Translations under genes and position numbers: made by a program
From: Clostridia bacterium
GTDB taxonomy: Bacteria; Bacillota; Clostridia; Oscillospirales; Feifaniaceae
Direction of reading: 5' to 3'
Assembly (NCBI GenBank): GCA_017427525.1
Contig: JAFRSP010000018.1
Coordinates: 1,684 to 65,683, forward strand
Length of the DNA stretch: 64,000 nucleotides
The notes under the pieces: model-generated
Told to the model about the DNA's origin: nothing
Seen by the model: the letters and a program-made list of their open reading frames with translations, nothing else
The model's database searches: none
Shown: piece after piece, positions 1 through 64,000 of the stretch
How positions within the stretch are numbered: position 1 is the first letter of the stretch
How the letters are laid out: every line of letters begins with the position of its first letter

Positions 1-2
1 AT

Positions 3-56
3 CTGAGCATCACAAAGCTGATTCAGGACGTGGTAGCCGAATTGCGCAAGTTTTAG
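3..56 (+). CDS. 3' end of an ORF entering from the left edge (...LSITKLIQDVVAELRKF*)
   Basis: The frame is open from the window edge to TAG at 54-56. Seventeen residues are too few to identify the protein. Confidence 0.25.
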   Translation: MSITKLIQDVVAELRKF

Positions 57-85
57 GGTTCCCATCCGTTCTGACGGATTCGGCG

Positions 86-114
86 TTGATTTTTTGAGCG
101 GCGTATTGTATAAT
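86..114 (+). promoter_or_regulatory. Sigma-A-type promoter candidate for the lar operon
   Basis: TTGATT (86-91), 17-nt spacer, TATAAT (109-114), about 155 nt upstream of the larE start. Confidence 0.4.
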
Positions 115-210
115 AACTGCAATAACTGCGGCAGCAGAAGCTGCCGTTTCTGACGCAAGAAGCGTCGGCAGATCATCTCTTTTTTGGCACCATATGAAAC
201 CGTATGCTTA

Positions 211-256
211 GAAAGCACACAATTCCTCAGCAAAGGGGATTTGCGTGCTTTTTTGA
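211..256 (+). promoter_or_regulatory. Terminator-like hairpin in the larE leader (possible attenuator)
   Basis: AAGCACAC (213-220) pairs with GCGTGCTT (243-250) with one mismatch and a 22-nt loop. It is followed by a T-run (249-254) just before the larE SD AGGTGG (261-266). Confidence 0.3.
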
Positions 257-270
257 TTTGAGGTGGTTTT

Positions 271-1017
271 TTGAATCTACAAGAATTCTTCCGCGAGCAT
301 CCTGCCGTAGCGATCGCTTTCTCGGGCGGCGCGGACTCGGCCTACCTGCTGTATCAGGCGAAGCAGTACGCGAAAGCCGTTCGAGCCTACTATGTAAAAT
401 CTGAGTTTCAGCCCCAGTTTGAGCTGGAGGATGCACTCCGTCTGGCAGAGGAGCTTGGCGCGGAGCTGAAGATCTTGGAGCTCTCGGTTCTAACCGCTCC
501 TCATGTGAAAGAAAATCCCACTGAACGCTGTTATTTCTGCAAAATCGCGATTTTTCAGGCCATTCTCAATGCTGTAAAGTCAGATGGCTTTTCGCTTTTG
601 CTCGACGGGACAAACGCCTCCGACGACGCAACGGACCGTCCCGGCATGCGTGCCCTGGCGGAACTTTCCGTCCGCTCCCCCTTGCGGGAATGCGGGCTGA
701 CAAAATCGGAGATCCGCCGTCTCTCCAAAGAGGCCGGACTCTTCACCTGGGACAAGCCGGCCTATGCCTGTCTTGCAACGAGGATTCCGACCGGTGAAAT
801 CATCACCGCAGAAAAGTTAGCTGTAACCGAACGTGCGGAAGGATACCTGTTTTCCCTTGGATTTACCGATTTCCGCGTGCGTTGCCAAAACGGCAACGCC
901 AAGCTGCAGCTGTCGGAGGCTCAGTGGCCGCTACTGCTTGCCCATCGAAAAGAGATCCTGACCACGCTGAAGGAATTCTATCAAACCGTTTCCCTAGATT
1001 TGGAGGTGCGAGGATGA
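271..1017 (+). CDS. larE: LarE, ATP-dependent sulfur transferase for nickel-pincer nucleotide cofactor (PP-loop ATP pyrophosphatase)
   Basis: PP-loop SGGADS near the N-terminus, about 248 aa, TTG start after an SD. The stop overlaps the larB start (ATGA). Lies in larE-larB-larC order. Confidence 0.85.
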   Translation: MNLQEFFREHPAVAIAFSGGADSAYLLYQAKQYAKAVRAYYVKSEFQPQFELEDALRLAEELGAELKILELSVLTAPHVKENPTERCYFCKIAIFQAILNAVKSDGFSLLLDGTNASDDATDRPGMRALAELSVRSPLRECGLTKSEIRRLSKEAGLFTWDKPAYACLATRIPTGEIITAEKLAVTERAEGYLFSLGFTDFRVRCQNGNAKLQLSEAQWPLLLAHRKEILTTLKEFYQTVSLDLEVRG

Positions 1018-1766
1018 ATGAGGATATTCTGACACTGCTGGAGAAGGTCCGCGACAGAACTGTTTCCGTGGAAGACGCCCTGCTGAAGCTCAAAACAAAG
1101 CCCTTTGAGGACATCGGCTATGCCAAGGTGGATCTGCATCGAAAGCTGCGTCAAGGCACGGCAGAGGTGGTCTTCGGCGCAGGAAAAACGCCGGAGCAGA
1201 TCATCGGAATCATCGACGCCATGCAGAAAAACGGGCAGACGGTCATTTTGATCACCCGTCTCTCCGAGGAAGCTGCCCGCGAGGTGGAAAAGGTTCATCC
1301 GCTGCGCTATGAGAAAGCAGCTCGCTGCGGAATCGTCGGCCAGCCGCCGCCTCCCGACGGGATCGGGAAAATCGTGATCGCAACGGGTGGCACCAGCGAT
1401 ATCCCTGTGGCCGAGGAGGCCGCTGTCACCGCATCCGTACTCGGCAATGAGGTAATACGGCTTTACGACGTGGGGGTCGCCGGTCTGCACCGAACCCTGT
1501 CGCACCTCGACGACATCATGGGCGCCAGCGTGATCATCGCCATTGCCGGCATGGAGGGGGCGCTTGCCAGCGTGATCGGCGGACTTGCCGACTGTCCGGT
1601 CATCGCCGTTCCGACCAGCGTGGGCTACGGTGCGTCCTTCGGGGGGCTCTCTGCCCTGCTCTCCATGCTCAACTCTTGCGCCAGCGGCGTGTCGGTGGTC
1701 AATATCGACAACGGTTTCGGCGCGGGATATCTCGCCAATATGATCAACCACATAAAAAGAACGTGA
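1014..1766 (+). CDS. larB: LarB, pyridinium-3,5-biscarboxylic acid mononucleotide synthase (PurE/AIR-carboxylase-like)
   Basis: The ATG at 1014 overlaps the larE stop. PurE-like core (IATGGTSDIPVAEEA...IAIAGMEGALASVIGGL...PVIAVPTSVGYG). The listed ORF start at 882 is an upstream extension. Confidence 0.85.
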   Translation: MNEDILTLLEKVRDRTVSVEDALLKLKTKPFEDIGYAKVDLHRKLRQGTAEVVFGAGKTPEQIIGIIDAMQKNGQTVILITRLSEEAAREVEKVHPLRYEKAARCGIVGQPPPPDGIGKIVIATGGTSDIPVAEEAAVTASVLGNEVIRLYDVGVAGLHRTLSHLDDIMGASVIIAIAGMEGALASVIGGLADCPVIAVPTSVGYGASFGGLSALLSMLNSCASGVSVVNIDNGFGAGYLANMINHIKRT

Positions 1767-1778
1767 GGAGGGACTGTT

Positions 1779-3101
1779 TTGCGAACCTTATACCTTGATT
1801 GCGGCATGGGGGCCGCCGGCGATATGCTGACGGCAGCTCTCTTGGAACTGCTGCCCGATCCCGATCAATTTGTCAAGGAACTCAACGCGCTCGGCCTCCC
1901 GGGCGTGCGATTTCAGGCGGAACCCTCTGTGAAGTGCGGTATCACCGGAACCCATATGTCTGTCAGAATTGACGGTGTGGAAGAAGGAGAGGCAGATCAT
2001 CATCACGGTCATTCTCATGACCACGAGCATCATCACGACCATGACCATGACCACGAGCATCACCATGGCCATGACCATGACCACGAGCATCACCATGGCC
2101 ATGACCATGACCACGAGCATCACCATGGCCATGACCATGACCATGGCCACAGCCATCATCACAGCGGTCTGCACGATATCGAACATATCGTGCGCGATCA
2201 CCTTTCGATCCCCAAACACATCGCAGACGACGTCATGGCTGTGTATGCCGGTATTGCCGAGGCTGAAAGCCATGCGCACGGCGTTCCGATATCGGAGATC
2301 CACTTCCACGAGGTGGGCACGATGGATGCCGTTGCGGATATCCTTGCCGTCTGCCTGCTGATGGATCGGCTCACCCCCGATGAGGTCGTGGTCTCCCCCG
2401 TTCATGTTGGAAGCGGACAGGTGCGATGCGCACACGGGATCCTTCCCGTTCCCGCGCCGGCCACCGCCTTTTTGCTCAAGGATGTGCCGATCTACGGCGG
2501 CGCCGTGCAGGGGGAGCTCTGCACGCCAACCGGCGCGGCGCTGCTCCGCCACTTCGCGACCCGCTTCGGCCCAATGCCTGTGATGAAGGTGGACCGCATC
2601 GGCTACGGCATGGGAAAAAAGGATTTTGAAGCCGCAAACTGCGTCCGTGCGATGCTTGGCGAACGCGACGGAACGGAAGACGGCATCTGCGAGCTGAACT
2701 GCAACGTAGACGATATGACCGGCGAAGCCATCGGCTTTGCCATGGAACAACTGTTTGCCCTCGGTGCGCTCGACGTATATACCGTGCCGATCGGTATGAA
2801 AAAATCCCGCCCCGGCATTCTGATTCACGTCATATGCCGTGAATCCAAGAAGGAGGCGGTGATTCAGGCCATCTTCCGCTATACCACGACCATCGGCATC
2901 CGGGAAAGCAAGCTGAACCGCTATGTGTTGAGCCGCAGAACCGAAACGACGGAAACGCCCTACGGAACCGTGCGCCGTAAGCTCTCTTCCGGATACGGCG
3001 TGGTGCGGGGAAAATACGAATACGACGATCTTTCCAAGATTGCCAAACAACGCGGAATCAGTCTTGACGAGGCCCGTATTCTAATAAGCGAACAGGCATA
3101 A
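1779..3101 (+). CDS. larC: LarC, nickel-inserting cyclometallase (single unsplit ORF) with a long His/Asp-rich insert
   Basis: N-terminus MRTLYLDCGMGAAGDMLTAALL is typical of LarC/DUF111. TTG start 7 nt after GAGGAGGG. His-rich segment HHHGHSHDHEHHH...GHSHHH. Confidence 0.85.
   Translation: MRTLYLDCGMGAAGDMLTAALLELLPDPDQFVKELNALGLPGVRFQAEPSVKCGITGTHMSVRIDGVEEGEADHHHGHSHDHEHHHDHDHDHEHHHGHDHDHEHHHGHDHDHEHHHGHDHDHGHSHHHSGLHDIEHIVRDHLSIPKHIADDVMAVYAGIAEAESHAHGVPISEIHFHEVGTMDAVADILAVCLLMDRLTPDEVVVSPVHVGSGQVRCAHGILPVPAPATAFLLKDVPIYGGAVQGELCTPTGAALLRHFATRFGPMPVMKVDRIGYGMGKKDFEAANCVRAMLGERDGTEDGICELNCNVDDMTGEAIGFAMEQLFALGALDVYTVPIGMKKSRPGILIHVICRESKKEAVIQAIFRYTTTIGIRESKLNRYVLSRRTETTETPYGTVRRKLSSGYGVVRGKYEYDDLSKIAKQRGISLDEARILISEQA
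2041..2130 (+). repeat. Perfect 30-bp x3 in-frame tandem repeat (ATGACCATGACCACGAGCATCACCATGGCC) encoding HDHDHEHHHG units inside larC
   Basis: Identical copies at 2041-2070, 2071-2100 and 2101-2130, with degenerate partial copies on both sides (about 2017-2150). Confidence 0.95.
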
Positions 3102-3207
3102 CCCAAAACGCTTGCTGCCGCAGCCTTATTTCTCTCCGCTTTGGGAAGCAGGAAACACGAAAGCGGCTCAATCCCGACCAAATAATTGAGAAAGGACGCT
3201 TTCCCCC

Positions 3208-4803
3208 ATGAAACTGAGAAGAATCGTTGCTCTGCTTTTGGCTCTTCTTTTGCTCGCCGGCCTTTCCGCCTGCAGCAAGACTCAGGAGTCTGAACAAACA
3301 GCCGGCAAGGACAGTCTTGTCATCGCGGTCGGCTCTGAACCAGAAACTCTCGACCCCACCAAGGGCTGGGGACACGGAAACTCCCCCATTGTTCAGAGCA
3401 CACTGGTCAAATATACCGCACAGTTGAATTTCGAAAATGACCTCGCGACGGAGTACCACCTCTCTGACGACGGTCTCACCTGGACCTTTCTCCTCCGTGA
3501 CGACGCTTATTTTACCGACGGAGAAAAGGTCACGGCCTCCGACGTTGCCTTTACTCTTGAGACAGCAAAGGCAGCGCAGGGCTCCGTTGACCTCACCTAC
3601 ATGGAGCATGCAATCGCACAGGATGACAGAACCGTTGTGATCACGCTCTCCAAACCGACCTCCATCTTCCTCAATACCCTTGCCTCAGTCGGCATCGTTC
3701 CCCGTCATGCCTATGGGGAGGACTACGGGATGCACCCGATCGGCTCGGGTCCCTACCGATTCGTCGAATGGAAGCCACAGGAGCAGATCCTCTTTACCGC
3801 AAACGAAGATTATTATGGGCAGGTGCCTTCTATCAAAAACGTCACCGTCGTGTTCATGTCGGAAGATGCGGCGCTGGCCGCCGTGCAGGCGGGAGAGGTC
3901 GACGTGGCCTATTCCTCCGCCACGCTTGGAACCACGAAGGTGGACGGATATCATGTTGTGGCGATTCCCTCGGTTGACAACCGCGGGTTCACGCTGCCCA
4001 TGCTCCCAAATGAGGGGCAGACCACCGAAAGCGGCGCTCCGATCGGTAACGATGTGACCTGCAATCTCGAGGTGCGTCAGGCCATCGCCTGCGCTGTCGA
4101 CCGTCAACAGATCGTCGATTTTGTCCTGAACGGCTTTGGCCGCCCGGCCTATTCCGAAAACGACGGATTGCCGTGGAACAACCCAGAAGTGCAGATCGAG
4201 ACCGACGTGGAAGCCGCAAAGCAGCTGCTCTCTGACGCGGGATGGGCCGACACCGACGGGGACGGCATCCTGGAAAAAGACGGTGTGAAGGCCGAATTCA
4301 CCTGTATGTATCCCTCCGGAGACTCTGCACGGCAGGCCATTGCGATGGCCGCAGCTGAGCAGGTTGCAAAGATCGGCATTCAGATCAACGTGGAGGGCAC
4401 CGGCTGGGATGTGATCATGCAGCGCATGTTCTCCGAAGCCGTGCTGATGGGATGGGGCTCCTCGAGTCCAAACGAATCCTACTACCTTTATCGCTCCGAA
4501 GGCGCCCTGCTCGATGATTTTTACAATCCCGAAGGGTATCAAAGCGCAGTCACCGACGCGTATCTTCACGCCGCCATGGAGGCACTCACCGTGGAGGAAG
4601 CCAACGCCAACTGGCGAAATGCCCAGTGGAACGGTGTGACCGGCACCTCCATGAAGGGAGAATGCCCCTGGGTTTGGATCGTGAACCTCGATCATGTCAC
4701 CTATGTCCGCGACGGTCTTTCGATCGGGAATCAACCGATCCACGGGCACGGCCACGGATTCTCCCTGATTCAGAATCTGAATGAGTGGAGCTGGGCCGAA
4801 TAA
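3208..4803 (+). CDS. ABC transporter substrate-binding lipoprotein, family 5 (NikA/DppA/OppA-like); nickel specificity inferred from context
   Basis: Lipobox LLLAGLSAC, 531 aa, family-5 SBP-like sequence, first gene of a 5-gene ABC set directly downstream of larC. Confidence 0.75.
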   Translation: MKLRRIVALLLALLLLAGLSACSKTQESEQTAGKDSLVIAVGSEPETLDPTKGWGHGNSPIVQSTLVKYTAQLNFENDLATEYHLSDDGLTWTFLLRDDAYFTDGEKVTASDVAFTLETAKAAQGSVDLTYMEHAIAQDDRTVVITLSKPTSIFLNTLASVGIVPRHAYGEDYGMHPIGSGPYRFVEWKPQEQILFTANEDYYGQVPSIKNVTVVFMSEDAALAAVQAGEVDVAYSSATLGTTKVDGYHVVAIPSVDNRGFTLPMLPNEGQTTESGAPIGNDVTCNLEVRQAIACAVDRQQIVDFVLNGFGRPAYSENDGLPWNNPEVQIETDVEAAKQLLSDAGWADTDGDGILEKDGVKAEFTCMYPSGDSARQAIAMAAAEQVAKIGIQINVEGTGWDVIMQRMFSEAVLMGWGSSSPNESYYLYRSEGALLDDFYNPEGYQSAVTDAYLHAAMEALTVEEANANWRNAQWNGVTGTSMKGECPWVWIVNLDHVTYVRDGLSIGNQPIHGHGHGFSLIQNLNEWSWAE

Positions 4804-4818
4804 CTCCCTGCTTCAAAA

Positions 4819-4858
4819 ACGGCCTGCCGCATCCAACGGTGTGGCAGGCTGTTCTTTC
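4819..4858 (+). terminator. Intra-operon hairpin after the SBP gene (possible partial terminator)
   Basis: ACGGCCTGCC (4819-4828) pairs with GGCAGGCTGT (4843-4852) and is followed by TCTTTC. The T-tract is weak. Confidence 0.3.
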
Positions 4859-4938
4859 AAAACGATTCCATGGTTTTCCCCCGCTGAAAGGGCAAATCTG
4901 CTTCTGCAGGGCAGACGGAATTGAGGTGATTTTGGTTT

Positions 4939-5937
4939 ATGAAAGGAACCTTCGGGCGGCTTGTCCGCATTTTCCTCTCCTACGGCGTCAGGATCCTCTC
5001 CCTGCTGCTGGCCGTGAGCATCATTGCCTTTGTGCTTGTCAGCGCCTCCCCCATCGACCCCGTGCAGCAATACCTTATCCGGCTCGGAACCACGGTCTCC
5101 CCGGAACAGCGCACCGAAATCGAAGCCTATTGGGGCGTGCATCAGCCCCCTGTGCAGCGCTACCTTCACTGGCTTTCCGAGCTTTTGAAGGGCAATCTCG
5201 GCGAATCCTCCCTCTATCGCAGACCGGTATCCGACCTGATCCGGGAGCGTTTTCTAAACTCCCTTACCCTGATGCTCTGCGCCTGGGCGCTGTCCGGCGT
5301 GATCGGTTTTTTCGGCGGATGCGTCATGGGGATGTGCCGGGATCGTCTGCCGGACAGGATCCTCAAACGAATCTGCTACATTTTGAGCTCCGTTCCCACG
5401 TTTTGGCTAGGGCTGATCTTTTTGCTGGTTTTCTCGGTGCGGCTGAAGTGGTTCCCGATCGGGTTTTCTTCCCCGGTCGGCGTTCTCAGCGAAAGCGTCA
5501 CCCTTTGGCAGAAAACCCACCATCTGATTTTGCCGGCTCTGACCTTGAGTCTGATGTCGTTTTCCAATATTGCCCTGCACACCCGTCAGAAGCTGATCGA
5601 CGTACTGAACAGCGAATATGTGCTGTTTGCGCGGGCGCGCGGCGAGAATGACTGGACGATTCTGCGCCGCCACGGGCTGCGCAATATCCTGTTTCCCGCC
5701 CTGACGCTGCAGTTCGCCTCTTTTGCCGAACTCTTCGGCGGCTCGGTGATGGCTGAAAACGTCTTCAGCTATCCGGGGCTTGGCAGCGCCGTTTCAGCTG
5801 CCGGATTAAACGGCGACCTGCCGCTGCTTCTCGGAATCACGCTTTTCTCCACTCTCTTTGTCTGCGTGGGGAATCTGATTGCCAACCTGTTATATGGCGT
5901 GATCGATCCCCGGGTGCGGGAGGTGGGCGAATCATGA
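4939..5937 (+). CDS. ABC transporter permease (NikB/DppB-like)
   Basis: Multi-TM protein of 332 aa, SD GAGGTG upstream, stop overlaps the next start. Confidence 0.8.
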   Translation: MKGTFGRLVRIFLSYGVRILSLLLAVSIIAFVLVSASPIDPVQQYLIRLGTTVSPEQRTEIEAYWGVHQPPVQRYLHWLSELLKGNLGESSLYRRPVSDLIRERFLNSLTLMLCAWALSGVIGFFGGCVMGMCRDRLPDRILKRICYILSSVPTFWLGLIFLLVFSVRLKWFPIGFSSPVGVLSESVTLWQKTHHLILPALTLSLMSFSNIALHTRQKLIDVLNSEYVLFARARGENDWTILRRHGLRNILFPALTLQFASFAELFGGSVMAENVFSYPGLGSAVSAAGLNGDLPLLLGITLFSTLFVCVGNLIANLLYGVIDPRVREVGES

Positions 5938-6758
5938 AAAAGCACAACCGCCGCACCAGAGCTTTGCTGCTCGCCTTGCTGACCGCCGCTCTTTTGCTTA
6001 CCATCTACCTGCTCGGTCACCTGATTCAGGAAAACGCCGTGACCGGCAGCTTTTTGACTGCCAGGCAGCCACCCAGCTTTGCCCATCCTTTCGGCACGGA
6101 TGCGCTGGGACGTGATCTGCTGCTGCGCACTGTCAAGGGCCTCTCGGTCAGCATGACGGTCGGGTCGGCGGCCTCTGTCATCAGCGCCGTGATCGCCGTG
6201 TTTGTGGGCATTGCCTCTGCCATCGGCTCTCGATGGGTTGATTCCCTGATCAACTGGGTGATCGATCTTGTGATGGGTGTGCCGCATACCATCCTGATCA
6301 TTCTGATTTCCTTTGCCTTGGGGCGGGGCTTAAAGGGCCTCCTGATCGGTATTGCCGCAACCCACTGGTGCAGCCTGGCCCGTTTGATTCGGGGCGAGGT
6401 TTTGCAGTTGCGGTCTCAGCAGTATGTGGCCGTGTCCCGCAAGCTGGGAAAATCAAGCGGATGGATCCTCATCCACCACCTTCTCCCTCACCTGGTACCG
6501 CAATTCTTCGTAGGTCTGGTTTTAATGTTTCCCCATGCCATCCTGCATGAAGCTTCGATCTCCTTCTTGGGATTCGGTCTACCGCCGGAGCAATCCGCCA
6601 TTGGGATCATCTTGTCGGAGAGCATGCGCTATCTCTCAATTGGGATGTGGTGGTCTGCCGTGTTACCGGGCGCGACCCTGGTGCTGATCGTGCTCTTGAT
6701 CGACCGTCTGGGGGAACATCTCCGCACGATTTTGGATCCCTCCAGCGCACAGGAATAA
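5934..6758 (+). CDS. ABC transporter permease (NikC/DppC-like)
   Basis: Multi-TM protein of 274 aa, ATGA overlap with the previous gene. Confidence 0.8.
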   Translation: MKKHNRRTRALLLALLTAALLLTIYLLGHLIQENAVTGSFLTARQPPSFAHPFGTDALGRDLLLRTVKGLSVSMTVGSAASVISAVIAVFVGIASAIGSRWVDSLINWVIDLVMGVPHTILIILISFALGRGLKGLLIGIAATHWCSLARLIRGEVLQLRSQQYVAVSRKLGKSSGWILIHHLLPHLVPQFFVGLVLMFPHAILHEASISFLGFGLPPEQSAIGIILSESMRYLSIGMWWSAVLPGATLVLIVLLIDRLGEHLRTILDPSSAQE

Positions 6759-6771
6759 GGAGGCCTGCCTG

Positions 6772-7707
6772 ATGGAACAAAAAAACCAGCCGCTGCTTGA
6801 GATCCGTGATTTGTCTGTCTCCTTTCGCATGTATGACCATGGATTGGAGCAGACTGATCTCAAGGTGATCTCCCATTTGCATCTCACGGTTTTTCCGGGG
6901 GAAATCGTTGCAATCGCCGGCTCTTCCGGTTCAGGAAAAAGCCTGCTCGCCTCCGCCATTTTGGGCATTCTTCCCCGCAACGCCACCCTGCGCGGACATA
7001 TGCGCTATCGGGGCGAGGCGCTGACTCCGCAGCGGCAAAAACAGCTTCGCGGGACCGAGCTTGCCCTGGTACCGCAGTCTGTCGCCTACTTTGATCCTTT
7101 GATGAAGGTGGGCGCGCAGGCCGATGGACATCGAAGGCCCAAGCCGACTGAACGGCGCAGGCAGCTCTTTTCCCGATTTGGATTGCCGGACAAGACCGAG
7201 CAGCTCTATCCCTACCAGCTCTCCGGCGGAATGGCGCGCCGTATCCTGGTATCTACCGCGCTGCTCCCGGGCGCACAGCTCATCCTCGCGGATGAGCCGA
7301 CGCCCGGTATGAGTCTCGACCAGGCGCTGGAGGCGCTTCGCATGTTTCGGGAAATGGCAGACGCCGGAAAGGCGGTCATCCTGATCACCCATGACATTGA
7401 CCTGGCCTTTGAATTCGCAGACAGGGTCGCCGTTTTCTATGCCGGCACCACGGTTGAAATCGCTCCCGCATCAGATTTCAAGGCGGGGCCCGACGCGTTG
7501 CGCCATCCCTATTCCAAGGCGCTCTGGCACGCACTGCCTCAAAACGGGTTTCAGCCCATCGAGGGTTTTCAGCCCTATGCGGGGAATCTCCCGCAGGGCT
7601 GCCTTTTTGCCCCCCGATGCCCCTGCAAAACCGCAGAATGCGAATCTAAAATCCCACCCATTCGGAAGATTCGGGGCGGCGAAGTGAGGTGTTACCATGG
7701 CACTTGA
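6772..7707 (+). CDS. ABC transporter ATP-binding protein (NikD/DppD-like) with Cys-rich C-terminal oligopeptide-type extension
   Basis: Walker A GSSGSGKS, signature LSGGMARR, Walker B LILADEPT, C-terminal CLFAPRCPC...C. Confidence 0.85.
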   Translation: MEQKNQPLLEIRDLSVSFRMYDHGLEQTDLKVISHLHLTVFPGEIVAIAGSSGSGKSLLASAILGILPRNATLRGHMRYRGEALTPQRQKQLRGTELALVPQSVAYFDPLMKVGAQADGHRRPKPTERRRQLFSRFGLPDKTEQLYPYQLSGGMARRILVSTALLPGAQLILADEPTPGMSLDQALEALRMFREMADAGKAVILITHDIDLAFEFADRVAVFYAGTTVEIAPASDFKAGPDALRHPYSKALWHALPQNGFQPIEGFQPYAGNLPQGCLFAPRCPCKTAECESKIPPIRKIRGGEVRCYHGT

Positions 7708-8347
7708 GGCGAAACAGGTTTTCTTTCGATACGGCAACCGGCAGCCGTGGATTCTGAAGGATTGCAGCCTTGCCTTTGAAAAGGGAGAATGTCTGGCCGT
7801 TTTCGCGCCCAGCGGTTACGGAAAAACCACGCTTGCCATGCTTCTGGCTGGTTATTTACAGCCGGTCAAAGGGGAAATCCTTCTAGAAGGAAGCCCGCTG
7901 CCAAAAAGCGGCGTGTGCCCGGTACAGCTGATCTGTCAGCATCCGGAAAAGGCCATCAACCCCCGCTGGCGATTGCAGCGCGTTTTGGAGGAAAGCGGAA
8001 ATCTGCGGGACGACGTGCTCGATGCATTCGGCATCGAGAAGGCATGGCTCAGCCGCTTCCCGCGGGAGCTCTCCGGCGGGGAACTGCAGCGTTTCTGTGT
8101 GGCAAGAGCGCTCATGAGTGGCGCCGATTATCTGATCTGCGACGAAATCAGCACCATGCTGGATGTGATCACGCAGGCGCAGATCTGGCGTGTGGTTCTG
8201 AAGGAGGCCCAAAAACGCCATATGGGCATTCTCGCCGTGACACACAACCGCCGTCTTGCACAGAAAATCGCAACGAGGGTGCTGGACCTTACCGCATCGA
8301 ACGGTGCGGATGCTCCTCTGCCGGCCTCCTCTCCCCTTGCCCTTTGA
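7697..8347 (+). CDS. ABC transporter ATP-binding protein (NikE/DppF-like)
   Basis: Walker A PSGYGKTT, signature LSGGELQR, Walker B YLICDE. Overlaps the previous gene by 11 nt. Confidence 0.85.
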   Translation: MALEAKQVFFRYGNRQPWILKDCSLAFEKGECLAVFAPSGYGKTTLAMLLAGYLQPVKGEILLEGSPLPKSGVCPVQLICQHPEKAINPRWRLQRVLEESGNLRDDVLDAFGIEKAWLSRFPRELSGGELQRFCVARALMSGADYLICDEISTMLDVITQAQIWRVVLKEAQKRHMGILAVTHNRRLAQKIATRVLDLTASNGADAPLPASSPLAL

Positions 8348-8404
8348 CCGTTTCTTTCTTGGAACGTGCTGTTCTCTTGCACAATCCGAAATCTCCAACG
8401 AAAA

Positions 8405-8466
8405 GAAAAACACTGCAGGTTTTCTTAAGAGCTTTACTCGAAAACCTGCAGTGTTGTTGTTTTCTG
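8405..8466. terminator. Bidirectional rho-independent terminator between the convergent nik-like operon and ade
   Basis: Perfect 16-bp stem AACACTGCAGGTTTTC (8409-8424) / GAAAACCTGCAGTGTT (8440-8455), A-rich 5' flank and T-rich 3' flank. Confidence 0.75.
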
Positions 8467-8561
8467 TCCCACGCGCAACCCGGCGGCAAGCTACATTCGG
8501 TGTGCCCCGCAAATCAAGAGTCCGCGCGCAGCAAAAATGAGACATTCCGCATATCCGCCGC

Positions 8562-10340
8562 TTAGGCCTCCTCGGGGAAGAGCGGGAGAAGTTTCTTGGC
8601 ATAGACGTCGACCAATCCCATGTCGGTATACTTGGCGTCGGGAATGACGGGCAGCGCCATGGTGAGGATCCGCACCACCGGATTCTCCTGCGGCATGCCG
8701 GCGGCATGCAACGCATCCTTCATGCAGGCAACGTCCTTCGCGAGTTCCTCGCACGACTTGGTCGACATCAAGCCGCCCACCGGCAGAGGCAGGGTCGTCA
8801 CCTCTCCCTTGCAGGCGCAGCACATGCCGCCGCCGCAATCGCAAAGCGACCAGAAGGCCGCCATTGCGCTGTCGACGTCCTTGTAGACGATGCAAAGATT
8901 GTGGCAGTCATGCGACACGGTGGAGGCAAAGGCCCCCTCGGGAAGGCCGAATCCCCGAACCACGCCATGGCAGACATTGCCCCTTCCATAGCGGTTGATG
9001 ATGGCGACGTAGCAGAGGTCTTTCTGCTGCGACAGGTCGAGCACGCCCTCCTTCACGGGAATCTCTTCCACGCTGCGGGCCGTGACGGGGCTTCCAAGCT
9101 CGGGGAAAACCATCACATTGACCGCAACCTTCCCTTCCGAAACAGGAGCCGGAATGAAAAAGTCTTCTCTGCGCAGGGCGGGAGCGTTGACCGAGTTCTT
9201 TTCCTCCAAAGCGAAGCTCCGCCGTGCAATGGGGGCGATCAGACGGCCGTCTTTTGCTACGAGTTTTCCCGCAAAGTATACTGCCTTTACATCAAAATTC
9301 ACGAGATCTTCCAGAAGCAGAAAGTCTGCAACATAGCCGGGTGCGATCGCTCCGATCCCCTGCAGCCCCGATTCCAGCGCAGGATGCAGCGTTGCGCAGC
9401 GCAGCGCATCGACCGGATCGATGCCGCAGGCGACCGCCTTGCGCAGTGCGTTGTCCATGTGGCCGTTTTCCAGAATATCGTGCGCCTCCCGATCGTCTGT
9501 GCAGAGACTGATCCGATCGAGATACCTCAGGTTTTTCACACCGCTCCAAACCGCGGCAATATCTTTAGCGATCGAGCTCTCACGCGCATCCACATGGAGT
9601 CCCACGCGGATCTTCTCCACCGCCGCCTCCGCAGTGCGGGTTTCATGACAGGTGGTCGGGCCGCCGATCACATAGGCCGAGAGCAGACGGTCATCCATTG
9701 TGGGCAGGTGCCCCTGCAGATAGAGCCCCTCTTCCTCAGCGGCCTCAATGATCTCAAGCATTCGGCTCTCACCGTCTGCCACCGCAAGAAAGTCCATCAC
9801 TTCCGCCAAGCCGATCACGCGGGGGAGCTTAGCCAGACGGCGAATGACGGCGGCATCGAACTCCGCTCCGGCATTTTCAAGTCCCGGCACCGACGGCACG
9901 CAGGAAGGAATATCGATCAACTGCCGCATCGGGAGATCTTCTCCCGCATCGTGCATATAGACCACCGCTTCTTCTCCCAGAACATTTGCCAGTTCGTGCG
10001 GGTCGGTAACCACCGTGGTGGTGCCATGCGGTACTGCAGCAGCCGCAAATCCCCGCGGCGTGAGCATGGTGCTCTCAATATGGATATGGGGATCGATCAA
10101 GCCCGGCGTCAGATAGGCGCCCTTTCCATCGACGATTTCAAGGGCCAACGATCGGTCGGCGCTCTGCCCCTTTGCGATGTGAGCGATGAATCCGTCATAC
10201 ACATATACGGTGGCCGGGTAGATCTCGCCGGAAAAAACATTGACCAGCTGCACGTTTTCCACCGCCATCGTGCAGGGCCGTTTCCCCATCGCAGCTTCGA
10301 GGAGCTCCCGTTTATTGTTGGGCTTGAATTTCAATTTCAC
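8562..10340 (-). CDS. ade: Adenine deaminase (amidohydrolase superfamily)
   Basis: 592 aa, metal-binding motif GLIDPHIHIES, PHGTTTVVTDPHE, GTG start after an AAAGGAAG SD. Confidence 0.85.
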   Translation of the reverse strand: MKLKFKPNNKRELLEAAMGKRPCTMAVENVQLVNVFSGEIYPATVYVYDGFIAHIAKGQSADRSLALEIVDGKGAYLTPGLIDPHIHIESTMLTPRGFAAAAVPHGTTTVVTDPHELANVLGEEAVVYMHDAGEDLPMRQLIDIPSCVPSVPGLENAGAEFDAAVIRRLAKLPRVIGLAEVMDFLAVADGESRMLEIIEAAEEEGLYLQGHLPTMDDRLLSAYVIGGPTTCHETRTAEAAVEKIRVGLHVDARESSIAKDIAAVWSGVKNLRYLDRISLCTDDREAHDILENGHMDNALRKAVACGIDPVDALRCATLHPALESGLQGIGAIAPGYVADFLLLEDLVNFDVKAVYFAGKLVAKDGRLIAPIARRSFALEEKNSVNAPALRREDFFIPAPVSEGKVAVNVMVFPELGSPVTARSVEEIPVKEGVLDLSQQKDLCYVAIINRYGRGNVCHGVVRGFGLPEGAFASTVSHDCHNLCIVYKDVDSAMAAFWSLCDCGGGMCCACKGEVTTLPLPVGGLMSTKSCEELAKDVACMKDALHAAGMPQENPVVRILTMALPVIPDAKYTDMGLVDVYAKKLLPLFPEEA

Positions 10341-10390
10341 GCACTTCCTTTCCCGCAGTCCTCCGATATTTTCTGCTGTGGTTCTATGTT

Positions 10391-10419
10391 ATTATACCAG
10401 CTTTTTACCCCCTGCTCAA
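10391..10419 (-). promoter_or_regulatory. Promoter candidate for ade
   Basis: On the minus strand: TTGAGC, 17 nt, TATAAT with an upstream TGg (extended -10). The leader is only about 50 nt. Confidence 0.45.
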
Positions 10420-10532
10420 TGACTTTATCGGAAAATGGCTTCTCCCTTTTCGGAACTTTTTCCACCCCTTCCCGACCAAATACACGTGTTGCACCTTCTG
10501 CACACAGATGAGTTCCAAAAGGAGGTCTCAAG

Positions 10533-11663
10533 ATGAAACAACTCCCGTCGATAAAGCACCGCAGGCTTGCCGTCCTGCTGCTCTGCCTGACCCTGGTTCT
10601 GGCTTCCTGCAGTACAAAAAATGAAGCATCGTATGACTCACCGGCAGACGGGCTCCCCAGGAGCGCCGATAACTACGGCTTTTACACGTATGACGAGGAT
10701 ATGACTTTGGAAGCGGCTTCGGAAGATGAAACGGCTTTTACTCCATCGAAATCCCCCGACTCCGATCCGCTTCTTCCTGATTCCGCTGCACTGGGCGGGT
10801 ATGAGAACCTGGAACAAAAGCTGATCTACATCGGATATCTCTCGGTCGAGACCTTGGATTTCGATCAGACCTGCTCCGGCGTGGAGGAGATGATTCGGCA
10901 GTATGGCGGCTACACGGAAGCCTCCAATCTTTCGGGCAGAACCGTCTACCGCGGAGAAGAGGGCATGCCGACCCTGGTCGACCGCTATGCGACTTACACC
11001 CTGCGCATCCCCAAGGCGAAGTTTTCGGATTTTATGGCCCATGCCGGAGACCTCGGCAACGTGACCGACGTCTCCACCCAGCTGGAGAATATCTCGCCCC
11101 AGTTCTACGATACGCAGTCCCGTCTCGACGCTTACCAGATCCAATATGACCGTCTTCTCTCTCTGTTGGAAAAGGCCGATCGCATAGAGGATATTCTCGC
11201 GCTCGAATCCCAGCTCACCGAGGTGCGGTATCGTATCGAGGCCATGACCACCCAACTGCGCGGATGGCAGTCGCAAGTGGATTACAGCACCGTTCACCTC
11301 AATGTCCGCGAGGTCACCCGGTATACGCCTCCGGAAAAACAGAGCTATCCTGAGCGGCTGGTCAAAGCAATTTCGGGCAGCCTGAGCCGTTTTATCGAGC
11401 TGATCGGCAACTTTATCATTGACTTCATCTATATCATCCCCTGGATTGTCGTTCTGGTCGTGGTATACCTCCTGGTTCGCAGATTCCATCCACTGAAGTT
11501 CCTGCCAAAGAGAAGAAAGAAAAAGAAGGACGCATCTTTCCCTGCGGGAAACAGCTATGAGCCCATCCCCACAGAAAAAGACCCTGTGTCGCAGACAGAA
11601 GGCGGCCATGAGGCTCTTTCCGCCCAAGATGAGAACGAGCTGGTTTCCCCTGCTGATCAATAA
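10533..11663 (+). CDS. DUF4349-type lipoprotein (N-terminal lipobox, coiled-coil core, C-terminal TM helix)
   Basis: Lipobox LVLASCS. Core ...DVSTQLENISPQFYDTQSRLDAYQIQYDRLLSLLEKA...YSTVHLNVRE matches my memory of DUF4349. Strong SD AAGGAGG. Confidence 0.65.
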   Translation: MKQLPSIKHRRLAVLLLCLTLVLASCSTKNEASYDSPADGLPRSADNYGFYTYDEDMTLEAASEDETAFTPSKSPDSDPLLPDSAALGGYENLEQKLIYIGYLSVETLDFDQTCSGVEEMIRQYGGYTEASNLSGRTVYRGEEGMPTLVDRYATYTLRIPKAKFSDFMAHAGDLGNVTDVSTQLENISPQFYDTQSRLDAYQIQYDRLLSLLEKADRIEDILALESQLTEVRYRIEAMTTQLRGWQSQVDYSTVHLNVREVTRYTPPEKQSYPERLVKAISGSLSRFIELIGNFIIDFIYIIPWIVVLVVVYLLVRRFHPLKFLPKRRKKKKDASFPAGNSYEPIPTEKDPVSQTEGGHEALSAQDENELVSPADQ

Positions 11664-11734
11664 TCTTCTCTTTTGTTCTCCATTGCTTCGTTGAAAACCG
11701 GAGATCTTGAATCAACCCATCCCCAAACAGATTC

Positions 11735-11764
11735 GGGGCAGCTCTCTTTCCCGAGAGCTGCCCC
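11735..11764. terminator. Hairpin between convergent DUF4349 gene and thpR
   Basis: Perfect 12-bp stem GGGGCAGCTCTC / GAGAGCTGCCCC with a 6-nt loop. The flanking T/A tracts are short. Confidence 0.5.
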
Positions 11765-11873
11765 GATTTGTCGTTGAACCCCACCCGATGCGGTTCATCT
11801 CGCCGCAGGGACTTCGTCTCAAATTGCTCCTTCTTCGCCCATGCCTCTGCGGAGCCGTATTGCGAAGGGTATC

Positions 11874-12383
11874 CTATCTCAGCGCTGCAGATCCGATCTC
11901 GGTATAGCACAGAAGCCCATTCTTCCGCTCGGATTTCATCAGGGAGAGCCGCTGCACGGTCATGCCCGCGGGCAGGATCATCCCCCTGATGGGTCCCTGT
12001 GTTTCCGCACGCCGCGCCACCGTGATATGCGCTTTGAATTTTCCGCGCTCTATCTGAAATCCCTGCGCAAGAAGCGCATCCTGCAGATCCTTTACCAGAC
12101 GGAGCAGTTCCTCGTTTTGTTTTAACCCGACCCAAAGGAGGTCGCCGAAGCGGCCCATTTTATCGAGCTCAAATTCAAAGGGCCGACTGCTGAGCGCAGC
12201 CTGCCGCATGGCGGCCATCGCCCCCTCCACCCGCTCGGTCTCCCCTAAAAATGCGAGTGTGAGATGCAGATTCTCAGGCCTTGTATAATTTGCGCGCACC
12301 CCTTGCTCCTTCAACGCTGTGATACTGCCGAGCAGAGCGCGTTCCACCGGCTCATCCGGCAAAATCGCAAGAAACAGCCGCAC
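11874..12383 (-). CDS. thpR: RNA 2',3'-cyclic phosphodiesterase (2H phosphoesterase, LigT/ThpR)
   Basis: Two HxT/S motifs (HLTLAFLG and HITVAR). GTG at 12383 lies 5 nt after AGGAGGGA. The listed ORF start at 12437 is an extension. Confidence 0.8.
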   Translation of the reverse strand: MRLFLAILPDEPVERALLGSITALKEQGVRANYTRPENLHLTLAFLGETERVEGAMAAMRQAALSSRPFEFELDKMGRFGDLLWVGLKQNEELLRLVKDLQDALLAQGFQIERGKFKAHITVARRAETQGPIRGMILPAGMTVQRLSLMKSERKNGLLCYTEIGSAALR

Positions 12384-12469
12384 CGTTCTCCCTCCTTTTT
12401 CAATACAGTATAATCCAATAGCCTGCCGGCCCTGCACCGGAACCCTGTAAGACCCCCCTTCGAGCTTTT

Positions 12470-12507
12470 AAAAATGCCTGCCTTCCACAAAACGCAGAAA
12501 GCAGGCA
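12470..12507 (-). terminator. Weak hairpin terminator after ftsZ
   Basis: 7-bp stem TGCCTGC/GCAGGCA with a 19-nt loop, followed by T5 on the minus strand. Confidence 0.35.
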
Positions 12508-12524
12508 CTTTTTTATCTTGCCGG

Positions 12525-13763
12525 TCAGCCTCTCTTTTTGAAAATATTCAGGATGGTATCGATATCGTTGATATCCTCATCGCTGATGGTAAAGCGCGCA
12601 GGCGCCGTCGGCTCCGGCGCTGCGGAAGTCTCGGTGTTTTCTGCGGCAACCGTAGAAGGCGTTGAGAAAAGCGTGTTGAAAGGCTTATGGGTACTGGGCG
12701 TTCCGTCGAAAATCGTCTTGATTCCATCGGACTCCGCCGCGGGCGCCGCGGGAGCCGCTGCAGAAGCTGCCGTCTCCGCTGCCGCGAGTCCGTCCGACGC
12801 CGTGGCAAGCTTCTCAAATCCGGTGGCAATAATCGTAACCCGCACCTCGTCTGCCAAGGTATCGTCGAAGGAAACTCCGAAAATGATATTGGCATCCGGA
12901 TGGGCAGCCGCCGTGACCACGCTGACCGCCTCGTCGACCTCGGTCAACCCGATATCGTTGGGCGCGAAAATGTTGATGATTACACCGCGGGCTCCGTTGA
13001 TGGTGGTTTCGATCAGGGGGCTGTTGATGGCCTCGAGCACCGCCTCGGTCATCTTGTCGCGACCGGTGCCGTGTCCTACGCCCATATGTGCATAGCCCGC
13101 ATCCTTCATAACCGAGGAAACGTCTGCAAAATCGAGATTGATGTATCCGGGGACGTTGATGAGATCCGACAGGTTGGCGACGCCCAGGCGCAGCACGTCG
13201 TCTGCACGCTCAAACGCATTGTTCAGGGAGATCGGCGTATCGCTGACCAGCTTGAGGCGCTCATTGGGGATCACGATCAGGGAATCCACCTGCTCCCTGA
13301 GCAGACGGATGCCTTCCTCGGCGGCCGTCATACGGCGCTTGCCTTCAAAATTGAAGGGCTTGGTGACGATACCGACGGTTAAAATTCCCATCTCTTTGGC
13401 AATCCCAGCCACCACGGGGGAGCCGCCGGTTCCGGTGCCGCCGCCCATTCCTGCGGTGATAAACACCATATCGGCGCCCTTGAGGGCCGCAGCCAGCTCT
13501 TCCCTGTTTTCTTCTGCCGCACGGGCGCCTTTTTCGGGATTGGCCCCTGCGCCCTGACCCTTGGTCAGCTTTTCTCCGATGCGGATCTTCTGCGTCGCCT
13601 TCGAATTGTCCAGATCCTGCTTATCCGTGTTGACCGAAATAAACTCTACGCTTGTGATCCCGGATAATACCATGCGGTTGACGGCGTTGTTGCCCGCGCC
13701 GCCAATTCCAACGACTTTAATATTGACAGGTGCTGCTGTGCTGGAATCGAAATCAAAAATCAT
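12525..13763 (-). CDS. ftsZ: Cell division GTPase FtsZ
   Basis: [13 protein letters not shown] and tubulin signature [11 protein letters not shown], Ala/Pro-rich linker, C-terminal conserved peptide. Confidence 0.97.
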
Positions 13764-13870
13764 ACGCTATTTCCTCCTGCTTTCGGTCAAACGGCGGGCA
13801 AGCCCTCCGCAGTTGATCATTCTTCTTGTAAAATGACAGACAGTAAAACATCTATGGTATTAAGTTTAGA

Positions 13871-14206
13871 CTATTCTGAGTCCAAATTCAAGAGATTTCT
13901 CCGCAAGATTGCGAGGTTTTGGAAAATTCTCGTTGCGAACACGACCAGCGCTGCCAGTCCGAGCTGCATGTTGATCTTCTTCCCAAAATAGGTCAATGCA
14001 GCCGCAAGCAGCGCATTGATGAAGAAGCCTGAAATGAAAATGCTCTCGTTGTATTCCCCAAGCGCTTTTGCACGCAGGCCACCGATGATGGAATCGGCAC
14101 AGGCCACCAGCATGATCCCGATATAATCGGAAAGGATCTGCGGAAAATAGCCCGGAAACCAGAGCCCGAGCAGGATCCCGATCGCGAGCCCCAGAATACT
14201 TGCCAT
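13871..14206 (-). CDS. sbp: Small basic protein Sbp (DUF1290)
   Basis: Close resemblance to B. subtilis Sbp (...LIGGLRAKALGEYNESIFISGFF...IFQNLAILRRNLL). ATG at 14206, directly after the DUF881 stop. Confidence 0.8.
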   Translation of the reverse strand: MASILGLAIGILLGLWFPGYFPQILSDYIGIMLVACADSIIGGLRAKALGEYNESIFISGFFINALLAAALTYFGKKINMQLGLAALVVFATRIFQNLAILRRNLLNLDSE

Positions 14207-14207
14207 A

Positions 14208-15095
14208 TCACTCGCCCTCCCCTTCTCCAAGACGCTCTCTTGCATATTGGAATGAGGTTTTACCGGTGTAACCCGCAATCAAAACCTCGTCTGACTTTTG
14301 CAGCTCGATCTGAATGCCCCAGATGGCAAGCTGTTCGATCACGCCGCCCCGCATCCGCAGCGCCGAGCTCATGCCCTCGGCGTCTCCGATGGCGCAAATC
14401 ACATAGGGTGCAACGTAGCGATTGTTGTTGACGCTGATGGTAGATCCGGCACACCGGATCTCACTGGTGGCCAAAAGGCGCTCGCCGTTGATGCTGATCG
14501 CTTCGGCTCCGGCATCTCGCAGTTCGTTGACCACCTGAAGAATATCATTGTCGTGAATGATATAGTAATTGGAATCTGCCCCGCTCTCTGTGATCTGACC
14601 GGCGCTGTCGCTCATGGTGATGATGAGCCCCGGTCCCACCACGTCGGTAAAACCAGCCGCAAGCTGGGCGCGCGTGAGCTCGCTGTTCAGCACGGCGGCA
14701 TAGTCGCCGCTCTGCAGCGCCATCTGACGGTAGCTTGAAAGGTCATCCTTGCTGCGCAGCAGCTCTTCATACAGCTCCTGATTCTTTGCACGCTCCTTAT
14801 TGAGCAGACTTTGCAGCTCCTCTGCGCGGAGCTGGGAACTGGTGATCGTGTTGTTTGAGACCTTCACGCTTTTGAACTGCATGGAAACCAAAAAGCCGAA
14901 GAGAATGCAGACCAGAAAAACGCCAAATCCAAACGACCGTTTTGCCTCAACAGGGGGCAGTTCTTTTGGAGACGAGGCCGGCGGATTCCCGTCTAAGACT
15001 TCGCCTGTCACCGCATCTTCCCGCACGGAAAGCTGCTTGTCCGACGATTGGCCGTTTTCCTGCTCAAACTCCTGATTCCATTCATGATCCGCCAT
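14208..15095 (-). CDS. DUF881 division-associated membrane protein (YlxW/YlxX-like)
   Basis: ATG at 15095 after an AAGGAGG SD, one TM helix, DUF881-like C-terminal domain, at the position between ftsQ and sbp as in Bacillus. Confidence 0.7.
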   Translation of the reverse strand: MADHEWNQEFEQENGQSSDKQLSVREDAVTGEVLDGNPPASSPKELPPVEAKRSFGFGVFLVCILFGFLVSMQFKSVKVSNNTITSSQLRAEELQSLLNKERAKNQELYEELLRSKDDLSSYRQMALQSGDYAAVLNSELTRAQLAAGFTDVVGPGLIITMSDSAGQITESGADSNYYIIHDNDILQVVNELRDAGAEAISINGERLLATSEIRCAGSTISVNNNRYVAPYVICAIGDAEGMSSALRMRGGVIEQLAIWGIQIELQKSDEVLIAGYTGKTSFQYARERLGEGEGE

Positions 15096-15141
15096 ACCGT
15101 ACCTCCTTTCTATCCCTTGGACACTCCGTTCCGGTCTGCAT

Positions 15142-16107
15142 TCATACGGGCTCGGGAATCGCTCCCGTGGAGCGGCGGCCGCTCGGCCGATGCACCACCT
15201 GTCCCGCTGTGGCGGCATCCAGCGTGCCGACCGCATTTTCATCCAGCCGCTTGATGCTCTCTGCCACCAGCTGAAGCTTGTCCCCAATCAGAAGGCTGTC
15301 CCCAAGTTCGATCACAAAACGCCCTCCCCACGAAATGGTGATCTCCGAGGGGTTTTGCAGATTGACTACACGGGCTCCTTCCAACAATTGATTCTCAGAC
15401 AGCGACGAAAACACATCCTCAAAAATGGAACGATCACTGTCCAACTGAAAGACGACCTTCTTTCCAACCTCGATCGGATCTTCAAAGCGGGCCAGCACAA
15501 GCGGATAGCTCTTCCCGCTCGCGTCTTCTTCCAGGTGCCCGAGCACCTTCCCATCCATCCGAACGAGGTATTCCTCGCCCGTTTTGCTCTGCACCAGGTA
15601 GCTGGGGAGCGCACGGGTGAGCTTCACCTCCACATGATCGGGCAGCGATCGTCGAATCTCTGCCTTCTCCAGCCATGGCATGCGAGACATCAGCACCCGT
15701 TCCATATGGCGGGGGCGAAGCAGCAGCAAAGGCTGTCCCTCCTGCAGTCCGCAGGTGTCAAGTACTAAGCCTTCACTGTATGGAGCGTCTCCGCTTACAA
15801 TGATCGTGCCGACAGGCAGACTGCGCACGGCATAGACGCCGAGTGCACACAGCCCAATCAAAAGCGTGATGAATACCACGCCCAGCAGTTTTCTCAAGAT
15901 CCTGCCCCGTGCGGTGCGCCTTCTCCTCTTGGGGTCTCCCGTTTTCTTCTCCGAGGAGGCGCGGCGTGTTCGTTTCCTTGCCCTTAGCTCACGGTCTTCC
16001 GCCTTTTGCAGCTTTTTTTGCTCCTTTTGCTCTTTCTTTAAGGCGCGCTTTCTTGTTTTTCTTGCAGCCTTTCTATCCTCGCTGTCGCTTCGGGTCTGGG
16101 AAGGCAT
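15142..16107 (-). CDS. ftsQ: FtsQ/DivIB-type cell division protein (POTRA domain) with a highly basic N-terminal tail
   Basis: Lys/Arg-rich N-terminus, a single TM helix (LLGVVFITLLIGLCALGVYAV), then POTRA-like and FtsQ-like regions. Sits in dcw context. Confidence 0.75.
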   Translation of the reverse strand: MPSQTRSDSEDRKAARKTRKRALKKEQKEQKKLQKAEDRELRARKRTRRASSEKKTGDPKRRRRTARGRILRKLLGVVFITLLIGLCALGVYAVRSLPVGTIIVSGDAPYSEGLVLDTCGLQEGQPLLLLRPRHMERVLMSRMPWLEKAEIRRSLPDHVEVKLTRALPSYLVQSKTGEEYLVRMDGKVLGHLEEDASGKSYPLVLARFEDPIEVGKKVVFQLDSDRSIFEDVFSSLSENQLLEGARVVNLQNPSEITISWGGRFVIELGDSLLIGDKLQLVAESIKRLDENAVGTLDAATAGQVVHRPSGRRSTGAIPEPV

Positions 16108-16133
16108 GGCCGATCACCCCCTTCTTGTTTTTT

Positions 16134-17393
16134 CTATGCAAGACTCTGCACCCTGATTGAAGCGCCAATCGAATTCCAGCGCTCTGTGATACGCTCATAG
16201 CCCCGTTCGATGCAGTGCTGTGCGTCATGTACCTTTGTGTTCCCCTCTGCGCCAAGACCGGCAAGCAGCAGCGCTGCACCGCCGCGCAAATCCTCCGCCT
16301 CTACCTGTCCACCGTGCAGAGGTCTCCCGCGTACCAGCGCCACCCTCCCGCTCACAGAGATATCCGCTCCCATTCGATGGAGCTGCGGCACATGCTGATA
16401 GCGGTTTTCAAACATGTTTTCCACCATCACGCTGTCGCCTTCTGCCGTTGCTGCCAATGTGACAAAGGGCGCTTGAAGATCGGTGGGAAAACCGGGATAT
16501 GGCATGGTGCGCAGGATTCCCATGCCTGAAAGCCTTTTGGGCGCTTTGAGGAATACGGCGCCTTCCTCCGATCTGATCTCACATCCCGATCGGATCAAAG
16601 CTTCAATTGCCGCGCCCATATGGCGAACTGCTACGCTGCGCAGGGTGAGACTTCCCCCTGTGACGGCCGCCGCGCATAGATCGGTTGCCGCTGCGATGCG
16701 GTCGGGCAGTACGGTATGCTGCGCACCATTCAGGCAGTTGCTGCCCCGCACTGTGACGGTATCGGTTCCCGCCCCCATCACTACGGCCCCCATCTGATTG
16801 AGCAACTTCGCCAAATCCACGATCTCGGGTTCCCGCGCGGCCCCGCTCAATACGGTTGTGCAGGGAAGCCTCGCTGCCAAAAGCATCACATTTTCAGTTG
16901 CCCCCACGCTGGGAAAGGGAAGCATCACAATAGAATCTTTTCTCTGCCTCATGGCAGCGCTGAGGTGGTCTCCCTCTTTTTCAATCACAACTCCCATATC
17001 GGCAAACGCCTGCAGATGATAATCGATGGGACGCGCTCCGATCGCGCAACCCCCCGGGGTGTGAATGCTTCCGGTCCCGCATCGACCAAGCAACGCCCCC
17101 AGCAGTGTGACCGAGGAACGCATCTGCCGCATCAGCTCCTGAGGAACCTCGGTTGAAGAGACTCCCGTGGCATCGACTGCAACGGTTGACCCCTCTCGGG
17201 AGCAAACACATCCAAGGCTTTGCAGAATTTCAAGCTGCGCCGCCACATCCCGGATTTCGGGGCAATTTTTCAGCACGGTGACATCCTTTGCCAGAAGCGC
17301 CGCAGAGAGCAGAACCAGCGCCGAATTCTTAGCTCCCTGCGCCGTCAACTCCCCCGCCATGGGCTTTCCGCCCTCGATCTCATATATCGTCAT
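16134..17393 (-). CDS. murA: UDP-N-acetylglucosamine 1-carboxyvinyltransferase MurA
   Basis: GAKNSALVLLSAALLA N-terminal motif and EPSP-synthase-fold length of about 419 aa. ATG at 17393. Confidence 0.9.
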   Translation of the reverse strand: MTIYEIEGGKPMAGELTAQGAKNSALVLLSAALLAKDVTVLKNCPEIRDVAAQLEILQSLGCVCSREGSTVAVDATGVSSTEVPQELMRQMRSSVTLLGALLGRCGTGSIHTPGGCAIGARPIDYHLQAFADMGVVIEKEGDHLSAAMRQRKDSIVMLPFPSVGATENVMLLAARLPCTTVLSGAAREPEIVDLAKLLNQMGAVVMGAGTDTVTVRGSNCLNGAQHTVLPDRIAAATDLCAAAVTGGSLTLRSVAVRHMGAAIEALIRSGCEIRSEEGAVFLKAPKRLSGMGILRTMPYPGFPTDLQAPFVTLAATAEGDSVMVENMFENRYQHVPQLHRMGADISVSGRVALVRGRPLHGGQVEAEDLRGGAALLLAGLGAEGNTKVHDAQHCIERGYERITERWNSIGASIRVQSLA

Positions 17394-17459
17394 ACCTGCC
17401 ACCCTCCATCCTTGTTCCATGCTATGCGGCAGATGAAGGATCGGTTCCGGCCTTTCCTG

Positions 17460-18587
17460 TCAAACGGACTGCGACGTTCCTTGCCGTAAAAACGGCGCGA
17501 TGCTGTCGTAAATGCGCTGTGTAGAATCGAGAATGGCAAATTGCTGCGCAGCCTGACTCATGGACCGCAGCTTCTCCTCATCCGACAACAGGGCGTTAAC
17601 CCTGTCATACAGCACCTGTCCGCTGCAGTCTTTTTCCTCCAGGAGTTCTGCGGCGCCAACCTTTGCAAAAGCCAGTGCATTATAGTATTGGTGATTGTCC
17701 GTTACGTTCGGCGACGGGATCAGAATGGAGGGTTTCCCCATTGCGGCAAGCTCTCCAAGCGTGATCGCTCCTGCGCGGCAGATGAGCAAATCGGCCGCCG
17801 CCATCACGTCCTCCATGTTGAAAATGTACTCCCTCAAGTCGATGAGCGGATAGCGTTCGGGCGTGATGCCCCGCTCCTCCAGCTCTCCCGGCAGCCATTT
17901 GATCCCAAATTGTCCGGCTGCATGAATGTGGCGGAAGCGTCCCTCCGAGCAGTGCAGCGCCATCAGCTCCCGGATGTTTTCGTTGAACCTCCGGCTCCCC
18001 ATCGAACCTCCGAAGGAGACCAGCAGTCGCTCGGATTCTTTGATCTCCAAACGCTCCCTGGCGGCTGCCCTGTCGGCAAACAGGATCTCTCTGCGGATCG
18101 GATTGCCCACCAACACGCTTTTTTTACAAGTGAGACGGGTCTTTGCATCTGCAAAGCCCAGCATGACAAGGTCCACCCTGCTCGCCAGTCTTCGGGTGGT
18201 CAGGCCGGGGAAGGCGTTCTGCTCGTGAATGGCGGTCGGAATCCCCAAATCGCAGGCCGCCCAAACCAGCGGCCCGCTGACATAACCGCCCGTGCCGATG
18301 ACAAGATCGGGTGAAAACTCCCTGAGAAGCCGCTTGCTCTTGCCGATAGCTGAAACCGCCTTGGATACGTTGCGGATATTTTCAAGGCTCAGCTTGCGCT
18401 TCAGCCCATAGACCTCTATCTCGGTTAATGGGTACCCCGCACGCGGAACCAGCTTTGATTCGATGCCATAATTCGTTCCGACAAAACGGATATCCGCTTT
18501 GGAATGGCGGGCTTTGATAAAGTCCGCAATGGCAATCGCGGGGTTGACATGTCCCGCCGTACCGCCGCCGCACAGCAACACCTTCAT
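17460..18587 (-). CDS. murG: Undecaprenyl-PP-MurNAc-pentapeptide GlcNAc transferase MurG
   Basis: MKVLLCGGGTAGHVNPAIA N-terminus. ATG at 18587 after a GGAGGAG SD. Confidence 0.92.
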   Translation of the reverse strand: MKVLLCGGGTAGHVNPAIAIADFIKARHSKADIRFVGTNYGIESKLVPRAGYPLTEIEVYGLKRKLSLENIRNVSKAVSAIGKSKRLLREFSPDLVIGTGGYVSGPLVWAACDLGIPTAIHEQNAFPGLTTRRLASRVDLVMLGFADAKTRLTCKKSVLVGNPIRREILFADRAAARERLEIKESERLLVSFGGSMGSRRFNENIRELMALHCSEGRFRHIHAAGQFGIKWLPGELEERGITPERYPLIDLREYIFNMEDVMAAADLLICRAGAITLGELAAMGKPSILIPSPNVTDNHQYYNALAFAKVGAAELLEEKDCSGQVLYDRVNALLSDEEKLRSMSQAAQQFAILDSTQRIYDSIAPFLRQGTSQSV

Positions 18588-18684
18588 GAGGATTCTCACT
18601 CCTCCGATCACAGTTTTCGGGGATACGCACAAAATCCGCCTCTCAGGGCGGCAAAAAGGCCTTTCAAATCTGCCTGGCTCCGTT

Positions 18685-19815
18685 TTATAGCCTTGCCCTT
18701 CGAGATATGCTCAGCACAATACCCATTTCAAACATCAGCATGACCAGAGAAGTGCCCCCTGCCGAGAAAAAGGGCAGAGAGATACCGGTGTTGGGCACCA
18801 GCCCACTGACCACGCAGATATTCAAAATGCTTTGAATCGCAACCTGAGAGGTGATTCCGATGACAACCAACGCCGAAAAGCGGTCCGGCGCCTTGAAGGC
18901 GATGGTAAACCCTCTCCAAATCAACAGGATAAAGAGCAGCACGATGAGCACGGCTCCCACAAAACCGAGCTCCTCACAGACGATCGAAAAGATAAAATCA
19001 TTCTGCGGCTCTGGGATATATAGATACTTTTGCCGGCTCTTGCCGATTCCAAGCCCGAAAAGTCCTCCCGAGCCGATGGCGTAGAGGCTTTGAATGCTCT
19101 GGAATCCATCACCCAGCGGGTCGATAAAGGGATCGAGCCAAACCTTTACACGCTGCATGGCATAGTTGCTCACTTTGATGATGCCAAGCACTCCAACCAC
19201 TCCCAGAGAGCCAAACGCCGCAAACCAGCGCCAATCCACTCCGCCCACAAACATGAGCACTGCGCCGATGGCAAACACCAGCACCGTAGCAGAGATGTGT
19301 TTTTCCAGTGCGATCAATCCGCAAAACAGAAGCAGCAGCGAGGCGCAGGGGATGAGACCCCCCTTGAGGGTTTTGATCTTCTTTTTCTGGCGACAGATCA
19401 GCCAGGACATGCACAGGATGATCGAAAGCTTTGCAACCTCGGAGGGCTGAAATCCGAAGAGCCAGCGTTGCGCTCCGTTTTTGCTGCTTCCGAGAGGTGT
19501 GAGCACAAGAATCAGGGTTGTGAGCGAAAACAAAAAGGCCGGCAACACCGAGATCCGCAGCAGCTTGGGCGTGAGCAGCCTGGCTGTCGTCAGCATGACA
19601 ACGGTGCCGATCGCCGCCCAAAGGAGCTGTGCACGGATAAAATAATAGCTGTCGCCAAAGCGGAAATAGGCGTTGGCGCTGGATGCCGAGAACACCATCA
19701 CAAGGCCGATCGAAACCAGCAGCATCACCAGCACAAAAAACGGCAAATCCATCTCTGCCGTTTTTGCCTTTAAAGATTGGATCGGCCGTTCTTCGGCTTT
19801 GGAAGCACTCCTCAT
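18685..19815 (-). CDS. ftsW: SEDS-family peptidoglycan polymerase FtsW/SpoVE
   Basis: Polytopic membrane protein with SEDS motifs (...GLGIGKSRQKYLYIPEPQNDFIFS...LPFFSAGGTS). ATG at 19815. Confidence 0.9.
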   Translation of the reverse strand: MRSASKAEERPIQSLKAKTAEMDLPFFVLVMLLVSIGLVMVFSASSANAYFRFGDSYYFIRAQLLWAAIGTVVMLTTARLLTPKLLRISVLPAFLFSLTTLILVLTPLGSSKNGAQRWLFGFQPSEVAKLSIILCMSWLICRQKKKIKTLKGGLIPCASLLLLFCGLIALEKHISATVLVFAIGAVLMFVGGVDWRWFAAFGSLGVVGVLGIIKVSNYAMQRVKVWLDPFIDPLGDGFQSIQSLYAIGSGGLFGLGIGKSRQKYLYIPEPQNDFIFSIVCEELGFVGAVLIVLLFILLIWRGFTIAFKAPDRFSALVVIGITSQVAIQSILNICVVSGLVPNTGISLPFFSAGGTSLVMLMFEMGIVLSISRRARL

Positions 19816-19835
19816 GCGATTCTCTCCGATTTCTG

Positions 19836-20828
19836 TTACAGAATGGGATAAAAGCGGATATAGGCCAGATAGGCCAGCAGGCAGCCGGCAATGGAAACCA
19901 GGGTGAAGAGCAGATCGATCTGCCCTTCCTTGTAACCGCACATTTCAAAATGGTGATGCAGGGGCGCCATCTTAAATAGGCGCTTTCCCCCCGTTGCCTT
20001 GAAATAGGAGACCTGTAGAATATCCGAAAGCGCCTCCAGCACATATACCACGCCGCACAGCGCCAAGAGCACCGGCATCCCTGCCAAAAATCCGAGTCCC
20101 GCAACGGCGCCGCCGATGAAGAAAGCCCCGGTATCCCCCATGAAGACCCTCGCCTTTGGGAGATTACTGGGCAGAAATCCCGCAACACCGCCCAGCAGGG
20201 CGCTGGCTCCGACAAAAAGCTCGAAATCCCGATAGCGCAGCCCGATCATGCAAAAGAGCAGCGCCACGGGCAGGGTGACGCAGGAGGCGAGTCCGTCGAT
20301 CCCATCGGTCAGATTGACGGCGTTTACCGTGCCGATCAGGATCACGATCGCAACCGGATACCATAAGAGCCCGAGTTCCAGCGAAATGTTGAAAAAAGGA
20401 ATGGCAAGCCCCGTCGTCCCATGCCCCGCCATTGCCATCGTCCATAAAAATGTGGCGGCAGCCAACACCTGCAACAGCAGCTTTTGCCGGGCGGTCAGAC
20501 CGAGATTTCTTTTCTTAACCACCTTGATATAGTCGTCGATAAAACCGATAAAGCCAAAGGACAGGGCGCACAGCAGAACCAAAACCGCTCCCTTCGGCAC
20601 ACGCCGCAGAGCGACGAACCCACCGAGCAAGACGCCGATAGTCGTGCTGGCTACAAAGGCAATCCCCCCCATGGTAGGCGTTTTCCCCTTGGCGTTGTGC
20701 CAGGTTGGGCCGTCTTCCCGTATGGTCTGGTCAAATTTCAGCCGGTGCAGATACGGAATCAACACCGGGGAGATTCCCATACAGAAGAATGCCGACATGA
20801 CAAAGGGCATCCAGTCTGATAGCTTCAT
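19836..20828 (-). CDS. mraY: Phospho-N-acetylmuramoyl-pentapeptide transferase MraY
   Basis: Motifs GTPTMGG, NAVNLTDGIDGLA, MGDTGA and APLHHHFE. Confidence 0.95.
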   Translation of the reverse strand: MKLSDWMPFVMSAFFCMGISPVLIPYLHRLKFDQTIREDGPTWHNAKGKTPTMGGIAFVASTTIGVLLGGFVALRRVPKGAVLVLLCALSFGFIGFIDDYIKVVKKRNLGLTARQKLLLQVLAAATFLWTMAMAGHGTTGLAIPFFNISLELGLLWYPVAIVILIGTVNAVNLTDGIDGLASCVTLPVALLFCMIGLRYRDFELFVGASALLGGVAGFLPSNLPKARVFMGDTGAFFIGGAVAGLGFLAGMPVLLALCGVVYVLEALSDILQVSYFKATGGKRLFKMAPLHHHFEMCGYKEGQIDLLFTLVSIAGCLLAYLAYIRFYPIL

Positions 20829-20911
20829 CGCTTTTTTCCTCCTTGGCGCCGCGTGGTTCCCATACCCGCCGGCTTGCGCCAGGGGATGATCCTTCCGCCG
20901 AATCGTTCTCC

Positions 20912-22363
20912 TTATTTTCCTTGCTTTTGCTTTTCGAGCAGTTCGGTCACAACCTCCCGCTCATCGTAGTGGATTTTCCCCGTAGAGAGAATCTGGTAGG
21001 TCTCATGACCCTTACCTGCAATCAAAACGATATCGTTCTCTTTTGCCAGACTCAAAGCGTGTGCGATGGCCTGTGTGCGGTCGACGAGAATGGCATGCGG
21101 CACCTTACTGTCTCCGATTCCCGCCGCCGCGTCGTCGAGAATACGCTGGGGATCCTCTGTTCTGGGATTGTCGCTGGTTAAAACAAAGTAGTCTGAAAAG
21201 TCGATCACGGCTTTTGTCATCAGCGGACGCTTGGTGCGATCCCGATCTCCGCCGCAGCCATAGACCGTGATGATCCGTCCCGTGGCAAAGTCCCGGATGG
21301 CCCTGCCGATGTTGATGAGGGCGTCAGGGGTGTGGGCGTAGTCGAGAATCACGGTATAGGGGGTATCGGTCGGAACCACCTCGATGCGGCCCTTAACCCC
21401 CTTGCAGGTCTTGACGGCGGTAACCGCATCGGCCTGCGGAATGCCCAGCCCCACACAGGCCGCGATCACACCCAGCGTGTTGCGCACATTGAAGCCTCCC
21501 GGCATTGCGACGTTCACTCGGTTCAGGCATCCCTTCGAGACCACCTGATATTCCACATGATCGGCAAAAAGACGGATGTTGCGGGCCGTAAAATCGGCAA
21601 AATCACTGACTGTGGAAAAGGTGACGTTTTTCTCTGTTTTTGCCTCCTGCATCATGACAGCCGAGGCCTCGTCATCGAAATTGAACACGCCGAGTTCGCA
21701 GACGTCAAAGAGCTTTTGCTTGGCAAGGCGATAGTTTTCCATCGTCTTGTGGTAGTCGAGATGATCCTGTGTGAGATTGGTGAAGATACCGCACTTGAAT
21801 TTCAGCCCTGCGACGCGGTGCTGGTCAAGCGCATGAGAGGAGACCTCCATCACACACCAGTCGCAACCGGCCTTTACCATGCGGGCAAAAAGAGCCTGAA
21901 GCTCCATCGCGTCGGGCGTGGTGTTGTCGGCGTCTTCGGATTCCTCTCCCACCATATTGACGATCGTGCCGATCAGGCCCACCTTGTGACCCAGCTGTTC
22001 GAGCACATGCTTGAAGATGAAGGTGGTCGAGGTCTTTCCGTTCGTGCCGGTCACGCCGACCAGGTTCAGTTTTTCGGCAGGATTTCCAAAGAAATTGCCT
22101 GCCATAAGGGCATATGCCTCTCTGGCGTCTTTTACCAGAACGACCGGAACCGCCAAGGGCAGTGCCCGCTCAGCCACGACTGCCGCCGCCCCGAGCTCCA
22201 CCGCCTTTTCGGCAAAATCATGTCCATCTGCCTTGGTGCCCGGCACTGCGATGAATACAAACCCTTTTTGAACCTTGCGACTGTCGCTCGTGAGGCCGGC
22301 AATCTCGATATCCGGCGCCTCAGAGCCGGTTACAACACCCTGTAAAAGCTGCTTCAGTTTCAT
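20912..22363 (-). CDS. murE: UDP-MurNAc-L-Ala-D-Glu:meso-diaminopimelate ligase MurE
   Basis: Mur ligase P-loop GVTGTNGKTST and the DAP-specific DNPR motif (TSDNPRTEDP). Confidence 0.92.
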   Translation of the reverse strand: MKLKQLLQGVVTGSEAPDIEIAGLTSDSRKVQKGFVFIAVPGTKADGHDFAEKAVELGAAAVVAERALPLAVPVVLVKDAREAYALMAGNFFGNPAEKLNLVGVTGTNGKTSTTFIFKHVLEQLGHKVGLIGTIVNMVGEESEDADNTTPDAMELQALFARMVKAGCDWCVMEVSSHALDQHRVAGLKFKCGIFTNLTQDHLDYHKTMENYRLAKQKLFDVCELGVFNFDDEASAVMMQEAKTEKNVTFSTVSDFADFTARNIRLFADHVEYQVVSKGCLNRVNVAMPGGFNVRNTLGVIAACVGLGIPQADAVTAVKTCKGVKGRIEVVPTDTPYTVILDYAHTPDALINIGRAIRDFATGRIITVYGCGGDRDRTKRPLMTKAVIDFSDYFVLTSDNPRTEDPQRILDDAAAGIGDSKVPHAILVDRTQAIAHALSLAKENDIVLIAGKGHETYQILSTGKIHYDEREVVTELLEKQKQGK

Positions 22364-22411
22364 CTTCGTTCTCCTCCTTCAGCTTTTGTTCCTGATTCCT
22401 GTCTGTTTTCG

Positions 22412-24655
22412 CTAATAGTCCACGCTGACCCATTCGGATTCGGATTCGTGGACAAAATCAACCGTGACCACGCTTCCCATCTCCGCCAAACTCCCCGCCG
22501 TCGGAGACTGTGAAATCGCCGAAACCTCGGCCTCTGTTAGATCCTTTCCGTTTGCCCGGATATTGAATCCCGCAGCCTCGAGCTTCGCGGTTGCCTTCGC
22601 CGGCGTCAGTCCTGTTACGGAAGGCACCGTCACCAGAGGCGCCGCTTCCTTCTGCTCGGTATAGAGCAGAACCTTGCCGCCCTTGGCCAGCTTCTGTCCG
22701 CCGCGCGGCACCTGCTCGATGACCGAATCGCCGTTTCCGATCACGGAAGGCACAAATCCTGCGCTCCTGAGCGCGGCATACGCTTCGGAAACGGTGGATT
22801 TGCTCACATCGGGAACGCTCTTCTCGAGCGAGGCGAGCTCCTCCGCCGTATACTGCGGCATAATGCCGAGCGCGGGCAGGATATCCTCAAACATCTTTCG
22901 CACGGTGGGAGCCGCAGTCAAACCTCCGGTCACCTGATCGACTTCCGGTTCATCCATCAAAAGCAGGATGGCGATCTGCGGATTGTCGGCCGGTGCAATC
23001 CCACAGAAGGAGGAGATCCGCTTATCTGCGATTCCCTGTGCGTTTTTCTGGTCGATCTTCTCCGAGGTTCCCGTTTTTCCACCGATCCGATAGCCCTTGA
23101 TGTAGGCGTTTTTACCGGTACCGGTGCTGACGACCTGCTCCAGCATGGAGGCCACCTTAGCCGAGGTCTCTTCAGAGATGACCTGGCGCTTCACAACGGG
23201 ATCAAAGCTCTGAACCACCGTTCCGTCGTCGTCGATGATCTTGCTGACCAGATAGGGCTGGTTGAGATATCCCCCGTTGACACAGGCGGAAATCGCCGTG
23301 ATCATCTGGATCGGCGTGACCTTAAAGGTCTGTCCGAAAGCCGCGACCGCCGTTTCCACCACGCCGTTTGCGATGGTATTTCGGTCGAAGAAAATGCCCG
23401 AGGCCTCGCCGTAAAGATCGATTCCGGTTTTGTTGAGCAGGCCGAAAGCTTCGGCATATTCGTAAAATGAGGCGCCGCCGATACGAGCGCCGAGTTCCAT
23501 GAATACAGGGTTGCAGGAATTCTTGAGACCGGTCACCACATCCTGCACCCCGTGTCCGCCCGCCTTCCAGCAGGCGATCCGCGTGCCGGCGACTACCTTG
23601 TAGCCGGGACAGTTGAAGGTTTCATGCAGTGAAACCACATTCTTCTCGAGCGCCATGGAAACCGTGATGATTTTGAACACGCTGCCCGGCTCATAGGTGT
23701 CGGCAATGGCCTTGTTGCGCCACATACTCTGCCAGATTTCCATCTGGCGCTTGGCATATTCCTCTCCTTCGAGGCTTTCAAGCTCGGCAATCAACGACGG
23801 ATCCGAAATCTCTCTCGGATTGTTGAGATCATAGTCCGGCTTGGTGGCCATGGCCAAAATCGCACCGGTTCTCACATCCATCACGATGGCTGTGGCACGG
23901 TTCTGCACGTTGTATTCGATCACTGCGTTTTCGAGGTGCTTCTCGATAAAGTGCTGCACGGCCTCGTCGATGGTCGTAACAAGATGATACCCGTTGCGGG
24001 CGTCGATATACTGCTGATACCGGAATGGCATATCGGTTCCGCGGGCGTTTTTGGCCGTGATGATTCGTCCCGGCATTCCCACCAGAATGTCGTTGTAGTA
24101 GCTTTCCAGCCCTTCTATCCCCTCGCCGTCGACATTGGTAAAACCGATCACGTGGGAGGCAAAGGCCCCATAGGGATAGTAGCGCTTGGAATCCTCCGCC
24201 AGCGCGACGCTCTCAAGATTGTATTCCTTTTTGAAGGCGCGCACCTCGTCTGCCAGTTCCTTTTCCACCTGGCGTTTGATGATTTCGTAGTAGTTGTTGG
24301 CCGTTGTTTTTTTAAGAATGGTCTCCTCGTTCACCCCGAGGATCCGGGAAAGCTCCCTTGCAATCAAAGCGGCCTCTTCCTTGTTTCGGATGGATTTGGG
24401 AGCAATATAAACCGTTTCGGCCGAGGCCGAAACGGCCAGTGTTTTCATGTTTCGATCGTATATGGTACCTCGTTTTGGGGTGACGGTGGTGTCCCGCACC
24501 TGCTGATCGATGGCCTTGGCCTGATAGATCTCATGCTGCACGATCTGAATCTGGAACAGCCTTGCTGTGATGGCCCCGAAACAGACCCCCAGGAAGACAA
24601 AAAGCACCAGCAGCATTCTTCGTCTGGTTGCGGAATCAAGCGGCGTGCGTTCCAC
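22412..24655 (-). CDS. Class B penicillin-binding protein (FtsI/SpoVD/PBP2B type) with two C-terminal PASTA domains
   Basis: N-terminal TM helix, dimerisation domain, transpeptidase motifs SVFK, SCN and KTGT, and two PASTA-like repeats at the C-terminus. Confidence 0.9.
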   Translation of the reverse strand: MERTPLDSATRRRMLLVLFVFLGVCFGAITARLFQIQIVQHEIYQAKAIDQQVRDTTVTPKRGTIYDRNMKTLAVSASAETVYIAPKSIRNKEEAALIARELSRILGVNEETILKKTTANNYYEIIKRQVEKELADEVRAFKKEYNLESVALAEDSKRYYPYGAFASHVIGFTNVDGEGIEGLESYYNDILVGMPGRIITAKNARGTDMPFRYQQYIDARNGYHLVTTIDEAVQHFIEKHLENAVIEYNVQNRATAIVMDVRTGAILAMATKPDYDLNNPREISDPSLIAELESLEGEEYAKRQMEIWQSMWRNKAIADTYEPGSVFKIITVSMALEKNVVSLHETFNCPGYKVVAGTRIACWKAGGHGVQDVVTGLKNSCNPVFMELGARIGGASFYEYAEAFGLLNKTGIDLYGEASGIFFDRNTIANGVVETAVAAFGQTFKVTPIQMITAISACVNGGYLNQPYLVSKIIDDDGTVVQSFDPVVKRQVISEETSAKVASMLEQVVSTGTGKNAYIKGYRIGGKTGTSEKIDQKNAQGIADKRISSFCGIAPADNPQIAILLLMDEPEVDQVTGGLTAAPTVRKMFEDILPALGIMPQYTAEELASLEKSVPDVSKSTVSEAYAALRSAGFVPSVIGNGDSVIEQVPRGGQKLAKGGKVLLYTEQKEAAPLVTVPSVTGLTPAKATAKLEAAGFNIRANGKDLTEAEVSAISQSPTAGSLAEMGSVVTVDFVHESESEWVSVDY

Positions 24656-24783
24656 CCGTTGGCACCTCCTTCCGATTTCAAATATAGTAGGTTTGACCGG
24701 GAATTATGAACTTCCCTGCATCCCACAATGCGGCATGTGGTGTGCCCTCCGACGACCGGAACGGCACACCACCTCGAATCGTT

Positions 24784-25296
24784 TTAACCCATCAGTTTCG
24801 ACACATTCTGCGCCAAAAAACGAAGGGAATCCTGGAATCTTGCAAACGGATGATCTTCTCCCTGTACCACGGTTCCGTAATCGCTGCCTGTGAGACGGAT
24901 ATAAACAATCTGATCCTGCTCGAGCTTCTGCATGTAGAGTTTCTCGGTTGCGATCGTTTCAATTTCCGCAAGATTGATCTGCATGTCGCAGAGCGCCGTC
25001 AGACGTTTCTGCTCGCTGACCAGCATCTCGTTCCGGCTCTGTACTGCGGCCGCCTTTGTGGTGAGCTCATTGAGCTGTGAAGTGCTGACCAGAATACCGC
25101 CTAACAGAGTGACGCAAAAACAGCACAGCAGCAGGTTCTTGGCAACGGCACGCAGCATGGCACGGCGTCTGCGTTTTTGTACAAGCGAAATGATTCTCCT
25201 GCGGTCATATGTTTGAACGCGCGCATCATAGGCAGGAAACTCATATGCCGTACTGACGTTTTCCCGCTGGATATCATAGCGAATCTGTTCCTGCAT
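24784..25296 (-). CDS. ftsL: FtsL-like septum formation protein (bitopic, coiled coil)
   Basis: Positioned between rsmH and the PBP gene, with a single TM helix followed by a coiled coil. ATG at 25296. Confidence 0.6.
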   Translation of the reverse strand: MQEQIRYDIQRENVSTAYEFPAYDARVQTYDRRRIISLVQKRRRRAMLRAVAKNLLLCCFCVTLLGGILVSTSQLNELTTKAAAVQSRNEMLVSEQKRLTALCDMQINLAEIETIATEKLYMQKLEQDQIVYIRLTGSDYGTVVQGEDHPFARFQDSLRFLAQNVSKLMG

Positions 25297-25362
25297 CGTG
25301 TTTTCCCCCAACATTCGAAATCCTGGTTCCAAACCGTTTCAAAGCGAAACGGGAATTCTCTT

Positions 25363-26313
25363 TTATTCCGACTGCCCTTCAAGCTTCTCTGCAACGCGCA
25401 GCTTCGCGCTGCGGCTGCGGGGATTCTCTGAGAGCTCTTTCTGTCCCGGTGTGACCGGCTTTCGCCCGACCAGGCGGACCACCGGCTTCTTCCCGCAGAT
25501 ACAGACCGGGAACTCCTTCGGGCAGGTGCATCCCTGCGCCAGAGAGGCGAAGGTCTCTTTGACGATGCGGTCTTCCAGAGAGTGAAAGGTGATCACGCAG
25601 ATCCGTCCTCCGGGATTCAGTCTTGACGCGGCAGTGCGCAGCGTTTGCTCGATCCCGTCAAGCTCGTGGTTGACTTCAATGCGCAGCGCCTGGAAGGTGC
25701 GCTTTGCTGGGTGCTGCGCCTCCCTGCGGGCTGCCGCCGGCATGGCCGAAGCGATCAGGGCGGCGAGCTGCGTTGTCGTGGCGATCGGCGCCTGCTGCCG
25801 CTGCTTCACAATTGCCGCGGCAATGCGGCGGGAATACCGCTCTTCCCCGTATCGGAAAATGAGATTTGCCAGCTGCTCTTCCCCGTAAGTATTGACCACC
25901 GTTTCCGCCGTGAGCGGCGCGGTACGATCCATCCGCATGTCAAGCGGCGCCTCTTTGGAATAGGAGAAGCCCCGCTCAGCATCGTCGAGTTGAAAGGAAG
26001 AGACCCCGAGGTCGAGCAGCAGGCCATCGAAGCGCTCAATTTGGAGCCTGTCGAGAATCTGCTCCAAATTGCTAAAATCATCCCGCACAAAGGTCATACG
26101 ATCCAAAACCTGAGCCAGGCGCTCGCCCGCTCTTCGGTGTGCATATTCGTCCTTGTCGATCCCGATGAGTCTGCCCTGTGTCAATTGCCGGGCAATGGCT
26201 AGACTGTGCCCTCCTCCTCCCATGGTCCCGTCGATATAGATGCCGGACGGCTTGACGGAAAGCGCTTCGACCGCTTCGTGCAGCAGAACAGGAACATGCT
26301 CCAACTCCCCCAA
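25363..26313 (-). CDS. rsmH: 16S rRNA (cytosine1402-N4)-methyltransferase RsmH
   Basis: HVPVLLHEAVEAL...DGTMGGGGHS...DLGVSSFQLD motifs. TTG start 6 nt after GAAGGAGGG. Confidence 0.95.
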   Translation of the reverse strand: MGELEHVPVLLHEAVEALSVKPSGIYIDGTMGGGGHSLAIARQLTQGRLIGIDKDEYAHRRAGERLAQVLDRMTFVRDDFSNLEQILDRLQIERFDGLLLDLGVSSFQLDDAERGFSYSKEAPLDMRMDRTAPLTAETVVNTYGEEQLANLIFRYGEERYSRRIAAAIVKQRQQAPIATTTQLAALIASAMPAAARREAQHPAKRTFQALRIEVNHELDGIEQTLRTAASRLNPGGRICVITFHSLEDRIVKETFASLAQGCTCPKEFPVCICGKKPVVRLVGRKPVTPGQKELSENPRSRSAKLRVAEKLEGQSE

Positions 26314-26353
26314 GCCAAGCCCTCCTTCTCATCCTTCCGGCCTATTACGCAGC

Positions 26354-26773
26354 CTACACCTTGCTGTTGGAAAGCGCCTCCAGCACATCTTCATCGGTTA
26401 CGCTGTTTTCAATCTTTTCCCAAGCCTCAAGATTCCAAACTTCCACGCGGGTTTCCACACCCACGAAGACGACTTCTTTTTTCAGGCCGGCCAAATTCCG
26501 CAGTTTGGCCGAAAGCAGCACGCGGTTTTGAGAGTCGGGCTGCAGCTCTTCCGCGAAACCGAAGAAGTAGCGCTGCATGGTCCGCCCTTCAGCGATAGGG
26601 GCCGATCGAATGATGGCCGAAAGTCGGTCCCACTCCTCAAGCGGATAGAGGCTGATGCAGCCGTCAAGTCCACGGGTGGCGACAAACCGCTCTCCCAGAT
26701 CCCTGCGGAAGCGCTGCGGAATAATCAGACGCCCCTTTTCATCCAAGCTGTGTTGAGTCTGGCCGATGAGCAT
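26354..26773 (-). CDS. mraZ: Transcriptional regulator MraZ
   Basis: Two SpoVT/AbrB-like halves (LDEKGRLIIP and DSQNRVLLSAKL). ATG at 26773 after AAAGGGGGA. Confidence 0.93.
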   Translation of the reverse strand: MLIGQTQHSLDEKGRLIIPQRFRRDLGERFVATRGLDGCISLYPLEEWDRLSAIIRSAPIAEGRTMQRYFFGFAEELQPDSQNRVLLSAKLRNLAGLKKEVVFVGVETRVEVWNLEAWEKIENSVTDEDVLEALSNSKV

Positions 26774-26860
26774 GGCTTGTCCCCCTTTCCGAGAATAAAA
26801 AGCGAAGGAAGATTCATAAGAAAAGAACATATGTATGTATTTTTATACTATACTCAAATT

Positions 26861-26900
26861 CTCCCTTATACTCCCTTTAGCTCCCTTTTGTCCCACTTGA
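26861..26900 (-). promoter_or_regulatory. Candidate MraZ operator: four helically phased GGGA(G) direct repeats
   Basis: Minus strand reads TCAAGTGGGA CAAAAGGGAG CTAAAGGGAG TATAAGGGAG. The spacing is 9-10 bp. The array lies immediately downstream of the predicted -10 and about 90 nt upstream of mraZ. Confidence 0.55.
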
Positions 26901-26904
26901 TACT

Positions 26905-26932
26905 AGTTTACCATAGATTTTTAAAATTGCAA
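26905..26932 (-). promoter_or_regulatory. dcw/mraZ promoter candidate
   Basis: Minus strand: TTGCAA (26932-26927), 16 nt, TGgTAAACT extended -10 (-10 hexamer at 26910-26905). Confidence 0.5.
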
Positions 26933-26997
26933 CAAGAAATTCTGCCGTTGACAACTTTTTTTCTTATTAAGCATGCTTTCCGATTTGCATGATTTTG

Positions 26998-27011
26998 CAT
27001 GAATATTCATG
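26998..27011. promoter_or_regulatory. Perfect 14-bp palindrome CATGAATATTCATG preceded by a TTTGCATGA direct repeat
   Basis: Read directly from the sequence: ATTTGCATGATTTTGCATGAATATTCATG (26983-27011) in the AT-rich region upstream of the mraZ promoter. Confidence 0.35.
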
Positions 27012-27131
27012 TATTTTTGTCCCTCACTTTCCCCCTTGTGGTTATTTCGGCGTGCGTTCTTCTTCCCATTCACGGAAGCACAGAAGCCCCGTAGGATTCT
27101 TTTCGTTGCTCCTTCGTTTGAGTTTTCCCCG

Positions 27132-27167
27132 AAAAAAAAAGAGCCCTCGACGGTATGTCGAGAGCCC
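27132..27167 (-). terminator. Rho-independent terminator of the rsmD-coaD-coiled-coil operon
   Basis: Minus strand: GGGCTCTCGAC-ATACC-GTCGAGGGCTC followed by T9. Confidence 0.7.
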
Positions 27168-27326
27168 AAAGCAATTGGGAATGTCCCATTCCCTGCAGAA
27201 GAGGTAAAGAGAGGGCGTGAATCCTTCCCGTATTCTCTTTTCACAAAAACCTTGCAAATGGCGCAGCAGAGTTTCTTCCGCCGATCATAGCCGAAAAGCG
27301 GCTTCTTTTCTCCGGTTCGGCCTTCC

Positions 27327-27878
27327 TCACAGCTTGGCGGATTTGAAGTTTTCCTGCGCCTGATGCACATCGGCAACCGCCTGCGTGAGGTTCTTGTCGA
27401 CCATGGCAAGCAGCTGCTCCACATACTCGTTGGTGGTAGTCTTCATCTCTTTCACGCGGGCGTTCGTATCCGAAATCTGCTCCGCCGCCTGCTTGTTGGC
27501 AAGCTCCAGCTGCTCGGAAGCCTGCTCGTTGGCCTGCTTGAGCACATCCGTCGCCTGGCGCTTGGCTTCGAGCAGGATCTCATTTGCCTCGCGGTTGGCA
27601 GCCGCCACGACCTCTTCGCGCGACACCAAAAACTTCGCCTTTTCTTCGGCGTTTTTCATCATGACCTCGGCCTCACGGCGCGCCGTTGTGACAATCTCCT
27701 TGCGCTCATCCACGATCCGGCGGGATTGCTCCAACTCGACCGGCAGGTTGCTTCGGATATCGCGAATCAACTCGGTTGCTTCGAGCACATCCACCACCGC
27801 TTTTCCGTTGGAAAGCGGCATCCTCCATGATTCATCAAACAGCTCCTGCAGACGATCAAACAGTTCATCCAAATTCAT
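27327..27878 (-). CDS. Coiled-coil protein of unknown function (ATP-synthase-b/E-like heptad-rich)
   Basis: 183 aa and almost entirely helical and charged. Follows coaD with a 20-nt gap. No catalytic motif seen. Confidence 0.5.
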   Translation of the reverse strand: MNLDELFDRLQELFDESWRMPLSNGKAVVDVLEATELIRDIRSNLPVELEQSRRIVDERKEIVTTARREAEVMMKNAEEKAKFLVSREEVVAAANREANEILLEAKRQATDVLKQANEQASEQLELANKQAAEQISDTNARVKEMKTTTNEYVEQLLAMVDKNLTQAVADVHQAQENFKSAKL

Positions 27879-27898
27879 AGTTGTTACTCCTCCCCTTT

Positions 27899-28396
27899 TT
27901 ATCGCAGTGGTCTTTTCACAAAATAGGTTTTGGCAACTTCCTCAAGGATATCTCTCGGAACAAAAGAGCTGATATTCCCCCCATAAGAGGCCACATCCCG
28001 CACAATGGAAGAGCTCAAATAGGAATACCGCTCATCGGTTGGCAAAAACAGCGTATCTACCGTGCCGCCCGAGGCTTCACGGTTGGCATAATACATCTGC
28101 GTTTCGGTGATCAGATCCCTCGTGTCGCGCATTCCTTTGATCAAAAGCTGTGCCCCGCACTGCCTTGCAAAGTCGACCAACAGACCGCCATAGGCTTCCA
28201 CCCTGACATTCTGCAGGTGGGTTACGGACCGCTTGATCCATTCGACCCGCTGCTCTGCCGAAACCTGATAGATCTTCTCTGCATTGTGCATGACCACCAC
28301 CACGACCTCGTCGAAGAGGCGGGAACAGCGTTCAAACAGATTGATATGCCCCAATGTGACCGGGTTGAAGCTGCCCGGGCAGATGACCGTTTTCAT
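27899..28396 (-). CDS. coaD: Phosphopantetheine adenylyltransferase CoaD
   Basis: MKTVICPGSFNPVTLGHINL (HxGH nucleotidyltransferase motif) and ...SSSIVR. ATG at 28396 overlaps the rsmD stop (ATGA). Confidence 0.93.
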   Translation of the reverse strand: MKTVICPGSFNPVTLGHINLFERCSRLFDEVVVVVMHNAEKIYQVSAEQRVEWIKRSVTHLQNVRVEAYGGLLVDFARQCGAQLLIKGMRDTRDLITETQMYYANREASGGTVDTLFLPTDERYSYLSSSIVRDVASYGGNISSFVPRDILEEVAKTYFVKRPLR

Positions 28397-28950
28397 TCGA
28401 GTTCCCCCTGCTGCGCCGTTCGATAGATGAAAACGCGCGAATTTCCGTATTTTGCGTTTCTGTTGAGAGCGAGCGGCCCGACTGCATCGGGCAGCTCCGC
28501 CTCCGGCTCGGTTTCGCACACCACAATGGCGTGCCGCGCCAAATGCCCATCACACAGCGCTTCAAGCGCTGCAAGGCAGAGTCCCTTCCGGTAAGGGGGA
28601 TCCAAAAAAATCAGACTGTATCCCGTGGAAGAGGATGCAAGAAAGCTCTCCCACAGCTTTTGGTGCACCGAAGCGCGCTCATTCAGCCGGCACTTGGTCA
28701 GATTCTCGCGGATGATCCGAACGGCGGCCGGCTCGCAGTCTACAAAATCACAACGAACCGCTCCGCGGGAAAGCGCTTCGATCCCAAGCTGACCGCTTCC
28801 CGCAAAGAGGTCGAGCGCCGTACGCCCATCGATCTCGAACTGAATCGCACTGAAGATCGCCTCTTTGACCCTGGCCACGGTGGGACGAGTCGACTCCCCC
28901 TCCAGCGTCTTGAGGCGGATCCCTTTGGCGGTTCCCGTTATGACTCGCAT
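28393..28950 (-). CDS. rsmD: 16S rRNA (guanine966-N2)-methyltransferase RsmD
   Basis: RPTVARVKEAIFS, DLFAGSGQLGIEALSRGA and DPPY motifs. ATG at 28950. Confidence 0.9.
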   Translation of the reverse strand: MRVITGTAKGIRLKTLEGESTRPTVARVKEAIFSAIQFEIDGRTALDLFAGSGQLGIEALSRGAVRCDFVDCEPAAVRIIRENLTKCRLNERASVHQKLWESFLASSSTGYSLIFLDPPYRKGLCLAALEALCDGHLARHAIVVCETEPEAELPDAVGPLALNRNAKYGNSRVFIYRTAQQGELE

Positions 28951-29072
28951 GGGTCTTCCCCCTGATCTATGCGCAGCGGGCGGCGTCAAACGGCACAATT
29001 ATCGTTATGCCCCCCGCCAAAAAACGCGCAGCCTTATATTCGTTCTTATTCTACCTGTTTTTTTTCGCCCGG

Positions 29073-31022
29073 TCAACACCCTTGTTCCGTTTCCGGCGGC
29101 AATTGTCCGTGAAAAAATTCATAAACCGCCTGCGCGGCCGGCTTTGTCATGCCCGGCACGGCCGCAAGCTGCTCCACCGACGCTGCACGGATCGCCTCCA
29201 TAGTCTTCAGCTCGGTCAGCAGGGCGGCAGCCCGCTGCCTGCCGATTCCCTTCACACCGGAAAGCTGGGAAGAAAAGGTCTTTTTCCCCCGCAGTGCTCT
29301 GTGGTAGGCGATCGCATAGCGGTGCACCTCCTCCTGAATTTGGGCAAGCAGCACAAAGGCAGGAGTGACGGGACGGGGATTGATCTCGCCCGTCTCACCG
29401 ACCAGCCCGCGCGTGCGGTGGCGGTCGTCCTTGACCATTCCGAACACGGGAAGCGAAAGCTCCAGCTCAGACAAAATCTCTTTTACTGCCGAGAGTTGGC
29501 CCTTTCCCCCGTCGAGCAGCAGCAGATCCGGAAGCTCTTCAAAACCCTTCTCCCCTTTGCGGTAGCGGTTGAATCTGCGCCAGACCACCTCGCGCATGGA
29601 TTCGTAGTCATCCTGATCTTCCACCGTTTTGATCTTATAACGTTTGTAGTCTTTCTTGCTGGGACGACCGTCCACGAAGACCACAATCCCTCCCACGACC
29701 TCGCTGCCGCTGGTGTTGGAAATATCGATCGCCTCGATCCGTCGGGGAGGCTCGGCAAGACCAGTCAGGACAGCAAGCTCGGCAACGCTGCGCCGCACCT
29801 TTTCCTCCTTGTCGACCCGCTGCTCCAGACTCTGCCGCGCGTTGCGCTCGGCCATTTCCAGCACCCGCCTGGCATCTCCCCTCTGTGGAACACGCAGATG
29901 CACTCTGCGGCCGGTGCGTCCGCCGAGATACTGCTCGAGGAGGGCGGCGTCCTCCGGCTCAATCGAGAGCAAAATCTCAGGCGGGATATCGGGTCGCCGC
30001 AGATAGTGCTGCTTGAGAAACGCGGCCATTCCTGCTTCCGATGGACTGAACTCCTCCCGATCGAAGAGAAAGCTGTCGGTCGAGGTCAGTCTTCCGTTTC
30101 GGATGGTCATCGCGACGATGGCGGCGTTTTTATCGTCAAAGTGCAGGCCGATGACGTCGCGCTGCACGGTGGGGGCATCCACGACCTTTTGGCTCTGCTC
30201 AATCCGCTTCAGCGCTCCCAGCCTGTCGCGCAGACGGGCGGCCTCTTCGAAGCGAAGCTCCTCGGCCGCAGTCTCCATCCGGCGGGCGAGATCTTCAACC
30301 AGACTGGTCTGTTTTCCCTCAAGGAAGGAGACAGCCTCCCCCACCGCTTCCAGATACTGTTCCCTCGTAACGGCGCCCGAACAGGGGGCCATACAGGTCT
30401 TGATAGCCTGATTGAGACAGGGTCTTCCCTTTCCGATATCCCTCGGGAACACGCGGGAGCAGGAGGGCAGCAAAAAGGTCTTCTGAATGGTGGAAACCAC
30501 CTCTTTCACCCTTCCGCTGTAGGGCCCGAAATACAGGCTCCCATCGTCTTCCCTGCGACGGGTGAGCAGCACCCTCGGATATGCATCGCGGACGGTCACC
30601 TTGACATAAGGATAGCTCTTATCATCCTTGAGCATAATGTTGTAGTGAGGCATATAGTGCTTGATCTGGGAGCACTCAAGCACCAGAGCTTCGAGTTCGT
30701 TTGCCGTTACGATGGTCTCAAAATCCTGCACCTGCCTCACCATGGAGGCCACCTTGGGCAAATGCCGCTCGATTCCCGTGAAATAACTCGAAACGCGGTT
30801 TCTCAGCGCCTTGGCCTTCCCGATATAGATGATCTTTCCCGCGGCATTTTTCATGAAGTAGACTCCGGGAAGCAGCGGCAGCGCCCGCGCCTTGCGTCTC
30901 AGCCGAAGGATGCGGTCGTCCCCTGTCTCCCGCTCTTTTGCCTCAGCTTTGTCCATTGCGTCAGATCGGGACGTTTGGGGCTCTGACAAATATTCTTTTG
31001 CACTCTGCTGTTCCTTCTCCAA
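29073..31022 (-). CDS. uvrC: Excinuclease ABC subunit C UvrC
   Basis: GIY-YIG module (PGVYFMKNAAGKIIYIGKAKALRNRVSSYF), UVR domain, RNase-H-like endonuclease domain and C-terminal (HhH)2. TTG start 6 nt after AAAGGAGGG. Confidence 0.93.
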   Translation of the reverse strand: MEKEQQSAKEYLSEPQTSRSDAMDKAEAKERETGDDRILRLRRKARALPLLPGVYFMKNAAGKIIYIGKAKALRNRVSSYFTGIERHLPKVASMVRQVQDFETIVTANELEALVLECSQIKHYMPHYNIMLKDDKSYPYVKVTVRDAYPRVLLTRRREDDGSLYFGPYSGRVKEVVSTIQKTFLLPSCSRVFPRDIGKGRPCLNQAIKTCMAPCSGAVTREQYLEAVGEAVSFLEGKQTSLVEDLARRMETAAEELRFEEAARLRDRLGALKRIEQSQKVVDAPTVQRDVIGLHFDDKNAAIVAMTIRNGRLTSTDSFLFDREEFSPSEAGMAAFLKQHYLRRPDIPPEILLSIEPEDAALLEQYLGGRTGRRVHLRVPQRGDARRVLEMAERNARQSLEQRVDKEEKVRRSVAELAVLTGLAEPPRRIEAIDISNTSGSEVVGGIVVFVDGRPSKKDYKRYKIKTVEDQDDYESMREVVWRRFNRYRKGEKGFEELPDLLLLDGGKGQLSAVKEILSELELSLPVFGMVKDDRHRTRGLVGETGEINPRPVTPAFVLLAQIQEEVHRYAIAYHRALRGKKTFSSQLSGVKGIGRQRAAALLTELKTMEAIRAASVEQLAAVPGMTKPAAQAVYEFFHGQLPPETEQGC

Positions 31023-31060
31023 AGCCGTCCCTCCTTTCAGCCGTCATCCGGCCAATTCTC

Positions 31061-31086
31061 AAAAAGGCAGGCGAAGCTCGCCTGCC
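31061..31086 (-). terminator. Rho-independent terminator after ptsH
   Basis: Minus strand: GGCAGGCGA-GCT-TCGCCTGCC followed by TTTTTGAG. Confidence 0.7.
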
Positions 31087-31150
31087 CTCATACGCTGATT
31101 CTCTGCACCAACGGCCTGCCCATTCCAACATGGGCAAAGCCACTTTATGC

Positions 31151-31414
31151 CTATTCGCCGAAATTGCTGCTCACCAGATTGAGCAGCCCGGCAATGGCGG
31201 AATCCTCATCCTCTCCATCGGCCAGCACCAGAATATGATCTCCCGGTGCAACGCCAAGCGACAAAACGCCGAGCAGGCTCTTTGCATTGACGCGTCGTTC
31301 CTCCTTTTCGATCCAAATCGAGCTCTTATATTCATTGGCTTTTTGGATAAAAAAGGTTGCGGGACGGGCATGTAGACCCACTGAATTGTTGAGCACAAGT
31401 TCCTGCTTTACCAT
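31151..31414 (-). CDS. ptsH: Phosphocarrier protein HPr
   Basis: With the start at MVKQ, the active His is at position 15 (GLHARPA). The Ser46 region is KSLLGVLSLG. Confidence 0.9.
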   Translation of the reverse strand: MVKQELVLNNSVGLHARPATFFIQKANEYKSSIWIEKEERRVNAKSLLGVLSLGVAPGDHILVLADGEDEDSAIAGLLNLVSSNFGE

Positions 31415-31497
31415 GTTCAAGTCCGCCTTCCCCTGTGTTGTACCTGCGAACATTTCGCCTGTACCACTTCTTTTTTTCTCCTTGTATTTACACTAAC

Positions 31498-31526
31498 ATG
31501 ATAATCAATTTCCCCTCTTAAGTCAA
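31498..31526 (-). promoter_or_regulatory. Promoter candidate for ptsH
   Basis: Minus strand: TTGACT, 17 nt, TATCAT. Confidence 0.4.
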
Positions 31527-31664
31527 CCGAAAGACCCCTGTCTATTTGCACAAGATTTCACCGTTTTGCCATGTTTTTCTGCACAGGCTCTCCTCGGGAA
31601 AACAGATTCTTTGGCCGTTGATTTGCTTTTGCAGAGGATGCTGCGGCAGTTCGGCTCTGTTTTG

Positions 31665-32168
31665 TCACGACGCCGCTTCGACCGTTTCAAATCTTCCATT
31701 TGTGGCCAGCTTGGTAGAGCCTACCTTGATATTGCCCCCCGGCGAGCACAGCCGCGAACCGTTGAGCATGAAACCCAGCTCGCCCTTTTTCCCTGTTCCC
31801 TGCGCATAAATGATCACGGTGAGATACTCGGGGTCGGGGCTGGTCACCATCGTTCCGTCGATCAGGGTCGCCTCGCGCAAATAGGGTGTCGCAGTCACCC
31901 TGGTGACGGTCCCGATCTGAACGCCTGTTTCATCGTCAAAGAGCGGATCGCCTTCTTTTACTGCCATATAGGTCATCACGCGCACCGGTTCAACCCGAAC
32001 CGAGAAATCGATGGTTACATCATCTGCTGTGCCAGCAAACGACTCCTTGAGGTTGCTGCGCAAAACCAGCGTGCCGACCAGGGCAAACAAAAACACGAGA
32101 ATGAGCAGGTCGAGGAGGTTAAAAAGCCCAAACAGTTTGGTGGATTTCCCTGTGTTCCGCTTTCCCAT
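31665..32168 (-). CDS. DUF4330-like single-pass membrane protein (paralog 2)
   Basis: Basic N-terminus, the F(N/D)LLDL motif and a TM helix, then a beta-rich domain. Same architecture as the upstream neighbour. Confidence 0.5.
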   Translation of the reverse strand: MGKRNTGKSTKLFGLFNLLDLLILVFLFALVGTLVLRSNLKESFAGTADDVTIDFSVRVEPVRVMTYMAVKEGDPLFDDETGVQIGTVTRVTATPYLREATLIDGTMVTSPDPEYLTVIIYAQGTGKKGELGFMLNGSRLCSPGGNIKVGSTKLATNGRFETVEAAS

Positions 32169-32180
32169 ATCTCATCCTCC

Positions 32181-32681
32181 TCATTGCTGCGTCTCGACAT
32201 AGTCGAGCGCCACACAATATCCCGTTCCCGAAATTCCTTCCGACTGCAGGGCGATCTCGCTGCCGACTCCGATCGTGAACTCGTTGATGACAATGCGTCC
32301 GCCCCGCAGCTCGCCCTGTGCTTCGCAGACGACGGTCGCGGTATAGCGTCCATCTACCTCCACACGCTTGATCTCGCCGGTCTCCAGATCGTTCTTCATA
32401 TACCACATCGGGACGATCTCTACCCGCTTGACCTTGCCAAGCGAGGCCTTACGCACTCCGTCCCGCACGGCAGAGCCGATCACGGCCGATTTCGAAACCT
32501 GCTCGCTGAGATTTTTGATTTCCACGCTGTAGGTCACCGTTACCGGCGTTCCGCCTCCCGTTGTGATCCGCTTGCTGCCATTGATAAAATAGGCGGCAAC
32601 CAGCAAAACCGCAACCACCATCAGCAGTACAAACAGATCAAAGAAATTGATCCCCCGTCTGCGGCGTGTTGTCTTATTCAC
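32181..32681 (-). CDS. DUF4330-like single-pass membrane protein (paralog 1)
   Basis: MNKTTRRRRGINFFDLFVLLMVVAVLLV..., 166 aa. The start overlaps the GT4 stop by 8 nt. Confidence 0.5.
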   Translation of the reverse strand: MNKTTRRRRGINFFDLFVLLMVVAVLLVAAYFINGSKRITTGGGTPVTVTYSVEIKNLSEQVSKSAVIGSAVRDGVRKASLGKVKRVEIVPMWYMKNDLETGEIKRVEVDGRYTATVVCEAQGELRGGRIVINEFTIGVGSEIALQSEGISGTGYCVALDYVETQQ

Positions 32682-33786
32682 AACCTGTCACCAGCTTTCT
32701 ATATAGGCTATCCGTTTTCTCTGCAAATACCTGGGCGGTGAAATACTTCAAAAACCGTCTACGGGCGGCCTCTCCCAATCGACGGCGAAGCTCCTCGCTG
32801 CCGCTCAGCTCCAAAATCGCCTGCTGCAGAGCCTCTTTGTTCCCGGAAGGCACAAGCAGTGCCGTTTCTCGGTCTGCCGCCGTCTCCGGCACTCCTCCCA
32901 CCGCTGTGAGCACTGACGGCAGCGACGCCGACATCGCCTCCAAAACAGTCAGCGGAAGATTCTCACTGAAGGAGGAGAGCGTAAACAGGTCGGCAGCCAG
33001 GTAGATCTCCCGCACGCTTTCCCGCTCGCCCAAGAATACGATCCGATCTGTACATGGAAGGGCTTTTGCCTGCCGCACAAGAGACTCCTGCAAACTCCCG
33101 CCGCCGCAGAGCAAAAGGACGAGTCGGGGATCCCATGCTGCAGCACCCGCGAAGGCCTCCAGCAGCAACGCATGATTCTTGACCGCTTCCAGCCGGGCCA
33201 CGCAGGCGATCGCAATGCGGGATTCCGAAAGGCCAAGCGCCTGCCTTGCCGCCTCCCGCTCGCCGGGCGCGGCCGGCGCGACCCCCGTGATCCCATTGTA
33301 AATCAGATGGATTTTCCGCTCGGGGAGCCCGTCTTCCCTCAGGTTGCGGCAGGCTGCCTCCGACACCGCAATGGCGGAATCGGTGAGATAATTGTCCAGC
33401 AGGGCGGCCGCCCTGCCCTTCAGGCCGCTTCTGCGCGGGCTGAGGGTGTGTTTCGTATAGACTGTTTTACAGTTTCCGGCTTGCCGCGCCGCGATGCGTC
33501 CGGAGAGACTGCCGTGCGTATGCACGATCTCCGGATGAAATGATCGAATCAGATCCCGCAGCAGCCTGACATCTTCCCGATGGTAGGAACGATCTCCATG
33601 CAGTGGACATTCGATCACCTGAGCGCCCGCCGACCGAAGCCGCGACGCCATGGCAGCCCCTTCCGGCAGGACGACCGCAAGCTCGATCTCTTTCGAGGCG
33701 TGCGTGGCATAGTTTTCGAGATACACGCCGGCGCCGCCCCGATTGGTGTCGCTGAGGACTTCAAGCACCCGCATCGAGCTCTTCAC
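32674..33786 (-). CDS. Glycosyltransferase family 4 (GT-B, EX7E type)
   Basis: N-terminus RVLEVLSDTNRGGAGVY and C-terminal GT1/GT4 region (...SFSENLPLTVLEAMSASLPSVLTAVGGVPE). The start may be the M at 33774. Confidence 0.8.
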   Translation of the reverse strand: MKSSMRVLEVLSDTNRGGAGVYLENYATHASKEIELAVVLPEGAAMASRLRSAGAQVIECPLHGDRSYHREDVRLLRDLIRSFHPEIVHTHGSLSGRIAARQAGNCKTVYTKHTLSPRRSGLKGRAAALLDNYLTDSAIAVSEAACRNLREDGLPERKIHLIYNGITGVAPAAPGEREAARQALGLSESRIAIACVARLEAVKNHALLLEAFAGAAAWDPRLVLLLCGGGSLQESLVRQAKALPCTDRIVFLGERESVREIYLAADLFTLSSFSENLPLTVLEAMSASLPSVLTAVGGVPETAADRETALLVPSGNKEALQQAILELSGSEELRRRLGEAARRRFLKYFTAQVFAEKTDSLYRKLVTGCE

Positions 33787-35680
33787 GCTCCTCTCTCACA
33801 TCGTAGAGCTTGTCGTCTCTTCCCATGCCGATTGCAAGCCCTAACAGGAGCCAGAAGAGCAGCACGATTTTGAAGTTGTACCAGACATTGTCGGTCAGCC
33901 CCTGCACCAAGAGCGCCGCAACGCCGAGTCCGATGGAAAGCACCGTTACCCCAATCTCCCGATCCGTGCATCTGCGATAACAGGAGAAGACCGCACGGTA
34001 GAAAAAGAGCAGGATGAGCAAAAACACCACGATTCCCAGTACCCCCGTGTCCACACAGATCTGGAGATACAGGTTGTGCGCATGCAGGGCAAAAGCCGCT
34101 CCGCCCAGCGCATAGGCCGGATAGATGGCAGTAAAGGCCGCGGACCCGGTTCCGATTCCGCTGCTCCAAACATCGCGCAGCATGCGCACCGACGCCGTCC
34201 AGATCGAAACCCGATAGGCGGTTGAGGTGTCGGCCAGGTTGGCGATGCTGGTAAATCGATTCAGGATCGAAGGCGGCAGCATGGCGGTGAAGAAGGGCAA
34301 AAGCAAAAGCCCCGGCAAAACAAGATACAGGAAGAAGGGATGATAGAGCAGCAGGAACATCCCCACCGAGGCGATCGCTCCCAGCCATGCTCCGCGCGAC
34401 CAGGTATAGATCAGTGCCGCAAACCCCACGAAGAGAGCGCCAAGCGAGACCAGGCGCCTCCATTTCTTTCCGACCAGCAAGGTCGCCAGCGCAAGAGGGA
34501 GCAGCATGATGAGGTATTCTCCGAATACGTTGGGGTTGTCAAAAGGCCCTACGATACGGGAAGAGATCTCGGCGAACATGCTTTTGTCGATCCAGCTTGC
34601 CGTGCTCTCAACCCCTGCAAAGTTCTGATACACGCCGAGCAGAGAGGCAAGCAAACAGGAGAACAGCAGACAGAAAACGGCTTTTCGTGCCAATTCCTTG
34701 CTGCGAATCCCATTTGCCGTGACAAAATAGGTCAGAATAAACACGCCGTATACCGCCACCTGCCGAATGCTGGAGGCGGGGCGGAAGGAGGTCACTCCTC
34801 CCAAGAGAAGCAAAACCAGCCCATACGCCGCAACACAGAGATCGACCGGTTCCAGCCGTAGCACGCGTTTGCAGCGCAAAAGCTTGAAAAAAAAGGCAAG
34901 ATCCACATAGAGGCAGGCTGCGGTGAGAACCATGGTGGGTAAAAACGGCAGAGCGAGCAGGATCAGAAGAAGCCCTGTTTCAGGATGGGAAAGCACCAGA
35001 GCCGCCGCAAGAACCAGCACGACCCCGAGCCCCATATAGAGAATACGGATCCGCAGGGTGACCAGTGCAAGCAGCGCTCCGACCGCAACCGGAATCGTCA
35101 GCCCATGCTCCGGCTTTGAAACAGAAAGAGAGGTCTTTCGCACCCCGACAAAGCCGACCAGAATACGGGAAAGCAGTCCGCTGCTCAGCAGCATCTCGCC
35201 AAGCGGTTCGCGGCAGGTGGCGCACAAAAATCCGCATAGCACGGCAGCGGCCGAAACCGCGAGCTGAAGGCCGAAGAACCCTGTCAATTCTCCACGGAAG
35301 CTGCGAATCGCCGTGACCGAGAGCAGGGTCAGTCCAAAGGCCAGCAGGCCTCCGCCCCATGAGATGACGTCGAGTGCGAGCAGCCAGGAAACAAGTCCGT
35401 TCCACAGCCGGCTGAACAGGCTGTTTTCCACCTGTCCCGCAACCCAAAGACGCATTTTCTTGACCGTATCAGAAGGACGCGCTACAAAAACCTCATAAAA
35501 CAGCCCATCCTTTTGCAGCGCCGCAGGTTTCGTCAGCCAACGCAGCAAAAAGCTGTTCAAAGCGCTTTTTCGGATCGCTCTGCCGAAGGCAACCGAGATC
35601 CGGAAAAAGAAGCTCTCACGAAGGAGACCAAGGATGACGGAAACTCCGCCGTTTTGCAGCTTTTTCCGCTCCTGTTTCAA
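33761..35680 (-). CDS. O-antigen ligase/polymerase-like (Wzy_C) polytopic membrane protein
   Basis: 639 aa with more than 10 predicted TM segments and a Wzy_C-like loop (...YTWSRGAWLGA...). Overlaps the GT4 start by 26 nt. Confidence 0.65.
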   Translation of the reverse strand: MKQERKKLQNGGVSVILGLLRESFFFRISVAFGRAIRKSALNSFLLRWLTKPAALQKDGLFYEVFVARPSDTVKKMRLWVAGQVENSLFSRLWNGLVSWLLALDVISWGGGLLAFGLTLLSVTAIRSFRGELTGFFGLQLAVSAAAVLCGFLCATCREPLGEMLLSSGLLSRILVGFVGVRKTSLSVSKPEHGLTIPVAVGALLALVTLRIRILYMGLGVVLVLAAALVLSHPETGLLLILLALPFLPTMVLTAACLYVDLAFFFKLLRCKRVLRLEPVDLCVAAYGLVLLLLGGVTSFRPASSIRQVAVYGVFILTYFVTANGIRSKELARKAVFCLLFSCLLASLLGVYQNFAGVESTASWIDKSMFAEISSRIVGPFDNPNVFGEYLIMLLPLALATLLVGKKWRRLVSLGALFVGFAALIYTWSRGAWLGAIASVGMFLLLYHPFFLYLVLPGLLLLPFFTAMLPPSILNRFTSIANLADTSTAYRVSIWTASVRMLRDVWSSGIGTGSAAFTAIYPAYALGGAAFALHAHNLYLQICVDTGVLGIVVFLLILLFFYRAVFSCYRRCTDREIGVTVLSIGLGVAALLVQGLTDNVWYNFKIVLLFWLLLGLAIGMGRDDKLYDVREEREELDAGA

Positions 35681-35759
35681 GGGCTCACCCTCCTTCCCAT
35701 TGCCTGCTGCAGGCAGTTGATTTCGGAATGTGCTTTCTATTTCTTTCGCGCGGAGTCGT

Positions 35760-36503
35760 TCATGCCTCGTCGGGATAGAGCCCGTGCGCTTTGAGCATCG
35801 CGATTTCCCCCTCGGTCAGAGGGGCGTGTTTCAGCAGATCGGGACGGCGCTGAGCGGTCAGCAGCAGCGATTGTTCCCTCTGCCATTTGGCAATTTCGCC
35901 GTGATTGCCGTTTCGCAGCACCGCCGGTACCTCGAGCCCCTCAAACACGGCGGGACGGGTATACTGCGGATACTCCAAAAGTCCCGAATAGATGGATTCA
36001 TTGCTGTAGCTCTCCTCACCGGCCAAAACGCCCGGCACCATGCGCGCCACCGCATCGATGATGCACAGGGCCGGCAGCTCCCCGCCGGTCAGCACAAAAT
36101 CCCCAACCGAAAGCTCTTCGTCGACCAGCAGGTCGAGCGCCCGCTGATCCACACCCTCATAGTGTCCGCACAAAAACATCAGCTTGTCGTAGGAGCGCAG
36201 CTCCTTGGCAATCTCCTGGTTGAAAACCCTCCCCTTGGGAGAGAGATAAATGGTGTGCGGCTTCTCCCCATAGTCTCTGGTCACGGCGTCGACGGCCGCC
36301 CTGAGCGGCTGCACCGTCATCAGCATGCCGGTTCCGCCTCCGAAGGGGTAGTCGTCCACCCTACGGTGACGGTCGGTCGAATACTGCCGGATCCCGCGGA
36401 AATCCGTGTGAATGATCCCCTGGTCGGCCGCACGTTTCAAAATGCTTTCGCCCATCACAGCGGCGCACATCTCGGGGAAGAGGGTCAAAACGATAAAGGT
36501 CAT
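35760..36503 (-). CDS. trmD: tRNA (guanine37-N1)-methyltransferase TrmD
   Basis: Sequence DDYPFGGGTGMLM...GHYEGVDQR...SVGDFVLTGGELPA. Confidence 0.95.
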   Translation of the reverse strand: MTFIVLTLFPEMCAAVMGESILKRAADQGIIHTDFRGIRQYSTDRHRRVDDYPFGGGTGMLMTVQPLRAAVDAVTRDYGEKPHTIYLSPKGRVFNQEIAKELRSYDKLMFLCGHYEGVDQRALDLLVDEELSVGDFVLTGGELPALCIIDAVARMVPGVLAGEESYSNESIYSGLLEYPQYTRPAVFEGLEVPAVLRNGNHGEIAKWQREQSLLLTAQRRPDLLKHAPLTEGEIAMLKAHGLYPDEA

Positions 36504-37000
36504 AGGTCAAACAGCCCCTCCAGCGGCGTGATGGTCATCTCTTTTGCTTCAACATTCACATGCTTTATCACCTGCGGAATGGCAGGCGCCAGCAGAATAC
36601 GCCCGTCGGGCGACTTGATGTGATACACGTCGTTTGCGCCGGTCGGCTGCACCTCGACAAGTTCGCCGTAACACTGCCCGCTCTGGGCGTCGACAACCCG
36701 CATTCCCAGAAGGTCGTTCACAAAATAGGTCCCCTCCGGAAGCTTCACGGAATCCTTGTCGAGATACAGTACCGTACCGATCAGTGCCATCGCACTGTCG
36801 ATATCGTCGTAGCCGCGGAGCTTGAGATTGATCGCCCCGCGGTGGATGCGGCTGTGCTCCACTTCCAGCGGCCTGCCGGACGCCGTGTAAAAAACGCGGA
36901 ATTTCAGCAACGCCTCCGGACTGTCGCTCCAGGCTTCGGCCCGCACCTCGCCCCGCACGCCGTGCGTGGTTACGATTTTCCCTGTTTCAAGAAGATTCAT
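36500..37000 (-). CDS. rimM: 16S rRNA processing protein RimM
   Basis: GKIVTTHGVRGEVR N-terminus and a PRC barrel C-terminus. Overlaps the trmD start by 4 nt. Confidence 0.92.
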   Translation of the reverse strand: MNLLETGKIVTTHGVRGEVRAEAWSDSPEALLKFRVFYTASGRPLEVEHSRIHRGAINLKLRGYDDIDSAMALIGTVLYLDKDSVKLPEGTYFVNDLLGMRVVDAQSGQCYGELVEVQPTGANDVYHIKSPDGRILLAPAIPQVIKHVNVEAKEMTITPLEGLFDL

Positions 37001-37124
37001 GGCTTGCTCTCACCTTCTCCTCCCTGCAAAAACCGATTGCAGGGACTTACGCGAACTCTGATTTAAGGCAAGGATGCAGCAGACGGCAAATGTTCCCCGT
37101 CAGCTGCATCGCATTTTTCTTTGG

Positions 37125-37361
37125 CTATTCAACAATATCCACCTGGATTTTTTCCCCTGCCTTGGTGGCGGCCGCCTTCATCACGGAGCGAATCGCCTTG
37201 GCAATCCGCCCCTGCTTACCGATGACGCGTCCCATTTCGCCCTCTGCCACGCGCAGTTCATACAATACCGTTCCATCCTCTTTGGTGGATACCGTAACCG
37301 ACACCGCATCAGGATCGTTTACCAGATTTTTGGCCAAGCAGGTCAGAAGTTCCTGTAACAT
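37125..37361 (-). CDS. KH-domain RNA-binding protein (YlqC family)
   Basis: 78 aa with GRVIGKQGRIAKAIR (GxxG KH motif), located between rpsP and rimM. Confidence 0.88.
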   Translation of the reverse strand: MLQELLTCLAKNLVNDPDAVSVTVSTKEDGTVLYELRVAEGEMGRVIGKQGRIAKAIRSVMKAAATKAGEKIQVDIVE

Positions 37362-37418
37362 GGGATTTCCTCCAAAAATAATGCTGAGAAGTATTCCCTT
37401 TTCGCCATCTCTCGGGGA

Positions 37419-37661
37419 TTAGAGAATTCCGTTCTTCTTCAGCAGCGCTTTAACGGTATCGGTCGGCTGGGCACCGTTTCGAATCCAGGCCTGAACCTTT
37501 TCTGCATCGACCTTGAACTCACTGGGTTCGGCCTTGGGATTGTAGGTTCCAAGCTCCTCAATAAAGCGACCGTCTCTGGGATACCGGGAGTCAGCCACAA
37601 CGATTCTGTAGAAAGGAGCCTTCTTCGCGCCCATCCGGCGCAGTCTGATTTTCACTGCCAT
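37419..37661 (-). CDS. rpsP: 30S ribosomal protein S16
   Basis: Sequence [26 protein letters not shown]... Confidence 0.97.
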
Positions 37662-37740
37662 TGTTGTTCCACCTCAAACATTAGATTTTTATGTATACTA
37701 AAAATTTACAATTTAGTATCCGAAATTATATTTCTCTTCC

Positions 37741-39081
37741 TCAGAAGGGAAGCCGCAGCGCTCCGCGGCGTTTGCCGCCCTTGGTCATCCCGCCCAGCTG
37801 CCGGGTCAGCGTGACGACCTGATTGAACTGCTTGAGCAGCTTATTGACGTCTTCCACCTTGGTGCCGGAGCCCGCCGCGATCCGTCTCTTCCTGCTGGCG
37901 TTGAGCAGTTCGGGGTGCGCCCGCTCCCTCGGCGTCATGGAGGTGATGATGGCCTCGATCCGGGATAGGGCCTTCTCGTCCACCTCTGCGTCCTTGAGCG
38001 CGGAGGAATTCACCCCCGGCATCATGGAGGCGATCTGTTCGATACCTCCCATCTGCTTCATCTGCTGCATCTGCACGAGAAAATCATTGAGATCGAATTT
38101 CTGCTGCCGCAGCTTTTTTTCCATCTCCTCAGCTTTTTTCAGATCAAACGTCTGCTGCGCCTTTTCGATAAAGGTGAGCACATCGCCCATTCCGAGGATG
38201 CGGGAGGCCATACGATCCGGGTGAAACACCTCGATATCGCCCAGCTTCTCCCCCGTGCCGATAAACTTGATAGGTTTTCCCGTTACATACTTGACCGAGA
38301 GGGCGGCCCCGCCCCTAGTGTCGCCATCCATCTTGGTCATCACGACGCCCGTGATGTCAAGCAACTCGTCGAAGCTCTTTGCTACGTTGACCGCATCCTG
38401 ACCGGTCATGGCGTCGACCACCAACAGAATCTCGATCGGTTCCACCGCCTCTTTCAGACGGCGCAACTCCTCCATGAGGGTCTCGTCGACATGCAGCCGA
38501 CCCGCGGTGTCCAGAAACACCATATCGTTCCCGTGCTGCCTGGCATGAGAAACGGCGTGCTGCGCGATGGCCACAACATCGGAATTTCCCTCTTCGCTGT
38601 AGACCGGAACGCCGACGCCTTCTCCCACGACCTTCAGCTGATCGATGGCTGCCGGGCGATAGACGTCGCAGGCGGCGAGCAGCGGACGTTTGTTTTGCTG
38701 CTTCGCATAGAGACCGGCCAGCTTTGCCGTGTTGGTTGTCTTTCCCGAACCCTGAAGCCCCACCATCATGACCACGGTGGGCGGCGCGGAGGCGATTTTC
38801 AGCTTTGCGCTCTCGCTTCCCATCAAAGCGATCAGCTCTTCGTTTACGATCTTGATCACCTGCTGCGCCGGCGTGAGGCTTTCGAGCACCTCGGCTCCCG
38901 TGGCGCGCTCGGTGACCGCAGACACAAAGGCCTTGACCACCTTGATATTTACATCAGCGCCAAGAAGCACCAGACGCACCTCGCGCATGACCTCTTTCAC
39001 ATCGGCCTCGGTCAGCTTTCCCTTGCCGCGCAGCTTCTTAAAGGCGGCTGAGAGCCGTTCGGAAAGGGATTCAAATGCCAT
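37741..39081 (-). CDS. ffh: Signal recognition particle protein Ffh
   Basis: N and G domains (GLQGSGKTT, DTAGRL, TKMDGD) and a Met-rich M domain. Confidence 0.97.
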   Translation of the reverse strand: MAFESLSERLSAAFKKLRGKGKLTEADVKEVMREVRLVLLGADVNIKVVKAFVSAVTERATGAEVLESLTPAQQVIKIVNEELIALMGSESAKLKIASAPPTVVMMVGLQGSGKTTNTAKLAGLYAKQQNKRPLLAACDVYRPAAIDQLKVVGEGVGVPVYSEEGNSDVVAIAQHAVSHARQHGNDMVFLDTAGRLHVDETLMEELRRLKEAVEPIEILLVVDAMTGQDAVNVAKSFDELLDITGVVMTKMDGDTRGGAALSVKYVTGKPIKFIGTGEKLGDIEVFHPDRMASRILGMGDVLTFIEKAQQTFDLKKAEEMEKKLRQQKFDLNDFLVQMQQMKQMGGIEQIASMMPGVNSSALKDAEVDEKALSRIEAIITSMTPRERAHPELLNASRKRRIAAGSGTKVEDVNKLLKQFNQVVTLTRQLGGMTKGGKRRGALRLPF

Positions 39082-39238
39082 ATCGGTCTCCTCCTGCCAA
39101 AGATGTCTTCACAAATCAGGCCAAACAACAAGGGAGGTCCCCTGTGCAGCCTCTCTCAGCATGCCGCCCCTGCGGGATTCTTATCCTGCCGCCGCTTCAA
39201 AAGCGCAGCGCGCCGCGGGCAGAGCGTTTCGGCTGCGC

Positions 39239-39610
39239 TTATCCCTGCGTGTTCAACTCGTCCGCCGCCTTGCGGATCCGCTTTGCCAGCTCCGCCAGAG
39301 GCCGGACATAGACATTGTCGGCCGCATACCGCTCGAGCTCCTCCGAAAGGCCGAGGATCTCGCTCAAAGCCTTTTCAAGGGAACGGATACGGGCGACCAG
39401 CCCGAGCTTTTCTTCCATTTCCAGAATCTGTTCTTCCCCGCGTTTGATGCTGTCGCGTACGCCCTGCCGCGTGATACCGGCATGTTCCGCGATTTCCGCC
39501 AGGGAGAGATCCTCATTATAATAGAGATCCACCACCTCGCGCTGCTTGTCGGTCAGCATACCGCCATAGTAGTCGAGCAGATAGGCGATTTCCAAATTTT
39601 TCTCGTACAC
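39239..39610 (-). CDS. ylxM: YlxM/p13-like putative DNA-binding protein (UPF0122, sigma-70 region-4-like HTH)
   Basis: LLDYYGGMLTDKQREVVDLYYNEDLSLAEIAEHAGITRQGVRDSIKR. GTG at 39610, 9 nt after AGAAAGGAA, is preferred over the TTG at 39637. Confidence 0.8.
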   Translation of the reverse strand: MYEKNLEIAYLLDYYGGMLTDKQREVVDLYYNEDLSLAEIAEHAGITRQGVRDSIKRGEEQILEMEEKLGLVARIRSLEKALSEILGLSEELERYAADNVYVRPLAELAKRIRKAADELNTQG

Positions 39611-39746
39611 GGCCGGCCGTTCCTTTCTGTAAAGCAAATTCCTTTACAATACAAATCTATTATACCTGTCAGGCTCTGCAAAGTCAAGCCTTTTTCGGCC
39701 GATTTTTCCCTGTTTTTCACGGTTTTTCACGTTGTCCAGCAATCCT

Positions 39747-39791
39747 GAAAAAAGGGGGATTCCGGCCGCGCTGACTGTGCGGCCGGAATCC
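39747..39791 (-). terminator. Rho-independent terminator after the GtrA-family gene
   Basis: Perfect 13-bp stem GGATTCCGGCCGC / GCGGCCGGAATCC, followed on the minus strand by CCCCTTTTTTCAGG. Confidence 0.8.
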
Positions 39792-39804
39792 ATCCAAAAC
39801 AGAG

Positions 39805-40323
39805 TTATTCTTTATCTTTTCTGAAAATCCAGAACCGATTGATCAGATAATTCCAGACAAAAATGATCGCCATTGCGGCCAGCTTGCACAGATCGAGCGG
39901 AAGGCTCAACTGCTTCTGAAGCGCCAGCAGAATCCCGCTGGACAGGAAGATGTTGACCACCATGAGACCTGCGTAAGAGACGGCCTGCCGCCAAAAGTGA
40001 CCCTTTGCGCGGAAGCTCCAAAACCGATTCAGCAGAAAACACCATGCGGCGCCAACCACCATTCCCGCCGCATTCGCCAACCCCGTTCCGAATATGGGAA
40101 CGGTTTCCGGCAGCGAGCGGGAAGCCAGTTTGAAAACCAAAAAATCCACCAGCGCGCCGGTCATGCCCACCACCATATAGCGGGGCAGACTGTAGCGCAT
40201 CAGTTTTTTTGAAAACGATTCCTTTGGCTTCGCGGCACCGGATACTTCCGGCTGTGCCGGAGCGGGAACCGCCGTTTCCACGGCCATGATCTCTTCTTTG
40301 CTCTGTTCGTTTTCCTGACTCAT
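39805..40323 (-). CDS. GtrA-family membrane protein
   Basis: Four TM helices, RYMVVGMTGALVDFLVF and a C-terminal FVWNYLINRFWIF motif typical of GtrA. Confidence 0.8.
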   Translation of the reverse strand: MSQENEQSKEEIMAVETAVPAPAQPEVSGAAKPKESFSKKLMRYSLPRYMVVGMTGALVDFLVFKLASRSLPETVPIFGTGLANAAGMVVGAAWCFLLNRFWSFRAKGHFWRQAVSYAGLMVVNIFLSSGILLALQKQLSLPLDLCKLAAMAIIFVWNYLINRFWIFRKDKE

Positions 40324-40396
40324 TTCTGTCCTTCCTTAACCGACTGAAACTCTTCCGGCGGCAAACCTTGCTGCCGCACCCTTCACGGGCAGGGGG

Positions 40397-41272
40397 TTAT
40401 GCCATCACGTTGCGCAGCTTGCCGATGCCCTCGATCTCAATCACGACCTCGTCTCCCGCCTTGAGCCACGGCTTTTTGTCGGGTTCGACCTTCATTCCGG
40501 CGATCACGCCGGCGCAGGTGCCGGTGAAAATGACGTCGCCGGGCTTCATCGTGATATAGTCCGAAATGTAGCTGACCAGCGTAGGGATATCAAAGATCAG
40601 GTCATTGGTGTTGGAATCCTGACGCAGCTCGCCATTGCACCACAGCCGGATCGGCATGTTGCCACCGTCGATCGAATCCTTGGTGACGATGCAGGGCCCG
40701 ACGGGTCCGAACTTGTCGGCCGACTTTCCGATCAGCCACTGAGTAACCCGCATCTGCTGCGTACGGGCAGACAGGTCATTGCCGATCGTATAACCAAAGA
40801 CATAGTCCATCGCATCTTCCTTGGAGACGTTTCTGGCCTCTTTGCCAATGACGATGACCATCTCGGCTTCATAGTCGATTCTCTCGGCAGCGGCCGGAAT
40901 CGGGATCACTTCGTTGTGAGCGGCAAGCGCGGTATTGAACTTGCTGAACACCTCAGGCACTACAGGCAGACGGCCGCTGCCCTCCATGGCATGCGCCAGA
41001 TAGTTGAGGCCGATGCAGAAAATCTTCTCGGGCGCCGTGACGGCGGGGGCATAGGTCAGGCTGTCGATGGGGAGCTTTTCGGCTTTTTCGGCAAGCTCGG
41101 CCGCCTTCTTCAGACCGGCCTCGCCCGCGGCGATCAAACCTTCCATCGTCGCGAGCTTTTTGCACTTTTCGCAGTCGCCGGCATTGACAGCAGCCGTAAG
41201 ATCGGCAACTCCGGCATCGGTGATGACGCCAACATGGACTTCTTCGCCAACATAGAAATTCATCAGTTTCAT
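40397..41272 (-). CDS. Fumarylacetoacetate hydrolase (FAH) family protein
   Basis: IFCIGLNY..., YEAEMVIVIGK, and DLIFDIPTLVSYISDYITMKPGDVIFTGT. ATG at 41272 after an AAGGAG SD. Confidence 0.85.
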   Translation of the reverse strand: MKLMNFYVGEEVHVGVITDAGVADLTAAVNAGDCEKCKKLATMEGLIAAGEAGLKKAAELAEKAEKLPIDSLTYAPAVTAPEKIFCIGLNYLAHAMEGSGRLPVVPEVFSKFNTALAAHNEVIPIPAAAERIDYEAEMVIVIGKEARNVSKEDAMDYVFGYTIGNDLSARTQQMRVTQWLIGKSADKFGPVGPCIVTKDSIDGGNMPIRLWCNGELRQDSNTNDLIFDIPTLVSYISDYITMKPGDVIFTGTCAGVIAGMKVEPDKKPWLKAGDEVVIEIEGIGKLRNVMA

Positions 41273-41342
41273 GTGATAATCTCCTTTTTGCTGTCTATTT
41301 TTACAGGTCTTCCACCTTTGGACAACAAACGATTTGCGGCGT

Positions 41343-41858
41343 TTACCAGCGCTCCTTGTGCACACGCTGCTCCTCATAGCGGTCTCTCGGCTCCGGCTTT
41401 TCGGCGGGATGCCCCACGCAGATGAGTCCGAAGGGGATCACGCCTTCCGGCGTGCCAACGCACTTTGCAATGCGGTTTGCAAGCTCCTCGCCCGGATAGA
41501 CTCCGCACCACACGGCGCCAAGCCCCAGATCCGTTGCCTGCAGCCAGATGTTCATGGCAACCGCGCCGCAGTCCTGCGGGAAATACCCGGGACAGATCTC
41601 GTTCTGCCGCTCGGGCGTGGCACAGATGACGATCACGGCTCCGGCATCCTTGGCCATCCCTGTATACTTTCCACAGGCGGCAAGCTCTTCAAGGTTTTTC
41701 TTGTCCCGCACCACGACAAATTCCCACGGACGGCAGTCGCAGGCGGAAGGAGTTGCCATCGCGGCTTCCAACAGTGTCTTCACCTGCTGATCGGTCAACG
41801 GCTCCTCCGTGTACCGCCGAATACTTCTCCTTGTGCGGATCGCCTCATATACGGTCAT
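41343..41858 (-). CDS. Nitroreductase-family flavoprotein
   Basis: RRSIRRY near the N-terminus and SACDCRPWEFVVV. ATG at 41858 after an AAGGAGG SD. Confidence 0.85.
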   Translation of the reverse strand: MTVYEAIRTRRSIRRYTEEPLTDQQVKTLLEAAMATPSACDCRPWEFVVVRDKKNLEELAACGKYTGMAKDAGAVIVICATPERQNEICPGYFPQDCGAVAMNIWLQATDLGLGAVWCGVYPGEELANRIAKCVGTPEGVIPFGLICVGHPAEKPEPRDRYEEQRVHKERW

Positions 41859-41995
41859 AGATACGCCTCCTTTGAAACAGCTTCGTTTCCTTAACAAACT
41901 GCAAGATGTTTCCTATTTTTTCTTCACTATACCATACTTTTGAAACCCATGCAAGCAAGAAGAGGGGTTCTTTTCTGCTCTCTTTCCTGCTTTTC

Positions 41996-43915
41996 CTATT
42001 CTTCCGAGGTCAGGTTTTCGATCTTCTCCGAGAGCTCGCCCCATCTTTCATAGAGGGCGTTCAGCCGCACCTGCAGCTCTTCCTGTCTCTCTCCGAGGGC
42101 GGAGAGCGCCTCATAGTCGCTGGCCTTTTCCGCCATCTTCAGCGACAGAGCCTGCAGCTCTTCCTCACACCCCGCGATCTCCTTTTCACAGGCGCTCAAG
42201 GCGCGCTGCAGCGCCCGTTCCAGCCGAAGCGGAGAGACGCTCCGCTCCGGCTGGGAGACGCCGCTCTTCTCCTTTGGCTTTTCCCTTGGCTGCTGTGCCG
42301 CGTGTGCGGAGCGCGCCGCCTGATAGGCTTCAAAGTCACCGTGAAAATCCGCGATGGTTCCGTTTTCCACCGTGAGGATCCGGTCGGCCATACGGCTGAT
42401 AAAATAACGGTCATGGGAGATAAAAAGCAGCGTGCCCTCATAGTCCTCCAACGTTTTTTCAATCCACTCCCTCGAGGCGATGTCGAGATGGTTGGTCGGC
42501 TCGTCGAGCAAAAACAGATTGATGGGGTCAAAGGAGAGCAAACAGTGCTTGAGCCTGGCCCGCTCCCCGCCGGAGAGCTCCCGAACCAGCTTGAAGACCT
42601 CCTCCCCCACGAAATCGTAGGCGGCGAGGCGGTTGCGTGCGATCTGAGCCGTGACCCCCCTTCTCTCCCAAAGCACTGTGTCCAGCAGGGTACGCTCCGG
42701 GTGCTCAAATATGATATTCTGGGGCATGAGTCCGACCTTGACATTGGCACCCCACTTGACCCTTCCATCCAGTGCCTCCAGTTCCCCACAGAGCATGCGG
42801 AGAAAGGTGGTCTTCCCTGCGCCGTTGTCGCCGAGCAGCGCCACGCGCTCTCCTTTTTTGAGCTCGAGAGAGATCCCCTGCAGAAGCGCCTTTCCATCGT
42901 ATCCGACCGAGACGTCCTTGAGGGTCAGCACATCGAACCCGCTGCGTCCTCCATCGGCCAGGGTGGCGCGGATGCGGCGGTTGTCGGCATGGAGACGCTG
43001 GGTTTGGTTCGCACGCAGACGCTCGATCCGCTTGCGCATGCTGAGCGCCGCACGGGAAAGCCGCTCGGTCTGGATCCCCCATCCGAGCAGCTTTGTCGAG
43101 ATGGTCTCCAACCGCTTGATCTCCTTTTTCTCCTGCTCATAGCGGCGTTCGAGCTGCTCGGTCAGCTGCTCTTTATAGTCCATATACTCGCTATAGTTCC
43201 CTGCATAGTCGGTGATCTTCCCCTGCTCCAGCTCCATAATGCGGTTGACCGTTCGGTCGAGAAAGGTCCTGTCGTGGGAGATCAGCAGCACGGTTCCCCG
43301 ATACTGCGTGAGAAAACCCTCCGTCCACTCGATCGAGGCCATGTCGAGATGGTTGGTCGGCTCGTCCAGCAGCAGAATGTCCGGACTTGCAAGCATGATG
43401 CGCGCCAGATTGACCTTGGTCTTCTCCCCTCCCGAGAGGGTTTCAAAGGTTCTGGTAAGAAATTCTTTTTCAAATCTCAGCCCCGAAATCACCCGAGCGA
43501 ACTGCACATCCTGTTCATAACCGCCGAGACTCTCATAACGCGCATGCAAGGCGTCGTACCGCCGCAGCAGCGCGGAAGAGGAATCCTCCTCCATTTGTTT
43601 GCGCAGTCTGCCCAGCTCTTCTTCCATGGCGTGCAGGGGAGCAAAGCCCGAACGGATCACCTGCTCCACCGCCGTCCCCGCCGCATACCTGGGGATTTGC
43701 TCGAGCACCTCCATGCGCAGCCCCGGCGCGACCGACACGCTGCCTCCGTCAGGCAAAAGCTCGCCCGAAAGCAGGCGAAACAGGGTCGACTTCCCGCTCC
43801 CATTCCGTCCGATCAGACCGACCCGCTCCCCTTCCCGCAGCTCAAAGCCGATCTGAGAGAGTACCGTATTCTCCCCGAAGGATTTTTGAAGCTCTGTTGC
43901 CGTGATGCAAATCAT
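41996..43915 (-). CDS. ABC-F family ATPase (two ABC cassettes, no TMD, C-terminal coiled-coil extension)
   Basis: Two Walker A motifs (GRNGSGKST and GDNGAGKTT), two LSGGE signatures, an inter-domain linker and a coiled-coil tail. Confidence 0.9.
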   Translation of the reverse strand: MICITATELQKSFGENTVLSQIGFELREGERVGLIGRNGSGKSTLFRLLSGELLPDGGSVSVAPGLRMEVLEQIPRYAAGTAVEQVIRSGFAPLHAMEEELGRLRKQMEEDSSSALLRRYDALHARYESLGGYEQDVQFARVISGLRFEKEFLTRTFETLSGGEKTKVNLARIMLASPDILLLDEPTNHLDMASIEWTEGFLTQYRGTVLLISHDRTFLDRTVNRIMELEQGKITDYAGNYSEYMDYKEQLTEQLERRYEQEKKEIKRLETISTKLLGWGIQTERLSRAALSMRKRIERLRANQTQRLHADNRRIRATLADGGRSGFDVLTLKDVSVGYDGKALLQGISLELKKGERVALLGDNGAGKTTFLRMLCGELEALDGRVKWGANVKVGLMPQNIIFEHPERTLLDTVLWERRGVTAQIARNRLAAYDFVGEEVFKLVRELSGGERARLKHCLLSFDPINLFLLDEPTNHLDIASREWIEKTLEDYEGTLLFISHDRYFISRMADRILTVENGTIADFHGDFEAYQAARSAHAAQQPREKPKEKSGVSQPERSVSPLRLERALQRALSACEKEIAGCEEELQALSLKMAEKASDYEALSALGERQEELQVRLNALYERWGELSEKIENLTSEE

Positions 43916-44095
43916 ATCGCATTCGATTCCTTTTCGTTGTTGCTTGCATTTGATCCTCCGCAGACAGAAAGGCGCGCAGGGCCAAGACCCTGCACGCCTT
44001 AAAGCTCAGGAAGGCCTTTCGACGCGGCGGGAAAGGAGACAGGCCGCCTATACCCTCATCCAAGTGCCGCGGCGCCTTTCCCTTGGCATGAATCT

Positions 44096-44743
44096 TTAAA
44101 GAAGGATTCCTTCAACACCATCCAAAAGCGAAAGAAACCTCTCGCCGTCTTCCCTGGAGCCCACCTTCTCCACATCGCCGAAGTGGAAGGGGATCGCAAG
44201 ACGCGGCTTCGCGCGGTTGACCGCGTCTGCCGCTTCTTCCACGTTCATCGTATAGGTTCCGCCGATCGGGACGAAGAACACATCCGCCTCCGCCGAAAGA
44301 AATTCCGGCGTAGCGTCGCAATCCCCAGGCAGATAATACGACCCGTCTGCCGTGCGGACAATATAGCCGACCCACCCTTTGCTTTGGGGGTGGAATGGCT
44401 TGCCGATGTTATAGGAGGGAAGCACCTCGATGCCAACCCCTCCGAAGGAGAGCATATCGCCCGGGGCCACCTCGATGAGCTTGGCCTGGGGAAATTCCCC
44501 CGCCAGCAGCGTGCAGACATCCTTAGGAGCGACAAAGGTTGTATCCTCGCGCATCACGCGGCGGATATCCTCCGGCGAATAGTGATCGTAGTGCGCATGT
44601 GTGATGAGAATGCAGGCTGCATCATTGGGCTGCGTGAGCAGATTGAAGGGGTCTGCATAGATCACGCATTCCTTCTCCAGCCGTACGCCTGCCTGCCGCA
44701 GCTTTTTTACCCCGCGCAGCAGCGTTTCTTTCTCGGTCATCAT
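44096..44743 (-). CDS. MBL-fold metallo-hydrolase
   Basis: ITHAHYDHY (HxHxDH motif), 215 aa. Confidence 0.8.
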   Translation of the reverse strand: MMTEKETLLRGVKKLRQAGVRLEKECVIYADPFNLLTQPNDAACILITHAHYDHYSPEDIRRVMREDTTFVAPKDVCTLLAGEFPQAKLIEVAPGDMLSFGGVGIEVLPSYNIGKPFHPQSKGWVGYIVRTADGSYYLPGDCDATPEFLSAEADVFFVPIGGTYTMNVEEAADAVNRAKPRLAIPFHFGDVEKVGSREDGERFLSLLDGVEGILL

Positions 44744-44924
44744 GATCCTCCTTCCGGCGGGTGTTCCAAAAGGAACCTCGCCTCGTCAGGCTGATTGTTT
44801 TTGGGATTTCTTCTTTTTATTTTAACAGGATTATCCTGAAAACGCAACCAGTATCCTGTTGTCTCTTTCGGTTGTTTTCGAAGGTTCCTTGAGTCTCAGG
44901 GGCGGTTTTTTAGCTTCTCTCTAA

Positions 44925-44975
44925 ACGCAGGGGGAAGGGATGCGGGCAAACTGTCCGCATCCCTTCCCCCTGCGT
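44925..44975. repeat. Perfect 21-bp-arm inverted repeat (hairpin) downstream of the zinc-ribbon gene
   Basis: ACGCAGGGGGAAGGGATGCGG (44925-44945), 9-nt loop, then CCGCATCCCTTCCCCCTGCGT (44955-44975). There is no good U-tract on either strand. Confidence 0.9.
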
Positions 44976-44998
44976 CATCTAAAAGCGCCTTTTTGTAA

Positions 44999-45388
44999 TT
45001 ATTCCTGCTTGGTTCCGCAGGAGGGGCAGAATTTGGCCTCTGCGCTCAGGGCCTCGCCGCAGTTCGCGCAGAACTTTGCACCAGCAGCGGCCGGAGCGGG
45101 AGCATCCTGATCCTTGGCGGCCTTCACTTCTTCGATCTCAGCCTCAAATGCGGCAATGTTCTGACGGCAGGTGGCGATTTCCTTGCAGATCTCGGCCACA
45201 TCGCCCTCAGGCAGCAGTTCGCCGGCATCGAGCTTTGCGAGGAAGATCTCGCCCAGCCGCGCGGTCAGCGCCGCAACGTTTTTCTCCTCAAGTGCGATCT
45301 TGGCGTTGAGCTTGGTGGTGCCAATCACGCTGGCGGTCATGTCGCTTGCGGACTTTGCAAATTCAGAAACCTTGTCAAACAGTGCCAT
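44999..45388 (-). CDS. Coiled-coil protein with C-terminal zinc ribbon
   Basis: C-terminal FCANCGEAL...KFCPSCG (CxxC...CxxC), 129 aa. Confidence 0.7.
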   Translation of the reverse strand: MALFDKVSEFAKSASDMTASVIGTTKLNAKIALEEKNVAALTARLGEIFLAKLDAGELLPEGDVAEICKEIATCRQNIAAFEAEIEEVKAAKDQDAPAPAAAGAKFCANCGEALSAEAKFCPSCGTKQE

Positions 45389-45592
45389 CGTAAGTACCTC
45401 CTATTGTTAAAAAATTCCATATGCCGACCCGCACACAAACCTGCGCGGGCAGAGCTCGTTTCTGTATCCTCGTCTGAAGGGAGCCTTCCGGCGCTTCTGC
45501 CTACAGAGAGGGCGCGCACACATTCAGATTCCTTCGCAGAAGAGAACCGCCTGCGGCGCCGAGGAAGATTCCCTCCCGTTTTCCATGAAGGA

Positions 45593-45958
45593 TTATCTGC
45601 GATCCGGGATGATCTCGATCCAATACCCATCCGGATCTTCGATAAAGTAGATCCCCATGGATTTGTTCTCAAAGCAGACAACGCCCATCTCCTCGTGGAG
45701 ACGGCGCGCCGCCTCCATATCAGGCACGGACATAGCCAGATGGAATTCACACTCGCCGAGGTCATAGGGCTGCTCCCGATCTCTGAGCCAAGTGAGTTCC
45801 AGTCTGAAATTGGTCTCTCCGTCTCCTAAGAAGACCAGTTTGAACGAACCGTCTTGCGCTTCTCTCTCCGATACGGGATGAAGGCCGAGCGCCTTCTCGT
45901 AAAAGGCAAGACTCTTTTCCAGATTCAGCACGTTGAAATTGAAGTGGTTGAAGACCAT
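45593..45958 (-). CDS. VOC/glyoxalase I family protein
   Basis: FNHFNFNVLNLEKSLAFYEKALGL...; ATG at 45958 after a TAAGGAGG SD. Confidence 0.8.
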   Translation of the reverse strand: MVFNHFNFNVLNLEKSLAFYEKALGLHPVSEREAQDGSFKLVFLGDGETNFRLELTWLRDREQPYDLGECEFHLAMSVPDMEAARRLHEEMGVVCFENKSMGIYFIEDPDGYWIEIIPDRR

Positions 45959-46155
45959 GTTCCGCACCTCCTTATTGTTCACCGCACTGCTCCCCCTCTG
46001 TTCCAAGGGTTTCATCGAGGTTTTCCGGGGGCGGTCGCTGCGGATCTGACACTATATCATTGTATCACAGAATCCCGCACAGGGGAAGGGTTTCCTGGCA
46101 TCTTTTCTTGCGTTTTCCTTTTTCTGCCCATTGATACAGGCTTTGAAAAAGCAAT

Positions 46156-48777
46156 TCAACGATCTCCTCCGCGCAGGAACGCCTTGACGATCTCCACCAT
46201 GGGAATGATGGAAAGAGCCAGCAGCAGCGCAACAAAGTATTCTGCCAGGCTGACCGTTTCAAACTGGAAAGCCGCCGCCAGGGCGGGGACGTAAATCACG
46301 GCCGTTGTCAGGAGCAAACTGACGCCGAAAGCAAGCCAGAGCGCCGCATTCTGATAAGTGATCGCAAAGACGCTCCCCCGCTGGCTGCGCATATTGAAGC
46401 TGTGAAAGATCTCGGCCATGCTCATGGTCAGAAAAGCCATCGTCACGCCGTCGGGCGAGTTCACGATCTCCCATGCGCCCGACTCCATATAGTGTCCGAT
46501 AAAATAGGCAGCCAGCGTCAGCAGCGTGATCAGCATTCCCTGATAGAGAACGTCCACTCCCAGTCCGCGGGCAAAAACTCCTTCGTTTGGGCTGCGGGGT
46601 TTCCTTTGCATCAGATCCCGCTCTCCCCGCTCGATCCCGAGCGCCAGCGCGGGGAAGCAGTCGGTGATCAGGTTGATCCAGAGCAGATGCACCGGACGCA
46701 GGATGGTAAATCCCAGCATCGTGGCGGCAAACACCGAGAGCACCTCGCTCATATTGGAAGCGAGCAGGAACTGGATGGCCTTTCGGATATTGTCGTAGAT
46801 CCTGCGACCCTCCTCCACGGCTCCTACGATGGTTGCAAAGTTGTCGTCGGCCAGCACCATATCCGCCACGTTTTTTGTGACGTCGGTGCCGGTGATGCCC
46901 ATGCCGACGCCGATATCTGCCCGCTTGAGGCTGGGCGCATCGTTGACGCCGTCGCCGGTCATGGCCGTGACATAGCCTCTGCTGCGCCAGGCGTCGACAA
47001 TCCGGACCTTGTGTTCGGGCTGCACGCGCGCGTAGACCGCATACTTCTCGATATCGCGCAGCAGCTCCTCTTCGCTGATGGCGTTGAGCTGATTGCCCGT
47101 CAAGGCGGAAAGTCCTTCTGTCAGGATCCCCAACTCCTTGGCGATGGCCACCGCCGTATCCAGATGGTCTCCCGTGATCATAACGGGTCGGATCCCCGCT
47201 TCACGGCATTCCACAATGGCGTCTTTGATTTCGGGCCGCACGGGGTCGATCATACCGGTGAGTCCCAGGAAGCAGAGCTCTTCTTCGAGGTTCTCGGGGG
47301 AAAGCCCCTCCGGCGCCTCGTCATACCAGCGCTGTGCCGCTGCCAACACGCGCAGCGCCTTGTCGGCCATGGCTTTGTTGGCAGCAAGGATCTCGCTCCG
47401 TTTCGCCTCGGTCAAAGGCTTTTCTTTCCCATCCTCCCAATAGGTCGTGCAGTGTGAGAGTACAACATCGGGAGCACCCTTGGTGAACTGCATGAAATCG
47501 CCGTCGATCTCGTGCACCGTGCTCATCATTTTGCGGATGCTGTCGAAGGGGGCCTCCGCCACACGGGGCATGTTGCGCTCGAGCTCCGCCTTGGGCAGCC
47601 CCAGTGTTTCGGCAAACACCACGAGAGCCACCTCGGTGGGGTCGCCCACCAGAGCTCCCTCGTTTGAGGCCTCAACGTCGCAGCAAAGGGCCATGGCGGT
47701 GCCCAGAAGCTTTTCGTCGTTCCCGTAAGACTCGGTCACCGTCATCTTGTTTTGGGTCAGCGTCCCGGTTTTGTCGCTGCAAATGATCTGTGCACAGCCC
47801 AGCGTCTCCACGGCAGTCAGCCGGCGCACAATGGCGTTGCGCTTTGACATATTGGTGACGCCGATCGAAAGCACAATGGTCACCACCGTGGCAAGCCCCT
47901 CGGGAATGGCCGCCACCGCAAGACTGACCGCCACCATGAAGAGGTCGATCATGGTGTCGAAATTCAGACTCTTGGTTCTCATGATACTGCATCCGAAAAT
48001 CACCACGCAGATACCCAGTACCAGAAAGGTGAGAATCCGGCTGAGCTCGCTCAGTTTGCGCTGCAGCGGGGTTTCTCCGCTGCCTGCCTGCGACAGCACG
48101 TCTGCGATCTTGCCCATCTCGGTGTTCATGCCGATCCCCGTAACCACTGCGCGTCCGTGACCGTAGACCACCGTGCTGCCCAGATATACCATGTTGCGGC
48201 GGTCGCCCAGCACGATATCGTCTCCGGAGAGCGCATCTGCCGTTTTTTCAACCGGCAGGCTTTCCCCTGTCAGGGCCGCCTCCTCCAGCTTCAGGCTGGC
48301 GCACTCCAGCACCCGCGCATCTGCAGGGATGGCATCACCCGCCTCGAGCAGGATGATATCGCCGGGAACCAGGTTTTCGCTCCGCAGCACGCAAACCTTG
48401 CCGTCGCGCAGCACGCGGCTGGTAGCGGCCGCCATCTGCTGAAGCTCCTCGATGGCCTTTTCGGCACGGCCCTCCTGATACACGCCGAGCGCCGCGTTGA
48501 CAATGACGACCGCCATGATGATAATAACGTCTGAAAAGCTCTCATGCGCATAGGCGGCTGTGATTCCCGAAAGGATGGCTGCCGCGATCAGGATCAGCGT
48601 CATCGGGTCGTTCATCTGCTTGAAAAACCGCACCAAAACCGAATCCTTTTTCGCCTCTGCCAGACGATTCGGCCCATACTGCTTCTGCCGCTGCTGCGCC
48701 TCCTCAGAAGACAGTCCCTCTCGCCGGCTTTGCAGCGCCTCAAGCGCCTGATTCGCACTTTCGCGATAATACTCCAT
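46156..48777 (-). CDS. P-type cation-transporting ATPase, P2 (Ca2+/SERCA-PMCA-like)
   Basis: DKTGTLT phosphorylation site, TGES, MITGDH, VTAMTGDGVNDAPSLK and 10 TM helices. ATG at 48777 (an alternative GTG lies at 48798). Confidence 0.9.
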   Translation of the reverse strand: MEYYRESANQALEALQSRREGLSSEEAQQRQKQYGPNRLAEAKKDSVLVRFFKQMNDPMTLILIAAAILSGITAAYAHESFSDVIIIMAVVIVNAALGVYQEGRAEKAIEELQQMAAATSRVLRDGKVCVLRSENLVPGDIILLEAGDAIPADARVLECASLKLEEAALTGESLPVEKTADALSGDDIVLGDRRNMVYLGSTVVYGHGRAVVTGIGMNTEMGKIADVLSQAGSGETPLQRKLSELSRILTFLVLGICVVIFGCSIMRTKSLNFDTMIDLFMVAVSLAVAAIPEGLATVVTIVLSIGVTNMSKRNAIVRRLTAVETLGCAQIICSDKTGTLTQNKMTVTESYGNDEKLLGTAMALCCDVEASNEGALVGDPTEVALVVFAETLGLPKAELERNMPRVAEAPFDSIRKMMSTVHEIDGDFMQFTKGAPDVVLSHCTTYWEDGKEKPLTEAKRSEILAANKAMADKALRVLAAAQRWYDEAPEGLSPENLEEELCFLGLTGMIDPVRPEIKDAIVECREAGIRPVMITGDHLDTAVAIAKELGILTEGLSALTGNQLNAISEEELLRDIEKYAVYARVQPEHKVRIVDAWRSRGYVTAMTGDGVNDAPSLKRADIGVGMGITGTDVTKNVADMVLADDNFATIVGAVEEGRRIYDNIRKAIQFLLASNMSEVLSVFAATMLGFTILRPVHLLWINLITDCFPALALGIERGERDLMQRKPRSPNEGVFARGLGVDVLYQGMLITLLTLAAYFIGHYMESGAWEIVNSPDGVTMAFLTMSMAEIFHSFNMRSQRGSVFAITYQNAALWLAFGVSLLLTTAVIYVPALAAAFQFETVSLAEYFVALLLALSIIPMVEIVKAFLRGGDR

Positions 48778-48892
48778 CCTGTCCTCTTTCCTTTCCACTT
48801 AGCTGTACTCTATCCTGCAAACCGACCTGCGGCCGCACTTTGCGCAGGGATCTTTTCGCAAAAAGCCGGCCCCTATCCGCAGAGGCTGCCTT

Positions 48893-48941
48893 AAAAAAAG
48901 ACCCATGTATAGGATGCGCTTCGGCACACTATACATGAGTC
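48893..48941 (-). terminator. Rho-independent terminator between the WG-repeat gene and the Ca-ATPase gene
   Basis: Minus strand: GACTCATGTATAG, 16-nt loop, CTATACATGGGTC (one G.U pair), followed by T7. Confidence 0.7.
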
Positions 48942-49132
48942 TCGTTCTTTCATCCAAGCCAGACGTCATTGGGAACGCCATGCATGTTGACTTGAAACAC
49001 AAAAGCGTGGGTTCGCTCTTATGCAAACTACTCCCCCATGGATTTCCCTCTCAGTATAACCGATTTTGAGGAGTTGTCAAGTGCTTTCTGAGAGGACTCC
49101 TTGAGATCCCCCTTGTGATCCGCACCGCCGTT

Positions 49133-51757
49133 TCACCCGTTCGGCCAGAGGCGCTTCGTATCCCCATAGGGCAGGGAGATGCGGTAAACCGTATATCGGT
49201 GACTGCTTCGCGCATCCGGCCAAGCAAGCGTCAGACTGTCGTTTGTGATCGACTGGAGAAATAGGCTGCGCCGCACCGTGGAGAAATCCTCTCCGGGGAG
49301 CGGGCAGAGGAAATGAAGAATGCCCTCCCGCTCACTCAGCCTGTAAATCCCCCGTACACCGTCGCGCTGCCCGACAAAATAGCAGGTCTGTCCCCTGCGT
49401 CCGATCAGAAAGGCGCGCTCCAGTATGGGGGAAAAGCCTGCGTCGGTCAGATAGCCAAGGCTACCCTCCCAACCGGAGGAGGCATATGCATAGTGCCAAG
49501 TCGTGACCAAAAACCCGTTTTTTCCTTCATCCAGCACCGTGATCTCCCCCATAGCATCCGGCATATCGAACAGGGTGACTCGCTCCTCCCCTTCTATGAC
49601 GGACAGCGTGATCCGATAGCGGTAGCCCGCGGTATTCTCCAATTTTTCCAAACGGCGCTCTTCGACCAGGGTTCGTCGGCTGTCTTCATAAAACACATGT
49701 TCCTCTACGCCGCCCGCCATCAGTTCGGTATAGCGCTTGGCAAGCGGGGCCGGTTCATAGCGGTAGGAAACGGGAGCCCACTCTGCCGCAGGCGGAAGTC
49801 CCGTGAAGGGATTCTGCTCTTCCGGACCGGCAGCGCAAAGACAGGAAGTTCCCTCTTCATCCTTTCCTTCATACACCGTGATCCGCAGGGAGAGATCGGC
49901 TGAACCAAGCGAATCGGTTTCTCCCCAGAGACATCCGGTTCCCTTTCCGGTTTCCCTCTGCGGCGTTGCCTTCACATTCAGAGCGAGCGTGAGATAGAAC
50001 TCTCCCTCCTCAAGAATCGAAACGCTGCCCAGACTGTAATCAAGCAGTCCCAGCGCATCGCCGCGATAGAGCAGATCTTTCAGCAAAGCGTCTGCGTAGG
50101 TCAGCGCCGCCTTCTCTCTGTCGCTTCCGATCGGCAAAACAGGGTAAAGTGCATAGGGCGGTGTGGGAACCTCCGCCACAGCCAGCTGACCGTCCCTCTG
50201 GGCAACCTGCACGACCGTGAAGAGCGGAGTGTCGCCGAAGAGGCGCTCGCCGGTGCTGTGCGGCAACAGATAGGCCGTTCCGGTAGAGGTGTCGGCCACA
50301 AGACAGCCCTCCTCCTGCCGTTCCAGCAGCAGAAGTCCTGCCCCGGAAAGTGCAAGCTGCGCGGCATTGTCGAGCACGGGACGCCGACTCTCCTCCAGGG
50401 CGTTCAGCAGAATGTATTCTCTCTCCCGGAGCCCGTACCAGCCGGGATTCTCCCCAAAGGGCGCCGAAAAAATCGCATCATACACAAAGGGCAGCTGCTC
50501 GTTTCCTTCAAGATCCACGGCGCCCCATAGTCCGTTTTTACGCACTACAAGGGCCCTTGTGTCCTCCGTCTCATACCAGAGAGTCAAGGAAGGCTGCTCT
50601 CCCGAGAGCGCTGCGGACCCATCTTCCGTCTGGTAGGTAAAATGCCCCACGTCCATATAGGCTCCGATCGCCTCATATTCATAGGGAAGACACATTTTCC
50701 CGCTTTTCAAATCCATGACGCCCCAAGCACCGTCTACTCTGCGCAGCGCGATGAGCATGTCTTCAATCAGCGCTGGGCCGCCGTCTTCCCCTCCGAAGCT
50801 ATAGCCGTGCCCCACCGCCAAACAATCCTGATCCGTCAGAGGGAGAATCCCCCCTTCCGAGGCCATCCAAAGACGCTGCATCCCGATCGGATCGGTCGTC
50901 ACCACCAAATCGGCGTCTGTTTCAGGGAACTCTATGGCTCGATACTGCGCGCTCAGCAGCAGCACGCCCTCTATGCTGTAGAGTCCCAAACTACCGTCCG
51001 GTCCCCGATAGAGATATCCATAGTGACAGGGCGTGAAGCTGCCCGGCATGCTTGGAAAAAGCGCGCCGGATTTCAGAGAAAACAGCGTCTGTCCCTGCTC
51101 GTCTTCTACCGGAAATGCGGGAGCGAACAGAAACGGCTCCTGCCTGACTGCCTCGCTCAGCAAGAACCCATATCCGTTCACGAGTGCGGCAATCGTCTCT
51201 TCGGCATAGTTCTTTGTCTGCAGCGCGAGCTTCATCCCTTCCTCTTCCCATTGGATGAAACAGCCAAAAAGCATCTGCGCGTTTTCCAGAGGAACCAGCA
51301 CCTCTCCCCCGCGCCGCAGCAGCGTTCCCTGTACGCGATTGTATAAGGGTTCTTCTCCAATCACGCAGATTTTTCCGCCTTCCTGAAGCCGCACAAGCTC
51401 CCTGCCTGCCGCGTCCGAAACCAAAAGAGAAAGCGCGCCGTTCTGCTCGGCCTGCGAAACCTCGATTTCCGGAAGCAGAGAATCCATCAGCGCCGCGTCG
51501 ACATAGAGGATGCCATCTTCCCGATACAGAAGACGCTCCGGCGCGGGAACCGGCTGCAGATCGATCGTGAGCTCCGGTTCCAGATACCCCGAGGAGGGTT
51601 GAACTTCCCTGAGCCACGGCATCACAAGGGCGGCAATCGCCGCTCCAACCGTTAAAACTGTTATAAACACCAACAGCCAACTTGGGATCGGTTCTCCTTT
51701 GAGTCTCTTTTTCTTCTGTTCCAAGCCAGGTTTCCCTCCTCTCACATGGTTTTTCAT
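49133..51757 (-). CDS. Large membrane-anchored WG-repeat (KWG-like) protein of unknown function
   Basis: N-terminal TM helix (WLLVFITVLTVGAAIAALV). WG-type repeats such as DGAWGVMDLKSGKMCLPYEYEAI and NGLWGAVDLEGNEQLPFVYDAI. Confidence 0.6.
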   Translation of the reverse strand: MKNHVRGGKPGLEQKKKRLKGEPIPSWLLVFITVLTVGAAIAALVMPWLREVQPSSGYLEPELTIDLQPVPAPERLLYREDGILYVDAALMDSLLPEIEVSQAEQNGALSLLVSDAAGRELVRLQEGGKICVIGEEPLYNRVQGTLLRRGGEVLVPLENAQMLFGCFIQWEEEGMKLALQTKNYAEETIAALVNGYGFLLSEAVRQEPFLFAPAFPVEDEQGQTLFSLKSGALFPSMPGSFTPCHYGYLYRGPDGSLGLYSIEGVLLLSAQYRAIEFPETDADLVVTTDPIGMQRLWMASEGGILPLTDQDCLAVGHGYSFGGEDGGPALIEDMLIALRRVDGAWGVMDLKSGKMCLPYEYEAIGAYMDVGHFTYQTEDGSAALSGEQPSLTLWYETEDTRALVVRKNGLWGAVDLEGNEQLPFVYDAIFSAPFGENPGWYGLREREYILLNALEESRRPVLDNAAQLALSGAGLLLLERQEEGCLVADTSTGTAYLLPHSTGERLFGDTPLFTVVQVAQRDGQLAVAEVPTPPYALYPVLPIGSDREKAALTYADALLKDLLYRGDALGLLDYSLGSVSILEEGEFYLTLALNVKATPQRETGKGTGCLWGETDSLGSADLSLRITVYEGKDEEGTSCLCAAGPEEQNPFTGLPPAAEWAPVSYRYEPAPLAKRYTELMAGGVEEHVFYEDSRRTLVEERRLEKLENTAGYRYRITLSVIEGEERVTLFDMPDAMGEITVLDEGKNGFLVTTWHYAYASSGWEGSLGYLTDAGFSPILERAFLIGRRGQTCYFVGQRDGVRGIYRLSEREGILHFLCPLPGEDFSTVRRSLFLQSITNDSLTLAWPDARSSHRYTVYRISLPYGDTKRLWPNG

Positions 51758-52018
51758 GCTGCCATCCTGCTTTCAGCGGCTTGTCGTTGACAGAGCAATT
51801 GTATCATATTTCAGGGCCGCAAAGCAAACGGCTGCCCGCAAGAAAACCTCTCTGCCCCCTCCCCGACGCTTTCCGCCCATCCTGTGGGTCTGAATTGCCT
51901 GGACTTGTGTGTATTTTTCGCAAAAGCAGCTTACAAATCGTTTCAAATCGTGCTATACTGTTTTGGATCCGTGAACCCGTGCGTTAGGCATTCCCATCCA
52001 TATGAAAGGAGCCACATC

Positions 52019-52312
52019 ATGCTGAATCTGCTGCTCAAGATCCTGCTTTTCCCCATCTATTTGGTTCTGGCTGTTATTGTGGGGATTCTCAAGCTCATTG
52101 TAGGTCTCTCTGCCTTTGTGCTCAAGCTGCTTGCCGTGATTTTCCTGATTGCCGCCTTCCCCGTGCTGTTCACGGTCTCCGTAGCGGGAGGCATCGTCCT
52201 GCTTGTGCTGGCCTTCCTGATCAGCCCCATCGGTGTCGTGCTGGTTGTCACCGGATTGCTGGGCGGGCTGCAAAAGCTGTTCGGCGCTGTGCACGGCTTT
52301 ATGATCTCGTAG
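52019..52312 (+). CDS. Small (97 aa) multi-TM membrane protein; resembles CD1845-family small proteins from memory
   Basis: ATG at 52019, 7 nt after GAAAGGAG. Almost entirely hydrophobic, with a ...GGIVLLVLAFLISPIG... motif. Confidence 0.5.
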   Translation: MLNLLLKILLFPIYLVLAVIVGILKLIVGLSAFVLKLLAVIFLIAAFPVLFTVSVAGGIVLLVLAFLISPIGVVLVVTGLLGGLQKLFGAVHGFMIS

Positions 52313-52351
52313 ATGATACGCTTTACCTCTGTGGAAAAGGAGCTCAAGTCT

Positions 52352-52822
52352 ATGATCGCAAAAAAACACACCGGTCTGTTTTCTCTGCTTTGTCTGGCTC
52401 TGTGTCTTGCTCTTTTGTGCGCCGCCTGCTCCGGCCGAGCCTCACAGAAAACACGTGAGAAAATCGCCTCCTGCGTCTCCCTGATCGGTCAGCCGGAAGA
52501 GGCTTTGGTTCAGGAACTGGGCGAGGGCGAACGCACGCTGATCAGCGGAACGGAAGAGACGCTCTTTCGGGAATATGAACTCGACCTCTTCGGAAATCCC
52601 CTCACCTTTATGGCGACCATCGATCTCGGCACTGTTTTAGACTTTTCGGCCGACCTCTCCGGCACGTTTGAAGAGTGGACCGAAACCATCACAAACTCTC
52701 TGGGCGATTCCGATGATTCCGATGACGAACAGGCCGTTTGGTCGGTCTCGGAAGAAGGCGGCCTTCTGCTCACAAATACGGAGGATTCCCTCACCCTCTC
52801 CTTCTTCCGCACAGAGGCCTGA
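52352..52822 (+). CDS. Small acidic lipoprotein of unknown function
   Basis: Lipobox LLCAACS. ATG at 52352 after an AAAAGGAG SD. Confidence 0.6.
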   Translation: MIAKKHTGLFSLLCLALCLALLCAACSGRASQKTREKIASCVSLIGQPEEALVQELGEGERTLISGTEETLFREYELDLFGNPLTFMATIDLGTVLDFSADLSGTFEEWTETITNSLGDSDDSDDEQAVWSVSEEGGLLLTNTEDSLTLSFFRTEA

Positions 52823-52971
52823 TCTCTGCAACCGTTCCCACCGCTTCGCCTCGGTCTTTATTGTAAGGACGGCGGCCATGATCGTTTGCCACGCTCTTCC
52901 GTGACCGATGACGGGATTTTCGCGTCTTTGAAAAGGCGCCGGTCTGAGTATTCGATTCCGCACACCTTTCC

Positions 52972-53011
52972 ATACCAGGTCCTGTGCTTTGCAGGACTTG
53001 GTATTTTTTTG
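52972..53011 (+). terminator. Rho-independent terminator
   Basis: ATACCAGGTCCTG / CAGGACTTGGTAT (one G.U pair) followed by T7. Confidence 0.75.
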
Positions 53012-53029
53012 TCCTTTCCCGCCCCTCCC

Positions 53030-53058
53030 TTTACAAACAAAAGGTTTTACGATATAAT
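53030..53058 (+). promoter_or_regulatory. Promoter candidate for smpB(-ssrA)
   Basis: TTTACA (53030-35), 17 nt, TATAAT (53053-58). Confidence 0.55.
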
Positions 53059-53114
53059 ATGTTGCGCAAAAACCTGACCGCAGCACACCCTTCAGACGCA
53101 AAGGAGGCGATCGG

Positions 53115-53585
53115 ATGGGCGAAAAGGTGTCGACCAAGACCATTGCACAAAACAAAAAAGCCTATCACGACTACTTTGTGGAAGAGCGCTTTGAAGCGGG
53201 CATCTCGCTTGCCGGAACCGAAGTGAAATCCTTGCGGGCCGGCAGAGTCAACCTGAAGGACTGCTTCTGCACCGTGGAAGACGGAGAACTGGTCGTCATC
53301 GGCATGCATATCAGCCCCTATGAACAGGGCAACATCTTCAATAAAGACCCGCTCCGCAAGCGTGTGCTGCTCATGCACAAACGCGAGATCATGCGGCTGT
53401 ATGGCCTGGTGAAGCAGGACGGCTACGCCATCATCCCGCTGTCGCTCTATTTCAAGGGCTCTCATGTCAAGGTCGAGCTCGGTCTGTGCAAGGGCAAGCG
53501 GCAGCATGACAAGCGCGAAGCCATGGCGCGGCGCGACGCAAAGCGCGAGATCGACCGTGCGATGAAGCAGCGCAACGTCCGCTGA
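53115..53585 (+). CDS. smpB: SsrA-binding protein SmpB
   Basis: [12 protein letters not shown]...GTEVKSLR...; C-terminal basic tail, 156 aa. Confidence 0.97.
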
Positions 53586-53662
53586 GCACGGCGCGGCAGG
53601 TTCGTCTCCTGCGCAGGTTTTTGTCCGCTCCGATTCCCTTTTCAACCGGCACTTTACAACAC

Positions 53663-54009
53663 GGGGGTGCAATGGTTTCGACGGGGGTCTTGAAGCGGGA
53701 GAAGCAAGCCGAGTTGCGAGGACTCGTTAAACATCGCACCCTATAAATGAAAGAACAACGCTAACGTTGCTCTCGCGGCCTAACTAGGCCGCCGTCTGCC
53801 CTGGGAGGACCACGGCCCGGGTGTCAGGCGTCGTCAGTGGTGCACGTGAGGCGGGTAAGCTTTGCCCCGCCCATGAATCATGAAGCTACCGAATGGAGCA
53901 GCCGGCCGCCTGGCGGCTCAACTGGGGAATCTCAAATACGCGGCTAAGCTTGTAGAAACTCCCGTGAACGGGCTTTCGGACAGGAGTTCGATTCTCCTCA
54001 CCTCCACCA
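53663..54009 (+). ncRNA. ssrA: tmRNA (SsrA)
   Basis: 5' GGGGGTG pairs with 3' CACCTCC-A-CCA, including the G3.U alanine identity pair. T-arm is GGAG-TTCGATT-CTCC. Internal tag frame AAG AAC AAC GCT AAC GTT GCT CTC GCG GCC TAA (53751-53783) ends in ...NVALAA*. Lies directly downstream of smpB. Confidence 0.93.
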
Positions 54010-54018
54010 ATGCAAGAT

Positions 54019-54066
54019 AATCCGAACCTTAGGCCAATCGGCCAGGGGTTCGGATTTCTTGTTTTT
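54019..54066 (+). terminator. Terminator of ssrA
   Basis: AATCCGAACC (54019-28) / GGTTCGGATT (54047-56) followed by TCTTGTTTTT. Confidence 0.7.
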
Positions 54067-54203
54067 ATACGGGATATTACGTTATAGTTTTTGATTCGAT
54101 CAATATGAATTCAGACGGAATCGCCATGAAAAGCCGTATTGCCGCGATCCCGCATTGTTTAGATCGTCTCAACCTTTATGGCTTTTATGGTTTTTTGCAA
54201 AGA

Positions 54204-54233
54204 TTGACATGCATTGCCTTTTAAGGTTATGAT
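54204..54233 (+). promoter_or_regulatory. Strong sigma-A-type promoter for the 2-TM orphan gene
   Basis: TTGACA (54204-09), 18 nt, TATGAT (54228-33). Confidence 0.55.
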
Positions 54234-54278
54234 TCGAGCAGAAAAACATAACCATATTGTCTTAAAGAAGGTTCCGGG

Positions 54279-54995
54279 ATGAAATCAAAGATCACTTCGC
54301 CTAGATCAAAAAAACTATACACCGCCAACAATAAGATATATTGCGTTCTAGTCGTTTTATTAATTGTCGTTATCACGGTCATTTTGGCAATTGAAAACCG
54401 TTCGATAGTTTGGTCAGAAACGGCAAATTCCATCCTTACAGGTATTCTGAGTGGATTGTTGTCATCTGTTGTTGTTGCATGGTTTATTGATTTGGCAACC
54501 TGCAAAAGGAAAAATGATCATATTGAGCATCTGGTCAGTCGTGATCATGAGTCTTTAAAACTGTGGATCAATGACTTTTTTCAGTCAATGTCAAATTGTT
54601 TGCAACCCCAAAGCATTCAAACTTCCAGAAATATCGAATCTCTATACGATGAATTCGTGGAACAAATAGGCAGGGTCGATCATGCAAAGGTTTTGATCGG
54701 TGATGATGATTATTATAATGGTTTAGTTGGCCTATATGTGAGCATCAATCTTATTATTTCAACAGTTGATAAGCTTCTGTCGGGCGAAGAAAAGTCATAC
54801 ATGCTGCAAAAATACAGTGACCTCTCTTCTTTTTTAACCTTAAGCAAGTCGATGTCTGATTTGAGGGACAATCTTTTTAATAACGGAAACCACCGCTATG
54901 ATTTCATTTTTGTAGGCATATGTGATTTTCTTTCGACTATTCTGCCGTTTGCAGACTTTTTAAACAAGAAGTATTCCACTGCCAAACAGGAATAA
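54279..54995 (+). CDS. Orphan 2-TM membrane protein with a helical C-terminal domain (no recognisable family)
   Basis: Two N-terminal TM helices (about aa 20-38 and 51-72) followed by about 165 aa of predicted helices. Very low GC compared with the flanks. Confidence 0.6.
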   Translation: MKSKITSPRSKKLYTANNKIYCVLVVLLIVVITVILAIENRSIVWSETANSILTGILSGLLSSVVVAWFIDLATCKRKNDHIEHLVSRDHESLKLWINDFFQSMSNCLQPQSIQTSRNIESLYDEFVEQIGRVDHAKVLIGDDDYYNGLVGLYVSINLIISTVDKLLSGEEKSYMLQKYSDLSSFLTLSKSMSDLRDNLFNNGNHRYDFIFVGICDFLSTILPFADFLNKKYSTAKQE

Positions 54996-55081
54996 ATCCA
55001 TTGACAGGATTTCCTCCGATAAGGCGAACAACGGAAATGAACCCGTATCCATACCAACAGACAGCAGTTTCAATGCAACAA

Positions 55082-55121
55082 ACTCAGAGGCAAGGCATGC
55101 GCCTTGTCTCTGAGTTTTTCT
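55082..55121 (+). terminator. Rho-independent terminator insulating the 2-TM gene
   Basis: 15-bp stem ACTCAGAGGCAAGGC / GCCTTGTCTCTGAGT (one G.U pair), 4-nt loop, T5. Confidence 0.8.
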
Positions 55122-55238
55122 GTCGTCAACGGCATCTGACGTCTGATTCATCCAACGATTTCCATCTTCGTCCCATTTGTCCCTATCATTCTTTCACCCA
55201 TTCAATATGATGAAAGCAATGCCTCTCAGACAAAACGA

Positions 55239-55267
55239 TTGAAAAGACTTCTTTTCAATGCTATAGT
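55239..55267 (+). promoter_or_regulatory. Promoter for the Nudix-like/DpnI-like pair
   Basis: TTGAAA (55239-44), 17 nt, TGcTATAGT extended -10 (55262-67). Confidence 0.55.
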
Positions 55268-55305
55268 AGCATCAGAAGTTGCAGCGAAACAGAGGCCTGA
55301 CCGAT

Positions 55306-56661
55306 ATGCATAAGGCCGCGACGGGAGCGAATGTCATGACCCAATTTCAGTCTTGGATAGATGCCGTCAATGCCAACAACGGCGTGATTCAAATTGCCCT
55401 GACTGTTTTTCAGATCCTCATCACCTTTTTTGGATTTTTGCTGATCACTCGAAAGCAAATCCACAGGGACCGGTATGAGGAACGCCTCAATCAACTGAAA
55501 AAAACAGTAGACGCCCTGACCGTCAGCCGCAACGATTTTGCGGAAAGGGCGCTGGCACTGTATCGGGAGCATTTTCGCTCCGACCCCGATTGCAGCGAGT
55601 TTGTGGAGCATGGGCACCTGATCTATCGCAATGGCTGGGTCAACTGCAAGGATTCACAGGGGCGATTTTATCCCCTCTCCTCCTTCACCCCCAAGATCGC
55701 CTCCCGGTATACCCCGCCGGCGCCGAAAAAGAACCACACCCTTCCAGATCAGCAGGAAAGCTATGCCGATAACGTGAAGTTTTACCTGGGAAAGACCCTG
55801 ATGGATCTCCCGCTCTATGGGCTGAATGAGGTCCGCCTGCATCCCGACGAAATCGAAATCACGGTGAATTTGGGCTCCTATTTTGACTTTTACAACACCT
55901 GCGAATACAGGGGATATGAAATGGCCTATGCCCGCAGAATCCTGGGGAAAACGGCCGTTTCCGCCAAAACGCTTCCCGCGCGCTACGGCAAAAACAACGA
56001 GGGGCTGAATCTTTTCAACACTAGCAACCGCTTCCCCGGCATCGGCATCAACACCGTGACCATTTTGAAAAACGTGCTGGACGATCAGGAGCCTGACCGC
56101 GATCCGCCCATGCGCGACTTCTTCCTGATGCACAAACGCTCCAAACAGGTGGCCGAGGGAATCGGAAACTATCACGTGATACCCGCAGGTTCCTATCAGC
56201 CGCTGAAGGACTATCTGGACCACAGCGACGAAACCCGTGCGGAAACCATGAAGGATACCGTGCTGCGGGAATTCGGCGAAGAGATCAAGGACTATGAGGA
56301 ATTCATCGATCTAAACACCTCGCAGCTCCTGCAAAACCTGGATCGACTGCTCGACCCCTATTTTCTGGGCATCGGGTTTGAGCCGCTGAACACCAAGACG
56401 GAGGTTCTCTCTGCGCTGATTCTCGACCTGGAACAGCCGAAAATCCGCGCGCTGTTCCAAGGACAGCGTCACTATTCACAGCTCCAGACGCTGCTTGACC
56501 GAAACAACAATTACGAGGGAGAAATCCACCTCTGCCCGCTGAATTGCAGCACCCTTCGGCAATATGAAAACGACTTCCGTTCCACCGCTTCCATGAAGGA
56601 GATCATGCGGATTTTGCAGCTGGAGGAAAACCGTGCCTTTTTCCATGTGCAAAACATCTGA
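55306..56661 (+). CDS. Membrane-anchored protein with a C-terminal Nudix-fold-like domain carrying a degenerate Nudix box; function unknown
   Basis: One N-terminal TM helix (VIQIALTVFQILITFFGFLLIT). FLMHKRSKQ...YHVIPAGS...E-x7-REFGEEI (56188-56283) matches the E-x7-RE-U-x-EE core of the Nudix box, but there is an insertion after the Gly. Start is uncertain (TTG 55279, ATG 55306 or ATG 55336). Confidence 0.55.
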   Translation: MHKAATGANVMTQFQSWIDAVNANNGVIQIALTVFQILITFFGFLLITRKQIHRDRYEERLNQLKKTVDALTVSRNDFAERALALYREHFRSDPDCSEFVEHGHLIYRNGWVNCKDSQGRFYPLSSFTPKIASRYTPPAPKKNHTLPDQQESYADNVKFYLGKTLMDLPLYGLNEVRLHPDEIEITVNLGSYFDFYNTCEYRGYEMAYARRILGKTAVSAKTLPARYGKNNEGLNLFNTSNRFPGIGINTVTILKNVLDDQEPDRDPPMRDFFLMHKRSKQVAEGIGNYHVIPAGSYQPLKDYLDHSDETRAETMKDTVLREFGEEIKDYEEFIDLNTSQLLQNLDRLLDPYFLGIGFEPLNTKTEVLSALILDLEQPKIRALFQGQRHYSQLQTLLDRNNNYEGEIHLCPLNCSTLRQYENDFRSTASMKEIMRILQLEENRAFFHVQNI

Positions 56662-56786
56662 AACAGCTGCAGGCGACTGTGCCATTCTTTTAGAATCCGG
56701 ATCGTGTTTCCCTGTTGTCTTCTCCTTTTTGTCGGCAACGAGACTCTCGCGCTTCCTTTCGATTCTTTCGGTTTTAGGGGGCAGCT

Positions 56787-57558
56787 ATGAATTTACAAAT
56801 GGACTCCTCTTTAGCGGAAAAATACAACAGCGCTTCTCAAAAGGCCCGTATCGTAACCGAGTCCTAGGTAGCAGCGAACATGTTCTGTCCCCTGTGCGGG
56901 AATCTTCATATTTCGCATTTTGAGAATAACAGGCCAGTTGCAGATTACTTCTGTCCGCACTGCGGAAATCAGTTTGAACTCAAAAGCAAAAACGGCACGG
57001 CACTCAAAAAAATAGCGGACGGCGCTTACTCGACCATGATCGAAAGAATCACCAGTTTTGATCATCCGGACTTCTTGTTCATGTCATATACAAAATCTGA
57101 TTGGATTGTCCGAAACCTCTTTTTTTGTCCCCAAGCATTTCTTTACGCCTGATATCATCGAAAAGAGACCGCCTCTTCGCCCAACTGCAAGGAGGGCAGG
57201 ATGGATCGGTTGTAATATCAATCTAAGCCAAATACCCGCAACAGGAAGAATCCCCATCATCGAAAATGGGGTCAAAATTGATAAAACCATTGTGATAAAA
57301 CGGGCTTCCGCTGCAAATGCCTTGAATACTACGGATATCCTTGCGCGCGGTTGGCTGTTGGATACGTTGATGTGTGTTGAAAAAATCGGCAGGGTTTCTT
57401 TTGCATTATCTGAAGTATATGCATTTGAGGACGAGTTGGCTTTGAAACACCCTGACAATCATAACATAAGGGCAAAGATCAGGCAGCAACTCCAGGTTCT
57501 GAGAGACAGAGGGATCCTCGAGTTTACCGGTTTGGGAAAATACCGGAGGGTGCAATAA
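56787..57558 (+). pseudogene. DpnI / Dam-replacing-protein family methyl-directed (GmATC) restriction endonuclease, disrupted by an in-frame TAG (56865-56867) and a +1 frameshift in a T7 run (57120-57126)
   Basis: The reconstructed 256-aa product aligns end to end with my memory of S. pneumoniae DpnI (254 aa): SQKARI.TE, CP.CGN...HFENNRPVAD..C.HC...FELKSK, GAY.TM, RKPL.PTARRAGWIGCNI.LSQ.P..GRI and KIRQQLQ.LRD..I.EF.G.GKYR. Listed ORFs 56880..57152 and 57058..57558 are the two halves. Confidence 0.8.
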
Positions 57559-57583
57559 GAACAGCCTCCCTTTCCCTTTTTCA

Positions 57584-57625
57584 ACAAAAACAGCGTCTGC
57601 AAAAGCAGACGCTGTTCCTTTTTTG
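57584..57625. terminator. Bidirectional terminator between the DpnI-like gene and trkA
   Basis: ACAGCGTCTGC-AAAA-GCAGACGCTGT, with an A-rich 5' flank and TCCTTTTTTG 3' flank. Confidence 0.8.
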
Positions 57626-57633
57626 CAAACGCA

Positions 57634-58281
57634 TCAGGTATGGAAGCACTTTTGAATGGCCTTGAGGTCCCCCAAAACCAGGATGGTCTTGTCGCGGTCC
57701 AGCGCGGTCTCCGGCGTGATCGAAAGATTGACGGTTCCGTTCTCCTTCACCGCCATGATGTTGATTCCGAATTGCTTGCGGATATCGATCTGGCCCACTG
57801 TTTTGCCGACCCAGTCTTCGGGAATGGTGAGTTCAAAAATGGCGTGCTCCTCATCCAGCTTGATGTAGTCCAGAATATGGGTGGAGGAGTAGCAGATCGC
57901 AGCCCACTGCGCCATTTGCTTTTCGGGATTGATCACCTCGTCTGCACCGTTGCGCAGTAAAAACTTCGCCTGCACCTCGCGGTTGGCGCGGGATACCACA
58001 TAGCGTCCGCCGAGCTCCTTAAGCAGCGACGTGGTCTCGAGCGAGCTTTGGAATTCGTCTGCAATGGTGACGATGCAGACGTCAAAGCTGCTGATTCCCA
58101 GCGACTGCAGAAAGGTTTCGTTTGTACTGTCTCCGATCTGCGCATCCGTGACAAAGGGCAGGATGGCATTGATCCGATCTTCGTTTCTGTCGACCGCCAT
58201 AATCTGATGGCCGAGTTCGCTCAACTCCTTTGCAAGCATGAAGCCGAAATTGTCGAGACCGATTAACAGAATGGATTTCAT
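57634..58281 (-). CDS. trkA: TrkA/KtrA-type K+ uptake regulatory subunit (RCK_N + RCK_C)
   Basis: 215 aa with a Rossmann-like N-terminus (ILLIGLDNFG, where the second Gly of GxGxxG is replaced by Asp) and an RCK_C domain. Adjacent to trkH. Confidence 0.85.
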   Translation of the reverse strand: MKSILLIGLDNFGFMLAKELSELGHQIMAVDRNEDRINAILPFVTDAQIGDSTNETFLQSLGISSFDVCIVTIADEFQSSLETTSLLKELGGRYVVSRANREVQAKFLLRNGADEVINPEKQMAQWAAICYSSTHILDYIKLDEEHAIFELTIPEDWVGKTVGQIDIRKQFGINIMAVKENGTVNLSITPETALDRDKTILVLGDLKAIQKCFHT

Positions 58282-58299
58282 TGCTTTTCTCCTTTTTGA

Positions 58300-59634
58300 T
58301 TATCCGACAATGATCTTCTCTACAGGGCTCTGCGACACATCCACAACCCTGCTGGAAATTGCCGCGTACATCAGGGTCAGGCCGCCCACTCTTCCCCAGA
58401 ACATCAGAACGATCAAAATGGCGTGAGAGAAGACGCCCAGCGTGGGCGTGATGCCGAGGGTGAGTCCCACCGTTCCGATCGCAGACACCGTTTCAAAAAG
58501 ACACACACCGATCGGGAGCTGTTCCACGAGGCTGATCGCCATCGCGCTTATCCCGGGGAGGGTGAGATACAGCAACATCAGCGTGGCCGCGCTTCGAACC
58601 ACGCTGTCTTCAATCCGCCTGTCAAAGAGCTCCACATCCCTCTTGCGCCGAAACACAGAGTTCGCAGCGGCAACCAGCACGACCAGGGTCGTGGTTTTCA
58701 TGCCGCCCGCAGTGGACCCGGGCGAGCCGCCGATCAGCATCAGGATCGCAATACAGACATGTCCCACTCCGCCCATTGCGGACAGGTCGACCGTATTGAA
58801 TCCCGCGGTTCTCGGCGTGATCGCCTGAAACAGAGAAAGGCAGATTCTCTCCTTTATCGGCAGTGCAGAAAACTCCTCGAAGAAAAACAGCGCGGTCGGG
58901 ACTGCAATAAGAATTGCCGTGGCCGCCAGAATGGCCTTACTCTGCACACGATACTTTTTGAAGTGCAGTTTGTTTTCGCTGATATCGTCCCACGTGAGAA
59001 AGCCGATTCCTCCCACTACAATCAGCCCGCCGATAATCAGCACGATCCAGGGGTTGCCGCCATGGCCTGTCAGGGAAGTGAAGGCGCCGGTTTTTGTCCC
59101 CATCACGTCAAAGCCCGCATTGCAAAAGGCCGAGACCGAATGGAAAATGGCCATCCAAACGCCGGATATCCCATAGCTTTTACAGAAAATCGGCATCAGC
59201 AAAATGGCTCCGGCGAATTCAAAGGCAAACGCAATCTTAAATAAAAACCCTGTCATCGTAACGATCCCCCCGATGTGCGGGGCGGAAATGGCCTCCTGCA
59301 GCATGCTGCGCTGCAGAAGCGAAATATTCTTACCGGAGATCATGGCAATGAGAGCCGCAACCGACACCACACCGAGTCCTCCGATCTGGATCAAAACCAA
59401 TATGACCGCCTGCCCGAAGAAAGACCAGTAGGTAGCCGTATCCTTTACGATCAGCCCCGTCACGCAGACGGCCGAGGTCGCAGTGAAAAGCGCATCGTGG
59501 AAGGAGGCGGCTTCTCCCCCTGCGGAAGAGACGGGCAGCATGAGAAGCAGCGTGCCGATGAGGATCACGCCGACGAAGCCAAGGCTGACGATCTGCATGG
59601 ACGAGAGTTTTTTCCCAAAGAATCGCCCGTTCAT
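58300..59634 (-). CDS. trkH: TrkH/KtrB-family K+ transporter membrane subunit
   Basis: 444 aa, polytopic, with repeated MPM-like segments containing the selectivity Gly (...TAGFN..., ...GGSPGSTAGG.K). Confidence 0.88.
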   Translation of the reverse strand: MNGRFFGKKLSSMQIVSLGFVGVILIGTLLLMLPVSSAGGEAASFHDALFTATSAVCVTGLIVKDTATYWSFFGQAVILVLIQIGGLGVVSVAALIAMISGKNISLLQRSMLQEAISAPHIGGIVTMTGFLFKIAFAFEFAGAILLMPIFCKSYGISGVWMAIFHSVSAFCNAGFDVMGTKTGAFTSLTGHGGNPWIVLIIGGLIVVGGIGFLTWDDISENKLHFKKYRVQSKAILAATAILIAVPTALFFFEEFSALPIKERICLSLFQAITPRTAGFNTVDLSAMGGVGHVCIAILMLIGGSPGSTAGGMKTTTLVVLVAAANSVFRRKRDVELFDRRIEDSVVRSAATLMLLYLTLPGISAMAISLVEQLPIGVCLFETVSAIGTVGLTLGITPTLGVFSHAILIVLMFWGRVGGLTLMYAAISSRVVDVSQSPVEKIIVG

Positions 59635-59989
59635 TTGAACTCTCCAATCTTAGGCAACAACCGCACTCGTCTCTGACGGAAAACATCGGATGCCGCCGCA
59701 CAGAAATAGGATAAAACAAACCCCAATGCGGATTATACCACATCTTCTTCAAAAAGGTGTGAAATTTGGCCGTTTTTTTCGGAAATTGTTTTGAAACGAT
59801 GGACTTCTTTCTCTCCTTGTGGTATGAAAAAAGAAAGGCTGTAAAAAACTTGGCGGGCACGCCTCCCGCGCCGGGCCGTTCCGCTCCGCATGCAAGACAA
59901 CTCACGGCGCTTGCTCCTGGCCCTGTCTCTATACGCGGCAAGCCGCTTTGCAGGTCGAAATCCACACGATCGACAAAGGAGGAAACCCC

Positions 59990-60574
59990 ATGGACATCAA
60001 CTTTTTGTTTTTTGAAAACTACGAAACCCTTGATATCTTCGGCCCGATTGAGGTTTTCTCAAACATCGAGGGCGCAAAGCTTTCCTACATTTCCATGCAG
60101 GGAGGCCCTGTGAAAAGCCGCCAGGGGCATGAGATCCTGACAAAGCCCGCCTCTTCAGTCGCGCCCAAGGGCGTTTTGGTCATTCCCGGCGGGATGGGTA
60201 CTAGGACGCTGGTGCACGACGAAACCTTTCTTGCCGCTCTGAAGGAACTGAGCGACCATGCGGAATTCGTTTTGACCATCTGCACGGGCTCGGGACTGCT
60301 GGCCAAGGCCGGCGCTCTCAACCGCCACAGTGCCACTTCCAACAAAAAAGCCTTCGAATGGGCAAAGTCTACCTCGGATCAGGTAAACTGGGTAAAAAAA
60401 GCCCGCTGGGTGGTCGACGGCAAGTTTTATACCTCCTCTGGCGTTTCCGCGGGAATCGATATGGCACTTGGTTTTGTCAGCGACCAGATTGGGGAAACGC
60501 GGGCGCGTGAAATCGCGCGCAATATCGAATACCTCTGGAACAGCGACAAAGAGGAGGACGCTTTTTGTCTCTAA
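59990..60574 (+). CDS. DJ-1/PfpI family protein
   Basis: ATG at 59990 after an AAAGGAGG SD. Nucleophile elbow ICTGSGLLAKAG and a following SGVSAGIDMAL. Confidence 0.8.
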   Translation: MDINFLFFENYETLDIFGPIEVFSNIEGAKLSYISMQGGPVKSRQGHEILTKPASSVAPKGVLVIPGGMGTRTLVHDETFLAALKELSDHAEFVLTICTGSGLLAKAGALNRHSATSNKKAFEWAKSTSDQVNWVKKARWVVDGKFYTSSGVSAGIDMALGFVSDQIGETRAREIARNIEYLWNSDKEEDAFCL

Positions 60575-60654
60575 TCCCCCTTCGGGGATCGTCGCTCGTA
60601 TTTTTTCGCTTTTTCAGTCCGCAAATTCCCACATTCTCCAAATTCGCCCCGATC

Positions 60655-60690
60655 AAAGCAGGAGGCCGGCGCCGGCCTCCTGCTTTTTCT
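60655..60690 (+). terminator. Rho-independent terminator after the DJ-1 gene
   Basis: Perfect palindromic stem AAAGCAGGAGGCCGG|CGCCGGCCTCCTGCTTT followed by TTTCTTGG. Confidence 0.85.
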
Positions 60691-60730
60691 TGGTTTGATA
60701 TTCGACGCAGCACCTGTGTGAAAAACAATA

Positions 60731-60766
60731 CAAAAAGAAAGCGCCCGCAGCCCTGCGGGCTGCGGG
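60731..60766 (-). terminator. Rho-independent terminator after the rubrerythrin gene
   Basis: Stem CCCGCAGCCC-TGC-GGGCTGCGGG, followed on the minus strand by CGCTTTCTTTTTG. Confidence 0.7.
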
Positions 60767-60784
60767 TCGCGCTCTCTTTATCAC

Positions 60785-61954
60785 TCAATAGTTCTCGCAG
60801 TTGACCTCGAAATAGGCTTTGGGATGCGCACAGGCGGGGCAGATCTCGGGGGCTTTCTCTCCCACGACGATATGGCCGCAGTTACGGCACTCCCAAACCT
60901 TGACCTCGCTCTTGGCAAACACCTGCGCCGTCTCCACATTCTTGAGCAGGGCGCGATACCGCTCTTCATGGTGCTTCTCGATCGCAGCAACCAGACGGAA
61001 CTTGGCGGCGAGCTCCGGGAAGCCCTCCTCCTCTGCCGTCTTGGCAAAGCCTACGTACATATCGGTCCACTCGTGGTTCTCCCCTTCTGCCGCAGCCAAG
61101 AGATTTTCAGCAGTGTCGCCGATTCCATTCAGCTCCTTGAACCACATCTTGGCATGCTCTTTTTCATTGTCGGCAGTCTTGAGGAAAAGGGCGGAAATCT
61201 GCTCAAAGCCCTCTTTCTTGGCCTTGGATGCAAAATAGGTATACTTGTTTCTCGCCTGAGATTCGCCGGCAAAGGCGGCCTCTAAGTTCTTTTCAGTCTG
61301 GGTCCCGGCATAGGGGTTCTTTTTCTTCTCCTCGACCAGTTCAAGCTTATCCCCCTTTGCGCCGCAAAGCGGACACACGGGCTCAACTCCGTCTTCCACC
61401 TGAAATACCTGTTTGCAGAGTTTGCATTGATAGGTTTTCATTTTATTTGCTCCTTTCGTTTCATTGTTTGGAATGCGATCCAGCAATGTTTTTACCGCTT
61501 TGAGCGGAAAATCCGGACTCGGCGGATTGTTGGTCAATTCTTGCAGCAGCCGATGGGTATTGTCGCTCTGCGGAAGCATAAAACCCGCCTCCCGCATCAC
61601 ATCCTCTGCAATCAGCCGCTCGGATTTGGCAACGGCCGCCATCAGGCGGGAAAGACTGTTTTGATCTGATGCCTGCGCGATTTGGCTCGCTGCCTTCTCC
61701 TGTTCGGATTTTCTTGCCGCAAGGGCCTTGAGCGTGCCTTGCACCTCATTCGTTTTTGGCTGCTGCGGGGGATACTCAGTCGGTACCATGCTGATGGCTC
61801 CGCTCGGACAGGCTCCGGCGCAGACGCCGCATCCGATACACTTGGCGATATCGATCACGCTGTTCTCGGTATCCGTCGCCCCTGTGGGGCAAACATAAAG
61901 ACATAGACAATCCTTGGTGCAGAGGCGAAGATTTCTAACGGCCACCTTTTTCAC
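60785..61954 (-). CDS. Continuous ORF joining a 2x[4Fe-4S] ferredoxin-domain protein (aa 1-171) to a rubrerythrin flanked by rubredoxin-like domains (aa 172-389); an internal SD+ATG at 61441 could also give a stand-alone rubrerythrin
   Basis: CxxCxxCxxxCP-type motifs ([12 protein letters not shown] and [12 protein letters not shown]). Rubrerythrin di-iron ligands ([31 protein letters not shown]). CxxC...CxxC pairs at both ends. GAAAGGAG lies 8 nt before the ATG at 61441. Confidence 0.8.
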
Positions 61955-62601
61955 GCCGAAATTCCCCCTTCCACCTTCTCAAACTTCCATGACGGAACCT
62001 TGCACACGGGGCAAAGCTCCGGCGGAGCCTCCCCGACATACACGAATCCGCAGGTGGTGCAGACCCAGATCTCGGCGTCGGCAAGCATCGCTTCGCCCTC
62101 TCTGAGATACCGGTTCACAAGAGAGGAGAGCATCCTCGTGACCTTCTCTCCCCAAACGCAGACTCTGGCCGCTCCCCGATCTCCCGCGGCATCGGCCACC
62201 GCTCTGACGACGGCATAGCCTTCGATATCCTCCTTCAGCTCGCGGGCAAGCTTTTCAAGAGAGGGGTCTTCCACCGCGGGAGTAATGGCGGTGAAATAGT
62301 CCGCAAGTTCCAGAAAGAGCCCTGCTTCTTCGGTCAGATACTGTTTTTCGCAGCCCCGCGCCAGGTTCGAGCAGAGCGCCGCAAGCTGTCCGAGCGAAAG
62401 CTTTTTCCCATCGGATTTTTCCATCACCGGAACACGCTTTTCCGTCGACGCCGCAGGCTTTGCCGCTTCAGACTGAAACTCCGCTTTCGGCGCTCCGCAC
62501 AGCGGGCACTTCCAGGCATCAGGAAGCTCTGAAAAGGGAATTGTTTCCTTTGCGTCGTCATAGACAAACCCGCAAACCTGACAAACGGCTTTCACAAACA
62601 T
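61951..62601 (-). CDS. Double rubredoxin-domain protein (N-terminal rubredoxin, helical core lacking di-iron ExxH ligands, C-terminal rubredoxin-like domain)
   Basis: CQVCGFVY...[10 protein letters not shown] at the N-terminus and [12 protein letters not shown]...CPVCKVP at the C-terminus. 4-nt overlap with the downstream gene and 10-nt overlap with the upstream gene. Confidence 0.7.
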
Positions 62602-64000
62602 GCCTCCTCTTCCTTGTCCATCCCGCAGGGATAGGATTCCTCACTGAGCTTTTTCTCAAAGTGCACACTTTGGTAAAAGCGATAGCCCCCTGAAAAGTTG
62701 TAGCAGTCAAATCCGTTCTGACTGAGGATCCGACAGGCAAGATAACTCCGCAGTCCGCTCTGACACATGACATAGACCGGCTTTGCCGGGTCCAGCTCTG
62801 TGAGCCGCTCCCGCAGTTCGTCGAGAGGAAGGTTGAAAAAGCCTTCTGCGTGGCCTCTTTCAAACTCCCGAACCGTTCTGGTATCGAGCAGCGTTACACT
62901 CCCGTCTCTCGGAAGCGCTTCTACCTCATCCCAATGGAACTGCTTTACCTTCCCTGCCGCCAGGTTTTCGATCATGAAGCCCGCCATGTTGACGGGGTCC
63001 TTTGCCGACGAATAGGGAGGCGCATAGGCGAGATCCAAATCCTTCAGCCGATCGGCAGGAATCCCGGCACTGATCGCAGTCGCCAACACGTCGATCCGCT
63101 TGTCCACGCTGTCGAATCCGACGATCTGAGCGCCAAGCAGCTTTAAGGTTTTCTTCTCAAACAGAACCTTCATCGTCATGGTCTTGGCCCCGGGATAATA
63201 GCTCGCATGAGAGGCCGGCGAAAGAACGATCCGATCATAATCGATCCCCGCCGCCTTTGCCGCCTTTTCCGTCAAGCCGGTGTTCGCGGCTGTCATATCA
63301 AAAACCTTGATGACAGAGGAACCGAGCGAACCGCGGTAGCGGCTGTCCCCGCCGCAGATATTGTCCGCCGCAATGCGGCCCTGCTTGTTGGCCGGTCCCG
63401 CAAGGGGAATCACCGCATCTTCTCCGGAGACGGCATGCTTCACCTGAACGGCGTCGCCCACCGCATAAATGTCCGGAACGGATGTCTCCATCCGGTCGTT
63501 CACAACGATGCTGCCCTTCATTCCAAGCGCAAGGCCCGCCGCTCTGGCAAGCTGGGAATCCGGTGTGACCCCGATGGCGAGAAGAGCCATATCCGCCAAA
63601 AACAGACTACCGTCTTTCAGGCGAACCCTGAGTCCTTCCGCGGTATCCTCAAATTCCAGGACTTCGCTGCCCAGCCTGAGCTCCACGCCTTTTTCGCGGA
63701 GCTTGGCATGCACAAAGGTCGCCATATCAAAGTCCAGCGTATTCATCAGCTGCTTCGGGCGCTGAACCACCGTGACCTTCACGCCCATTTCACACAGGTT
63801 TTCGGCTACCTCAAGCCCGATATACCCGCCTCCGACCAGCACAGCGGACTTTGGCGGGTGTTCCTCCACAAACTCGCGGATCCGAAAGGTATCCTCCACC
63901 GTTCGCAGAGAAAACACTCTGGGGCTGTCCATCCCCGGGATATCCGGCTTTGTCGGCCTTGCGCCGGGGGAAAGCAACAGCTTGTCATAGGGCTCGTCAA
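62592..64000 (-). CDS. CoA-disulfide reductase/NADH oxidase-family flavoprotein with a C-terminal rhodanese domain (5' end beyond the window)
   Basis: The frame stays open to the window edge (...[15 protein letters not shown]...). NAD-binding [14 protein letters not shown] motif, dimerisation domain, then rhodanese active-site loop VMCQSGLRS. Confidence 0.85.

Follow-up and report, generated by a model that had tools for sequence, protein, structure and literature searches.

A strain-variable defence-gene site between ssrA and trkA that probably holds three independent units of different histories

The window analysed here is a stretch of 64,000 nucleotides (55.7% GC) from a Clostridia bacterium, and its host is probably an uncultured ruminant-gut Oscillospiraceae species. 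Between the tmRNA gene ssrA and the trkA-trkH genes, at positions 54010-57625 of the window, lies an islet of three ORFs. On rechecking, the layout described in an earlier note on this DNA (tmRNA, three ORFs and terminators) proved exact to the base, as did all five of its hand counts of GC per 60 nucleotides (19, 24, 33, 21 and 35). The features are as follows.

53115..53585, + strand: smpB, core left flank (Pfam SmpB, E 3.7e-63)
53663..54009, + strand: ssrA, tmRNA (ARAGORN; Rfam RF00023, 167.7 bits)
54019..54067, + strand: ssrA terminator hairpin and T-run (inverted repeat, arms 54019-54035 and 54040-54056)
54092..55218, + strand: ORF1 cassette, low-GC indel of 1127 bp, 38.7% GC (blastn breakpoints, junction sequences)
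54204..54233, + strand: promoter-like site of ORF1, TTGACA-18-TATGAT, 11/12 (consensus match only)
54279..54995, + strand: ORF1, 238 aa, candidate stand-alone defence protein (ORF call)
55080..55123, + strand: terminator-like hairpin 3′ of ORF1, 17-nt arms, 94% complementary, then TTTTT
55239..55267, + strand: promoter-like site of ORF2, TTGAAA-17-TG-TATAGT (consensus match)
55306..56661, + strand: ORF2, 451 aa from ATG, with an in-frame TTG at 55279
56787..57558, + strand: pseudogene of a DpnI-type methyl-directed (type IIM) restriction endonuclease (Pfam DpnI, DpnI_C; PADLOC mREase_II)
56865..56867, + strand: nonsense codon in DpnI, TGG>TAG, W27*
57120..57126, + strand: +1 frameshift in DpnI, in a T7 run (T6 in intact alleles)
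57589..57616, no strand: bidirectional terminator in the DpnI/trkA gap, 12-bp stem, right edge of the islet
57634..59634, − strand: trkA-trkH, core right flank
57634-58281, − strand: trkA (Pfam TrkA_N and TrkA_C)
58300-59634, − strand: trkH (TrkH)

On its left the variable region is bounded by the 3′ CCA end of ssrA. Variable DNA starting at this point is also a property of tmRNA-targeting genomic islands, but unlike these the islet has no integrase or transposase ORF and the window no duplicated ssrA 3′ segment, in agreement with the earlier note. Composition changes from gene to gene in the order foreign, native-like, foreign: ORF1 has 36.5% GC (GC3 0.39), ORF2 has 52.9% (GC3 0.69) and DpnI has 44.7% (GC3 0.49). 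Only one other stretch of the 64 kb dips, as the ORF1 region does, below 42% GC in 300-nt windows. The proposal that the islet was patched together from foreign sources therefore holds for ORF1 and DpnI and fails for ORF2, whose composition is host-like.

Comparison with contigs of the same species, all of them MAG or metagenome contigs, shows that occupancy of the junction varies between strains. SmpB identical to the window's is encoded by 19 contigs of the species, and four gene-content states occur at the ssrA-trkA site, all beside identical SmpB. The window and L054 have ORF1, ORF2 and a dead DpnI; L055 has ORF1, ORF2 and an intact DpnI; L059 and L061 have ORF2 and DpnI without ORF1; and L056 and L057 have an ApeA (HEPN) cassette that begins exactly at the tmRNA 3′ end, so that homology to the window stops at position 54010, on a contig type that ends before reaching any ORF2-DpnI position. 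An att-like direct repeat of ~75 nt brackets the ApeA cassette of L056 only. The presence of ApeA at the same site in some strains and of intact DpnI in others supports the view of 54010-57625 as a defence-gene exchange hotspot that varies between strains, in line with the defence locus suspected in the earlier note.

In the window the DpnI gene is split over two frames, and correcting its nonsense codon and frameshift gives back a 256-aa ORF. L055, L059 and L061 keep an intact 256-aa DpnI (match to PDB 4ESJ, E 1.7e-78), and the earlier identification of a decayed DpnI-family endonuclease was correct. The intact sister-strain allele has both Pfam domains and aligns over its full length with Streptococcus pneumoniae DpnI (PDB 4ESJ), likewise a methyl-directed enzyme that acts alone, with no methylase required. 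The islet's DpnI would be a self-sufficient enzyme cutting Gm6ATC-methylated invader DNA, and appears to have been inactivated recently in the window strain while staying intact in sister strains. The pneumococcal gene occupies a chromosomal site at which alternative cassettes are exchanged through flanking homology. Unlike it, the window copy is dead and has different neighbours, and in contrast to the DpnI/DpnII locus no DpnII-type alternative was seen here, the other occupant being ApeA.

Where the window has the ORF1 cassette, L059 and L061 carry 46 unrelated bases; the ssrA terminator stretch is common to both as far as 54091, and the promoter-like site of ORF2 falls in DNA common to strains without ORF1. 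Such sites are consensus matches in a region whose total of promoter-like matches is no higher than in shuffled sequence. Between the window and L055, ORF1 has diverged by 0.14% and its flanks by 2.6-3.6%, and the low-GC 1.13-kb cassette is probably a recent acquisition. The N-terminal part of ORF1 has two TM helices, at about residues 20-40 and 50-72; the C-terminal domain, about 165 aa, is wholly helical. The AF2 model of the protein is poor (pLDDT 51.7). It has no family match in Pfam, PADLOC, NCBIfam or PHROG; its weak matches, to bacteriocin-immunity and T6SS-type membrane models, all fall below threshold, and no HEPN, other recognisable domain or predicted enzymatic motif was found.

The ORF1 family comprises 17 proteins, and each of its six independent contexts whose neighbours could be identified is a defence island, in line with the defence role that the earlier note suggested for its orphans. 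Relatives lie 3′ of a PDC-S06/PrrC-like AAA_13 ATPase, together with three serine recombinases; within an ISL3/Vsr/MutH/Dcm/McrB island; directly 3′ of a Mokosh MkoA helicase, near SRA_ScoMcrA; between Eco57I-XhoI and Mrr, in that order; and inside a type I R-M operon, between TIR (PDC-S35) and HsdR, where the relative overlaps the hsdR start. None was found in 2.9 million viral contigs, and a toxin or bacteriocin gene as partner was not seen either. With its small size, low GC, self-contained form and location in defence islands, ORF1 is reminiscent of classic single-gene Abi determinants. Other strains have ApeA (HEPN), itself a single-gene abortive-infection protein, at this chromosomal site; ORF1 differs from it in being a membrane protein without HEPN. 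ORF1 is thus a good candidate for a new single-gene defence gene, on a case built from six or seven contexts of a tiny family. It would be a cytoplasm-facing two-TM protein of a rare family confined to defence islands, and we infer that it acts alone at the membrane, in abortive infection or in exclusion.

ORF2 has an N-terminal signal-anchor helix, followed by K/R-rich sequence, then a long helical stalk and a two-domain NUDT22-like Nudix module (AF2 model, pLDDT 89.5). The best PDB match in Foldseek is human NUDT22 (E 2e-10, TM 0.64), followed by NUDT9, TRPM2-NUDT9H and NUDT16, which confirms the TM-anchored Nudix-like protein of the earlier note. Both domains of NUDT22, a UDP-glucose/UDP-galactose hydrolase (PDB 5LF9, 5LOR, 5R50), align with ORF2 over about 345 columns (target TM-score 0.64), and no other Nudix structure comes within five orders of magnitude of this match. 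Yet the two share only 15-16% identity, and searching the PDB with a profile gives just a marginal NUDT9 Nudix-box match and no NUDT22. Like ORF2, NUDT22 stands apart in lacking a conventional Nudix box (PMC5688067); ORF2 differs from it in having the membrane anchor and stalk. The REx2EE motif (R330, E331, E334 and E335 in 460-aa numbering) is invariant in the family alignment and present in 198/210 relatives.

ORF2 belongs to a large, previously undescribed Nudix family of at least 1,810 clusters. In Clostridia, its TM-type homologues keep their place among housekeeping genes from species to species, with a conservation close to that of these neighbours, and the window and L055 copies differ by 16 nucleotides but only 2 amino acids, which argues for purifying selection. 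Native codon usage and housekeeping synteny, which the earlier note itself named as findings against its reading, speak against a foreign defence gene here; ORF2 is probably a long-resident gene. Held at the inner membrane face by its single helix, it would be a Nudix pyrophosphatase hydrolysing NDP-X (nucleotide-sugar or ADP-ribose-type) at the membrane. This resident-enzyme interpretation is weakened by the defence-hotspot location and by conflict-type N-terminal swaps: in some relatives TIR_2, DUF4062, HD-CE, NTase-conflict or trypsin replaces the helix. HTH_3 takes its place in others.

An immune role for ORF2 is possible but unlikely. In this reading the Nudix module would bind and hydrolyse a nucleotide linked to infection, for instance ADP-ribose or one of its derivatives, and so control a swappable N-terminal output. 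Here that output would be a membrane helix able to oligomerise and harm the membrane, by analogy with TM-Macro ThsA and the NUDT9H-gated TRPM2 channel. The idea draws on the varied N-termini joined to one C-terminal module, the hotspot location in this species, the NUDT9 and TRPM2-NUDT9H matches, and a TIR-fused relative that adjoins two CAP12-PCTIR TIR genes and a nucleoside hydrolase; no conserved partner gene was found beside relatives, so the protein would act alone. TRPM2 NUDT9-H and NrtR, an ADPR sensor (PMC9503650), likewise join a Nudix-type module to an output domain, and outputs in the ORF2 family are varied, including a membrane segment and HTH. In contrast to these sensors, the family keeps catalytic REx2EE in nearly all members and across all architectures, a pattern equally compatible with an enzyme and a sensor, and ORF2's single helix is no channel and a weak pore candidate. 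Type II Thoeris TM-Macro ThsA and CBASS/Pycsar TM effectors share with ORF2 an N-terminal TM segment and a nucleotide-binding domain, and relatives carry TIR at the place of that segment, but no ThsB TIR, CD-NTase or cyclase occurs in the islet or is conserved beside relatives. ORF2 itself has no PADLOC match and only a handful of 122 neighbour proteins of the family match PADLOC models, which, with the native composition and housekeeping synteny of the TM-type Clostridia members, counts against immunity. For ORF1, we see a small chance of non-defence mobile cargo carried along in variable regions, such as a membrane toxin/immunity protein or a degraded-element remnant; the very small family, the sub-threshold matches, the serine recombinases beside one homologue and the lack of homology to any known defence protein would fit, but recognised defence genes lie within a few kb in 6/6 contexts, one copy is embedded in an R-M operon, and viral relatives and partner genes are missing from the sets searched.

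The earlier note had suggested that the two orphans, with or without DpnI, form one undescribed defence or abortive-infection module. ORF1 and ORF2 are adjacent, on the same strand and both membrane-anchored, in a variable defence hotspot. However, L059 and L061 retain ORF2-DpnI without ORF1, a promoter-like site and a terminator-like hairpin belong to ORF1 alone, and the two genes differ greatly in GC and divergence. Homologues do not co-occur, with ORF1-family relatives in 0/48 ORF2-family loci, ORF2-family relatives in 0/10 ORF1-family loci, and no co-occurrence of the ORF1, ORF2 and DpnI families in these loci. A single module is thus largely refuted and very improbable. It is less probable still, to the point of near-exclusion, that the variability is an assembly or binning artefact and that sequencing errors explain the lesions in DpnI: every comparison sequence is metagenomic and one lesion falls in a homopolymer run, but states recur (L059 and L061; L056 and L057; L054 and L065-L069) in samples and assemblies independent of one another, breakpoints are sharp and at meaningful positions (the tmRNA CCA end, intergenic DNA), and both independent lesions are present in at least 6 contigs.

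We favour, with somewhat better than even confidence, a hotspot holding three independent units of different histories: ORF1 as a recently acquired candidate defence gene, ORF2 as a resident membrane-anchored Nudix enzyme and DpnI as a methyl-directed nuclease inactivated in this strain. Homologous recombination in the conserved flanks on either side was probably the route by which the content of the islet changed.

The site between the tmRNA gene ssrA and trkA is a real defence hotspot. A query of public assemblies for proteins identical to the window's SmpB yielded 19 same-species contigs, which we compared with the window by blastn; the species is, to judge from the source names given to related proteins, an uncultured ruminant-gut member of the Oscillospiraceae. 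The window carries the following features at this site.

53663-54009, plus strand: tmRNA gene ssrA (ARAGORN, Rfam)
54019-54056, plus strand: tmRNA terminator hairpin (inverted repeat)
54092-55218, plus strand: ORF1 cassette, a 1127-bp indel (blastn breakpoints, junctions)
54204-54233, plus strand: promoter-like site of ORF1
54279-54995, plus strand: ORF1, 238 aa, orphan protein with two transmembrane (TM) helices
55080-55117, plus strand: terminator-like hairpin of ORF1, then a T-run
55239-55267, plus strand: extended -10 promoter-like site of ORF2, within DNA common to ORF1-less strains
55306-56661, plus strand: ORF2, 451 aa counted from the ATG, membrane-tethered Nudix-like protein
56787-57558, plus strand: DpnI-family gene, split over two frames (Pfam, PADLOC)
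57589-57616: bidirectional terminator with a 12-bp stem, between the islet and trkA/trkH
right of the bidirectional terminator, minus strand: trkA and trkH

Among the same-species contigs the site exists in four allelic states. One contig (L054) is the window itself, 99.99% identical. A strain 98.6% identical to the window (L055) carries ORF1, ORF2 and an intact 256-aa DpnI. Two others (L059 and L061, 96-97% identical) have ssrA, ORF2 and an intact DpnI without ORF1; their homology ends at window position 54091 and restarts at 55219, with 46 unrelated bases between. In L056 (GCA_017427125.1) and L057 (95.8% identical), homology ends at 54010, the first base past the tmRNA CCA end, and the gene after ssrA encodes a 441-aa ApeA_NTD1 and HEPN_Apea protein (35.5% GC) that matches PADLOC PDC-S58 and Cas13-ApeA. 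The contig of the ApeA-type strain stops before it has covered the stretch from ApeA to trkA, and look-ups of the exact TrkA protein returned only the window-type arrangement. Occupancy thus differs between strains from the ssrA 3′ end onward, and with four states the site behaves as a defence hotspot. This supports the general idea of the earlier note, which had proposed aligning the junction across relatives as a check; the locus is variable within a single species.

The third islet gene is a genuine defence gene that was recently lost in the window strain. DpnI is a self-sufficient methyl-directed restriction enzyme, and the window fragments retain both its N-terminal catalytic domain (Pfam DpnI PF06044, 4.3e-34 and 2.4e-23) and its C-terminal winged helix (DpnI_C PF17726, 3.6e-29), with PADLOC mREase_II also matching. 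The L055 allele aligns end to end with DpnI of S. pneumoniae (4ESJ_A, E 1.7e-78, residues 2-254 against 5-256). Relative to intact alleles, the window gene has a TGG>TAG change at 56865-56867 and one additional T in a T6 run at 57120-57126, and mending both in silico gives the same 256-aa protein as in L055. What had been described as a decayed DpnI-family endonuclease is therefore a DpnI of known type with a nonsense codon and a frameshift. The same broken reading frame is found in L054 and L064-L069, and because the pseudogene recurs on at least six independent contigs, the lesions are not read errors.

The islet (54010-57625) is a compositional mosaic, but not in all of its parts. All features that the earlier note had listed were recovered at their coordinates (ARAGORN, Rfam, ORF calls, inverted repeats), and its five hand GC counts were exact on recount. 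Its picture of a patchwork holds for the mosaic itself but not for the middle piece, ORF2, which is native in composition. Against 55.7% GC for the window, ORF1 has 36.5% (GC3 0.39), the DpnI gene 44.7% (GC3 0.49) and ORF2 52.9%, the GC3 of ORF2 being 0.69 compared with 0.72-0.77 for trkA and smpB. The sole other stretch below 42% GC in the 64 kb (26700-27150) is not an islet; it is an intergenic leader upstream of mraZ-rsmH in the dcw cluster. Just upstream of the smpB region, the minus strand encodes an 874-aa protein (49133-51757; 863 aa in public records) that has no Pfam family on record and is kept in all strains of the species. For the tmRNA tag (53751-53783), ARAGORN gives ERTTLTLLSRPN and a stop; the neighbouring frame reads KNNANVALAA and a stop (AAG AAC AAC GCT AAC GTT GCT CTC GCG GCC TAA), and because this adjacent frame has the canonical ALAA ending, the ARAGORN frame is probably off by one.

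The islet resembles tmRNA-integrating islands in that variable DNA starts at the ssrA 3′ end, but it differs from them in having neither an integrase nor a duplicated ssrA end. As had been claimed, the window contains no integrase, transposase or ssrA repeat: no ORF for a tyrosine or serine integrase was found in it, the ssrA 3′ end (27 nt) occurs in it only once with up to 3 mismatches allowed, so that there is no far-border repeat, and around the ORF1 cassette or the entire islet att-type repeats were limited to chance-level 12-15-mers. The ApeA cassette in L056 is flanked by an imperfect direct repeat of ~75 nt (L056:10096-10175 and L056:11698-11775, roughly 85-90% identical). The CCA end of the tmRNA marks the start of the first copy, the terminator hairpins behind the two copies differ, and the window contains no copy. 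The pair resembles the att sites that a small element without an integrase would have. Since no recombinase is present, the simplest route of exchange would be DNA uptake and then replacement by homologous recombination within the conserved flanks, ssrA on one side and ORF2/trkA on the other; classic alternative-cassette loci exchange by recombination through flanking homology. The ApeA cassette hints at a second route, in which an element would be mobilised in trans and leave att sites behind.

ORF1 is a good candidate for a new single-gene defence system. In its protein, a K/R-rich N-terminus leads into two hydrophobic helices (approximately residues 20-40 and 50-72), which are followed by a C-terminal domain of ~165 aa that is helical throughout. 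Invariant polar residues are numerous, among them W68, D71, C75, R77, N79 and those of the motif FNNGN..YDFI..G..DFLST. The positive-inside rule would place both ends of the protein in the cytoplasm. Nothing significant was found for it in Pfam, NCBIfam, PADLOC or PHROGs, no family of the PADLOC-DB v2.0.0 HMMs matches at E <= 1, and no Pfam family, SLATT and the known Abi membrane families included, reaches its threshold, the best match being PIG-Y (E 0.0038) on a TM helix. The family comprises 17 proteins among 5.8 billion clusters, a profile search having raised the count from 9, and a scan of JGI metagenomes added no further context. An AF2 model from a 9-sequence alignment (pLDDT 51.7) was too poor for fold search. 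A phage origin of ORF1 or ORF2 was considered and dropped: neither family occurs in IMG/VR (no ORF1 relative in 2.9 million viral contigs), and the viral Nudix proteins in BFVD match ORF2 only generically.

All 6 independent interpretable contexts of ORF1, the window hotspot included, are defence contexts (L007, L050-53, L070, L071/L076 and L072-74; L077 was left out of the count as too short and unannotated). One homologue directly follows an AAA_13 ATPase with matches to PDC-S06, LmuB and PrrC and has three large serine recombinases beside it; another shares its island with ISL3, fragments of group-II introns, Vsr/MutH/Dcm and a McrB-like AAA_5. A third, at the border of its island next to comEC, comes straight after a Mokosh MkoA helicase (E 7.8e-117), and an SRA_ScoMcrA protein is encoded nearby. 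A fourth is flanked by Eco57I/XhoI and an Mrr-like protein, a SEFIR/TIR gene being close by, and a fifth belongs to a type I R-M operon, where it has a TIR gene (PDC-S35) on one side and on the other hsdR, whose start it overlaps. This last homologue (L076:4926-5606, the same contig as L071) is called as a truncated 182-aa product; upstream of the call, its frame stays open across both TM helices but offers no ATG, GTG or TTG start, and at the 3′ end it shares 8 nt with the start of hsdR. Because every interpretable context is of this kind, we lean, on balance, toward ORF1 being a defence protein that works alone and at the membrane, by abortive infection or exclusion, a mechanism that we infer from architecture alone.

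ORF2 is Nudix-like, as had been proposed, although this can be proved by structure only, because sequence libraries miss both Nudix and NUDT22. An alignment-based AlphaFold model (pLDDT 89.5, pTM 0.86) predicts an N-terminal helix, a long helical stalk to approximately residue 110 and a two-domain alpha/beta body with the Nudix alpha/beta/alpha fold. In a Foldseek search of the PDB, human NUDT22 outscores all other matches by far (E 2e-10, target TM 0.63-0.66, ~345 columns); the aligned chains have 282-291 residues and both domains, pre-Nudix and Nudix, are spanned, so that the model has a NUDT22-like two-domain architecture with an atypical box. NUDT9, the NUDT9-H domain of TRPM2, NUDT16/TIRR, X29 and NUDT5 also match, and every listed PDB match at E <= 0.001 is a Nudix-family protein. 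At the sequence level, Pfam NUDIX PF00293 does not match ORF2 (only DUF6261 appears, below threshold), NCBIfam and PHROGs give nothing significant, no family of PADLOC-DB v2.0.0 matches at E <= 1, and NUDT22 is absent at E <= 1 from a profile search against PDB sequences. R-E-x2-E-E makes up the catalytic core of the Nudix box; REFGEE (R330, E331, E334, E335) is invariant in 36 aligned sequences, with REx2EE present in 198/210 relatives and E-x7-RE also in the window protein. Compared with GX5EX7REUXEEXGU, the G-x5-E part is displaced, with a conserved PAG ~26 residues upstream, and the trailing GU is unconserved in the window protein; the family alignment has a conserved H.RS..VAEG....H.IPAGSYQP block upstream of REx2EE. 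Because strongly basic residues (TRKQIHRDRYEERLNQLKK) follow the TM helix, the catalytic body should be tethered to the membrane facing the cytoplasm.

The two orphans had been proposed as parts of one undescribed defence or abortive-infection module beside a restriction relic, and this two-protein module is not supported. ORF1 comes and goes as an indel of its own, each gene has its own promoter-like site, and they differ in divergence. Between the window and L055 (L055:8423-9139), ORF1 differs at 1/717 nt, compared with 2.6-3.6% in smpB and the upstream flank, which suggests that the cassette spread very recently between strains; ORF2 differs at 16 positions, only 2 of which alter the protein, indicating purifying selection. 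Nor do the families co-occur: tblastn found no ORF1 relative in 48 ORF2-family loci, no ORF2 relative in 10 ORF1-family loci, and DpnI in neither set. What stands of the earlier reading is the variable defence hotspot, the dead DpnI and the Nudix-like ORF2.

The ORF2 family is large and unannotated and, as far as our literature search reached, undescribed; it turned up neither ORF1 nor a NUDT22-like family with TM, TIR or HD fusions. An exhaustive profile search of clusters at 50% identity puts the family at no fewer than 1,810 at E <= 1e-3, 394 of them at E <= 1e-30, with hosts in Clostridia, Bacilli, Mollicutes, Proteobacteria, Actinobacteria, Cyanobacteria, Bacteroidota and Archaea. Of the members sampled, roughly 70% have the N-terminal helix. 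In others it is replaced by TIR_2 (P0062, P0132), HD-CE (P0117, P0157), NTase-conflict (P0215), trypsin (L041), DUF4062 (L031), HTH_3 (L044) or a soluble domain of ~100-130 aa without Pfam match. The catalytic motif is kept in all architectures, so the Nudix module is probably an enzyme throughout. Protein P0066 (366 aa), annotated as rRNA small-subunit methyltransferase A, contains an ORF2-family segment; it is probably a chimeric gene call rather than a real fusion, because the Nudix gene of L013/L014/L016 has KsgA and HAD next to it. In three unrelated Proteobacteria, a homologous ~340-aa protein with weak similarity to inositol-monophosphatase/CysQ-type phosphatases directly follows the ORF2-family gene (L035:4738-5778, L038:10891-11916, L046:10969-11982), and HAD phosphatases recur beside Clostridial members; these arrangements may hint at a pyrophosphatase-then-phosphatase pathway. 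In one Oscillospiraceae clade, a conserved 511-571-aa protein without Pfam match lies directly upstream of the homologue (L020:8331-9878, L021:144-1679, L025:5235-6950), 74% identical between L020 and L025 compared with 53% for the Nudix gene. Whether ORF2 was ancestrally close to ssrA was considered: in the related genus of L004-6, homologue and ssrA share a strand, the homologue being 3.9 kb downstream, and four other lineages have no such link; the L004 tmRNA (L004:3761-4121) is missed by ARAGORN and scores 129.7 bits with Rfam.

Is the window ORF2 itself a defence gene, as had been proposed for both orphans? Its native composition and the synteny of its homologues amid housekeeping genes speak against this. 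In related Oscillospiraceae the homologue lies in KsgA-HAD-[X]-PEPCK in three species and in DHDPS-DUF218-[X]-DUF169 in two, with iPGM upstream in another and LysR downstream in two; its identity is 75% compared with 62-91% for its neighbours, and 70.5% compared with 68-90% in a second comparison. On long contigs it sits among PGM/oligopeptide ABC or FakA/RecG/HTS genes, and L078 and L080 are likewise housekeeping contexts. The 122 immediate neighbours from 38 family loci do not place the family in defence islands: HAD, ferredoxin, DAHP synthase, LysR, PEPCK and iPGM dominate, and PADLOC matches are scattered. An operon partner was also considered and dropped, as all-against-all clustering of neighbours from 45 loci gave no conserved partner; likewise, no signal-generating enzyme (TIR ThsB, CD-NTase or cyclase) was found in the islet or as a conserved neighbour in the 45 loci. 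The sole exception is L001, where the TIR-fused member P0062 adjoins two CAP12-PCTIR TIR genes and a nucleoside hydrolase. A constant module with a swappable output is typical of immune sensors, but an autonomous immune role for the window ORF2 appears unlikely. We read it as a resident membrane-tethered NDP-X pyrophosphatase, with about even odds of a physiological role, next to which the hotspot cassettes would have landed. A bolder combined proposal, which we consider improbable as a whole, is that the family forms a new sensor-hydrolase module, in which a Nudix domain of NUDT22 type would first sense and next degrade a nucleotide linked to infection and would drive interchangeable outputs (TM helix, TIR, DUF4062, HD-CE, NTase, trypsin, HTH), and that ORF1 founds a new single-gene family of membrane-acting abortive-infection proteins.

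Four allelic states at one chromosomal site in one gut species amount to a natural experiment, in which small defence cassettes are gained, swapped and lost next to ssrA without any integrase. The 1.13-kb cassette, with its own promoter-like site and terminator, is a compact candidate for a new single-gene defence. Hotspots and orphan defence candidates are common, and the Nudix family with its domain swaps is the part most likely to reward more work. Human NUDT22 is a poorly understood enzyme; if the sensor-hydrolase proposal were true, ADPR-gated TRPM2 would have a prokaryotic counterpart in the ORF2 family, and the orphan NUDT22 would gain its first functional context. The swaps among TM, TIR, HD, protease and HTH domains suggest that a nucleotide-handling module has been reused across physiology and conflict systems, and if that module senses or removes ADP-ribose-type molecules, it would bear on the arms race that bacteria and phages wage over NAD+/ADPR.

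What the first reader, a model, noticed from the sequence alone, without database searches (positions are those of the whole stretch)
55306..56661. Membrane-anchored protein with a degenerate Nudix box (E-x7-REFGEE): possible nucleotide-directed effector or signal degrader
Seen: a single N-terminal TM helix (about 55384-55449) is followed by a roughly 200-aa region of unknown fold. After that comes a segment laid out like a Nudix fold (GIGINTVTIL...FFLMHKRSKQ...YHVIPAGS...ETMKDTVLREFGEEIKDY). Residues E322-x7-R330-E-F-G-E-E reproduce the catalytic core of the Nudix box GX5EX7REUXEEXGU. The Gly-to-Glu spacing is expanded by an insertion of about 12 residues. The gene has its own TTGAAA-17-TGcTATAGT promoter. 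No terminator separates it from the DpnI-like gene 125 nt downstream, so the two are probably co-transcribed. Established: Nudix domains recur in nucleotide-centred conflict systems, where they degrade second messengers or modified nucleotides. A TM-tethered version paired with a methyl-dependent nuclease is not an architecture I recognise. This is an inference from motif reading only.
Basis: partly seen in the sequence, partly recalled or inferred. Interest (0 to 1): 0.7.

Follow-up and report, generated by a model that had tools for sequence, protein, structure and literature searches.

The report
Membrane-anchored bacterial NUDT22-like Nudix hydrolase
The gene encodes a membrane-tethered enzyme of the Nudix type that is a distant bacterial relative of human NUDT22. 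It belongs to a large unannotated family whose swappable front ends (membrane helix, TIR, HEPN, HD and others) suggest a role in phage defence rather than housekeeping, though that role is not shown.

Summary
ORF 55306-56661 is a real gene under purifying selection. It has one N-terminal TM helix, its own promoter, and an invariant REFGEE motif.

The Nudix reading is confirmed by structure, not by sequence models. Pfam, NCBIfam, PADLOC and PDB sequence searches find nothing. An AlphaFold model (pLDDT 89) matches human NUDT22 over both domains (Foldseek E 1e-9), and every other hit is a Nudix protein. Profile-profile comparison with NUDT22 gives 86-93% probability. The "200 aa of unknown fold" is therefore largely the NUDT22-type N-terminal domain.

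The family is large: 1,726 clusters at 50% identity. It is sporadic: 121 of 185,579 species genomes. It is unannotated. About 60% of representatives carry the TM helix. In others that slot holds TIR, HEPN, HD-CE, conflict-type NTase, Metallophos or an endonuclease, and some swaps are recent.

The link to DpnI is not supported. DpnI is a pseudogene in this window, is intact in a sister genome, and is absent from the 27 other TM-type loci surveyed.

TM+Nudix has a precedent in the CBASS effector Cap16, but no CD-NTase is present here.

Best reading: a stand-alone, catalytically competent NDP-X hydrolase/sensor of a conflict-associated family. Its substrate and any defence role are unproven.

The parts
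55239..55267 (+). Sigma-70-like promoter: TTGAAA, 17-nt spacer, TG-extended TATAGT
   Evidence: One search gives 10 of 12 matches with TG before the -10. This is a consensus match only. The region holds 4 such sites against 5.0 expected by chance, so the call rests on position and the extended -10.
55306..56661 (+). Gene for the membrane-anchored NUDT22-like Nudix protein (451 aa). Alternative in-frame starts are TTG at 55279 and ATG at 55336.
   Evidence: 40 homologs, the best non-self about 56% identical. AF2 pLDDT 89.4, pTM 0.86; 14 synonymous against 2 nonsynonymous codon differences versus the sister genome L009.
55384..55449 (+). Single N-terminal transmembrane helix (aa 27-48), predicted N-out/C-in
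   Evidence: KD19 2.34, K/R 0 before and 5 after; a TM-like segment in 87 of 141 family representatives; modelled as part of one long helix, aa 25-73.
55450..55602 (+). Cytoplasmic helical stalk or linker (aa 49-99). It carries the conserved residues R75 and Y86.
   Evidence: helices 25-73, 75-89 and 94-102; conserved residues; homology with the TIR-fused relative P0035 begins at aa 66.
55603..56022 (+). NUDT22-type N-terminal domain (about aa 100-239). Conserved residues are W111, P147, Y192 and C199-E200 (YFDFxxTCE).
   Evidence: Foldseek alignment of about 350 columns to NUDT22; hhalign places window aa 100 onward against NUDT22 residue 2 onward; conservation.
56023..56658 (+). Nudix-fold catalytic domain (about aa 240-451). 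Conserved residues are R242, G247, H276-x-R278, H290, P293-A-G295, E366 and E404-G405.
   Evidence: all significant structural hits are Nudix proteins; conservation.
56242..56286 (+). Nudix-box helix ETMKDTVLREFGEEI. The REFGEE core is at nt 56266-56283.
   Evidence: One search aligns TVLREFGEE to NUDT22 SVLQEICDE, pairing E322/E325/E326 with E189/D192/E193.
56787..57558 (+). DpnI-like type IIM restriction gene, inactivated here by an in-frame TAG at 56865-56867 and a +1 frameshift near 57120. It is a neighbour, not a demonstrated partner.
   Evidence: the DpnI and DpnI_C hits are split over three ORF pieces; an intact 256-aa allele exists in L009..
57589..57616 (+). First terminator-like hairpin downstream of the gene (12-bp stem followed by a T-run)

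Best explanation
**Shown**
- The gene encodes a protein with one N-terminal membrane helix, a helical stalk and a cytoplasmic two-domain module.
- That module is homologous in fold and, weakly, in sequence profile to human NUDT22, an atypical Nudix NDP-sugar pyrophosphatase.
- The metal-binding residues of the Nudix helix (R-E-x-x-E-E) and further acidic residues are conserved across a family of at least 1,700 sequence clusters.
- The family is absent from Pfam, NCBIfam and PADLOC.
- The N-terminal slot is interchangeable. It is mostly a TM helix, and in other members it is TIR, HEPN, HD-CE, conflict-type NTase, Metallophos or an endonuclease.

**Inferred**
- The module binds and hydrolyses the pyrophosphate bond of an NDP-X compound at the inner face of the membrane. 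The substrate could be a nucleotide-sugar or an ADP-ribose/NAD-derived molecule.
- The protein works as a stand-alone component of a biological-conflict (anti-phage or anti-MGE) repertoire.
- In that reading the Nudix module is the constant ligand-recognising and ligand-consuming part. The N-terminal part is the output: here, membrane anchoring and possibly ligand-dependent oligomerisation that perturbs the membrane.
- The protein does not depend on the neighbouring DpnI-like gene.
For: **Fold**
- The AF2 model has pLDDT 89.4 and pTM 0.86.
- Foldseek against the PDB puts NUDT22 (5r50, 5lor, 5lou) on top at E 1e-9 over about 350 columns, TM-score 0.63-0.65 normalised to the target. The next 40 or more hits are all Nudix.
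- The BFVD top hits are also Nudix proteins.

**Sequence**
- hhalign of the family against a vertebrate NUDT22 alignment gives probability 86.5%, E 4.5e-6.
- With extended alignment it gives probability 93.2%, E 2.9e-7 over aa 100-448 against NUDT22 2-291. RSKQVAEG..HVIPAGSYQP aligns to [17 protein letters not shown], and REFGEE aligns to QEICDE.

**Conservation of catalytic residues:**

**Purifying selection:** 14 synonymous against 2 nonsynonymous codon differences versus a sister genome.

**Topology:**

**Family size and rarity**
- 1,726 representatives at E<=1e-3.
- 121 loci in 185,579 species genomes.
- None in IMG/VR.

**Conflict signature**
- N-terminal TIR, HD-CE, NTase-conflict, HEPN_Swt1 and Metallophos, and a CBASS-type endonuclease and PDC models.
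- P0172 (HEPN) and P0140 are 78% identical over the 384-aa core with unrelated N-termini.
- In P0035 a TIR replaces exactly the TM segment, aa 1-65.
- Fused members sit beside TA modules, other TIR genes, on a conjugative element, or in an AAA+/CYTH operon.

**Local context**
- The gene lies in a compositionally mosaic stretch just downstream of ssrA, beside a restriction gene and a low-GC orphan gene.

**Precedents for TM plus nucleotide-binding domain effectors**
- Cap16 (TM-NUDIX) and Cam1 (PMC10419184; bioRxiv 10.1101/2025.11.13.688252).
Against: - No biochemical data exist and the substrate is unknown.
- For the TM-type members, which include the window's protein, the 2+2 flanking ORFs of 27 loci show no conserved partner and no enrichment of defence genes. 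The neighbours are mostly housekeeping genes such as HAD, PEPCK, KsgA and LysR.
- The gene's GC content (about 53%) is host-like, unlike its two neighbours.
- A 56%-identical ortholog also lies a few kb downstream of smpB in another Oscillospiraceae genome. That could indicate vertical inheritance rather than island cargo.
- No signal-generating enzyme (CD-NTase, TIR or cyclase) was detected in the 64-kb window.
- Recognisable effector fusions are a small minority, 8 of 141 representatives. Most of them are closest to TM-less members of the family rather than to TM-type ones.
- The sequence link to NUDT22 is weak on its own: HMMER finds nothing.
- A single TM helix may be nothing more than an anchor.
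Confidence: 0.5

Rival explanations
1. Housekeeping or accessory metabolic enzyme. A membrane-tethered NDP-sugar pyrophosphatase (UDP-glucose/galactose type, like NUDT22) trims nucleotide-sugar pools at the membrane for cell-envelope polysaccharide or glycolipid synthesis. It would have no role in conflict.
For: - The closest structural relative, NUDT22, is a UDP-glucose/galactose hydrolase (names given; PMC10101856).
- Neighbours of TM-type members are ordinary metabolic genes, with no defence enrichment.
- One locus lies beside Wzy_C, phosphoglucomutase and a Big_1 surface protein.
- A HAD_2 phosphatase lies directly upstream in 5 of 27 loci.
- The gene's GC content is host-like, and an ortholog sits in a similar position near smpB.
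Against: - The distribution is very sporadic, 121 of 185,579 species genomes. That is unlike a core envelope function.
- No glycosyltransferase or envelope cluster is conserved around it.
- The same module is repeatedly and recently fused to TIR, HEPN, HD-CE, NTase-conflict, Metallophos or an endonuclease. This is hard to reconcile with sugar-nucleotide housekeeping.
- Here it lies between a restriction gene and a foreign low-GC gene.
Confidence: 0.27
2. Cap16-like effector working in trans. It would be an orphan CBASS/Thoeris-type membrane effector whose Nudix domain binds a cyclic or ADPR-derived second messenger made by a synthase encoded elsewhere in the genome. Oligomerisation would then disrupt the membrane.
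For: - The TM+NUDIX architecture matches the description of CBASS Cap16, which oligomerises and damages the inner membrane (PMC10419184; bioRxiv 10.1101/2025.11.13.688252).
- The set of effector domains swapped in the N-terminal slot (TM, TIR, HEPN, endonuclease) mirrors those fused to SAVED and CARF sensors.
- One TIR-fused member lies beside two CAP12-PCTIR_TIR genes.
Against: - No CD-NTase or other PADLOC signalling-synthase model hits any of the 95 ORFs flanking the 27 TM-type loci, nor any ORF in the 64-kb window.
- No PADLOC model, CBASS effectors included, matches the shared core in 100 family members.
- Strict conservation of the catalytic residues suggests turnover rather than binding alone.
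- Homology to Cap16 itself could not be tested because no sequence was at hand.
Confidence: 0.13
3. A Nudix 'signal or modified-nucleotide degrader' is co-transcribed with, and functionally paired to, the DpnI-like methyl-dependent nuclease. For example, it could remove methylated dATP or control the nuclease.
For: - Both genes are on the same strand with a 125-nt gap, and no terminator-like hairpin appears until after DpnI.
- The same gene order is present in a sister genome.
Against: - DpnI carries a nonsense codon and a frameshift here, while the Nudix gene stays under purifying selection.
- No DpnI was seen next to the gene in the other homolog loci inspected individually, and it does not appear among the families reported for the 27-locus scans.
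- The GC content of the two genes differs, about 53% against about 45%, which suggests separate acquisition.
Confidence: 0.05

Closest known systems
Human NUDT22 (UDP-glucose/galactose pyrophosphatase; PDB 5LOR, 5LOU, 5R50)
   Same: - Both have the two-domain architecture of an N-terminal beta-rich domain followed by a Nudix domain. The Foldseek superposition is full length (E 1e-9).
- The profile match spans both domains.
- Shared motifs are RS+QVAE...G...(V/I)P.G..(Q/E)P and an acidic E-x-x-(D/E)-E Nudix helix.
- Both have an expanded, non-canonical Nudix box and both escape Pfam NUDIX models (PMC5688067).
   Different: - Sequence identity is only about 14-15% in the structural alignment and 21-26% in the profile alignments.
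- HMMER detects no similarity.
- The bacterial protein adds a TM helix and stalk.
- It keeps the Arg of RE-x-x-EE, where human NUDT22 has Gln, and has a different insert before the helix.
- Its substrate is unknown.
CBASS effector Cap16 (TM-NUDIX)
   Same: - Both combine N-terminal transmembrane helices with a cytoplasmic Nudix domain.
- Cap16 belongs to a set of effectors in which a nucleotide-binding domain is combined with membrane-disrupting helices (PMC10419184; bioRxiv 10.1101/2025.11.13.688252).
   Different: - Cap16 is encoded next to a CD-NTase. Here none is adjacent, none is in the 64-kb window, and none is near the 27 TM-type loci.
- No PADLOC model matches the core.
- Direct homology to Cap16 was not tested.
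- The family shown here is NUDT22-like.
Cam1 and Csx23 (type III CRISPR membrane effectors: short TM helix plus cA4-binding domain)
   Same: Both have a single short N-terminal hydrophobic helix in front of a cytoplasmic nucleotide-binding domain. In those effectors the tetramers depolarise the membrane on ligand binding (bioRxiv 10.1101/2025.11.13.688252).
   Different: - The sensor domain is CARF-like, not Nudix.
- Those effectors depend on a CRISPR cyclase.
- This is an analogy of architecture only.
TRPM2 NUDT9-H domain ('chanzyme')
   Same: A Nudix domain coupled to a membrane output. In early-branching TRPM2 the domain both binds and hydrolyses ADP-ribose. These structures appear among the Foldseek hits (8sr7, 8sre, 8srh).
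   Different: TRPM2 is a eukaryotic multi-pass channel from a different Nudix subfamily (NUDT9). The structural match covers only the Nudix core, with a TM-score of about 0.25 normalised to the query.

Membership tests
Nudix superfamily | Nudix alpha/beta/alpha fold | tested here: met
   The AF2 model (pLDDT 89.4) matches only Nudix structures in the PDB, and the top BFVD hits are Nudix proteins.
Nudix superfamily | Catalytic helix R-E-U-x-E-E with conserved metal-binding glutamates | tested here: met
   REFGEE is present. R321, E322, E325 and E326 are invariant in 24 sequences and conserved in at least 90% of 145 and 100 representatives.
Nudix superfamily | Canonical 23-residue box GX5EX7REUXEEXGU with standard spacing, and recognition by the Pfam NUDIX model | tested here: not met
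   - The G295-to-E313 spacing is 17 residues rather than 5.
- E313 is not conserved in the family.
- The trailing x-G-U is replaced: EEIKD here, EELLG in the family consensus.
- No Pfam or NCBIfam Nudix model hits at E<=1.
- NUDT22, an accepted Nudix enzyme, fails the same test (PMC5688067).
Nudix superfamily | Mg2+/Mn2+-dependent hydrolysis of a nucleoside diphosphate linked to X | not testable with these tools
   This needs an enzyme assay.
NUDT22-like subfamily | Two-domain architecture: a specific N-terminal domain packed on the Nudix domain | tested here: met
   The Foldseek alignment covers about 350 columns across both domains, with a TM-score of 0.63-0.65 normalised to NUDT22. hhalign covers window aa 100-448 against NUDT22 2-291.
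NUDT22-like subfamily | Significant sequence-profile relationship to NUDT22 orthologs | tested here: inconclusive
   hhalign gives probability 86.5% (E 4.5e-6) by default and 93.2% (E 2.9e-7) with extended alignment. These are pairwise E-values, not database-wide. HMMER is negative.
NUDT22-like subfamily | UDP-glucose/UDP-galactose hydrolase activity | not testable with these tools
   This needs biochemistry.
CBASS Cap16 (TM-NUDIX effector) | N-terminal TM segment(s) plus a C-terminal Nudix domain | tested here: met
CBASS Cap16 (TM-NUDIX effector) | Encoded in an operon with a CD-NTase | tested here: not met
   No CD-NTase or other cyclase model hits the window ORFs or the 95 ORFs flanking the 27 TM-type loci.
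CBASS Cap16 (TM-NUDIX effector) | Sequence homology to characterised Cap16 proteins | not tested
   No Cap16 sequence was available. PADLOC-DB v2 models do not match the core.
   The pair is seen only in this strain and its sister genome. DpnI is a pseudogene here. Neighbourhoods elsewhere are unrelated.
Known or candidate anti-phage systems (PADLOC-DB v2.0.0) | Match to any defence-protein HMM | tested here: not met
   There are 0 hits for the window protein at E<=1. Among 100 family members there are only single-member hits, through fused N-terminal domains.

The most novel reading that the evidence does not exclude
The family is a previously unrecognised class of single-gene bacterial immune proteins. 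In it, a NUDT22-like Nudix module acts as a catalytic sensor and timer. It would bind an infection-derived NDP-X molecule, such as a phage nucleotide-sugar, an ADPR derivative or a capped RNA end. It would then switch on the N-terminal output: a pore-forming or depolarising TM helix in this protein, or TIR, HEPN, HD, NTase or an endonuclease in relatives. Hydrolysis of the ligand would reset it. A corollary is that human NUDT22, the outlier of the human Nudix family, would descend from a bacterial conflict-system module.
Probability: 0.2. Interest if true: 0.8.

Novelty: new variant of a known kind. Interest (0 to 1): 0.55.

Why it matters
- It defines a large bacterial protein family (at least 1,700 clusters at 50% identity) that current domain and defence databases do not cover, and gives it a confident fold assignment.
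- It provides the first bacterial relatives, as far as these searches show, of human NUDT22. NUDT22 is the phylogenetic outlier of the human Nudix enzymes and is of current interest in pyrimidine salvage and cancer.
- The swappable N-terminal slot (TM, TIR, HEPN, HD-CE, NTase, Metallophos, endonuclease) is the hallmark of sensor-effector proteins of bacterial immunity. The family is therefore a concrete, testable candidate for a new stand-alone defence module with a Nudix sensor. It would extend the single known TM-Nudix case, CBASS Cap16.
- If the protein is instead a plain membrane NDP-sugar hydrolase, the finding is a useful annotation but ordinary.

Tried and rejected
**Searches that gave no Nudix or defence hit**
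- Pfam, NCBIfam, PADLOC, PHROGs and PDB-sequence searches of the protein and of a 24-sequence profile gave no Nudix or defence hit. The weak Pfam hit to DUF6261 (E 0.0017, below the gathering score, seen in 1 of 24 members) was discarded as chance.
- The IMG/VR scan with family patterns found no viral relatives.

**Tests for a conserved operon partner or defence context**
- Pfam and PADLOC counts on 95 flanking ORFs from 27 TM-type loci showed no conserved partner and no CD-NTase. The HAD_2 and PEPCK counts come partly from three syntenic loci (L015, L016, L018).
- The PADLOC inventory of the whole 64-kb window gave only generic weak hits (mad2, mad3, mad8, PD-T4-6) and no signalling synthase.

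**Tests for island structure**
- A search for an att-like duplication of the ssrA 3' end, or another island boundary, found nothing. No integrase was seen between ssrA and trkA.

**Other searches**
- The Rfam scan of 53400-57800 found only the tmRNA. There is no riboswitch or leader RNA upstream of the gene.
- The NUDT22 structure paper (Carter et al. 2018) and the Cap16 paper (Duncan-Lowey et al. 2021) are not held in the library. Statements about NUDT22 residue roles and Cap16 details therefore rest on secondary sources or my own knowledge.
- Homolog search for the upstream 238-aa gene found 9 unannotated relatives and gave no clue.

**Technical note**
- A first attempt at per-gene mismatch counting used a wrong coordinate offset. 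It was redone correctly.
Full report
**1. The observation**

The ORF at 55306-56661 (+) is present as described and encodes 451 aa from the ATG.
In ATG numbering the motif is E313-x7-R321-E322-F-G-E325-E326, at nt 56242-56283.
- A third in-frame start, the ATG at 55336 with GGGAG 8 nt upstream, matches the N-termini of homologs best.
- The hydrophobic segment at aa 27-48 (nt 55384-55449) has a 19-residue Kyte-Doolittle mean of 2.34. It has no K/R in the 15 residues before it and five after, so the bulk of the protein should be cytoplasmic.
- The promoter TTGAAA-17-(TG)TATAGT is at 55239-55267. No terminator-like hairpin occurs before 57589-57616.
- All quoted peptide strings are in the translation.

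One correction is needed. The DpnI-like gene that starts 125 nt downstream is broken in this window. The Pfam DpnI and DpnI_C hits and the PADLOC mREase_II hit are spread over three ORF pieces. Alignment to a near-identical genome shows a TGG-to-TAG change at 56865-56867 and a one-base insertion in a T-run near 57120.

**2. Is it a real, selected gene?**

- Forty homologs were found by word-indexed search, all unannotated and mostly from Oscillospiraceae/Bacillota MAGs.
- Against the sister genome GCA_016283055.1 (locus L009) the gene differs at 14 synonymous and only 2 nonsynonymous codons.
- Over the same comparison the adjacent DpnI gene has accumulated a stop and a frameshift.
- The gene is therefore maintained by selection independently of DpnI.

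**3. Is it a Nudix protein?**

Sequence models say nothing. There is no Pfam, NCBIfam, PADLOC or PDB-sequence hit for the protein or for a 24-member profile.

Structure prediction is decisive.
- The AlphaFold2 model built on the family alignment has mean pLDDT 89.4 and pTM 0.86.
- Foldseek against the PDB puts human NUDT22 first: 5r50, 5lor and 5lou at E 1.3e-9 to 8e-9, about 350 aligned columns, TM-score 0.62-0.65 normalised to NUDT22.
- The following hits are all Nudix proteins: TRPM2 NUDT9-H, NUDT12, NUDT5, NUDT15, NUDT16, NudC and others.
- The viral library's top hits are likewise Nudix proteins.

I then verified the human NUDT22 sequence against the PDB, collected vertebrate orthologs and compared profiles.
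- hhalign gives probability 86.5%, E 4.5e-6 by default.
- With an extended alignment it gives probability 93.2%, E 2.9e-7, covering window aa 100-448 against NUDT22 2-291.
- The aligned motifs are convincing by eye. FFLMHKRSKQVAEGIGNYHVIPAGSYQP pairs with [27 protein letters not shown].
- TVLREFGEE pairs with SVLQEICDE.
- FLGIGFEPLNTKTE pairs with LLGIARNETS...AE.

A helical stalk covers aa 49-99. The NUDT22-type N-terminal domain covers about aa 100-239.

NUDT22 itself has no Pfam domain in the precomputed annotation and 'lacks a conventional NUDIX box' (PMC5688067). The degenerate box and the expanded G-to-E spacing are thus family traits, not decay.

Conservation:
- R321, E322, E325 and E326 are invariant in 24 sequences.
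- The same four are at least 90% conserved in 145 and in 100 distant representatives. So are R242, G247, H276, R278, P293, G295, G355, E366 and E404-G405.
- E313 (the 'E-x7') is not conserved.

**4. How big is the family and what does it look like?**

- A profile search of 1.84 billion cluster representatives gives 1,726 hits at E<=1e-3, 1,058 at E<=1e-10 and 403 at E<=1e-30.
- In one genome per species the family is rare, with 121 loci in 185,579 genomes. Full-length TM forms occur in Oscillospiraceae, Clostridia, Bacilli and Mollicutes. Shorter soluble forms occur in Lentzea and other Actinobacteria, Proteobacteria and others.
- None was found on IMG/VR viral contigs.

Architectures among 141 near-full-length representatives:

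| N-terminal type | Representatives |
|---|---|
| TM-like segment | 87 |
| Extension with no recognisable domain | 34 |
| No extension | 12 |
| TIR_2 | 2 |
| HD-CE | 2 |
| NTase-conflict | 2 |
| HEPN_Swt1 | 1 |
| Metallophos | 1 |

PADLOC adds a CBASS-type endonuclease and three 'PDC' candidate-defence domains in single members.

The swaps are recent and precise.
- P0172 (HEPN) and P0140 share 78% identity over the 384-aa stalk-plus-core but have unrelated N-termini.
- P0035, which shares the window subgroup's 'DxxCSEF' signature, has a TIR domain exactly where the window protein has aa 1-65.

**5. Genomic context**

In the window, the gene lies in a compositionally mosaic stretch directly downstream of smpB (53115-53585) and the tmRNA gene (53663-54009). 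Three genes there differ in GC content (DpnI identified):

| Gene | GC content |
|---|---|
| Orphan membrane protein, 54279-54995 | about 37% |
| Target gene | about 53%, host-like |
| DpnI remnant | about 45% |

- No att-like repeat and no integrase were found.

Around 27 TM-type loci from other genomes, I scanned the two ORFs on each side (95 ORFs in all).
- They show no conserved partner. HAD_2 appears five times, and PEPCK, KsgA and LysR three times each, partly from three syntenic loci (L015, L016, L018).
- They show no defence enrichment and no CD-NTase.
- Loci inspected individually give the same picture.

Fused members sit in conflict-type settings.
- P0035 lies beside two CAP12-PCTIR_TIR genes and a nucleoside hydrolase.
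- P0064 lies between MNT/HepT and PIN toxin-antitoxin genes and is followed by a tandem paralog.
- P0172 lies on a conjugative element.
- P0066 lies in an overlapping-gene operon with an AAA+ ATPase and a CYTH protein.

The 64-kb window contains no recognisable signal synthase.

**6. Interpretation**

Shown:
- A membrane-anchored, cytoplasm-facing, two-domain NUDT22-like Nudix module with an intact metal-binding helix.
- Membership of a large, sporadic, unannotated family with an interchangeable N-terminal slot.

Inferred:
- It hydrolyses an NDP-X compound.
- The family operates in biological conflicts. The Nudix module would be the constant ligand-recognising and ligand-consuming part, and the N-terminal part the output.

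For the TM form, the output could be simple localisation, or ligand-dependent oligomerisation that damages the membrane.
- Literature precedents for the second option are CBASS Cap16 (TM-NUDIX) and the CRISPR effector Cam1, a single short helix plus a sensor domain (PMC10419184; bioRxiv 10.1101/2025.11.13.688252).
- Strict conservation of the catalytic residues suggests turnover of the ligand. An analogy from my own knowledge is self-limiting ring-nuclease CARF domains. A second is the TRPM2 'chanzyme', whose structures appear among the Foldseek hits.

The main rival is a plain membrane-proximal NDP-sugar hydrolase serving envelope metabolism. The housekeeping neighbourhoods of the TM-type members and the NUDT22 precedent (UDP-glucose to UMP plus Glc-1-P; PMC10101856) support it. 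The sporadic distribution and the domain swaps argue against it.

**7. Novelty and score**

- TM+Nudix as an effector architecture is known (Cap16), and Nudix domains in conflict systems are known (PMC9503650; PMC7159879).
- What appears new is this particular NUDT22-like lineage, its size, its absence from Pfam, NCBIfam and PADLOC, its stand-alone genomic behaviour, and its catalogue of N-terminal swaps.
- I rate it a new variant of a known kind, with interest 0.55.
- The most novel reading not excluded is a single-gene immune sensor-effector with a catalytic Nudix sensor, ancestral to human NUDT22. I give it probability of about 0.2.

Noticed in passing
window 56787-57558: The DpnI-like type IIM restriction gene is a pseudogene in this window. 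It has TGG changed to TAG at 56865-56867 and a +1 T in a T-run near 57120. It is intact (256 aa) in the about 98.6%-identical genome GCA_016283055.1 (L009 10931-11701). The loss is therefore recent, or a sequencing error in a homopolymer combined with one SNP.
   Followed up: yes
window 54279-54995 (+): A low-GC (about 37%) gene sits between the tmRNA and the Nudix gene. It encodes a 238-aa protein with an N-terminal hydrophobic segment. It has only 9 homologs in 5.8 billion clusters, no domain hits, and its own TTGACA-18-TATGAT promoter-like site at 54204-54233.
   Followed up: partly
window 53115-54009: smpB is followed directly by the tmRNA gene (Rfam 167.7 bits). The foreign-looking genes begin just after the tmRNA 3' end, but no att-like repeat or integrase was found. 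ARAGORN's predicted tag peptide (ERTTLTLLSRPN) looks atypical and may be mis-framed.
   Followed up: partly
window 49133-51757 (-): The P-type cation ATPase gene differs from the sister genome at 28 synonymous and 21 nonsynonymous codons. This is a much higher nonsynonymous share than in smpB (12/0), trkA (5/1), trkH (4/1) or the target gene (14/2).
   Followed up: no
L088 1555-4475: A TIR-fused family member (P0064, 543 aa) is immediately followed by a TM-less paralog of the same family (P0040, 405 aa). The pair is flanked by MNT/HepT and PIN toxin-antitoxin genes and a PDDEXK_9/AAA-ATPase_like gene.
   Followed up: partly
L093 1032-10810: An HD-CE-fused family member (P0066, 778 aa) overlaps an upstream AAA+ gene (Sigma54_activat/AAA_5) and a downstream CYTH gene. 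This suggests a multi-gene system. A 1,550-aa ORF with fused RNA polymerase beta/beta' domains lies just upstream.
   Followed up: no
L089 7633-13715: The HEPN_Swt1-fused member (P0172) lies on a conjugative element with a DUF87/TrwB-like ATPase and a Replic_Relax relaxase. Its core is 78% identical to P0140, which carries a different, unannotated N-terminal domain.
   Followed up: partly
L015 4117-4794, L016 4332-5006, L018 3820-4512: An ORF of about 225 aa lies immediately upstream of the TM-Nudix gene in these three syntenic loci, with a roughly 590-aa ORF downstream. Across the 27 loci, HAD_2 matched 5 flanking ORFs and PEPCK 3. The scan does not say which, but these loci are the likely carriers. 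The pairing may be synteny or a weak metabolic link.
   Followed up: no
L082 7671-8684: Lentzea and many other Actinobacteria carry a soluble form of the same two-domain module, about 337 aa with no TM. It has no Pfam hit either. In L082 it lies beside IucA/IucC-like siderophore synthetase ORFs.
   Followed up: partly

Follow-up and report, generated by a model that had tools for sequence, protein, structure and literature searches.

The 64-kb window, by which we mean the whole stretch of DNA that was analysed, very probably carries a real pseudogene that arose recently from the gene of a DpnI-type (type IIM, Gm6ATC-dependent) restriction endonuclease on the chromosome of an uncultured Clostridia bacterium. 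Two ordinary mutations abolish the product: a G-to-A transition has turned the codon of an invariant tryptophan, Trp27, into TAG, and a slipped-strand +1 insertion has lengthened a T6 run, encoding Phe-Phe, to T7, and with both in place a full-length protein cannot be made. By homology, the intact enzyme would cut incoming Dam-methylated DNA by means of a PD-(D/E)XK domain and a winged-helix domain, both of which are predicted to read Gm6ATC. The annotation should read pseudogene of the DpnI family in place of two hypothetical ORFs. Its parts are listed here by position in the window.

56776-56781, + strand: Shine-Dalgarno-like AGGGGG, 5 nt before the ATG, read from the sequence.
56787-57558, + strand: the dpnI-like pseudogene as a whole, 256 codons once repaired, recognised by Pfam, PDB 4esj and PADLOC matches.
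56865-56867, + strand: TAG nonsense codon in place of Trp27; all nine conspecific alleles have G at 56866.
56868-57119, + strand: frame-0 segment, codons 28-111, with the Cys4 zinc site and the PD-(D/E)XK core, from the translation and the family alignment described below.
57006-57012, + strand: A7 run, unbroken in the window, at which the conspecific contig L003 has a +1 A frameshift.
57120-57126, + strand: T7 run, one T longer than the T6 of nine conspecifics, shifting the frame after Phe113.
57127-57558, + strand: +1-frame segment, codons 114-256 and the TAA, with the methyl-binding loop and the winged-helix domain, from the translation, the DpnI_C match and the same alignment.

The dpnI-like frame begins at the ATG at 56787 and reads MNLQMDSSLAEKYNSASQKARIVTES. 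The TAG, which differs from the TGG codon of Trp27 by the G-to-A change at 56866, lies two residues after the catalytic Glu25 (the role of this residue is described in PMC3424567). Beyond the TAG, frame 0 reads on as VAANMFCPLCGN...SDWIVRNLFF and ends at the TGA at 57150-57152, 11 codons after the start of the T run, while the DpnI-like sequence is found in the +1 frame from GTC at 57127 as VPKHFFTPDIIEK..., a reading that is written out as VPKHFFTPDIIEKRPPLRPTARRAGWIGCNI... and extends up to the TAA at 57556-57558. Deleting one T and restoring TGG in place of TAG yields the 256-aa repaired protein. An uninterrupted two-domain ORF is absent from the window, as the frame is broken by the TAG at codon 27 and by the +1 frameshift after codon 113. 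An earlier note on this DNA had described the Shine-Dalgarno sequence, the ATG, the TAG, the T7 run, the continuation in the +1 frame and the 256-aa repair, and every coordinate and reading holds. When dpnI was scanned for restart codons that could serve the 3' part, none preceded by a Shine-Dalgarno sequence was found in the +1 frame. Met32 is a restart candidate preceded by just a weak AGGT, and a product begun there would be without the catalytic Glu25 and would still run into the frameshift, ending 11 codons on. A remote possibility is that the surviving 3' part could act as a stand-alone winged-helix reader of Gm6ATC.

The DpnI-like reading of the repaired protein is not a matter of chance. 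It matches the Pfam profile DpnI (PF06044) at 2.2e-77 over residues 1-181, covering profile positions 1-182 of 183, the winged-helix profile DpnI_C (PF17726) at 6.4e-29 over residues 186-253, and the PADLOC model mREase_II, which represents type II methyl-directed restriction enzymes, at 1.2e-95. In addition, the crystal structure of R.DpnI (4esj) aligns with it end to end (E 2.4e-79), a full-length match that bears out the colinearity with DpnI given in the earlier note. The repaired protein was also aligned with 29 database proteins that are 57-98% identical to it. In DpnI, the catalytic residues are E25, D53, E64 and K66, and two CxxC motifs provide a Cys4 zinc site (PMC3424567, PMC4117772); the methyl-binding cleft is made up of L129, R135 and W138 packed against G140 (PMC4117772). 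All four catalytic residues and both pairs of zinc ligands are kept in the repaired protein and are invariant across the 30 sequences, with C34, C37, D53, C56, C59, E64 and K66 lying in the frame-0 segment. The equivalents of the methyl-pocket residues, namely L130, R136, W139 and G141, are present in the methyl-binding loop of the +1-frame segment and are likewise invariant in the alignment. Trp27 is invariant in all 30 sequences as well, and it is with this residue that the TAG aligns, the Trp of the DpnI motif TEDWV, as the earlier note had stated. Since all of the key residues and, in the repaired reading, Trp27 are still in the window sequence, the gene was a fully equipped DpnI orthologue until very recently.

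Among the closest known systems is R.DpnI of Streptococcus pneumoniae (type IIM; PDB 4ESJ, 4KYW), with which the repaired protein is colinear throughout its PD-(D/E)XK domain and its winged-helix domain. Judged by the alignment, the two share the catalytic residues E25/D53/E64/K66, the Cys4 zinc site and the Leu/Arg/Trp/Gly methyl pocket. There are also clear differences. The window ORF is interrupted by a stop at W27 and by a +1 T that follows codon 113, and R.DpnI is encoded in the pneumococcal dpn cassette, whereas the window gene has ssrA and trkA as its neighbours on a Clostridia chromosome.

Alleles from the same species show the undamaged gene. The conspecific set consists of nine contigs (L001-L009) with 95-99% DNA identity to the window, in which the gene order orf451-dpnI-trkA-trkH-DJ-1-rubrerythrin is the same as that of the window; the related contigs originate from ruminant-gut metagenomes and MAGs. 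P0001, the nearest protein in the databases, is 98% identical to the repaired protein and 256 aa long, and its cluster is encoded on these nine contigs. All nine conspecific alleles (9/9) have TGG at 56865-67 and T6 at the T run, and dpnI is intact in eight of them. Intact alleles such as MBQ6059472.1 (GCA_017427125.1), and also that of GCA_016283055.1, show 98% protein identity and identical synteny to the window, but encode the full 256 aa with TGG and T6, in contrast to the broken allele of the window. The former record is titled 'MAG: restriction endonuclease [Clostridia bacterium]'. The exception is L003 (ENA ERZ28654536 scaffold_6182, 611-1382), which has A8 in place of the A7 at window 57006-57012, so that its dpnI is split into pieces of 91 aa and 158 aa, with all of the neighbouring genes intact. 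Values of pN/pS for dpnI among L001, L004, L007 and L009 range from 0.12 to 0.18, and the gene is therefore maintained elsewhere, that is, it is under purifying selection in the sister strains. A metagenome-wide scan with a DNA pattern that spanned the T run and allowed T6 to T8 returned one contig (21,240 bp), apparently another copy of L001.

Overall, the Pfam and PDB matches, the conspecific alleles and the 30-sequence alignment support the central claim of the earlier note, that a DpnI-family gene has been inactivated by a nonsense codon and a frameshift at a T run. Two comparisons that the note had proposed agree with this claim: a similarity search with the repaired translation gives significant DpnI-family matches, the closest being the 98% identical protein of 256 aa, and the orthologs comprise eight intact alleles of nine together with one, in L003, that is broken at another site.

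Because a frameshift in a homopolymer is involved, the reality of the lesions must be considered. The true gene might be intact (TGG, T6), with a homopolymer miscall and a base error in the window, and this reading has in its favour that indel errors classically fall in homopolymer runs, that the related records are metagenome assemblies and MAGs, and that other MAG-derived DpnI loci likewise break at A/T runs. However, a look-up of the exact orf451 protein of the window led to two separate assemblies from two other samples, L067 and L068, that contain the same allele. Over 18,695 bases, the 83.7-kb scaffold L067 (SAMN15829926) shares 99.995% identity with the window, and for L068 (SAMN15829925) the identity to the window is 100% across 6,720 bases. 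The two match window positions 56700-57650 exactly and carry both the TAG and T7, so that T7 occurs in all three assemblies of the TAG strain, as opposed to T6 in the nine conspecific alleles; in neither L067 nor L068 is a DpnI gene called at the locus. These two assemblies come from neighbouring BioSamples of one study and represent independent read sets, probably of the same circulating strain. From the XIEF21 assembly labels, we infer that this is the ruminant gut study of Xie et al. 2021, in which PCR-free libraries and Illumina NovaSeq 150-bp reads were used (PMC8199421), and other strains of the same study were correctly called as T6. Furthermore, in a comparison with L001, which shows 98.6% identity to the window over 17.2 kb, the extra T is the sole indel that breaks a coding frame, and the window assembly is thus not riddled with homopolymer errors. 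A substitution error and an indel error within one 772-bp gene would also be an improbable coincidence. An intact gene disguised by miscalls is therefore highly improbable and, because the lesions are reproduced in independent read sets, both are mutations and sequencing error is excluded as their source. Among the options left by the earlier note, that of sequencing error is refuted by the identical TAG and T7 in L067 and L068 and by the comparison with L001, and that of genuine gene decay is supported.

The loss is recent, since the rest of the sequence retains every functional residue, and since beyond the two lesions no drift is yet detectable: pN/pS between the window allele and the other conspecifics, with the stop codon excluded, is 0.09-0.18. 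As this range shows no relaxed constraint, the evidence for decay is confined to the two lesions. A relative-rate excess in dpnI is no safe evidence for decay. Window-only substitutions number 9 in the 772 bp of dpnI versus 10 in the flanking genes, which span 3,239 bp (P=0.005), corresponding to 11.7 per kb in dpnI versus 1.5-4.4 per kb in the flanking genes, but a cluster at window 57150-57156 matches the family consensus and pN/pS gives no sign of relaxation. This cluster contains three substitutions in 7 bp, where the window encodes TPDIIEK, which is the family consensus, and the nine other conspecific alleles encode TPGMIEK. The TPDIIEK of the window is probably ancestral and TPGMIEK probably derived in the other conspecifics. 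The latter resembles either several neighbouring bases changed together or a small conversion tract, in the other lineage.

The presence of two distinct conspecific alleles with +1 changes at different homopolymers (T6 to T7 in the window, A7 to A8 in L003) might suggest a phase-variable switch, in which the T tract, and perhaps A7 too, toggles the enzyme by slipped-strand mispairing, with the window in the OFF state. In Neisseria, restriction-modification genes are well known to vary in phase through homopolymers, and the genes of this kind in Neisseria, Haemophilus and Helicobacter resemble the window gene in being inactivated through a change in homopolymer length (PMC6789123). The window tract, however, is short (T6/T7), is accompanied by a nonsense codon and shows no sign of tract selection. 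The working tract is merely T6 and is a Phe-Phe codon pair inside the family-conserved FFFVPKHFF, while known contingency tracts are considerably longer than T6. An OFF allele that is otherwise intact, as expected of a contingency locus, is not seen either: the window allele contains the TAG, which cannot be reversed by slippage, and T7 is fixed together with it in three assemblies. Frameshifts at A/T runs in unrelated species are, moreover, expected from plain mutation bias. A switch of this kind, which the earlier note had offered as one option, is thus quite improbable, with a working state of T6 and a nonsense codon beyond the reach of slippage.

More distant relatives of the gene have similar lesions. 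When contigs of species-representative genomes, among which the species of the window is not represented, were scanned with the repaired protein, 56 loci were obtained, all with at most 57% identity and scattered over many phyla. Two of the 56 are frameshifted at A/T runs: L057 (240-1003) has one frameshift, at a T7 run, and L061 (211-971) has two, at T7 and A7 runs. A third locus, L063 (166-360), is a winged-helix remnant only and contains a stop. Together with L003, these lesions show the A/T runs in dpnI to be ordinary weak points for mutation, and DpnI pseudogenes to be common. The two independent homopolymer frameshifts among a handful of distinct conspecific alleles might also suggest that DpnI in this species has been repeatedly switched off by selection and not by drift, which we consider improbable. 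If this were true, the A/T runs could act as crude, low-rate mutational switches, and lineages might give up m6A-dependent restriction when it becomes advantageous to have mobile DNA with Dam methylation, or a Dam gene itself.

A different way to keep the gene functional would be recoding, in which readthrough or reassignment of the TAG, combined with a +1 ribosomal or transcriptional slip on T7, would deliberately produce a low level of full-length enzyme. A U7 run is slippery in principle, and low expression would curb the toxicity of a nuclease. However, two independent rare events would both be required, and neither feature is conserved: the 29 database proteins of the alignment, like eight of the nine alleles from conspecifics, come from uninterrupted single ORFs with TGG. 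T6 is found in each of the nine conspecific alleles, and the 29 database sequences likewise contain no extra T there. Since no relative conserves either feature, programmed recoding is excluded in practice, its probability being close to nil.

With a recent pseudogene as the preferred reading, the gene may have been lost because selection was relaxed, because of its cost, or because it conflicted with a GATC methylase that the strain had acquired, each of which is possible. In the last case, a prophage or plasmid, for example, would have brought in a Dam-type GATC methyltransferase and so made DpnI self-toxic, and the gene would have been killed or its loss selected. As is well established, Dam methylation and DpnI-type enzymes rule each other out, and in Neisseria the dam-replacing gene (drg) and dam are alternatives at one locus (PMC516771, PMC4269198, PMC6789123); that dpnI is kept intact in the sister strains also fits such a conflict. 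On the other hand, no DNA adenine methyltransferase was found within the 64-kb window, in which, among ORFs of at least 150 aa, a convincing [DNS]PP[YFW] motif occurs in RsmD alone, and the frequency of GATC in the window is unremarkable, with 489 sites observed versus 474 expected, so that the site is neither avoided nor enriched. A conflict with Dam as the specific cause is conceivable but unlikely.

The gene is chromosomal, the other genes in the window including those for SmpB, a P-type ATPase, RsmD and TrkAH. Its immediate surroundings contain the following features.

53663-54009, + strand: tmRNA gene (ssrA), found by ARAGORN and by Rfam RF00023 (167.7 bits).
54092-55218, + strand: low-GC (36-42%) cassette of ~1.1 kb with orf238 (54279-54995), from the GC profile and conspecific comparison.
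55306-56661, + strand: orf451, the upstream gene on the same strand, with a 125-nt gap to dpnI, intact in all conspecifics.
57589-57616, + strand: terminator-like hairpin with a 12-bp stem and then a T-rich tail, between the convergent dpnI and trkA.

A variable segment that contains orf238, orf451 and dpnI starts just 3' of ssrA, which forms its left edge. The orf238 cassette is present in the window, L001, L067 and L068 and missing from L007, L008 and L009, and in L004 (GCA_017427125.1) the DNA upstream of window position 54918 differs and encodes a Mob_Pre relaxase. Because of this presence and absence of the cassette and the relaxase in L004, the ssrA-proximal site behaves as an insertion hot spot. 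A search for att-like direct repeats flanking the segment between ssrA and trkA returned nothing convincing. The loss of dpnI fits the usual turnover of defence genes in variable chromosomal segments. As for expression, a promoter scan placed a promoter-like site at 55239-55267, preceding orf451. With this site ahead of orf451, no terminator-like site found in the gap between the two genes, and the strong hairpin after dpnI, orf451 and dpnI may be co-transcribed.

The GC content of dpnI is about 45-47% versus 55.7% for the window, which is consistent with horizontal acquisition. In this respect, it resembles Neisseria Drg / NmeBII ('dam-replacing gene', Pfam 'Dam-replacing family'), which belongs to the same Pfam family, PF06044, and is likewise encoded by an acquired gene with a GC content below that of its host: 40.5% versus 52% for drg (PMC4269198), as compared with about 45% versus 55.7% here. 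Unlike drg, the window gene carries no evidence of having replaced dam, lies between ssrA and trkA, and is inactive.

The locus thus belongs to a well-known family of restriction enzymes and became a pseudogene recently. This is a routine event, one more example of defence-gene turnover beside ssrA with little importance beyond annotation. It reveals that strains of one gut-microbe species differ in whether a methyl-directed restriction gene is intact or broken, and the coexisting strains of the two kinds could provide a natural comparison of what m6A-dependent restriction costs and gains in the rumen or gut.

Some further features of the region deserve mention. The protein encoded by orf451 (451 aa) has no Pfam, NCBIfam or PADLOC match and has a hydrophobic N-terminal stretch. 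It was considered as a conserved partner of DpnI and rejected as such, since it is absent beside the 56 distant DpnI genes and its own homologues stand alone. Its family is small, with ~40 proteins in Oscillospiraceae and Firmicutes/Bacillota MAGs, every named one of which is called 'hypothetical protein'. P0161, a relative of 629 aa, carries a fused TIR_2 domain and is encoded beside CAP12-PCTIR_TIR genes, which hints at a role in defence.

In the case of the tmRNA, ARAGORN predicts the tag peptide ERTTLTLLSRPN, followed by a stop. As tmRNA tags usually have a hydrophobic ending of the ...LAA type, and the predicted ERTTLTLLSRPN lacks such an ending, the resume codon may be mis-set; the Rfam match of the tmRNA is itself strong. 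Finally, the window contains two other long ORFs: one of 698 aa (41906-44002, + strand) has no Pfam match, and one of 874 aa (49133-51757, - strand) has no Pfam or NCBIfam match and is conserved, at a length of 863 aa, in L001 and L067.
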